Part shown: positions 1 through 22,423 of the stretch, piece by piece
Position numbering within the stretch: position 1 is the first letter of the stretch
Layout of the letters: the number at the start of each line of letters is the position of its first letter
From: Candidatus Aenigmatarchaeota archaeon
Lineage (GTDB): Archaea; Aenigmatarchaeota; Aenigmatarchaeia; QMZP01
NCBI GenBank assembly: GCA_038999435.1
Contig: JAVZYR010000010.1
Location: 1-22,423, forward strand
Length of the DNA stretch: 22,423 nt
Direction: 5' to 3'
Made by a program: the position numbers and the translations under genes
Notes under the pieces: generated by a model
The model's database searches: none
Seen by the model: only the letters and a program-made list of their open reading frames with translations
Told to the model about the DNA's origin: nothing

Positions 1-8
1 AATAAAAT

Positions 9-236
9 ATGGCAAAGGTGCAAGTAAAGGATTGGAAGGTTGAATTTGGTCGTGACCCTGTTAAGGCTTTTAGAGAGGCCATAGAAAATCCAAAACCTGG
101 TGAAAGCATAAAAAAGGAAGGGGCTGTTGATAAATTTCCACAAAGATGTAATGAACCAAAACCTGTAATGAGTTATGAAGAAGCAAAAAAAGAGTTAGAG
201 AAAAAAGCTCTTGCAAAGGTTGCAGTTTCTGCCTAA
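9..236 (+). CDS. Small Lys/Glu-rich hypothetical protein (75 aa)
   Basis: ATG-started ORF with protein-like charged composition; no recognisable motif. Confidence 0.6.
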   Translation: MAKVQVKDWKVEFGRDPVKAFREAIENPKPGESIKKEGAVDKFPQRCNEPKPVMSYEEAKKELEKKALAKVAVSA

Positions 237-237
237 A

Positions 238-473
238 TTGATGGTTTGTTTAGCTACTTGCTTTGCCTTCCTTCAGCCCAAGGTGGGAAGCAAAATTATA
301 CCAAGGCTGAAATAGAAGCGCAAACTAATAGGATTTAGCCCAACACCATCAAATCCAAAACCAGAAGATATAGGGTCCCCGTCAAAGGTTCATCCCCACT
401 CAGCCCTTAATAGATATGACTGTAAGAAAAACTGGTTTGCAATTCCAGTTTTTATATCGGGCTGACATGGGAT
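238..473 (-). ncRNA. Candidate structured ncRNA of unknown family (two long hairpins)
   Basis: No long ORF. Nested inverted repeats span 392-473 and 238-352. G-U pairs favour the minus strand. TTTTAAATA lies about 20 nt upstream of the first stem. Confidence 0.5.
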
Positions 474-492
474 ATTAAATTTTACAATTATG

Positions 493-508
493 TATTTAAA
501 AGGTTTTC
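493..508 (-). promoter_or_regulatory. Archaeal BRE/TATA promoter for the candidate ncRNA
   Basis: Minus strand reads GAAAACC-TTTTAAATA (TATA 501-493); the predicted start near 473 coincides with the base of hairpin 1. Confidence 0.5.
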
Positions 509-528
509 TCTTCCAAGAAAGCTAAAAG

Positions 529-705
529 CTAATATGCCCTTTTCTTCATCCAGCAGTCTTTGCAATAAACTGGCCTACCTTCTGTTGGCTTGAAAGGGAC
601 TTCGCATCCCTTTCCACATTCGCTACAAACTGCTTTATGCATCTCGCGTGGGCCAGATGTCCTTTTAAAGCCATGTGCTCGAAAAGGCCTGTTCAAATCT
701 CTCAT
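529..705 (-). CDS. CxxC-x17-CxxC zinc-ribbon protein
   Basis: REMHKAVCSECGKGCEVPFKPTEGRPVYCKDC is the family signature. Start moved to ATG 705 because GGAGGT (714-709) precedes it. Confidence 0.9.
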   Translation of the reverse strand: MRDLNRPFRAHGFKRTSGPREMHKAVCSECGKGCEVPFKPTEGRPVYCKDCWMKKRAY

Positions 706-726
706 CTTACCTCCTTTAAACATAAA

Positions 727-745
727 AGAAATAGCAACTACTTCT
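727..745 (-). promoter_or_regulatory. 5' UTR hairpin upstream of the zinc-ribbon gene
   Basis: AGAAGTAG-TTG-CTATTTCT forms an 8-bp stem (one G-U) between a TATA-like TATTTAAAA (~785-777) and the SD. Confidence 0.35.
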
Positions 746-786
746 TCTATGTTTATTCTTAAATTTGGTTTGTTGTTTTTAAATAC

Positions 787-1476
787 CTATTTTATTTTCT
801 TAAATGCCTTTGAAATGCCTTCTGACCAGAATGTTGGTAAGTCAAAACTTGCCATACCTTCAAAATCATCTGACCATACATAAAAATATTTTTCCCTCTC
901 AGTCACCTTTTTGAACAGCGGTTCAACTTTTTCATACATCTCTCTGATTGCCTTTCTCTCAAATTTTGCTTGAAGCAATGATGGCTCTTTAAGCATTATC
1001 ACATCAGCAAGTCTTATAACATTCAAGTCTATCATTGCCGAGGACTGTGCAATCAATATGAGACTAAGATTCTTGTGTCTTGCGATTGCCATTATTTTTG
1101 ATAAAACCTTGTTTGGTTCTTTCATTGCCTCTCTTGAAAAGAAAACAATAGCACCCTCATCAACAAGCGCGACAGAATTTTCAGGCACATCCTCAAGATT
1201 TTCAATCTTCTTTATCCATTTTGGCAATTTCGCCATATCATAACCTAAGGCATAACATCTTCTTTTTGTATTCCTTGCAATTGTCTCAAGCAAGGACATG
1301 CCTAAAGCTGATTTACCAGAGCCCCTTTTACCTGTTATCAGGATTATCAATGATTTGCTAAGCATTGACTTGTAGAAGTCATCAAATGAACCTTTGTCTG
1401 TGGTCTCTATTTTTATTGGTTGAAATGGCTTCTCAGGCAACTTTGGCCTTTTCTTGAATATATCAAATATACCCAT
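787..1476 (-). CDS. P-loop ATPase, Zot/pI-like (FtsK-HerA superfamily)
   Basis: Walker A GKRGSGKS, Walker B VALVDEG and the downstream ARH...LILIAQ motif. Confidence 0.75.
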   Translation of the reverse strand: MGIFDIFKKRPKLPEKPFQPIKIETTDKGSFDDFYKSMLSKSLIILITGKRGSGKSALGMSLLETIARNTKRRCYALGYDMAKLPKWIKKIENLEDVPENSVALVDEGAIVFFSREAMKEPNKVLSKIMAIARHKNLSLILIAQSSAMIDLNVIRLADVIMLKEPSLLQAKFERKAIREMYEKVEPLFKKVTEREKYFYVWSDDFEGMASFDLPTFWSEGISKAFKKIK

Positions 1477-1494
1477 AAAAAATATTGTTTTTGA

Positions 1495-2910
1495 TTAATT
1501 TCCTTTTATTGCATCCCAATACTTGATATTATGTATGCATCCAGGATCAGGGCCCTGTAGGTCACCGAAATAGCCATATGCACGGGCTCGACAACCACCG
1601 CATATATTCCTATATTGACACACTCCACAGTTTCCCTTGAATTTCGCTCTATCCCTTATTTTTTTCAAAACCTCTGAATTTTTCCATATATCCAAAAATC
1701 TATTCTGCCTTATATTACCTATCTTTAGAGGTATAAAAACGCATGGATAGATATCTCCATTCGGCTCTAATGCTGCATATATCCTACCTGCACCACATCC
1801 ACCAATGAATTCGGCTAGCGATTTTGTTTTTCCTTTTAAGTTTTGCATCGCCATTCTATCAGTAAAATGCGTTACTATAACAGGGCCATCAATCGACTCC
1901 ATTGAAATCCTTGAAAATTGTGGGGCAGTTGAAAAAATATCAATTGGGCAATTTTTATCTAAAAGTTTTGAATATAAAAATTTTAGCAAATTTTCTCGTT
2001 CCTGTGGGCTTATATCTTGATCTGCTATATCCTTACCTCGTCTCGTTGGAATAAAATTAAAAAATATCATGCGATTTGGCTTTAGCTCATTTTCAACCCA
2101 TTTGATAAAATCTGGTATCTCTTTGTAGTTCCATTTTGTGACTGTACAAGCAATGCATGTATCAATACCTGCAGCAATGCAATTTTTTATACCCTGACAT
2201 GTTCTCTTCCATATTCCAGGAATACCTCGAAAACCATCATGTGTTTTTTCAAAGCCATCAAGTGAGATTTCAATATAATCAACAATCTTTTTCAACTCTT
2301 TTGCAATCTTTGGTGTTATAAGTGTTGCATTGGTTGCTATTGAAATATGAAAATCTTTTTCCTTTGCATATCTTGCAATCTCGAAAAAATCTTGTCTGAG
2401 CAGTGGCTCTCCACCTGAAAATGCAATTGCAACAACACCTGCATCTGCAAGCTCATCTATAATCTTTTTTGCCTCCTCTGTTGTCAGCTCATCAGGCAAT
2501 GTATAAGAATTAGAATCTTGATAACAATGCTTGCATCTAAGATTGCATTTTTTTGTCAGATCCCATACAATAAGGAATGGTGCCGCTGTTGTTTGCGGTG
2601 TTTGAACCCCAAACTCGGCTATGCCTTTAACAACATTCACTATTGCACGCCTGAAATATGTCTTTTTAAGAAATGATTTAAGCTCATCTTCAGGTATATC
2701 AAAAATCTTTGATGCTTTTCCCAAAAATCTTGAGATAAAAACATAGGCAATCTTATCTCTAAAATCTAATTTGATGTCAGCGCCAGAATATACTAATAGC
2801 AAAACCTCCATTCTATTTACGAAAAATCTCAAAAACAATCTTGTTAATCTATTACCAAGCCAATTTTGCGTAATTTCTGCAATGGTTTCTATATCACTTG
2901 CTTTTTTCAT
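1495..2910 (-). CDS. Radical SAM protein with SPASM domain (NirJ/PqqE-like fold, substrate unknown)
   Basis: CNLRCKHC, FSGGEPL, and SPASM cysteines CGAG...YPC...CGVCQYRNICGGCRARA...DPGC. ATG 2910 preferred over TTG 2925. Confidence 0.9.
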   Translation of the reverse strand: MKKASDIETIAEITQNWLGNRLTRLFLRFFVNRMEVLLLVYSGADIKLDFRDKIAYVFISRFLGKASKIFDIPEDELKSFLKKTYFRRAIVNVVKGIAEFGVQTPQTTAAPFLIVWDLTKKCNLRCKHCYQDSNSYTLPDELTTEEAKKIIDELADAGVVAIAFSGGEPLLRQDFFEIARYAKEKDFHISIATNATLITPKIAKELKKIVDYIEISLDGFEKTHDGFRGIPGIWKRTCQGIKNCIAAGIDTCIACTVTKWNYKEIPDFIKWVENELKPNRMIFFNFIPTRRGKDIADQDISPQERENLLKFLYSKLLDKNCPIDIFSTAPQFSRISMESIDGPVIVTHFTDRMAMQNLKGKTKSLAEFIGGCGAGRIYAALEPNGDIYPCVFIPLKIGNIRQNRFLDIWKNSEVLKKIRDRAKFKGNCGVCQYRNICGGCRARAYGYFGDLQGPDPGCIHNIKYWDAIKGN

Positions 2911-2933
2911 AATAAATAGATTCAATATAAATA

Positions 2934-3347
2934 TTAAAATTCATTGTCTCCTATTTTACCATCATTATTAAAATCAGGAAATATCAATTTATAACCAATC
3001 GGCAACTTTTTGTCATCTCCTATGTACGGATAATCAGGACATGATAAATCATTTAATTTACAGACGTAATTCCTGCATAATGGTACCCAATCGATACCAA
3101 GCTCTGTATTGCGTAACTCCTTTTTACATAGATTTGTTATATTATCACCTTCTTTAAGTCTATATTCAATTGTTCTCAATGTTTGCATTTCTTCATTTTT
3201 TTCTTTATATTCTAAAAAATCTTTTGAAAAAAAATACACTGACAAGCAAAGCAGAGTAGAAAATGCGATACCTAAACCTATGTTTGTATATTTTGAAGTT
3301 AGACCTTGTCCATTGAGATATTTTTTATCAGCAAAGTCATATTTCAT
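2934..3347 (-). CDS. Membrane-anchored protein with LysM-like domain
   Basis: One TM segment (IGLGIAFSTLLCLSVYFF), then YRLKEGDNITNLC...LNDL...LPIGYKLIFP resembling the LysM consensus; C-terminal DFNNDGKI. Confidence 0.55.
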   Translation of the reverse strand: MKYDFADKKYLNGQGLTSKYTNIGLGIAFSTLLCLSVYFFSKDFLEYKEKNEEMQTLRTIEYRLKEGDNITNLCKKELRNTELGIDWVPLCRNYVCKLNDLSCPDYPYIGDDKKLPIGYKLIFPDFNNDGKIGDNEF

Positions 3348-3416
3348 AAGATAATTCTTATAGAAGGTTTATAAAGTTTACCATTCGAAATAATTTTAAA
3401 CCAACATCAAATATAA

Positions 3417-3935
3417 ATGATGGTAGAGTATGTTGTACTTGTCGATAAAAAAGATAATGTGATAGGTAAAGAAGAAAAGATAAAAGCTCATCGAGAGGGT
3501 AAACTACATCGTGCATTTTCCATATTCGTTTTCAGCTCAGATGGTAAACTTCTTTTGCAAAGAAGGGCTCTATCAAAATATCATTCGCCCGGGCTCTGGA
3601 GCAATACATGCTGCAGCCATCCAAAACCCGATGAAAAGCTTGAAGAGGCGATTCATAGGAGGCTTATACAAGAAATGGGTTTTGACTGTCCGCTTAAACC
3701 CACATTTAGCTTTATATACAAAATTAGATTTGACAATGGCCTATGGGAGCATGAGCTTGACCATGTTTTTATAGGAAAATTCGATGGACAACCAAAACCA
3801 AATAAAGAAGAGGTTGAAGAATGGAAGTGGGTAGATGTTGATGAACTAAAGCAAGATATGAAAAAACATCCTGAAAAGTATACATACTGGTTTAGGATCT
3901 GTCTGGATAAAATTTTAAAATATACAAGAGAATAG
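3417..3935 (+). CDS. idi: Isopentenyl-diphosphate delta-isomerase type 1 (Nudix fold)
   Basis: AH..GKLHRAFSIFVF, LLLQRR, WSNTCCSHP, EHELDHVF, YTYWF. Confidence 0.95.
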   Translation: MMVEYVVLVDKKDNVIGKEEKIKAHREGKLHRAFSIFVFSSDGKLLLQRRALSKYHSPGLWSNTCCSHPKPDEKLEEAIHRRLIQEMGFDCPLKPTFSFIYKIRFDNGLWEHELDHVFIGKFDGQPKPNKEEVEEWKWVDVDELKQDMKKHPEKYTYWFRICLDKILKYTRE

Positions 3936-3968
3936 ACATATTATTTAAAAATTAATTATAAAGTTGAT

Positions 3969-4373
3969 ATGAAGGTATATAGAAATTTAGGTCTTGTATT
4001 TATATTGTTAGGCATATTAGGACTTGAGAATTGTAAAAACCGAAATATCGAAAATCAATACTATAAAGGTTTTGCAACTGTTTGTACTGCTGACCCTAAA
4101 TGTGAATGCAAAGAAAAACTTTATAATTATGAAATTAGCACCGAGTTTGATTTTAAATATGATGCAAAAACTTTGCAAAATATATTAAATGATAAAATGA
4201 AAAGATATCTTAATGATATTTGCACAAAAAAATTTGATAATTTTTTGATTAAAAATATTGAAATTGTATCGGTTAACGAACAAGACAAACAAACAAAAGA
4301 ATACCCCATTTATAACTTGAGTATATGCGCTCAATCTGATGTCTTATGTTTAGGTATAAAAGAATATAAATAA
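3969..4373 (+). CDS. Secreted or lipoprotein-like hypothetical protein, very AT-rich
   Basis: N-terminal basic plus hydrophobic segment followed by Cys; several further Cys. Confidence 0.6.
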   Translation: MKVYRNLGLVFILLGILGLENCKNRNIENQYYKGFATVCTADPKCECKEKLYNYEISTEFDFKYDAKTLQNILNDKMKRYLNDICTKKFDNFLIKNIEIVSVNEQDKQTKEYPIYNLSICAQSDVLCLGIKEYK

Positions 4374-4384
4374 TTATTCAATTT

Positions 4385-5917
4385 TTATTCCCGTCTATAT
4401 AAATCATCAACGAGCTTCTTTCCCGTTCTTTTTTCCCACTCTTCAAAACTTATGCCTTGTGACTCTTGATGTTTATCTCTATACCATTCTGGTATCACAT
4501 TAAATGCACAGAAAGGTATAATTCGCCCATCTGTCATGGCATAATGTATACAGCATCTTTTGACCCGTTCGATGTCATAATTGTATTTATCCATAAAGTG
4601 CATCATACCAACAAAAAGCGCTTTATGATGGAATGCCCCGAGTGCAGTATAATCATGTTTCATCAATGCATTATAAATTATCGATGCAAGATTGAACCCT
4701 TTTGGTGATTTTTTCTTATCGATGAAAGAGCCAATCTTAAAGAGCATCTTTGCAGCCACAATATACTTCGACCTACCATTTTCAATCTCTTCTGCCTTTT
4801 CATTAAGATATTCTAGCAACCCCTCAACATCGACAAACCTTGTTATTGGTAGCATGTTTCCATTTTCATTAAAGATGTATGTTGCCATGCCACATGCAAA
4901 ATGAGAGCTTAGGTCATATTGAGCCTTTTTAGTTATCGCCTCTACAAATCGTGTTATAGGATAGATTGTAGGTACAGGATAGAAATCATCCTCTGTCACC
5001 TGTCCATTTGTCTGCTCTTCTATCTTAGCTATAACCTCAGGTATGGTTATTCTCATCCTCTGTCTCTCTGCATTTGTTATCCTGCCAACAAGCGAAACAG
5101 GCTGGTAATTTACCCCTTTAACTATGTCATTGTTTTTAAAACCAAACCGCAAAATATCACCAATCTCATGGTCATTTATGCCTTTTATAATTGTTGGTAC
5201 AAGCACAATGCTGTTTATACCTGCTTTTCTGCAGTTCTCAAAGAGGCCGCTTATCTCCCAATGATTTTTTGGATTAGTTTTTTCACTCACACCATCATAA
5301 CTTAAGTATAATGTATTCACCCCTGCCTCTTTTACTGCTTTGGCAAGTTCAAGGTCTTTTGATAGCCTTATACCATTCGTATTAAGCTGTACATGGTCAA
5401 CACCATACTTTTTACAAATTTTTATTATTTCTACCAAATCATTTCTCAATGTTGGCTCTCCTCCGGTTAGTTGTATCGCATTACATCTAACCGGCCTTTC
5501 ATTGACAAGCATCTTTACCATTTCTTCTATTTGTTGCAAACTTGGTTCATAGACATATCCAACCCGACCTGCGTAAAAGAAACAATACCAGCAATTTAGA
5601 TCACAACGGTTTGTCACAACAAGATTTGCAAGGGCCGTATGTGATTTATGAAGCTTGCATAGACCACAATCAACAGGACATATTGGTTTTTCTTTATTCA
5701 CGTTTGGGTTCCATATCCCTTTTCCATCATGCGCAAATCGCTTTGCTTTTTTGTAAAGTTTATAAGAGCCCCAGTATAAATCATCAAATTTGCCATGTTC
5801 AGGGCATTTTTTCGTAATCCATACTTTTCCACCCTTTTCAAAAACTGTTGCCTTTAAGATTTTGTTGCATTCAGGGCAGATTGAACTTGTGATTTTCAAA
5901 ATCTTCAATCTTGGCAT
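4385..5917 (-). CDS. tes: Tetraether lipid synthase (Tes / GDGT-MAS, MJ0619 family radical SAM)
   Basis: N-terminal CPEC...CPEH metal site, CPVDCGLCKLH cluster motif, TNRCDLNCWYC rSAM motif, C-terminal HFACG...MHFMDKYNYDIERVKRCCIHY...IIPFC; 510 aa. Confidence 0.88.
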   Translation of the reverse strand: MPRLKILKITSSICPECNKILKATVFEKGGKVWITKKCPEHGKFDDLYWGSYKLYKKAKRFAHDGKGIWNPNVNKEKPICPVDCGLCKLHKSHTALANLVVTNRCDLNCWYCFFYAGRVGYVYEPSLQQIEEMVKMLVNERPVRCNAIQLTGGEPTLRNDLVEIIKICKKYGVDHVQLNTNGIRLSKDLELAKAVKEAGVNTLYLSYDGVSEKTNPKNHWEISGLFENCRKAGINSIVLVPTIIKGINDHEIGDILRFGFKNNDIVKGVNYQPVSLVGRITNAERQRMRITIPEVIAKIEEQTNGQVTEDDFYPVPTIYPITRFVEAITKKAQYDLSSHFACGMATYIFNENGNMLPITRFVDVEGLLEYLNEKAEEIENGRSKYIVAAKMLFKIGSFIDKKKSPKGFNLASIIYNALMKHDYTALGAFHHKALFVGMMHFMDKYNYDIERVKRCCIHYAMTDGRIIPFCAFNVIPEWYRDKHQESQGISFEEWEKRTGKKLVDDLYRRE

Positions 5918-5945
5918 AATTTTATTAATTCGGGATACTTAAATT

Positions 5946-6266
5946 TTATCTTTTGATATCTGTGTATTCCTTGAATGTGTCCAAATCAAAATATCTTACA
6001 TTTTTTCCAAGCCTCTTTGCAAGGCTTATCGTGTTTTTCATATCACCTGTAACAGCGCCAAAAATCCACAATTCATCCACACGCTTCAGTAGCTCATCCA
6101 TATCATTTTCTAATTCTGTTTTAAGACTTCTGATCTTATACCAGTCCTCGACAATTCCAGGATAAACTGGAACTGCATGCTGGTCTATCACAAACTTAGT
6201 AATTCTTATCCTGTGAGACATATTGGGCTTTGATAGCCCTATCAACACAACCTTTCTATTTTCCAT
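5946..6266 (-). CDS. DUF4406 / nucleoside-deoxyribosyltransferase-like small protein
   Basis: LLKRVDELWIFG...M...ISLAKRLGKNVRYF pattern. Confidence 0.6.
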   Translation of the reverse strand: MENRKVVLIGLSKPNMSHRIRITKFVIDQHAVPVYPGIVEDWYKIRSLKTELENDMDELLKRVDELWIFGAVTGDMKNTISLAKRLGKNVRYFDLDTFKEYTDIKR

Positions 6267-6267
6267 T

Positions 6268-6669
6268 TTATATTTTTATCTCCTTCACATCAAGTGATAT
6301 AGTTTTTATTTGTTTTGCTCTTGCTTTTTCTTCTAATATCTTCTCTGTCACTTCTTCATCATATTTGACTTCTTTCTCAGAAATCTCCTTTACTTTTCCA
6401 TGCTCAATTATAAAGAATTTTAGTGGCTTTCCAATTTTCTTTGCAAGACAGACATCCTCCCATACCTTTTTATCAACAATTCCAAAAACCCATACCTCAT
6501 CTGCTCTTCTTACCATTGCTTCTGTATTTTGTGCATCACGACCTGGAAAGTATTCCCCATGTATCTCAAGATTTATTGGTACAAAGCCTTTATCATAAAC
6601 ATAACGGCTTGCAATAATTCTTGCATCACTATCTGTTCTAATAAGCGAAGTATAAATAAATTTTTTCAT
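6268..6669 (-). CDS. DUF4406 / nucleoside-deoxyribosyltransferase-like protein (paralog of neighbour)
   Basis: GFVPINL...MVRRADEVWVFG...LAKKIGKPLKFF; ATG 6669 preferred. Confidence 0.6.
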   Translation of the reverse strand: MKKFIYTSLIRTDSDARIIASRYVYDKGFVPINLEIHGEYFPGRDAQNTEAMVRRADEVWVFGIVDKKVWEDVCLAKKIGKPLKFFIIEHGKVKEISEKEVKYDEEVTEKILEEKARAKQIKTISLDVKEIKI

Positions 6670-6699
6670 ATAAAATATACGCAAAACCTTCTTATATTT

Positions 6700-7665
6700 T
6701 TATCGCAACATGATGCTTGTTATGGCCCATCCTGCAAAAGCTCCGATAGGGATGATAAAGATCCATGAAAATAATATCTCTGCCATAGTGCGCCATCTTA
6801 TACCAGCCCAACCAAGCCCATTACCCAAACCAACACCCATTATTGTACCAACTGTTATATGAGTTGTAGAGACGGGCATACCAAATATGGTAAAAACAAG
6901 AACGATAAAGCCTGCTACGGCTTGAATAATAAAACCATGAACAGATGAAAGCTCTGTTGATGTTATCTTTGTTCCTAAAGTTTGTATTACTTTTGGGCCA
7001 AACATTGCAATCCCTAATATAAATGCCACACTTGCAAAAAAAAGTAAAGGCAAAAACAATTCTATTTCACTCAAAATACCTACTGCATTAGGTATATCAT
7101 TTGCACCGTATGCAAGGGCAAGGAGCATCACAGAGAATATTTGTAGTGTTGCAAATCTTCTCTCAATTGATTCTTTTTGCAGCATGCTTTTTATTCTGCT
7201 AAATACAATAACTCGCAAAATTATACAGGAAACAAAACCAAGAATAATGCCAAAAAGAGGGGATATTACCCATGATATAATGATATTGCCAAGTATCACA
7301 TTATTCAATCGCGCACCTATAGAGAGGCTATAACCTATTATCACACCTATCAAGGTTTGTGTTGTAGATAAAGGTAAACCGCGCCATGAAGCCAGTCCAA
7401 GCAAAGTTCCTGTAATGAAAAATATTATTGTAGCAGCTGTGATATTAAGCCATGCAGATTCTATAATGCCTTTCCCTATTGTATTTATCACAGGGCTACT
7501 GAAAAAAAATGCTCCAATGAAACCAGCAAGACTTCCAATAACTATAGCACGCCTGATACTCATCACACGACTCCCCACAGCTACACCAAGCGAATTTGCT
7601 GAATCATTTGCTCCAATAGACCATGCCATGTAAAGTGCCATTGCAATGGCTATAAATATAAGCAT
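6700..7665 (-). CDS. pitA: PiT-family inorganic phosphate transporter
   Basis: Twin signatures GANDSAN and GANDIPN, PLSTTQ and PVSTTH, multiple TM helices. Confidence 0.93.
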   Translation of the reverse strand: MLIFIAIAMALYMAWSIGANDSANSLGVAVGSRVMSIRRAIVIGSLAGFIGAFFFSSPVINTIGKGIIESAWLNITAATIIFFITGTLLGLASWRGLPLSTTQTLIGVIIGYSLSIGARLNNVILGNIIISWVISPLFGIILGFVSCIILRVIVFSRIKSMLQKESIERRFATLQIFSVMLLALAYGANDIPNAVGILSEIELFLPLLFFASVAFILGIAMFGPKVIQTLGTKITSTELSSVHGFIIQAVAGFIVLVFTIFGMPVSTTHITVGTIMGVGLGNGLGWAGIRWRTMAEILFSWIFIIPIGAFAGWAITSIMLR

Positions 7666-7704
7666 ACTTATATTTTGTTTTACAAAAATAATAATTGGAG
7701 AATT

Positions 7705-8364
7705 ATGAAATTGAGATTTTGGAGGCCACCATTCTTTTTAAGCCCAGAGCAAGATGTTTATGAAAAGGTATTAGGATTTACAAAAGATGTTGTAATAGCA
7801 GTAGATGCTATGTGTATTTGTACCCGTGCATTTGTTTCAGGAAAAAGAGCAGATGTTGAAAAAGGTTTTAGTATCTTGAATAAAGCAGAAAACGATGCAG
7901 ATAACAAAAGGCGGACAATAGAGATTATGCTTTTTGGAAAAAGATTTTTTGACAGAGAGGAAAAAGTTGAGATGCTTGAAAAGATAGATACAGTCGCTGA
8001 TTATGCTAAAATGACAGCCCAAATTATGCTCAGCTTTCCGTGTAGAAAGATGGAAAAAGGAATTGGCCTCCATCTTATAGACATGGCTAATCACACATTT
8101 CATGCTACAAAGAATCTTGAAAGTGCTGTAAAATATCTTTATATAGACTGGAAGAATGTTTCGAGATATGTTGAGATGATAGAAAGGGAAAGGGAAGAGG
8201 CTGAAAAGGCATATAACAACCTTCTAAAAAGATTATTTGCATCAAAACTCAATGACAGACTGCTTATGATTATAAGAGATGTTGCCTATAGAATAGAGCG
8301 AACTATAACAACAGCAGAGGAAGCAGGGGATAGGCTAAGATTTCTTGCTGTAAAGCATGGATAA
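7705..8364 (+). CDS. DUF47 / PhoU-like phosphate transport regulator
   Basis: ENDADNKRR...DREE...IDTVAD and ERE..A...AEEAGD helical repeats; adjacent to PiT; GGAG before ATG 7705. Confidence 0.85.
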   Translation: MKLRFWRPPFFLSPEQDVYEKVLGFTKDVVIAVDAMCICTRAFVSGKRADVEKGFSILNKAENDADNKRRTIEIMLFGKRFFDREEKVEMLEKIDTVADYAKMTAQIMLSFPCRKMEKGIGLHLIDMANHTFHATKNLESAVKYLYIDWKNVSRYVEMIEREREEAEKAYNNLLKRLFASKLNDRLLMIIRDVAYRIERTITTAEEAGDRLRFLAVKHG

Positions 8365-8400
8365 TTAATGCTTTTATATTTTTATCAACAATATTGGTTT

Positions 8401-8598
8401 ATGATAATTCCAATTAGATGTTTTACATGTGGCAAACCAATAGGCCATCTTTGGGAAAAATACAAGGCAGAGATTGAGGGTGGGAAAGACCCTAAAGAAG
8501 TTTTAGACAGGTTAGGGCTTGATAGATATTGCTGCAGAGCGGTTTTTTTGGGACATATAGAGCTTGTAAGAAGAACAGCAAGGTTTAAACGAGTTTAA
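8401..8598 (+). CDS. rpoN: Archaeal RNA polymerase subunit N (Rpo10)
   Basis: MIIPIRCFTCGK...VLDRLGLDRYCCR; start at ATG 8401 with TATA-like TTTTATAT about 21 nt upstream. Confidence 0.97.
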   Translation: MIIPIRCFTCGKPIGHLWEKYKAEIEGGKDPKEVLDRLGLDRYCCRAVFLGHIELVRRTARFKRV

Positions 8599-8628
8599 TA
8601 TATCAAAAAGCATAAGATGCTTTCAGGC

Positions 8629-8937
8629 CTAAACAGCCCTTATAAAATTACATTCAGGATCTACCTCTACAAAATGTTTTGCAGTCATACCATATGCAGG
8701 ACATTGATTTTCAGGGATGTTATCTATATATGCCCTTGGTGAATGAGCAACATCACAAACCCACCCTGGAATAATAGCATTGGATAGGCACGGACCTGCT
8801 GACAGGTCTGTGCCATTCTGTTTAACAGCCTGACATAATTGTATGCAAAGATTTGTAGCTTGCGCATCTTCTCCAGTGGTACAGCCACTTATTATTAGAA
8901 CAAGCAAAATCAAGACCAAAACAAGATATAGTTTCAT
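8629..8937 (-). CDS. Small Cys-rich secreted lipoprotein
   Basis: MKLYLVLVLILLVLIISGC lipobox-type signal and six further Cys (GPCL, WVCDVAH.PR, NQC, HFVE.D..C). Start 8937 avoids overlap with the upstream gene. Confidence 0.75.
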   Translation of the reverse strand: MKLYLVLVLILLVLIISGCTTGEDAQATNLCIQLCQAVKQNGTDLSAGPCLSNAIIPGWVCDVAHSPRAYIDNIPENQCPAYGMTAKHFVEVDPECNFIRAV

Positions 8938-8951
8938 TTTAATTTTTGTTT

Positions 8952-9902
8952 TTAACCACCACATCCACCAGATGGGGTTGACCCTGAAGAGCTCGATAAT
9001 GTTTGATTGCACTCAGCTGGTGGATTAACAAAACCCGAACATACAGCATTCTTATATGCTTCAGAAGACCTGCTACCAGAATACTCCTTTCCATTTATAA
9101 TTAGTGTAGGTGAACCTCTTACACCATAAGCAGATGAGATATCATTATCTATGCCTATAAGTATCTTGCTCTCGTTGCCTTCTGCGCAAGTAATTATACC
9201 ATCAACATTCAGAGACAGATTTTGCATTATTGATATTGAGCAATTCTTAACCTCTGGATCTTTACCTGCATATTGCCCACATTGTGCATTAAATTGTTCA
9301 ATGTATGACCAAAACTTCTCAGGATATTTGTTCTGTATGCAAACCTGTCTCAAGTCTTCATTGACTTCATATTGACCGTGCAATGAACTGATGCTGCCAT
9401 CACTATTTATATTGACTATGTATCTAACAATAAATTCTGCTTTATCTTTCAATAGCTCGACAACTGGTTTCATAAGGGTTTCTGCTTGAATACCATATGG
9501 GCAGAATGACATAACAAAAAGCTCTACAGTTGGCTTTTCTCTATCAGGCGCATCGAATGAGCCTGTTTGCGTTGAACCAGAAATGCTTTCATATATTTTG
9601 GCATATTCGCTCATATTCATCCCTCTAGCAAAAAGCATACCACTATCTGTGACCCATACAGGAATGATTTGGTTGCCAGCATTTGTTTGTATTGAGATAT
9701 AGACATTATAGAGGCTTACAGGTGATGAGACATTTATGAGATGCGCCTCACCTTCGCTTAACAAATATTTATTAACAAAATCAACAACATCATAACCTAT
9801 TTTATCATTGCTAATGATTTTACCTGTTATAACGGGGTTTAAAAAGTAACCTGCAACTAAACAAATTATTCCAACAATTGCATAGGCAACAACTTCTCGC
9901 AT
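8952..9902 (-). CDS. Membrane-anchored DsbA/thioredoxin-fold protein with monothiol CPYG site
   Basis: N-terminal TM, VELFVMSFCPYG, SLHG..E...D...VC, cis-Pro loop GVRGSPTLIING. Confidence 0.8.
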   Translation of the reverse strand: MREVVAYAIVGIICLVAGYFLNPVITGKIISNDKIGYDVVDFVNKYLLSEGEAHLINVSSPVSLYNVYISIQTNAGNQIIPVWVTDSGMLFARGMNMSEYAKIYESISGSTQTGSFDAPDREKPTVELFVMSFCPYGIQAETLMKPVVELLKDKAEFIVRYIVNINSDGSISSLHGQYEVNEDLRQVCIQNKYPEKFWSYIEQFNAQCGQYAGKDPEVKNCSISIMQNLSLNVDGIITCAEGNESKILIGIDNDISSAYGVRGSPTLIINGKEYSGSRSSEAYKNAVCSGFVNPPAECNQTLSSSSGSTPSGGCGG

Positions 9903-9925
9903 TATATGTTTTATAGCTTATCTTT

Positions 9926-10120
9926 TTAAAGCTTTGTTACCCTTATTGCCCTGACAGGACAGTTGCTTTCTGCTTCAGTAGAGCAACCTGGTTTGTCCAA
10001 CTGAGCCTTTTTTACATGTGCCTTTCCGCCCTTCAATTCAAATATATCAGGGCATACAGATGCACACATCCCACAGCCTATGCATTTGCCCTTGTCAACT
10101 TCTACCTTGAATTTTGGCAT
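9926..10120 (-). CDS. Single-cluster [4Fe-4S]/[3Fe-4S] ferredoxin
   Basis: CIGCGMCASVCP...NCPVRAI. Confidence 0.93.
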   Translation of the reverse strand: MPKFKVEVDKGKCIGCGMCASVCPDIFELKGGKAHVKKAQLDKPGCSTEAESNCPVRAIRVTKL

Positions 10121-10259
10121 AAAAATAATATATCAAAGGTAATTTTAATATCCAAATGATTTCAGCTTGCGAAATTTCTAGCTATAAGCTTTATTAAGCA
10201 TGTTTGATGTCACTTAACATCACTTCACTGCTTTATATTGAACAATGTTTAGAAACCAA

Positions 10260-11138
10260 TCAGGATTTGGGCATCTCATAAGAGCCCAAAACTCTAACCA
10301 CTTCAATATCCCTGCCTTTTGGTGTCAGTTTGTATTTTAGCGAGTCTATACATCTTACCAAATCAGTATTGGCTTGATGTTCCATTATTTCCAGATAGAA
10401 CATCTGAGGTTCGAGACCTTCTATTTCTACATCGTCCAATGCTGGCCTGGAATGTATCTTTGCAAGATTTAGGTTGTGATATGCTATTTGCTGAAGTATC
10501 TCTGCCAATAGCCCTGGTTTATCCATATGAGGAGTTATTGCTACCATTGTAAGATATCTTTTTGATGGGTCATACTCTTGCCAATTTTCTCTAGCAACAA
10601 GGTAGAAATCTGTAAAATTTGTTCTACGGTTCTTTTTATTTCCTATATCTTCTGCAATAATTCGTAAGCCATAGTTTTTTAATGCTTCAGAACTAGCAAT
10701 CGCTAAGCCAGATTTCATTTCCGCTACTTTTTTCGCAGCTGCTGCTGTACTTGTAACTGGTATTTGTTTGCTATTTCTATAATAGCGCCATAACCATTCT
10801 GAACATTGCGCAAGGGCTTTAGGATGTGAGTATACCTCACCTTCATTAGTATTTTCTCTGTGAGCACCAATAGATAATATTATTGGCAATCTCTGCATCG
10901 CATTTATTTTGAGATCATTTTCATATATCAGATCTAAACATTCTTGTACCAGTCCTTCAAGATAGTTGTAATAAGCCATCACTCCCATATCTACTTCACA
11001 CGAAGCCACGCTGGTTGCGACTGCTTGTAAAGATACCATTTCTACAAGTTCCGTTTCTTCTTTAATTTTTTCTGCAAGCATTTTTGTTGCTTGCCCAGTA
11101 TATGTGTTTTCAGGACCCAAATAACCTATTTTTTTCAT
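10260..11138 (-). CDS. pheA: Prephenate dehydratase with ACT domain (divergent)
   Basis: IGYLGPENTY, SHPKALAQC, STAAAA, N.TDF, DKPGLL...NLAKIHSRP...FYLE...VLGSY; strong SD GGAGGTG at 11151-11145. Confidence 0.88.
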   Translation of the reverse strand: MKKIGYLGPENTYTGQATKMLAEKIKEETELVEMVSLQAVATSVASCEVDMGVMAYYNYLEGLVQECLDLIYENDLKINAMQRLPIILSIGAHRENTNEGEVYSHPKALAQCSEWLWRYYRNSKQIPVTSTAAAAKKVAEMKSGLAIASSEALKNYGLRIIAEDIGNKKNRRTNFTDFYLVARENWQEYDPSKRYLTMVAITPHMDKPGLLAEILQQIAYHNLNLAKIHSRPALDDVEIEGLEPQMFYLEIMEHQANTDLVRCIDSLKYKLTPKGRDIEVVRVLGSYEMPKS

Positions 11139-11142
11139 TTTT

Positions 11143-11279
11143 TACACCTCCGTATTTTATTTTTGTTAATTTATAACCGGATCTCTTTTTTCATTCCCAG
11201 GAAATAGGGTTTTTCAGACCCGAAAAGCAAGGGAACTTATTAAGAGATGTAGACAAATTTAGAAAAAGCTAAATACAAA
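11143..11279 (-). promoter_or_regulatory. Structured pheA 5' leader (candidate attenuator)
   Basis: Nested stems 11279-11271/11157-11149, 11259-11253/11174-11168, 11248-11242/11187-11181, 11235-11231/11198-11194, 11221-11218/11210-11207. Confidence 0.55.
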
Positions 11280-11303
11280 TTTTTGATTATATTTTTGCAC
11301 CAT
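11259..11303 (-). CDS. Putative Phe-rich leader peptide MVQKYNQKFVFSFF (pheL-like)
   Basis: ATG GTG CAA AAA TAT AAT CAA AAA TTT GTA TTT AGC TTT TTC TAA; 4 of the last 6 sense codons are Phe; ends 120 nt upstream of pheA. Confidence 0.6.
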   Translation of the reverse strand: MVQKYNQKFVFSFF

Positions 11304-11323
11304 ATTTATTAATAATGATAAAA

Positions 11324-11340
11324 TATTTAAAATTTTTGTT
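11324..11340 (-). promoter_or_regulatory. BRE/TATA promoter giving a leaderless transcript of the leader ORF and pheA
   Basis: AACAAAAA-TTTTAAATA ends 20 nt before the leader ATG, similar to the spacing at rpoN. Confidence 0.55.
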
Positions 11341-11383
11341 TTTCGGAAATTGCATTTCGATTTGAATGGTCCTGAATATTGAT

Positions 11384-11929
11384 TTATTCTTCTGACACAA
11401 ATACCGCTGCTGCTATAACCGTTGTCCATCTACCATTTTTGCATACAGCACTTTGAGAAATGTTGCCTGTGCTTATAACAAGATTGTCAACTTTGAAGAC
11501 CCCTCTTTTTTTATCCCATGCTTTTTCGATATCTATCTCTTTCCCAAGAGTTGAGGCGAGCATCGTTACTGCCAAGTCCTCGGCATAATATCCTGCATCC
11601 TTTTCTGTCATGCCTGTGCAATGATGCTCGCTTATATAGCCATATATATCTTTTTTGCGGGGTCTTGCCCAACCAATTGCCGCAGCAATCAACCTTTTAT
11701 TTTCATCAGAAGCCATTCTACTTATCACAAGATGCACAATCTGCCCTGGCTTAAGCATCTTGATTCCTCTTTCCTTAGGTATCACTTTGCAGTTTGGTGG
11801 AAGTATACTCGAGACGTTCACAAGATTATAGGGTGCTATGCCTGCATTCCTAAGTGCGAACTCGAATGAAGAGAGCGGGTCCTTACCTTCTCCTTTTCCT
11901 TTGGTAAAGAAGACATATTTTGGTACCAT
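11384..11929 (-). CDS. pdaD: Pyruvoyl-dependent arginine decarboxylase
   Basis: SFEFALRNAGIAPYNLVNVSSILPP (Ser-Ser self-cleavage site), GYISEHH, WTTVIAAAVF. Confidence 0.93.
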   Translation of the reverse strand: MVPKYVFFTKGKGEGKDPLSSFEFALRNAGIAPYNLVNVSSILPPNCKVIPKERGIKMLKPGQIVHLVISRMASDENKRLIAAAIGWARPRKKDIYGYISEHHCTGMTEKDAGYYAEDLAVTMLASTLGKEIDIEKAWDKKRGVFKVDNLVISTGNISQSAVCKNGRWTTVIAAAVFVSEE

Positions 11930-11988
11930 TAAATTTTATTGGTTTCTTATAAAATTAATTTTTTAAAACTTTCTTACAAAAAAAGAAT

Positions 11989-12402
11989 GTGAAAATAGTT
12001 ATAATCGCCCATAATGAAATCAGAAAAGAACATCCTGAATTAAAACACTATCCTGATAAATTAGAAAAAAGTTTTTCAGTATATGCTGATAAAAACCCAT
12101 TTTATGATATAGAATTTATTGCATATTGTTATAGAGACGATAAACTTGAGAAACTTCACTCGGTTTGTTATACAACAAACTTAAAAAATCTGATGAATTT
12201 TTGTGAAAGATCATATATTGATGATCCTTCTTCCATCACCTATTGTGGTCTTTCTGAAAAAGAATATCTACAAATTAGAGATACGTTAAACAGAAAAAAA
12301 GAAAAAAATTATGACCAACTACATTTATCAGGTTTTGAAAAATCTTTAGAACTATGTTTTTCTAAAAATCCAAAATCGTTCAAATATGAAAATAGAAAAT
12401 GA
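11989..12402 (+). CDS. Hypothetical protein, AT-rich
   Basis: 137-aa ORF (GTG start) filling the gap; no motif recognised. Confidence 0.55.
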   Translation: MKIVIIAHNEIRKEHPELKHYPDKLEKSFSVYADKNPFYDIEFIAYCYRDDKLEKLHSVCYTTNLKNLMNFCERSYIDDPSSITYCGLSEKEYLQIRDTLNRKKEKNYDQLHLSGFEKSLELCFSKNPKSFKYENRK

Positions 12403-12616
12403 TATCAGTGCGGATAATCTCATAGAGTTGGCAAATAAATGGAATTTGCATCTCCAAAATGTATATAAAGATTTTCTTGAGCTTTTCAAATCAAAATATG
12501 ACATTTGTTTTGATGAGGAGATAGAAAAGGAGCTGCATATTTATATATTCTCTTCAAGGAACTACAATGAATTGCTTGAGAATTTGTTTGAATTTTGCAA
12601 AAAACATATATTGTAA
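12386..12616 (+). CDS. Small hypothetical protein
   Basis: 76-aa ORF overlapping the previous stop by 17 nt. Confidence 0.5.
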   Translation: MKIENDISADNLIELANKWNLHLQNVYKDFLELFKSKYDICFDEEIEKELHIYIFSSRNYNELLENLFEFCKKHIL

Positions 12617-12674
12617 TAAATTGGATGATTTTAAGCTTATTTAGAAAAATAAAAAATTACAACATAATTATAAT

Positions 12675-13529
12675 ATGACTATTTTAAAAAAAATTCGGAA
12701 CGAATTTATTTACGGTGGTCACCTTCAATCCTTGGGAACTGTAGCAATTGTTTATATTTCGTGTTTTCTGTTAAATGCTGGAATAGATTGGCTTATGTTA
12801 TTTTCATGTTATTTGCTTTTTTACCCAATTTATTTATTTGACCGTTATCGAGGGCTCAAAATAGATGCGCTAACAAATCCTGAGAGAACAAAACACATTT
12901 CAAGCTATTTATCTTTGATACCAAAAATCCTTTGCCTCTCTGTCTTATTATTAATCGTTTTGTTGATTTATATTGGGAATTTCAAATTTCTGGTTTTCTC
13001 AATAATATTACTAGCTCTTGGATTACTATATCCAATTTATTTTAAAAATCTTACAAAAAGAATATTTGGCTTTAAAAACTTTTTTGTAGCTTCATTTTTT
13101 ACCATAATTATCCTAATCCCCGTTATTTATTATAATTATCTATTTAGCACTTCTTTAATCATCCCATTGGCAAGCCTGATGTTGTTAGTTTTTATGAAAG
13201 CTATTTTGATGCAGATATCATTAGACTATAAAGATATAGAATCCGATAAAAAAATTGGATTGCTAACATTTCCTGTAATAATGGGCAAGAAAAAAACTTT
13301 AATTTTTTTAAAAATATCAAACTTGGTGTTGATGATGTTTATTTTACCTTTATTAATTTTTTTGGTTCATGGTCTTCCTCTTCAGATGGTATTATTGCTT
13401 TTAATCATTCCAATTAATTTTTACAGTTATTATTTAATGCAAAAACAAAATTATTTCGCCTATCTCTTTGCTGGTGGTGAGTTTATATTTTGGGGTTTTT
13501 TAATTTTAATCGCAGATTTGGTTTTGTAA
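12675..13529 (+). CDS. UbiA-superfamily intramembrane prenyltransferase
   Basis: About 8 TM helices; motif I variant FDRYRGLKIDALTNPER; motif II DYKDIESDKKIGLLTFP. Confidence 0.85.
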   Translation: MTILKKIRNEFIYGGHLQSLGTVAIVYISCFLLNAGIDWLMLFSCYLLFYPIYLFDRYRGLKIDALTNPERTKHISSYLSLIPKILCLSVLLLIVLLIYIGNFKFLVFSIILLALGLLYPIYFKNLTKRIFGFKNFFVASFFTIIILIPVIYYNYLFSTSLIIPLASLMLLVFMKAILMQISLDYKDIESDKKIGLLTFPVIMGKKKTLIFLKISNLVLMMFILPLLIFLVHGLPLQMVLLLLIIPINFYSYYLMQKQNYFAYLFAGGEFIFWGFLILIADLVL

Positions 13530-13642
13530 TCTAAATAAAGTAAATAAAGCGGGCATCCGAACTTCAAGAAAATACTTTATGTATAAAAACAAAAAATCAT
13601 AAATTTAAGCTTTAAAGAACAATTATAAATAAGTACAAAAAT

Positions 13643-15742
13643 ATGAAAAGGCAGATTTGGTTTGTTTGGCTTTGTATATTTTTTATGTTGGGGATAGGGT
13701 TTGTAAAAGCTCCAGAACCTTTTGACTTTATTATTTTACCTCAAAATTATCAAATATTTAATACGAATATAAATTTACCTTTAAATTACACAATTGATGG
13801 TATAAATTTCACCATCTATTGTTGGTATAATATTACCACTGGAAATGCCTCATCATGTACTGTAAATGATTATAATTCATCAACAGATATTCTAATTCCT
13901 GAGTGTCAAAACACAACTTTCAATATAACTGGTGATGATGGTTGGTATTCAATAACACTAGTAGCAAATAATAGTTTAAATGAAAAAATATGTAATTATA
14001 GGAATTTTGCAATAGACACTACAAGCCCGAATATTACAATCCAACAGCCAATCAGTTATTATAACTATAGCACAGGACTTCTACTAAACTATACAATTGA
14101 AGATGCCGTAGCAGGTGTTGATATCAACACTTGCCGATTTTCAGTTGTTTATGAAAATGGAACAGTTGTTATAGATAATCAGTCTCTTCCAAATTGTGCC
14201 AATTCAACATTTGATGTTAGTTTTGATGGTAAATACAATTTAACCATTTGGGCAAATGATACTGTTGGGAATGTAGGAAACTCTACTATTAATTTCACCA
14301 TCGATACAACAAAACCATATCTCATTAATGTAACCATTTTAGGTGGATACTACAATGGAACAGATTATTTCTTTTCACCAGCAAATCAAGATAATTTGTA
14401 TGATAGGATAACTTTTACAGCAACAGCAAATGAAATTGTTAACTGGAGTAGGCAATATGTTTGGAATTCTAGTAATATAAGCGTGAAATATTTTGAAAAG
14501 GTGAATAATAACAGTTCTATTACTAAGGGCCCATGGGATTTAAATTTAACATTAACAACTGATGATTGGGCAATAGATGGTTATTATTTCATAAATGTTA
14601 CAATAACAGATTTGGCAGGTAATTCAAATTCCACAGAGATACTTCATTTTTATGTTGACAACACACCCCCTGTAATCAACCTAATATCCCCTGCCAATAA
14701 TACCTGGTCAAATAAATCAAGCAATGACCTCATCTTCAGCTTTTCTGATACATTCTCTCCAACTGCAAATTGCTCTCTTTACATAAATGGAACATTGAAT
14801 CAAACAAACGAATCAGCCCTAAATAACACAGAAACAACCTTTTCTGTCAATCTTGTTGATGGCACGTATACATGGGGTATCACATGCAAAGACTTGGTAG
14901 CTAATGAGAATTCGTCAGAAACAAGGATAATTAATATCGATACCATTGCTCCACAAATTGCCTTTATCACCCCAACACCTGATAATGGCTACAAGCAGAC
15001 AGAAAAAAGCTTTGTTATAAATGTCAGTCATAATGAAAGTAATCCTGACAGGATTTCAATCTATTTGAATTCTACCCTTGTATGGGAAGGCTCTTATAAC
15101 GGCTCAAATGGTTTTACAAACTGGACATTCACCAATTTGACTGACGGGGTATATAGCTATTATGTCTGTGTCAATGATGGTGCTGGAAACCAAAACTGCA
15201 CAGAAACAAGAAACATTACAATTTATACAGCATCGCAAGGTGGTGGAGGAGGAACAAGCGGATCTTCTTGGTTTGGCGGCGGAGGTGGTGGTTCTATACA
15301 GTCTATCTGTCAATCAAATTGGACATGTACTGTATGGTCAGAATGTGTAAATGGCACGCAAACAAGAACATGCATAGATGCTAATGAATGTAAAATACCT
15401 ACAACAGATAGACCTACTGAGATCCAAAATTGCACCGAACCTGTGAAGGTATGGACATGTGAGCCGAGCGAGACAACATGCTGTGAACTTGGTAAGATCC
15501 GTTGTATCAATGGTATTTTGGAACAGTGCAGCAATTATACATGGCAGTTCTTCCATTCATGTGCAAGTGGAAGATGTGCTGATGAAAGGTCATGCGAATC
15601 ACAAATTGGTGGATTTACAGGTCAAGCCATTCTTGGCAATCCGTCGTTCCTTTCATTGATAGCAGCTATCTTAGGACTTTCGATTTTGACAACTTTGCTT
15701 ATCCTGAGAAGAAAAAGGAAAATAACTACCTATTATCCTTAA
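13643..15742 (+). CDS. Cell-surface glycoprotein: signal peptide, Ig-like repeats, Gly linker, Cys-rich module, C-terminal TM anchor
   Basis: Repeated ND.AGN...IDTT.P units, dense N-x-S/T sequons, GGGGG linker, CQSNWTCTVWSECVNGTQTRTC, TM plus RRKRK. Confidence 0.88.
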   Translation: MKRQIWFVWLCIFFMLGIGFVKAPEPFDFIILPQNYQIFNTNINLPLNYTIDGINFTIYCWYNITTGNASSCTVNDYNSSTDILIPECQNTTFNITGDDGWYSITLVANNSLNEKICNYRNFAIDTTSPNITIQQPISYYNYSTGLLLNYTIEDAVAGVDINTCRFSVVYENGTVVIDNQSLPNCANSTFDVSFDGKYNLTIWANDTVGNVGNSTINFTIDTTKPYLINVTILGGYYNGTDYFFSPANQDNLYDRITFTATANEIVNWSRQYVWNSSNISVKYFEKVNNNSSITKGPWDLNLTLTTDDWAIDGYYFINVTITDLAGNSNSTEILHFYVDNTPPVINLISPANNTWSNKSSNDLIFSFSDTFSPTANCSLYINGTLNQTNESALNNTETTFSVNLVDGTYTWGITCKDLVANENSSETRIINIDTIAPQIAFITPTPDNGYKQTEKSFVINVSHNESNPDRISIYLNSTLVWEGSYNGSNGFTNWTFTNLTDGVYSYYVCVNDGAGNQNCTETRNITIYTASQGGGGGTSGSSWFGGGGGGSIQSICQSNWTCTVWSECVNGTQTRTCIDANECKIPTTDRPTEIQNCTEPVKVWTCEPSETTCCELGKIRCINGILEQCSNYTWQFFHSCASGRCADERSCESQIGGFTGQAILGNPSFLSLIAAILGLSILTTLLILRRKRKITTYYP

Positions 15743-15986
15743 GTTTCATTCTATATTTTTCAAAAATCTCTTTTAGAGTGTTTATCTCATCATTAGTCAA
15801 TCCTTCTCCAAACTCAATCTCATCACCAACCTGGGCAGCTGTTATAACCCTGTTTTTAAGTTTATAAAAATTATATTTCCTACCTTCCCTATGATAGCCA
15901 TCAGCACATTCATTTTCTATTCCGTTATTATTTTCCTTGCAAAATTGATATATACCGTTGAAACCCTTTCTTATTTTGTATTTCAT
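15726..15986 (-). CDS. Hypothetical protein (86 aa)
   Basis: ATG-started ORF filling the gap; no motif. Confidence 0.55.
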   Translation of the reverse strand: MKYKIRKGFNGIYQFCKENNNGIENECADGYHREGRKYNFYKLKNRVITAAQVGDEIEFGEGLTNDEINTLKEIFEKYRMKLKDNR

Positions 15987-15987
15987 A

Positions 15988-16002
15988 CATCATAATATGA
16001 TG
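15988..16002. promoter_or_regulatory. Perfect 7-1-7 palindrome CATCATA-A-TATGATG (candidate operator)
   Basis: Lies in the 51-bp divergent intergenic gap. Confidence 0.35.
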
Positions 16003-16037
16003 CGAAAAATTTATTAATCTTTACCCCAATTCAGCTA

Positions 16038-16256
16038 ATGAGACCAAAGCCTTATCAGGTATTAGAGTTCAAGAATGGCATTGCAAAAGTGCTGCATAGA
16101 AATGAAAGAAGGATTGTTTTTAGCATTCATAAACTAAAAAGAGGTGACTGGGTTATTTGTCACGATGAGTTTGTTCTGAAAAAAATATCAAGGCAATTCG
16201 GCGAGAGGTTGATGCGTGAATGGATGGTAAACAACTTTTCTACCGCTACGCCCTAA
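16038..16256 (+). CDS. HypC/HupF-like OB-fold protein lacking the N-terminal Cys
   Basis: P.QVLEF...AKV...LKRGDWVICHDEFVLKKIS matches the HypC GD(Y/W)VLVH pattern. Confidence 0.6.
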   Translation: MRPKPYQVLEFKNGIAKVLHRNERRIVFSIHKLKRGDWVICHDEFVLKKISRQFGERLMREWMVNNFSTATP

Positions 16257-16675
16257 GTTGTATAAGAGATGCTGAATTAGAGAAAAGGATAAATAATATA
16301 GAAAGAGAAATCCTCCTTGAACAAAAGGCTGATGACAAACTTTTAGAGAAGGCATTCCCTCATGCATGGCAAGGGGCGAAAACAGAATCAAAAGGTATTA
16401 GCTGTCAGTCTGTTAGAAGATATTTTTGGTTTAAACATAATAGCGCACAATGCAAAAGGCCTGCATGCATCGCCTGGCCTGCGCAAGTTAAAGAAAAAAA
16501 GAATGATGGATGGTTTGTTGAATTAAAACCAATCTGCAAGGTTATGTGGGTAAGAACTGATTTGAAACTTAAAACAGGTGATTGGGTAATTGTGCATAGA
16601 CAGGTTGTTGCTGAAAAGGTGAGTAAAGCGGATGCAGATAAGGTAACGAAATTCTTAAAAAGCTTATTTTTATAA
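16220..16675 (+). CDS. DUF6390-like N-terminus fused to a HypC-like domain
   Basis: MDG..LF.RYA, FP.AW, VRRYF..HN, then CIAWPAQV...LKTGDWVIVH...EKVSKADA. Confidence 0.6.
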   Translation: MDGKQLFYRYALSCIRDAELEKRINNIEREILLEQKADDKLLEKAFPHAWQGAKTESKGISCQSVRRYFWFKHNSAQCKRPACIAWPAQVKEKKNDGWFVELKPICKVMWVRTDLKLKTGDWVIVHRQVVAEKVSKADADKVTKFLKSLFL

Positions 16676-16681
16676 CATCTT

Positions 16682-17248
16682 ATGACCTGTGTGATAAATC
16701 TAGAAAAGGATGACATTAGATATATGATTACATGTAACAGGCTTCCAAATTTTCCAAATCCGGAAAGTTATAAAAAGTTTTTGGGATTGAAGGATATCCT
16801 ATACAACAAATACTGGAATGGCGATGTTTACATGGAACTTTCCCATATGAAAAATACATTTCCCATACTTTATGACCTTCTTAATAGAAAGTGTATCAAT
16901 TCAATCACTGGATATTTTGAGAGTTCTGAGAAAGAAAGGATACATCATAATAATGGCTTTGACGATGCATATATTGGAATATTGCAAGCTATGGGATATG
17001 ACAATAGCAAGATCAAAAGCCACATCAATGCATGCACTGTAAAAGCAGGATTGATAAAAAAGGGCTCTGTTACACTCCTTGAGCCATTTGGTGAGGCAAG
17101 TTATCCTGCCTTTTCTAATCCATTCCAAATATCGGGAAAATATGCCATTTTCCATGGTATATGGGATGGGCTGCCCTGTGCCATAAAAGAGATTAAAAAA
17201 TCAGACATCGACAGATTTGACCTAAGAAGTCTCGCATTTGAGCTCTAA
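16682..17248 (+). CDS. Divergent DUF6390-like protein
   Basis: RY...N, FP.LY, I.GYF, IHHN, INAC.V..G, G.Y..FH..W occur in the order expected for DUF6390 (from recollection of the family). Confidence 0.45.
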   Translation: MTCVINLEKDDIRYMITCNRLPNFPNPESYKKFLGLKDILYNKYWNGDVYMELSHMKNTFPILYDLLNRKCINSITGYFESSEKERIHHNNGFDDAYIGILQAMGYDNSKIKSHINACTVKAGLIKKGSVTLLEPFGEASYPAFSNPFQISGKYAIFHGIWDGLPCAIKEIKKSDIDRFDLRSLAFEL

Positions 17249-17652
17249 AGGAATTTTACAACAAAGATTATAAGAATCAATATCATCAAAAATACGCTGA
17301 AAAGCATCTCCTTTGTCCCACCTGTTACAACATTTCCTGTTACCCTTATTCCGAATGGCCAGAATGGTGCTATGCCAACAGGTGTCATGCTATCTATTAT
17401 TAAATGGCTTGCAAACCCTATTAAAAATGCAAGGCAGTATTGCGGATTCAATATAAAAAATGCATATCCTAAAAAGGCCCCTATCCACAGATTGTGAAGA
17501 AGCTTTCTATGAAGGTCTCTGATTTTTATATCAATGTCGGGTAAAAGGGCACCAAACAGGGTAAAGGTAAGTAAAAATGGGTCTATAGGATAGAAAAGCC
17601 ATAGAAAGAGGAAAAGTAAGATTGCAGATGTGATGTGGGTTGGCTTTTTCAT
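17245..17652 (-). CDS. YdjM/DUF457 membrane-bound metal-dependent hydrolase
   Basis: TH, GALLPDID, HR.LLHN, SHLIIDSMTPVG..FWP. Confidence 0.88.
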   Translation of the reverse strand: MKKPTHITSAILLFLFLWLFYPIDPFLLTFTLFGALLPDIDIKIRDLHRKLLHNLWIGAFLGYAFFILNPQYCLAFLIGFASHLIIDSMTPVGIAPFWPFGIRVTGNVVTGGTKEMLFSVFLMILILIIFVVKFL

Positions 17653-17681
17653 ATTAAATCTTGATGATTAAAAAATAAATT

Positions 17682-18812
17682 ATGAACTTGAACATACTTC
17701 TTCTTGGCTTAACGAGTCTGATTACAGATGCAAGCTCTGAGATGATAGCACCGATATTGCCAATGTTTATTGCCAGTTTAGGCGGTTCAGCCCTTGCAAT
17801 TGGTTTGATTGGCGGGCTTGGGGATTGCCTGGCCGCACTGTTGAATGTTTTGTCAGGTTGGTTTTCAGATAAAATAGGGAAGAGGAGGGCAATTGTTGGT
17901 TGGGGTTATGGCCTTTCAGCTATTGCAAAGCTGCTTTATCCTGTTGCATCAAGTTGGGCTTCTATGCTTTTATTGAGGCCTTTGGAAAGGGTTGGAAAGG
18001 GGATAAGGGATGCCCCTCGCGATGCTATAATTGCACGGTCTATGAGGATATCTAAAAGGGGTAAAGGTTTTGGCGTTCATCGAGCCCTCGATACATTAGG
18101 TGCAATCCTTGGCTCTATTCTGGCATTCCTCCTTATCTGGACCTTTGCGCTTGGCTTTCAGCCCATCCTATGGCTTGCTGCTGTTATTGCATTCTTTGCG
18201 CTCATACCTTTGATATGGGTAAAGGATGTGCCAACAAGGCCTGTCTCGTATTCCTTGTTTAAAGGCATAGCAAAGATTCCTACAAAAGCAAAGGCATTTA
18301 TTGCAGTTTCAGGTATATTTGGCCTTGCAAATTTCACATACATGCTATTTATCATAAGGGCCCAGGCTGTCTTTCCTTCACAGTTCTCTATCCTGGGCCC
18401 GATAGGCCTCTATATAATCTTCAATCTCGTATATGCAATGGCATCAATACCTGCTGGTATGCTATCTGATAAATTTGGAAGAAAATACGTAATAGCGCTT
18501 GGTTGGGCAACTTTTGCAATAGTATGTCTTGGTTTTTCTTTTACCAAAAACTTAATACTCTATGCTATCCTCTTTGCATTATATGGCCTTTCATTTGCAT
18601 TTACTGTAGGGAATCAAAGGGCATATGTTGCTGATTTGAGTGCAAATCTCAAGGGAACTGGTCTGGGCCTGTTTCATACAGCCACAGCCTTTGCAACGCT
18701 TATAGGTTCTATCATAGCTGGTGTTTTGTGGCAGGCAATTTCACCAGAATTTGCATTTTTATATGGCTCGGCTTTAGCCATTGTTGCACTGATAGGATTA
18801 GTAAAATGTTAG
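17682..18812 (+). CDS. Major facilitator superfamily transporter
   Basis: About 12 TM; motif A GWFSDKIGKRR and GMLSDKFGRK; ERVGKGIR.APRDA. Confidence 0.93.
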   Translation: MNLNILLLGLTSLITDASSEMIAPILPMFIASLGGSALAIGLIGGLGDCLAALLNVLSGWFSDKIGKRRAIVGWGYGLSAIAKLLYPVASSWASMLLLRPLERVGKGIRDAPRDAIIARSMRISKRGKGFGVHRALDTLGAILGSILAFLLIWTFALGFQPILWLAAVIAFFALIPLIWVKDVPTRPVSYSLFKGIAKIPTKAKAFIAVSGIFGLANFTYMLFIIRAQAVFPSQFSILGPIGLYIIFNLVYAMASIPAGMLSDKFGRKYVIALGWATFAIVCLGFSFTKNLILYAILFALYGLSFAFTVGNQRAYVADLSANLKGTGLGLFHTATAFATLIGSIIAGVLWQAISPEFAFLYGSALAIVALIGLVKC

Positions 18813-21800
18813 CTATCTAATCTTTTTCCTTATTTCTTTTGCCTCTCTGACCCTTGCTGATTTGTTGTTGGATGGCTTTTCTTTCTTTGATTTTATCATC
18901 TTTCTTGCCTTTGCTGCACCAAATACTGCAACAATACCTACGATAAATCCACCTATACCTGCAATACCTGCTGGATTTGCAATTATCAAACCTATCAGGC
19001 CACCGATACCAGGCTGTGCACCTGCTTGACAATCTGCTGAACAGTCTTCGTTAGGTTCACATATACCATCACCACATACAGGACCTATTGAGATGCTTGG
19101 CTGTCCTGTAACATTAGATACATTAGTAACATTCGTTACATTTACTGTAACATTAGATACATTAGTAACATTCGTTACATTAGTTGTTACTGTTCTTATG
19201 TACCATCCACCACCTGCGTAGCCACCATATCCACCTTTTCTATTGACTGTTATGTTTATCTGGGCCCAGGCTGTCTTGTTACTGTTGCTCACATCAAGCC
19301 TTGTTGTGTAGACAGCAGGGGATGTGTATGTGTGACTTATCGTATTTCCATTTGTTGTTGTGTTGCCATCTCCAAAGTTCCATGTGTATGAAGAAGGCGT
19401 CATTCCTGATACTGTTGCTGTGAATGTAACTGTTAGTGGTGCATAGCCAGATGTTGGGCTTGCAGACAGGCTTATGCTTGGTATCTCTGATGGGTTTGTG
19501 ATGTTCATGCCTGTTTCATTTGAACACCAGTTTATGCCACATATTGTTCCATTGATGAGTATGCCATTCTCGATCCATGCATCGTATAGGCTAACATTTG
19601 CAAGGGTTGAATTGATGACCACTGAGTTTGTTGCATTGACATTGGTCAAGTTTGAAACTGTAACATTTGTGTTGATCAGATTTGAATCTGTGATTGTAGA
19701 ATTGTTCACCATCGAATCTATCAAGTTCGAGCCTATTATGTTTGAATTGTTAGTTACATTTGAGTTGCTAAGGTTTGATGCTCTAATATACGCATCAGTT
19801 ACTGATGCATTCACAAGTGTTGAGTCATAAACTTCTGATCTTGTAATATTAGACCAGATTACACGTGAGCCATTGACAGTTGAATTTATGATTCTGAATC
19901 CTCCTTCAAGATAGTTGTTTGTTACATTACTTCTTGAGATGAGCCATGGCCCTGTTATATTCCATGTGTTAGGCTCAGTAACATATGATCCTATTTCTCC
20001 TGGGAACGGTGAGCAAGGTATGTTCTGGTTTATAATTTCTATAACTTTTGTTGGATCATCATAATCAGTTATGATTATACTGCATATGTTTGAATTTTCT
20101 ATCCTAAGAACGCCAACTGGTACCTGTATGTTAACATTTACCAATGTTGAGTTTGTTATGTTTGCCCTGTTTGGATTGCCTGTTATGTTTGAATTGTTTA
20201 TAGCTGGGCAATCTCGTATTATTGTATCATTGATATTGACCAATCCTGCAGTTGAATTGTTTGGATAATAAACACCATCTATCCATGAATTGTATATCCA
20301 TCCTGTGTCTGTTGGTGGGACTGCAGTCACATTTGTTATTGTGCTGACTGTGTCTGTCACGCTTGAATTATCAGCATCTATGGCTGTGACATTGACTGTG
20401 TAAAGACCTGGATTGTTTGCCATAACCGTCAGCGTAATTGTGCCTGTCTGACTTGCATTTAGGGTTATTTGAGATTGGCTAAGCTGTACAGAATCAGCGC
20501 CATTGATATTGTTGAACGTTATGTTATATGTGTTGACAGTACTGCCTGTGTTATTAATGTAAATTGTATAGTTTGCAGATTGACCAGGAACAACTGTTTG
20601 GTTTGTTGGCACTGCCCATATATCAACGCCATATGTTGGTGGAAGGGCTGTGATTTCAATGACTATAGAATCTGTATCTGTAAGGCCACCGCTGTCTGTA
20701 ACAGTGAGAGTGATGTTATGCACACCCACTGGCAATGCAGATGTTGAAAAGCCAACACTTCCATTTACATCTGGTGGGTTGTTGTTCAGCAAACCACTAA
20801 TATTGCTTGTCCAAGTTATTGATAAGTTAGTGTTTGCTGTTTCTGCATCTGTAGCGAGACCTGTGAAATTGATTAAAGTGCCTGAAATATATGATGAACC
20901 AGTTGATGGTGCTGTTATAATTGCATTTGGTGGTGTGTTAGGAACTGTTGTATTTACTGTAAACCAAACTTCAGCAGAGCCGATATTACCAGCGTTATCA
21001 ATTGCATAAACTATGATATTGTGCGTACCATCACCAACGGTTATTGTGGTGTTTGGTGTGAATGTTACATTACTTGCACCATCTAAGCTGTACTGCCATA
21101 TGCTCACTGGCTCATTCGCTGTCACATTTAATGCGATGTTTGAGGTTGTATAGGTTGTATTTTGCGGTGAAATGATATTAACAGTAGGGGCTATAAGGTC
21201 AACTGTTAGTGTTCTCTGAACAGAAGAACCTACAATACCTGCTGTTGTGTTAGCATATACCCTGTATGTATAAGTTCCGCTGACTAGCCCAGATTTTGCT
21301 ATATTGCAACTTACTGATGTTCCTGTACCAACCTTGGTCATGCTCTCGTTAACACCATTCCATTCTATCCAGCATGAATCTATGCTCATTGAAGTATGAG
21401 TAATAGTTGCATTTATTGTGACTGAGTTCTGGTTTGTTATATAACCATCTGCTGGTGTTGGAACAACAAACTGCACAACAGGCGCATTTGTGTCAATTGT
21501 AAACCAAACTTCAGCAGAAGAGCCTAGATTGCCTGAAGTGTCATTTGCCCACACCTTCACATAATGTTGACCATTTGCAAGAGGACCTATGCTTGTATTT
21601 GCACATCCTGGTAGAGTTGTGTTGTTGCCATCAAGTTCATACCAGCAAGTATCAAGATTGGCATCTGTTGCTGTATAATTGAGAAGTATTGTGTCAGTTG
21701 CATATGTTGTGTTCTGTGGTGAAATGATGCTAACAACTGGTGGTGTGACATCATTTATTTGTAAGGTGAAGATATTGCTATCCGTTGCTTCACCATCTGA

Positions 21801-22421
21801 AACTGTTATGTTTATGCTATAGATGCCTGCCTGTGCCTCTATTGGGGTGAAGTTTATTAGACCTGTTGAAGCATTTATATCAAATAGACTTGTGTTGTCT
21901 GACCATACCAGGCTGTCACCATCAATGTCTGTTGCATTGAAGTCGTATGTCCAAGCTGTTCCATCAGCGTTCTTGGTTTGAAGGGATAATATAGGATTGA
22001 TTATTTGTGGGGGTGAGTTTTCAATATCTTTTACAGCTGTTATGTTTCCAGTTGAGAATGCTGTGCCATCGTATGCACCTGCAATCACCAAAACATCATC
22101 ATTTTTATTGCAACCTGCTGATGCTGAGCAATTAAAAATGTCATTTGTTGACCATGTTTGCAGCACAGCACCTGTAGCATTGTTTCTGAATTCATAATAA
22201 TAAGTTATTGTATCGCCTTCCACATCGGTTGAACCTGATGCAGTAGCTACTAGTATTGAGTTTTTGTATGCAGGTGTTGGGGTAATAGTTAAACTTGTTG
22301 GGGCAGTTGGTACATCGTTGACTGGATTGACTGTGATTGTAACAACTGCAGGGCTGCTGTTTGTTTGGCCATCATTTGCAACGTATGTAAAGCTGTCAGT
22401 GCCATTCCAGTTTGCAGCTGG
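18813..22421 (-). CDS. Giant multidomain surface adhesin/glycoprotein (5'-truncated by the window edge)
   Basis: Frame stays open upstream of 22223 (PAANWNGTDSFTYVANDG...VNPVNDVP, tandem-95/Big_9-like). It continues with cadherin-like, Ig-like, PKD (WNFGDG), Asn/Ser-rich beta-helix-like, NVT array, CGDGICE, TM and a basic tail. Confidence 0.9.
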   Translation of the reverse strand, partial: PAANWNGTDSFTYVANDGQTNSSPAVVTITVNPVNDVPTAPTSLTITPTPAYKNSILVATASGSTDVEGDTITYYYEFRNNATGAVLQTWSTNDIFNCSASAGCNKNDDVLVIAGAYDGTAFSTGNITAVKDIENSPPQIINPILSLQTKNADGTAWTYDFNATDIDGDSLVWSDNTSLFDINASTGLINFTPIEAQAGIYSINITVSDGEATDSNIFTLQINDVTPPVVSIISPQNTTYATDTILLNYTATDANLDTCWYELDGNNTTLPGCANTSIGPLANGQHYVKVWANDTSGNLGSSAEVWFTIDTNAPVVQFVVPTPADGYITNQNSVTINATITHTSMSIDSCWIEWNGVNESMTKVGTGTSVSCNIAKSGLVSGTYTYRVYANTTAGIVGSSVQRTLTVDLIAPTVNIISPQNTTYTTSNIALNVTANEPVSIWQYSLDGASNVTFTPNTTITVGDGTHNIIVYAIDNAGNIGSAEVWFTVNTTVPNTPPNAIITAPSTGSSYISGTLINFTGLATDAETANTNLSITWTSNISGLLNNNPPDVNGSVGFSTSALPVGVHNITLTVTDSGGLTDTDSIVIEITALPPTYGVDIWAVPTNQTVVPGQSANYTIYINNTGSTVNTYNITFNNINGADSVQLSQSQITLNASQTGTITLTVMANNPGLYTVNVTAIDADNSSVTDTVSTITNVTAVPPTDTGWIYNSWIDGVYYPNNSTAGLVNINDTIIRDCPAINNSNITGNPNRANITNSTLVNVNIQVPVGVLRIENSNICSIIITDYDDPTKVIEIINQNIPCSPFPGEIGSYVTEPNTWNITGPWLISRSNVTNNYLEGGFRIINSTVNGSRVIWSNITRSEVYDSTLVNASVTDAYIRASNLSNSNVTNNSNIIGSNLIDSMVNNSTITDSNLINTNVTVSNLTNVNATNSVVINSTLANVSLYDAWIENGILINGTICGINWCSNETGMNITNPSEIPSISLSASPTSGYAPLTVTFTATVSGMTPSSYTWNFGDGNTTTNGNTISHTYTSPAVYTTRLDVSNSNKTAWAQINITVNRKGGYGGYAGGGWYIRTVTTNVTNVTNVSNVTVNVTNVTNVSNVTGQPSISIGPVCGDGICEPNEDCSADCQAGAQPGIGGLIGLIIANPAGIAGIGGFIVGIVAVFGAAKARKMIKSKKEKPSNNKSARVREAKEIRKKIR
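19106..19181. repeat. Exact 37-bp direct repeat x2 (period 39) encoding NVTNVTNVSNVT
   Basis: ctgtaacattagatacattagtaacattcgttacatt at 19106-19142 and 19145-19181. Confidence 0.95.
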
Positions 22422-22423
22422 TG

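Follow-up and report, generated by a model that had tools for sequence, protein, structure and literature searches.

A probable stand-alone gene for a two-hairpin structured RNA in one genus of hot-spring Aenigmatarchaeota

To our knowledge, nearly all the structured RNAs described from DPANN archaea belong to universal classes. H/ACA sRNAs are defined by an ANA or ACA box 3' of a hairpin, a two-sided pseudouridylation pocket and a K-turn or K-loop. In box C/D sRNAs, the C box (RUGAUGA) and the D box (CUGA) are joined by a terminal stem as a K-turn. The structured type I toxin mRNAs, RNAIII and SgrS are bacterial systems in which RNA structure is found alongside a short ORF. The element described here has the layout of the hairpin-hinge-hairpin guide RNAs of the H/ACA kind, i.e., two hairpins, a single-stranded hinge and a tail.

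The element lies near one end of a 22,423-nt stretch of DNA (hereafter the window), which is contig C10 of a 549-kb, 30-contig genome (G000) with a completeness of 86%. The sequencing runs that hold DNA of this genome are hot-spring metagenomes. The gap at 237–528 is flanked by a plus-strand ORF (9–236), for which no family match was found, and by a minus-strand zinc-ribbon gene (529–723; 64 aa; CxxC-x17-CxxC; PF23477, E 3e-19; TIGR04272, E 1.1e-19), which is upstream of the element and co-directional with it. The zinc-ribbon gene is a neighbour of the element in G000 and does not adjoin the second copy, in genome G001. Among the DNA contigs of four runs of one study, positions 356–475 were covered in one run, with 0 differences there; the same four-run comparison gave 4 differences within the zinc-ribbon gene region.

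An earlier note on this DNA had proposed that the gap encodes an RNA of two long hairpins with its own promoter. The element is real and conserved, and it is in no described family. We think it somewhat better than an even chance that a stand-alone gene occupies 474–238 on the minus strand and that its structured RNA, of about 235 nt, represents an undescribed family, seen so far in one genus of genome-reduced hot-spring Aenigmatarchaeota (DPANN).

Fold, parts and flanks of the element

The minimum free energy of the minus-strand RNA 475–238 is -74.1 kcal/mol; shuffled versions averaged -59.8 (z -3.36), and of 200 shuffles 1 was equally stable. Folded alone, hairpin 1 gave z -5.29, with 0 of 200 shuffles as good, and hairpin 2 gave z -3.15, with 1 of 200 as good. 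The fold thus reproduced both long hairpins where the earlier note had placed them, with better energies than shuffles for the whole and for each part, and the linker that had been put at about 40 nt came out at 38 nt (390–353). The plus strand folds nearly equally (z -3.61), and because hairpins do fold about equally on the two strands, folding energy alone cannot choose between them.

The presumed RNA body, as drawn from the folds and from the homologue at 236–462 of the G001 locus (L003), is made up of hairpin 1, a hinge and hairpin 2, and occupies 238–474 of the minus strand, the strand to which all the parts below refer. Its predicted 5' end lies within 468–474, and its predicted 3' end is at about 238 or as far on as the T-run at 201–206. 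Hairpin 1 (391–474) contains four stems in the fold: stem a (474–469 with 396–391), stem b, which is the helix UCAGCCC/GGGCUGA (465–459 with 406–400), stem c (458–454 with 417–413), in which 5 of 5 pairs are changed on both sides in G001, and stem d (453–445 with 435–427). Conserved bulges, UAUUAA (412–407) and CUUAC, are found on its 3' side. The hinge (353–390) carries the invariant CGGGGACCCU at 381–372 and is about 18 bases longer in G000 than in G001.

Hairpin 2 (238–352) is closed by a basal stem formed by 352–345 with 245–238 plus 344–342 with 250–248. Above the basal stem is a large internal loop, in which the invariant GGGCUAAAU (341–333) faces AGUAGCUAAAC (258–248), and here a GGCUA/UAGCU pairing (340–336 with 252–256) is found. 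Two mid stems follow, UUUGC/GCAAA (324–320 with 262–266) and CUUCU/GGAAG (318–314 with 267–271), and then a second copy of the UCAGCC/GGCUGA helix (311–304 with 279–272), beneath an apical loop that contains CUUCCCACC (290–282).

The G000 copy has a GC content of 41.8%, versus 38% for the genome and 58% for its 5S rRNA; the G001 copy has 55.5%, versus 34% for its AT-rich flanks. A GC content of 41.8% is weak for the structural RNA of a presumed thermophile.

The flanks look like those of a transcription unit. A promoter-like region on the minus strand (493–508) consists of a TATA-like box, TTTTAAATA (501–493), and, before it, a purine-rich BRE-like stretch (508–502). The box ends 19–25 nt upstream of the candidate start sites at 474–468. 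A similar TATA-like box, TTTAAAAATA, is present at 207–216 of the G001 locus, spaced about as far from the conserved 5' block, so that the TATA-like box of the earlier proposal has a counterpart in G001. On the other side of the element, the first six-U run after hairpin 2 (201–206, minus strand) is a possible terminator, placed within the 3' end of the convergent ORF 9–236, and U-runs come directly after hairpin 2 in G001. Judging from these sequences, transcription is probably driven by the element's own TATA/BRE-type promoter and ended by the U-runs.

A homologue in a second species

BLAST against 61 related genomes produced a single short match, to G001, an Aenigmatarchaeota MAG (completeness 71%) that is the sole other species of the genus compared. 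At the G001 locus a full-length counterpart was found at 236–462, with the same hairpin-hinge-hairpin architecture and with z scores of -4.39 for the whole fold, -5.35 for hairpin 1 and -3.55 for hairpin 2. Global alignment over 254 columns puts the identity of the two copies at 60%, and MAFFT gives a mean column identity of 74%; for the 5S rRNAs, identity between the genomes is 93%. The conserved sequence is gathered in invariant blocks, blocks of 10–24 nt among them. They are AUCCC(C)AUGUCAGCCC, UUAAGGGCUGA.UGGGGAUGA, CGGGGACCCU, GGGCYAAAU, CUUCCCACC and AGC.AGUAGCUAAAC, and between the blocks the sequence differs throughout.

The stems have been preserved through these differences. In the MAFFT alignment of hairpin 1, there are 20 pairs, 5 of them changed on both sides, and pairing holds in 39 of 39 cells. 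When the partners were slid by 1–3 columns, pairing fell to 31–49% of cells, and 7 column shuffles out of 500 did as well as the real alignment. Because MAFFT misregisters hairpin 2, the helices of the whole RNA were matched by hand, by position, in a script. This gave 42 matched pairs, of which 23 are the same in the two species and 19 are changed on both sides and still paired, with 0 one-sided changes and 0 broken pairs. The hairpin 2 helices designated H2a, H2a2, H2m1 and H2m2 contribute 14 both-sided changes among their 18 matched pairs. These counts describe one species pair, because only two distinct sequences exist, both metagenome copies being identical to G001. Homologue and covariation searches had been among the checks proposed earlier, and their outcome, a G001 homologue with 19 of 42 pairs changed on both sides and none broken, fits the proposal of a two-hairpin RNA.

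The two copies are in different surroundings. In G000, the element is present in single copy and is found after the co-directional zinc-ribbon gene and before the convergent ORF. In G001, the element stands alone, with a divergent membrane-protein gene before it and a convergent 289-aa gene after it. A NUDIX gene, found within 1–3 kb in both genomes, is all that the rest of the 3.2-kb G001 contig has in common with the window, and the two NUDIX genes are 35% identical and differently arranged. Since the gene contexts differ, the element does not serve as a leader or as a 3' UTR common to both loci, nor is it tied to a neighbour. In particular, a 3' UTR or terminator of a zinc-ribbon operon was ruled out by the divergent gene that precedes the G001 copy, and a 5' leader or riboswitch was ruled out by the next gene, which is convergent in both genomes.

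The distribution of the element is narrow. A covariance model of hairpin 1 scored 123 and 131 bits in the two species and at most 17 bits elsewhere among 91 genomes of the order, so the element was found in 2 of the 91. A 21-nt pattern search of these 91 genomes, with up to 3 mismatches allowed, gave 3 extra matches, each with 3 mismatches, and the reversed-pattern control gave 2. The hairpin 1 model found 0 further real matches in a phylum sample of 151 genomes; one match (G113, 24.2 bits) proved to be several terminator-like hairpins in series, downstream of a tRNA gene. A scan of metagenome contigs gave the two copies identical to G001 and one unrelated match, and a search of all GTDB species representatives with the hairpin 2 motif gave the G001 record and one unrelated Acidobacteriaceae match. 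Viral contigs gave no real match, the three matches obtained being unrelated coding DNA. Among the genomes and contigs sampled so far, then, the element has been found in one genus only. No description of such an RNA was found in a search of openly accessible full-text papers on Aenigmatarchaeota and DPANN.

Known RNA classes and rival explanations

Rfam models were used to look for described families. The whole window gave no match at the gathering score, the result that the earlier note's suggestion of a new family called for, and a search of 150–620 at E<=10 gave two chance-level matches only. With no Rfam match, a new family is the best reading. For SRP RNA (RF01857), there was no model match at the element. 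Of 41 genomes examined, 37 have an SRP RNA; none was found in the G000 assembly, and G001 carries a canonical SRP RNA at C21:2990–3262 (165.2 bits; cut-off 96.5), its element being on a separate contig, C78. Because G001 has a canonical SRP RNA besides the element, the element is not SRP RNA.

Other classes were rejected as well. The 5S rRNA model did not match at the element, and a 5S gene is present elsewhere in both genomes (66.7 and 67.3 bits). ARAGORN found 0 tRNA genes in the window, and 0 of the 16 RF00005 matches in G000 were on contig C10; for the G000 genome as a whole, in which tRNA genes are not easily detected, ARAGORN found 10 tRNA genes and RF00005 found 16. No UUCRA T-loop was seen by eye on either strand, and no tRNA exons flank the element or lie within it. 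Nor does the element have sequence or modules in common with the tRNA-Pro(CGG) intron region of G000, or sequence in common with any other locus. A weak Rfam match to the box C/D sRNA snoZ13_snr52, on the plus strand, scored 19.1 bits versus a cut-off of 47, and the UGAUG of this match is the basal stem of hairpin 2, which is wholly replaced in G001. As for H/ACA sRNAs, inspection of the folds showed no ANA or ACA box after either hairpin, no two-sided guide pocket and no K-turn or K-loop.

The absence of SRP, RNase P, tRNA, C/D and H/ACA signatures that had been reported from the letters of the sequence was thus seen again in inspection of models, motifs and folds. The earlier note had also allowed for a highly diverged housekeeping RNA. 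That option fell for SRP RNA, 5S rRNA and tRNA, and only RNase P RNA was left, by elimination and with its core missing from the element. The related question of whether the genome has its SRP and RNase P RNAs elsewhere had a mixed answer: SRP RNA is found in G001 and not in G000, and RNase P RNA was found in neither.

On one point the description of the gap had to be revised. It had been called ORF-free, and a 22-codon ORF (468–400, minus strand) was found within hairpin 1. The ORF would encode the peptide MSARYKNWNCKPVFLTVISIKG; its AUG is in the loop between stems a and b, and its stop codon, UGA, is the end of stem b. The G001 counterpart, at 243–311 of that locus, is equally of 22 codons and would encode MSAHRYSWTCIFAILLTPVVKG. 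The possibility was therefore considered that the transcript is a small-protein mRNA or a dual-function RNA, in which hairpin 1 would code for the 22-residue peptide and the remaining RNA would stabilise or regulate it, as in type I toxin mRNAs, RNAIII and SgrS. We regard this as unlikely, though it is the main rival. Translation would begin 0–6 nt from the predicted 5' end, in the style of leaderless archaeal mRNAs.

Several features speak for coding nonetheless. Exactly 22 codons are found at homologous places in both species, with zero net length change across 69 nt, and the start and the stop fall within invariant blocks. The codons UGG (Trp) and UGC (Cys) are invariant amid a scrambled ORF interior, and the frame was open in both species in only 7% of shuffles (0.206 x 0.351). 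In both peptides the N-terminal half is basic and aromatic and the C-terminal half is hydrophobic. A co-directional radical SAM/SPASM gene is located 1 kb upstream in G000 (1495–2925); it is AhbD/NirJ-like and scores below every curated cut-off. A pairing of a RiPP precursor with a radical SAM/SPASM maturase was rejected, there being no such gene on the whole 3.2-kb G001 contig.

Against coding, the interior of the ORF shows no third-position excess of change: of its 17 codons, 7 are identical at the first position, 6 at the second and 5 at the third. An ungapped alignment of the peptides has 8 of 22 identical residues. Five of the 8 (MSA, KG) lie in blocks where no codon position varies, which points to constraint at the RNA level. 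In stem b, the UGA stop simply complements codon 2 (UCA). The AUG is enclosed by a strong stem on either side, and the ORF has no Shine-Dalgarno sequence, whereas the upstream zinc-ribbon gene has GGAGGT. The hydrophobic stretch, of 9–11 residues, is too short for a membrane helix. Finally, coding would leave the hinge and hairpin 2 unexplained, a stretch of 150 nt in which 14 pairs show compensatory change. The 22-codon ORF even so offers a specific candidate for a micro-protein in archaea, or for an RNA of dual function.

A second explanation takes the element to be the RNase P RNA of the genus, reshaped into two hairpins to the point where it is no longer recognisable, and serving the four conserved RNase P proteins. 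The genus encodes RNase P proteins, yet no RNase P RNA was found in it: either the assemblies miss the RNA or the RNA cannot be recognised. The archaeal model RF00373 (RNaseP_arch) matched 32 of 41 genomes, with scores from 124 down to 22 bits, and matched neither G000 nor G001 at E<=0.001. A profile built from the RNase P RNAs of 20 relatives had its best hit in G000 at E 8.1, in coding DNA. G000 encodes Rpp29, Pop5, Rpp30 and Rpp21, and G001 encodes three of them, Pop5 not being found; the Rpp30 proteins of the genus score 46.6 and 39.6 bits versus 90–128 bits in three relatives. HARP, the protein-only RNase P alternative (TIGR03875; PMC6380272), was not found in any of the 5 genomes searched. 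Because the protein subunits are present and HARP was not found, an RNase P RNA is expected in the genus, and since no other RNA candidate was found in the 86%- and 71%-complete genomes, the element is a candidate by elimination. A reduced, smaller RNase P RNA is mentioned for a hot-spring nanoarchaeon in PMC4919917. There is also some local resemblance, in that stem b (AGCCC/GGGCU) is like the P4 of relatives (AGC-U-CC/GGGCU), and stem a follows stem b as P1 follows P4.

We nevertheless judge it very improbable that the element is RNase P RNA. At E<=10, RF00373 gave nothing at the element, and the RNaseP-T model (RF02357) gave nothing at E<=1. The element is without CR-I (GAGGAAGCUCC), CR-IV and CR-V (ACAGAAA..GGGCUAU), and all 20 listed relatives' RNAs have these or close variants. 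The P4-like GGGCU helix is a local hairpin stem with no bulged U, no P1-like helix is present, the 5' and 3' ends of the element not pairing with each other in either species, and there is no nested specificity domain. Motif searches and a search for co-location of motifs in G000 all led to coding DNA, and the genes that flank the RNase P RNA of relatives are syntenic neither with one another nor with G000. Moreover, with completeness at 86% and 71%, an assembly gap can explain the missing RNase P RNA. The SRP RNA seen in G001 is likewise missing from G000, and 9 of 41 genomes are without an RNase P RNA match, and for these two reasons assembly gaps are a sufficient explanation. The G001 SRP RNA scores 165 bits, indicating that the RNAs of the genus are not generally fast-evolving. 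If the element did prove to be RNase P RNA, it would be an RNA subunit without the universal P4/CR-I/CR-V core and without P1 closure, working with Pop5, Rpp30, Rpp21 and Rpp29, and its catalysis or substrate positioning would be reorganised in a manner unlike that of any known RNA-based RNase P.

That the element is a DNA or mobile feature, such as the terminal hairpins of a small non-autonomous transposon of the IS200/IS605 type, an origin of replication or an inverted repeat bound by protein, would fit the differing gene contexts, the double occurrence of the inverted repeat TCAGCCC...GGGCTGA and the folding of both strands, but is hardly credible given a single copy in G000, no transposase or Orc1/Cdc6 gene nearby, no real match in viral contigs, stems that pair through complete sequence replacement, unlike protein-binding repeats, conserved single-stranded loops, and promoter- and terminator-like flanks.

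Mode of action and comparison with known RNAs

If the element is an undescribed structured RNA, it would most likely act in trans and supply the RNA of a ribonucleoprotein. The co-varying stems contrast with the invariant loops, bulges and hinge, and one helix is repeated; for these reasons we infer an RNP RNA with two equivalent protein sites. The unchanging surfaces, which would serve in recognition by proteins or RNA partners, start with the 7-bp helix UCAGCCC/GGGCUGA, present once per hairpin. Further candidate surfaces are the bulges URUUAA and CUUAC, the hinge sequence CGGGGACCCU, the internal loop GGGCYAAAU / AGUAGCUAAAC and the C-rich apical loop CUUCCCACC. The stems, which co-vary freely, would do no more than form a scaffold, and the single-stranded hinge would join the two long hairpins. 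The presence of one helix twice may suggest that two copies of one protein, or a dimer, are bound. A genomic target search found complements of seven conserved motifs no more often than chance would give. A near-match in the 16S gene was rejected as a target, being same-sense rather than complementary.

Selection holds blocks of 10–24 nt in place while the stems around them are rewritten, which points to undescribed RNA-based biology in genome-reduced symbionts. In such symbionts each retained gene likely matters.

How the element stands beside the described systems can be put as follows. Archaeal type A RNase P RNA (RF00373) is of a similar size class, 277–488 nt in the 20 relatives listed, and is likewise encoded by a stand-alone gene; the two are also alike in having a GGGCU-containing helix followed directly by a terminal helix. 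Archaeal SRP (7S) RNA (RF01857; 270–300 nt) is, like the element, long, hairpin-rich, GC-enriched and stand-alone, and its helix-8 motifs were not seen in the element. Compared with H/ACA guide RNAs, whose general layout it shares, the element has hairpins of 84 and 115 nt and no visible H/ACA pocket or box. It differs from the type I toxin mRNAs in that an antisense partner was not seen, the peptide falls short of a membrane toxin in both length and hydrophobicity, and a coding signature is missing; with these mRNAs, RNAIII and SgrS it nevertheless shares a short ORF within a structured RNA, a narrow range and a variable location.

The hinge of the putative two-hairpin RNA

The hinge between the two hairpins (window 353-390) carries about 18 extra bases, CUAUAUCUUCUGGUUUUGG, at window 355-372, an insertion specific to the source genome, G000. 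Several near-copies of CUAUAUCUUCUGGUUUUGG were found at other places in that genome, including a 19-nt copy with 95% identity at C14:8156-8174 and a 20-nt copy with 90% identity at C6:24144-24163. These near-copies may represent a common coding word read on the opposite strand. Apart from a single mismatch, the invariant hinge motif CGGGGACCCU (window 372-381) is like a conserved segment of the G000 16S rRNA (C8, around position 1686) read in the same sense; the likeness is probably coincidental.

SRP RNA, RNase P and tRNAs in the genus and its relatives

A high-scoring SRP RNA is encoded by G001, the only other species of the genus, at C21:2990-3262. Neither a model search nor BLAST with the G001 RNA as query revealed an SRP RNA in the G000 assembly. 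No RNase P RNA was found in G000 or G001, despite the presence of RNase P protein subunits in both. Among these subunits, Rpp30 scored only 46.6 bits against PF01876 in G000 (C26:5066-5530) and 39.6 bits in G001 (C70:1475-1747), the corresponding values for three relatives being 90-128 bits; Rpp29, Pop5 and Rpp21, unlike Rpp30, gave scores similar to those of their counterparts in relatives. The tRNA genes of G000 and its relatives were also difficult to detect. ARAGORN reported 10 tRNA genes in G000, five of the 10 with introns, and the RF00005 matches numbered 16 in G000, 25 in G001, and 16 and 22 in two further genomes, G023 and G003, respectively.

Protein-coding genes of the window

A radical SAM/SPASM gene (1495-2925), a gene for a 229-residue P-loop NTPase (787-1476) and a zinc-ribbon gene (529-723) lie in that order, all on the minus strand. 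The best match of the NTPase was to nSTAND3 (E 1.4e-8), with marginal similarity to the Pox_A32 and Zot packaging-type ATPases, and a search of NCBIfam gave no match. A very long minus-strand ORF of more than 1,200 codons (18813-22421) extends past the end of the window.

Another radical SAM protein, of 510 residues, is encoded on the minus strand at 4385-5917. It matched NF045702, the model for the tetraether lipid synthase Tes, with 734.8 bits, the cut-off being 450. The lipids of DPANN archaea are usually considered to be host-derived; the Tes match places a GDGT-forming enzyme inside a DPANN genome of 0.55 Mb.

Follow-up and report, generated by a model that had tools for sequence, protein, structure and literature searches.

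The prephenate dehydratase gene (pheA) of a Candidatus Aenigmatarchaeota archaeon is preceded by a compact leader in which an archaeal promoter is followed by a short ORF rich in Phe codons (uORF), a three-helix RNA rod, an A-rich spacer and a Shine-Dalgarno sequence (SD). This architecture is conserved among homologous leaders: Phe codons are enriched in the frame of the uORF, the helices of the rod covary, and most rods lie upstream of prephenate dehydratase (PDT) genes. It is likely that the uORF senses Phe. On balance we favour the fuller proposal that the unit is a cis-regulatory pheA mRNA leader, which would read the Phe supply through the ribosome and respond by translational unmasking. 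Unmasking as the output, taken by itself, is put forward tentatively from folding models. The analysis was carried out on a 22,423-nt stretch of contig JAVZYR010000010.1, hereafter the window, to which all coordinates refer (Table 1).

Table 1. Positions of the pheA leader elements in the window.
Feature	Position	Strand	Basis or remark
Promoter (archaeal), A-rich BRE-like stretch and TATA box	11324..11338	minus	sequence and homolog alignment
TATA box TTTTAAATA	11332-11324	minus	starts 28 nt 5′ of the uORF ATG
Leader ORF, 14 codons and stop, peptide MVQKYNQKFVFSFF	11259..11303	minus	sequence, translation, homologous uORFs
Phe codons of the leader ORF	TTT 11279-11277, TTT 11273-11271, TTT 11267-11265, TTC 11264-11262	minus	
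Phe-codon stretch UUUGUAUUU	11279-11271	minus	
Three-helix RNA rod, 68 nt	11181..11248	minus	RNAalifold consensus, pair counts, MFE
Rod P1	11248-11242 paired with 11187-11181	minus	
Rod J1/2 (AAUAA)	11241-11237	minus	
Rod P2	11236-11231 paired with 11198-11193	minus	
Rod pyrimidine-rich linkers	11230-11222 and 11206-11199	minus	
Rod P3	11221-11218 paired with 11210-11207	minus	
Tip loop L3, CUGAAAA, 7 nt	11211..11217	minus	kept in homologs; closed by U-A, G-C, G-C
Rod J2/1 (GAAAA)	11192-11188	minus	
A-rich spacer, rod to SD	11152..11180	minus	sequence
Alternative box TTATAAAT, inside the rod-SD spacer	11176-11169	minus	
SD-side partner AAAUACGGA of the Phe-codon stretch	11157-11149	minus	
Shine-Dalgarno GGAGGTG of pheA	11145..11151	minus	6 nt 5′ of ATG; GGAGG-type SD at the same place in homologs
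pheA, 292-aa prephenate dehydratase, C-terminal ACT-like region	10260..11138	minus	Pfam PDT

The pheA locus and the predicted start of the leader

The TATA box, the 14-codon ORF, the SD and pheA all lie on the minus strand where a first-pass annotation had placed them. The product of pheA (ATG at 11138) matches Pfam PDT with 139 bits (E = 1.8e-40); its ACT match is weak (20 bits, under the cut-off). The next ORF of at least 90 aa after pheA is convergent in 5 of the 8 loci listed, and the neighbours vary between loci. The gene appears to be monocistronic and is presumably the one that the leader regulates.

A TATA-like box was found 28–32 nt upstream of the uORF ATG in all 12 leaders for which the distance was computed. 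For six further leaders the distance, counted by eye on the printed sequences, was about 29–31 nt. In an alignment of the promoters of 10 leaders, A9, A10, T14, T15 and T17 are invariant. The archaeal TATA box is centred near −26/−27 relative to the transcription start. Thus the box located 28 nt upstream in the window would place the start of the transcript at or next to the A of the uORF ATG, and the uORF is predicted to be leaderless. The uORF and pheA are probably carried by one transcript, as the TATA box is conserved about 30 nt upstream of the uORF and the spacer contains no conserved promoter. The box TTATAAAT had been named as a rival promoter that would separate the uORF from the pheA mRNA; it lies in a spacer that varies in both sequence and length, and has no counterpart in homologs. 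The earlier proposal that a leaderless Phe-rich ORF forms part of the pheA transcription unit is instead borne out, as far as sequences can tell, by promoter position, frame, Phe enrichment and gene association, which are conserved over 18 leaders.

Conservation of the Phe codons in the leader ORF

The uORF of the window runs from the ATG at 11303 to a TAA stop at 11261-11259, and Phe occupies codons 9, 11, 13 and 14, that is, four of the last six. The conserved Phe-rich uORF that was to be looked for upstream of pheA homologs was found: 18 distinct rod-bearing leaders, window included, carry one of 13–25 codons, and a homologous Phe-rich uORF is likewise present in the rod-less relative L006. 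Over 12 uORFs, 54 Phe codons lie in frame, whereas the two alternative frames have 15 and 22. The peptides diverge, yet keep 3–8 Phe near the C-terminus (e.g. MVQKYNQKFVFSFF, MSSHNQSIYFWFSFC, MGNNSLFFRFFFFC, MRAQSKQGFFSFFR and MAESRFFGFEFFC), and nothing except Phe is conserved in their sequence. Since both TTC and TTT are used, it is the Phe codons themselves that are kept and not mere T runs. Two other readings of this region were rejected by eye. A second ORF within the rod was discarded as the frame and length of the ORFs found there differ among homologs, and a programmed frameshift at UUU UUC was discarded as the stops of the other frames are not conserved.

A three-helix RNA rod downstream of the uORF

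The rod starts 10 nt 3′ of the uORF stop in the window, and 5–14 nt 3′ of it across leaders. Over 20 sequences, 89.1% of the 293 cells of the consensus pair, compared to 40–55% in slid controls, and 13 of the 15 rod pairs show compensatory changes on both sides. None of 500 shuffles attained the observed pairing and covariation values. The proportion of paired cells was 92% with 9 sequences, 88% with 15 and 89% with 20. Covarying stems, which the first-pass annotation had suggested looking for, are thus present in the leader as P1–P3, conserved across the 20 rods. That annotation had itself described a set of nested stems. The inner three coincide with P1–P3 when the 9-bp pairing of the Phe-codon stretch is forced, whereas the 68-nt rod as a unit, together with its tRNA-Phe-like loop, had been overlooked.

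The isolated rod segment adopts the rod fold as its MFE structure, at −18.3 kcal/mol (z = −2.64; 2 of 200 shuffles fold equally well). At 70 °C, the predicted energy is only −4.6 kcal/mol. Hot springs are named as the source in the sequencing-run labels; the runs, four in number and all of DNA, yielded no usable variants.

The sequences of P1 and P2 vary freely among rods. The internal loop A-Y-A-A / G-A-A-A is nearly invariant, its letters being conserved in the absence of a pairing partner; it may be of the UAA/GAN type, and K-turn and sarcin-ricin readings were rejected by eye because the letters misfit. The P3 hairpin is flanked by two unpaired linkers of 8–13 nt in most rods and of up to 30 nt in L039. 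Measured from the end of the match to covariance model R1 (6 nt past P1), the downstream ATG lies 27–120 nt away in 13 leaders, and the spacer sequence is not conserved. In terms of what characterizes a riboswitch, the leader has a conserved fold and invariant loops; its spacer is of this variable length and no platform overlaps the SD. Searches of Rfam, Phe_leader and T-box models included, returned no match for the window at E up to 1 or for the leader alone at E up to 10.

The tip loop and the anticodon loop of tRNA-Phe

In the tip loop L3, position 2 is U and positions 3–5 are GAA, which is the pattern of the tRNA-Phe anticodon loop, and the form YUGAAAA is kept in 19 of 20 rods. The 13-mer GGTCTGAAAAACC, comprising the loop and its stem, recurs letter for letter in the inner anticodon arm encoded by a phage gene for tRNA-Phe(GAA); this gene was detected by pattern scan and confirmed by ARAGORN. 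The features expected of an anticodon-arm mimic, namely a 7-nt loop, the cognate anticodon and a tRNA-like context, are all found at the rod tip. In one genome of the leader-bearing group, the tRNA-Phe has the loop CUGAAGC on another stem and shares only CUGAA with L3. The mimicry is therefore limited to positions 32–36, as judged from this one tRNA-Phe. The tRNA-Phe of the window's own genome was not found by ARAGORN, run with and without introns, or by pattern scans of the assembly, which is 86% complete and contains tRNAs with odd introns. Sibling rods presenting another anticodon were sought in 151 genomes; of the matches to covariance model R2 below 30 bits, the best eleven were inspected and resemble noise.

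Distribution of the leader

Prephenate dehydratase genes follow 17 of the 20 rods, and the PDT proteins of the leader-bearing loci are 27–83% identical to PheA of the window. The remaining three rods (L073, L078 and L079) precede ORFs that lack a PDT domain and have no match in Pfam, NCBIfam or Atlas. In the window's own genome (38% G+C, about 0.55 Mb), models R1 and R2 each match a rod once, and the R1 match precedes pheA. The closest homologs of the window leader are L013 and L016. No rod was detected in 90 other genomes of the window's order, and a close PheA is present in 2 of the 371 genomes of the phylum sample. One of two matches from a viral scan, L041, was set aside as a chance match in coding DNA.

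Folding of the leader and accessibility of the pheA SD

The first-pass annotation had proposed a switch in which the Phe-codon stretch UUUGUAUUU pairs over 9 bp, two of them G-U, with AAAUACGGA, which takes in the first three bases of the SD. This pairing exists on paper. However, its ensemble probability is about 3%, forcing it costs 3.6 kcal/mol relative to the MFE in the 186-nt leader ensemble, and it is not conserved: L013 and L016 retain UUUGUAUUU without a complementary UAC ahead of the SD. A switch based on this pairing thus corresponds to a minor species of the window and is abandoned.

Other pairings could hide the SD. In the MFE structure of the window leader, ACAUCUCUU pairs with ACGGAGGUGU at the SD and CUUUUUC pairs with the AUGAAAAAA region. 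When the uORF was masked, accessibility of the start codon rose from 0.34 to 0.98, and masking to 10 nt past the stop raised SD accessibility from 0.19 to 0.67 and the probability of P1 from 0.29 to 0.96. In the rod-less L006, the Phe-codon sequence UAUUUUUUUC is the exact complement of GAAAAAAAUA, located at the start of pheA, and masking raised SD accessibility from 0.03 to 0.74. Folding with the ribosome footprint masked, the test that the first-pass annotation had recommended, gave a divided answer over the leaders: SD and/or AUG accessibility rises in about 9 of 14, but drops in L018, L021 and L023. In several homologs nothing toggles, as the rod already has a probability of about 0.8–0.97 in the free RNA.

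Three tests lent no support to the conservation or the specificity of an SD-hiding duplex, which is found in the folding models of the window and L006. First, an anchor-based scan of the uORF, post-rod and start regions yielded no conserved SD-masking helix, only 4–5-nt matches of U runs to purine runs. Second, when the Phe tract was paired with 113 start regions of the genome, the pheA start region of the window ranked 93 as a partner. Third, cognate duplexes between tail and start region are barely better than non-cognate ones (−8.8 compared to −7.7 kcal/mol).

A model for the response to Phe supply and its alternatives

According to the model that we favour, when charged tRNA-Phe is scarce the first ribosome would park on the Phe codons, just short of the rod. 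It would cover the U-rich tail of the uORF while P1–P3 stay folded, and the A-rich spacer, the SD and the pheA start would be left open for the synthesis of PheA. With plentiful Phe, the ribosome would run to the stop, its front edge reaching the base of P1, and then leave. The naked U-rich tail would close over the purine-rich SD/start region and less PheA would be made; the 5′ strand of P1, which resembles an anti-SD in the window (CAUCUCU), could close over this region there as well. The rod would represent the 'on' fold, in which pyrimidine strands are hidden behind decoy purine strands (AAGAG, GGAAU). The unmasking model leaves the near-invariant YUGAAAA loop and the A-Y-A-A / G-A-A-A internal loop unexplained. 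Moreover, a precise pairing switch would hardly be expected to tolerate spacer lengths between 27 and 120 nt, and at 70 °C the A-U duplexes would be weaker still than the rod.

The same sensor might act instead at the level of the transcript, which we regard as rather unlikely. The parked ribosome would hide the U-tract from aCPSF1 (FttA) or from 5′-to-3′ decay; once it has gone, the U/C-rich leader would be bound or cut and transcription or the mRNA would end before pheA, the rod serving as a pause, a shield or a platform. A decision made at the rod, not at the SD, would be in line with the variable spacer, and the Phe codons form U-tracts of at least 5 in most uORFs. In archaea, aCPSF1 is reported to act together with terminator U-tracts (PMC8716108, PMC11616081). 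Two beta-CASP ORFs, 638 and 424 aa long, are present in the window's own genome. Of 18 leaders inspected by eye, 5 have T runs of 5–8 in the stretch from rod to SD (T7 in L040, T8 and T7 in L079, T5 and T6 in L023, two T5 in L038 and T5 in L018). However, the other 13, window included, have no T run of at least 5 there, and the uORF of L040, which uses UUC, contains no U run longer than 3; hence the U-tract signal is not universal. We know of no archaeal case in which access of aCPSF1 is controlled by the ribosome.

The conservation of YUGAAAA among rods whose P1 and P2 vary freely could also reflect a protein-binding site. The rod would then be an operator, bound by a protein with specificity for the anticodon loop of tRNA-Phe, phenylalanyl-tRNA synthetase being the simplest candidate; uncharged tRNA-Phe would compete this protein off the mRNA, and the uORF would be a second, cooperating input. 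Identity of the 13-mer to a real tRNA-Phe anticodon arm is in keeping with such a site, as are the internal-loop letters conserved without a pairing partner and the hairpin held on two unpaired linkers as a recognisable, flexible module. We nevertheless consider an operator improbable: the one tRNA-Phe identified from the leader-bearing group shares positions 32–36 only, the regulated gene encodes prephenate dehydratase and not a synthetase, and no conserved neighbour gene for a binding protein was found.

The loop might also act on the ribosome. In a distinctly improbable version of leader control, a tethered mimic of the tRNA-Phe anticodon arm would fill the empty A site of the stalled ribosome in cis, or bring phenylalanyl-tRNA synthetase there. 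The tip, carried by two flexible linkers, follows the hungry Phe codons UUU/UUC at a distance of about 45 nt; the stalled state would be locked and shielded from ribosome rescue, and the 'make PheA' signal would be prolonged. If this were true, the leader would combine a codon-matched, cis-acting tRNA mimic with a leader peptide, a mechanism without described counterpart.

It is very improbable that, in the free leader, L3 pairs in cis with the Phe codons (GAAAAA with UUUUUC). The resulting pseudoknot would mark the absence of a ribosome, and a U-turn-type loop would serve fast RNA-RNA pairing. L3 fits YUNR, the pattern of fast-pairing antisense loops, and UUUUUC was counted by eye in 10 of 19 intact uORFs (L006 included), with GUUUU or GGUUUU in four more. 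However, complementarity to GAAAA is inherent in every Phe-rich ORF and therefore carries no independent signal; in L040 only 4 contiguous pairs are possible, and a helix of six A-U pairs would have little stability, particularly at high temperature.

Finally, T-rich codons and A-U stems are common in a 38% G+C genome, as the first-pass annotation had cautioned, and three rods precede ORFs without a PDT domain, but it is hardly credible that the ORF and stems arose by chance or form a free-standing small-peptide or small-RNA gene unrelated to pheA, given that uORF and rod are kept in 18–20 distinct sequences with covariation, a fixed promoter distance and in-frame Phe enrichment, that the PDT genes located after 17 of the 20 rods have themselves diverged, down to 27% identity, and that the peptide is not conserved beyond Phe.

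Relation to known regulatory leaders

Leader-peptide sensing of amino-acid supply is a textbook mechanism in bacteria, and the enterobacterial pheL-pheA and pheM-pheST systems are leader-peptide transcription attenuators. Like pheL-pheA, the archaeal unit has a short ORF rich in Phe codons directly upstream of a gene of the Phe pathway, here for the same activity, prephenate dehydratase. The presumed sensor, stalling of the ribosome at hungry Phe codons, is also that of pheL and pheM. Unlike these systems, it has an archaeal promoter, a predicted leaderless ORF and a different conserved RNA fold, and it lacks both a terminator hairpin with U run and conserved, mutually exclusive helices: no intrinsic terminator of this type precedes pheA in the window, and no alternative conserved helix excluding the rod, which is the only conserved fold, was found. 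The archaeal leader is thus an analogue of the enterobacterial Phe_leader (in Rfam, presumably RF01859), not a member.

Mycobacterial leaderless poly-Cys sORFs, a precedent for the favoured model, are described as Cys-responsive translational attenuators, in which stalling of the ribosome blocks a structure that would otherwise conceal the ribosome-binding site (10.1101/834739). The archaeal leader likewise has a run of codons for one amino acid and a downstream gene presumably under its control, its start at the 5′ end being predicted. It differs from these bacterial, Cys-based sORFs in that the SD-hiding duplex is found in the models of the window and L006 and not family-wide, and in possessing an additional structured domain that is conserved and ends in a tRNA-like loop.

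The rod tip also recalls regulators based on tRNA. In the thrS operator of E. coli, anticodon-arm mimics are bound by threonyl-tRNA synthetase, which is itself the regulated product, and there is no leader ORF. Both mRNA leaders present a hairpin with the anticodon-loop pattern of the tRNA for the gene's amino acid. Unlike thrS, the archaeal unit has a leader ORF and the presumed regulated gene is not that of the synthetase. T-box leaders of Gram-positive bacteria act in cis and report tRNA charging by showing a specifier codon to the tRNA anticodon. The archaeal leader is similarly a candidate cis-acting reporter of tRNA charging for an amino-acid gene. However, its loop shows the anticodon triplet GAA, not the codon UUC or UUU, and no Rfam T-box model matches it; to our knowledge, no T-box occurs in archaea.

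A full-text search of the literature yielded no archaeal case in which a leader peptide senses the supply of an amino acid. Transcription in archaea does not end as it does in bacteria and many archaeal mRNAs have no leader, so that it is not obvious how a leader-peptide device would work there. At about 165 nt, the unit described here is a small archaeal case with clear boundaries; its 20 natural variants, its fold backed by covariation and its clear predicted transcription start make this question directly testable. Part of the unit is a structured RNA that has not been described before, in which conservation is highest where it reproduces the anticodon loop of the cognate tRNA. Regardless of what recognises this loop, tRNA mimicry and leader-peptide control would thereby be connected in a new way. 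For the organisms themselves, such a leader would mean that the last stretch of Phe synthesis, retained as a remnant in these very small, host-dependent archaea, is still under regulation.

The pheA leader and its homologs

On re-reading of the minus strand, the TATA box, leader ORF, SD and pheA all lie where the first-pass annotation, which had proposed a Phe-sensing leader-peptide attenuator before pheA, had placed them, and all of its coordinates are right (Table). The assembly is 0.55 Mb in 30 contigs, with 38% G+C and a marker completeness of 86%. From its arrangement pheA is apparently monocistronic; in five of the eight loci listed a convergent ORF is the next one of at least 90 aa after it, and neighbours vary among loci. 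Leader and pheA therefore seem to travel as one self-contained unit. Elsewhere in the window (13643-15742, +), a 699-aa ORF with a hydrophobic segment at its N-terminus and a membrane anchor at its C-terminus also contains dozens of N-x-S/T sequons, a Gly-rich linker and a Cys-rich stretch, and is probably a glycosylated surface protein.

Close PheA homologs are scarce among the sampled kin: none in 24 same-family genomes, two distant matches among 41 relatives searched, and a close homolog in two of the 371 genomes of the phylum sample. Metagenomic relatives are numerous at 64-81% identity. Nine homolog loci came from genome collections and 15 from metagenome collections. Upstream of the closest pheA homologs, where the annotation had proposed looking, nine additional distinct sequences carry a Phe-rich ORF (uORF) at the same position. 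None of the bacterial homolog loci (L007-L011, L025, L026) has a leader ORF. Nor does L004 (= L015; PheA 77%), a G+C-rich contig in which a LemA-like gene abuts pheA; on this sequence the leader is wholly lost. Two further archaeal orders, reached via L006 and L005, yielded L034, whose leader is identical to that of L016 across the stretch read, together with L035, L037, L038, L039 and L040. A covariance-model search of the second order detected the rod, a conserved three-helix RNA (P1, P2, P3) after the uORF stop, in 8 of 151 genomes and added L073, L076, L077, L078 and L079. L035 (2395-2592, -) carries a decayed leader before a pheA 74% identical: the ATG is replaced, with an in-frame GTG, loss of the uORF stop lets the frame continue across the rod, and both stem and loop of P3 are disrupted (AATCTAAAAAACC).

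Table. Features of the window locus, leader ORFs of homologous loci and non-PDT ORFs following rods. PDT, prephenate dehydratase.
Locus	Feature	Position	Strand	Detail
Window	pyruvoyl-dependent arginine decarboxylase gene, 3' end precedes leader	11929-11384	-	Pfam PvlArgDC
Window	A-rich stretch and TATA box	TATA 11332-11324	-	TTTTAAATA
Window	14-codon leader ORF	ATG 11303, stop 11261-11259	-	MVQKYNQKFVFSFF
Window	structured segment (rod)	11248-11181	-	68 nt
Window	A-rich spacer	between rod and SD	-	
Window	SD of pheA	11151-11145	-	GGAGGTG
Window	pheA, PDT	11138-10260	-	292 aa; Pfam PDT 139 bits; ACT-like tail below cut-off
L013	leader peptide			MTQKYNQKFVFSFF
L016	leader peptide			MTRKYNKKFVFIFF
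L005 (= L017)	leader peptide			MTRDSILKFVFSFF
L020	leader peptide			MTRDSILKFAFSFF
L006	leader peptide			MMLKYNKKFEFIFF
L018 (= L019)	leader peptide			MSSHNQSIYFWFSFC
L021	leader peptide			MMNKSFFGFFSFSFY
L022	leader peptide			MGNNSLFFRFFFFC
L023 (= L024)	leader peptide			MKFTCDFSFFFFW
L040	leader peptide			MRAQSKQGFFSFFR
L038	leader peptide			MQQIFKNQFFGFFFSS
L037	leader peptide			MAESRFFGFEFFC
L039	leader peptide			MNTTIKKSTGIFFFKFL
L073	leader peptide			MRMQTNRIFFEFCFN
L076	leader peptide			MMHDIVYFTFEFFY
L077	leader peptide			MQSTTMFWFSFSFN
L078	leader peptide			MQKIIINIIFQAFFSFF (read by eye)
L079	leader ORF			25 codons, 8 Phe
L073	non-PDT ORF	957-1487	-	176 aa
L078	non-PDT ORF	1636-1893	+	85 aa, Cys-rich
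L079	non-PDT ORF	1657-1938	+	93 aa

Promoter and leader ORF

A TATA-like box begins 28-32 nt (mostly 30) before the uORF ATG in all 12 leaders computed, and the distance is 29-31 nt in six others counted by hand on printed sequences. Promoter letters A9, A10, T14, T15 and T17 are invariant in a 10-sequence alignment. Archaeal TATA boxes are usually centred near -26/-27; with this spacing the transcript would start at the A of the uORF ATG, which would make the ORF leaderless. The uORF frame holds 54 Phe codons, compared with 15 and 22 in the two alternative frames. TTC is used alongside TTT (one TTT and three TTC in L040), which argues that Phe codons and not mere T runs are conserved. The peptides share little beyond Phe close to the C-terminus, as expected of a codon sensor and not of a functional peptide. 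These features mark the leader ORF as a genuine unit that looks translated.

Within the window uORF (11294-11271, -), codons 4-6 (AAAUAUAA or AAAUACAA) could form a local 8-bp hairpin with codons 9-11 (UUUGUAUUU). It is confined to the subgroup of the window, L013 and L016; one pair, U-G in the window, is C-G in L013 and L016.

A conserved RNA rod

The rod is the only conserved structure predicted by RNAalifold from nine full leaders, with P1 (CUCUU x AAGAG), P2 (UUCC x GGAA) and P3 (GGU x ACC) as consensus helices, and it starts 5-14 nt past the uORF stop codon. The sequences come from metagenome bins, and taxon names in the record titles are the depositors' own. Paired cells make up 92.1% of a nine-sequence MAFFT alignment, which was not fitted to the model, and 87.6% and 89.1% (of 293 cells) of 15- and 20-sequence alignments that were fitted to the model, a procedure that favours it. 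Covarying stems, which the annotation had suggested seeking, are indeed present: across the 20 aligned sequences both partners have changed in 13 of the 15 pairs (all seven of P1, all five of P2, one of P3). None of 500 shuffles reached the observed values, and with the 3' partners offset by 1-3 columns 40-55% of cells were paired. Fully compensated P1 helices include GCCCCU/AGGGGC (L037), CCUGAU/AUCAGG (L078), UUUCUG/CAGAAA (L079) and CUCUCA/UGAGAG (L040); P2 of L039 is GCCAA/UUGGC. The isolated window rod folds as predicted (-18.3 kcal/mol, z = -2.64), all folding of this A/U-rich RNA being at 37 C under nearest-neighbour rules; at 70 C only -4.6 kcal/mol is predicted, and the sequencing-run labels are of hot springs. 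No Rfam family resembles the rod. In the G+C-richer leader of L037 (-) the approximately 90 nt between rod and SD contain two additional strong hairpins, of about 10 and 9 bp, that are absent from the other leaders.

P1 and P2 vary freely, and three unpaired parts of the rod are nearly unchanged. The tip loop YUGAAAA, closed by U-A, G-C and G-C, is kept in 19 of 20 rods, the exception being the decayed L035. The P1/P2 internal loop is near-invariant on both its 5' (A-Y-A-A) and 3' (G-A-A-A) sides. Two unpaired pyrimidine-rich linkers join P2 to P3, mostly of 8-13 nt and up to 30 nt in L039.

Proposed mechanism and output

A ribosome entering from the 5' end would have to read 3-8 Phe codons within the last 7-10 uORF codons, and scarce Phe-tRNA should hold it there; this sensor role follows from the leader anatomy. 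The usual ribosome footprint extends about 12 nt beyond the A-site codon. For a ribosome at the last Phe codons the leading edge would fall just short of P1, and for one on the stop codon it would reach 1-4 bp into P1 where the stop-rod gap is 5-8 nt. Whether the rod stands should therefore depend on where the ribosome is.

For the output, translational unmasking is our front-runner, held tentatively. The annotation had the Phe-codon stretch pairing with the SD; in generalised form, the U-rich tail, alone or together with the 5' strand of P1, would hide the SD or start until covered by a stalled ribosome. The minimum free energy fold of the window places ACAUCUCUU opposite ACGGAGGUGU and the Phe tract opposite AUGAAAAAA in helices, and masking of the leader region in the folding model raises accessibility of AUG and SD. 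In L006 the Phe codons match the pheA start perfectly over 10 bp, and modelled SD accessibility rises from 0.03 to 0.74. About nine of 14 leaders open on masking. Against the proposal, three close, and no long-range helix is conserved across leaders. Pairing of uORF tail and start region has no cognate advantage over non-cognate pairing, the window pheA start ranks 93rd of 113 as a partner of its Phe tract, and the spacer from rod-model (R1) match to ATG ranges from 27 to 120 nt. Translational unmasking also leaves the invariant rod loops unexplained. L006 (2894-3003) is a rod-less variant that keeps the leader ORF and only a P3 remnant (GGTTTGAGAGATT), its Phe codons being complementary over 10 nt to the first pheA codons; on the folding model it is possibly a minimal form of the switch.

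We rank second a transcript-level output, through a U-tract and aCPSF1/FttA or through decay. T5-T8 runs, termination signals in archaea according to PMC8716108, occur in the spacers of 5 of 18 leaders, but the window spacer has none.

The boldest reading is that the tip loop, being anticodon-like, would be read by a protein or by the ribosome. The loop has the tRNA-Phe anticodon-loop pattern, with U at 33 and GAA at 34-36. When viral contigs were scanned for the P3 13-mer together with the downstream GAAA...AGAG motif, two matches came up. One is a phage gene for tRNA-Phe(GAA), and the rod 13-mer lies intact within its anticodon arm (CTGGT-CTGAAAA-ACCAG). In the leader-bearing group the sole tRNA-Phe that could be read, from one genome, has the arm CTCGA-CTGAAGC-TCGAG; as this arm otherwise differs, the likeness to an archaeal tRNA-Phe is one of positions 32-36. 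On the phage contig L042 (372-445) tRNA genes for Asn, Ile and Phe are clustered, and the anticodon arm of the tRNA-Phe carries the rod 13-mer exactly.

By analogy, the archaeal device would share its working principle with bacterial pheL and pheM leaders and with the mycobacterial leaderless Cys sORFs (10.1101/834739). It is not a member of either kind, since it lacks a terminator pair and an Rfam match, and has an archaeal promoter and a distinct conserved RNA domain. A full-text literature search of non-subscription journals found no paper on an archaeal leader-peptide attenuator.

Phenylalanine supply and the putatively controlled genes

The genome encodes a CM_2 chorismate mutase (C8:22649-22888), which has no leader ORF, and a class I/II aminotransferase (C22:7456-8484). 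Chorismate synthase, EPSP synthase and prephenate dehydrogenase were not found in this 86% complete assembly, so the gene content suggests that the organism may be restricted to the last steps of Phe synthesis, from chorismate by chorismate mutase, prephenate dehydratase and aminotransferase.

R1 matches this genome once, before pheA, the genome holding L005 once, and neither the genome holding L006 nor any of 90 other genomes of the window's order; true matches score at least 37 bits and noise at most 30. None of the claims draws on the one unpublished genome among those listed. A PDT gene follows 17 of 20 rods, and two of these PDT proteins share just 27% and 39% identity with PheA of the window. 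The other three rods (L073, L078, L079) precede non-PDT ORFs, each with its own SD and Phe leader. These ORFs have no Pfam or NCBIfam family, and an Atlas look-up of the 176-aa ORF gave no usable match; possibly they are as yet unknown parts of a gene set under Phe control.
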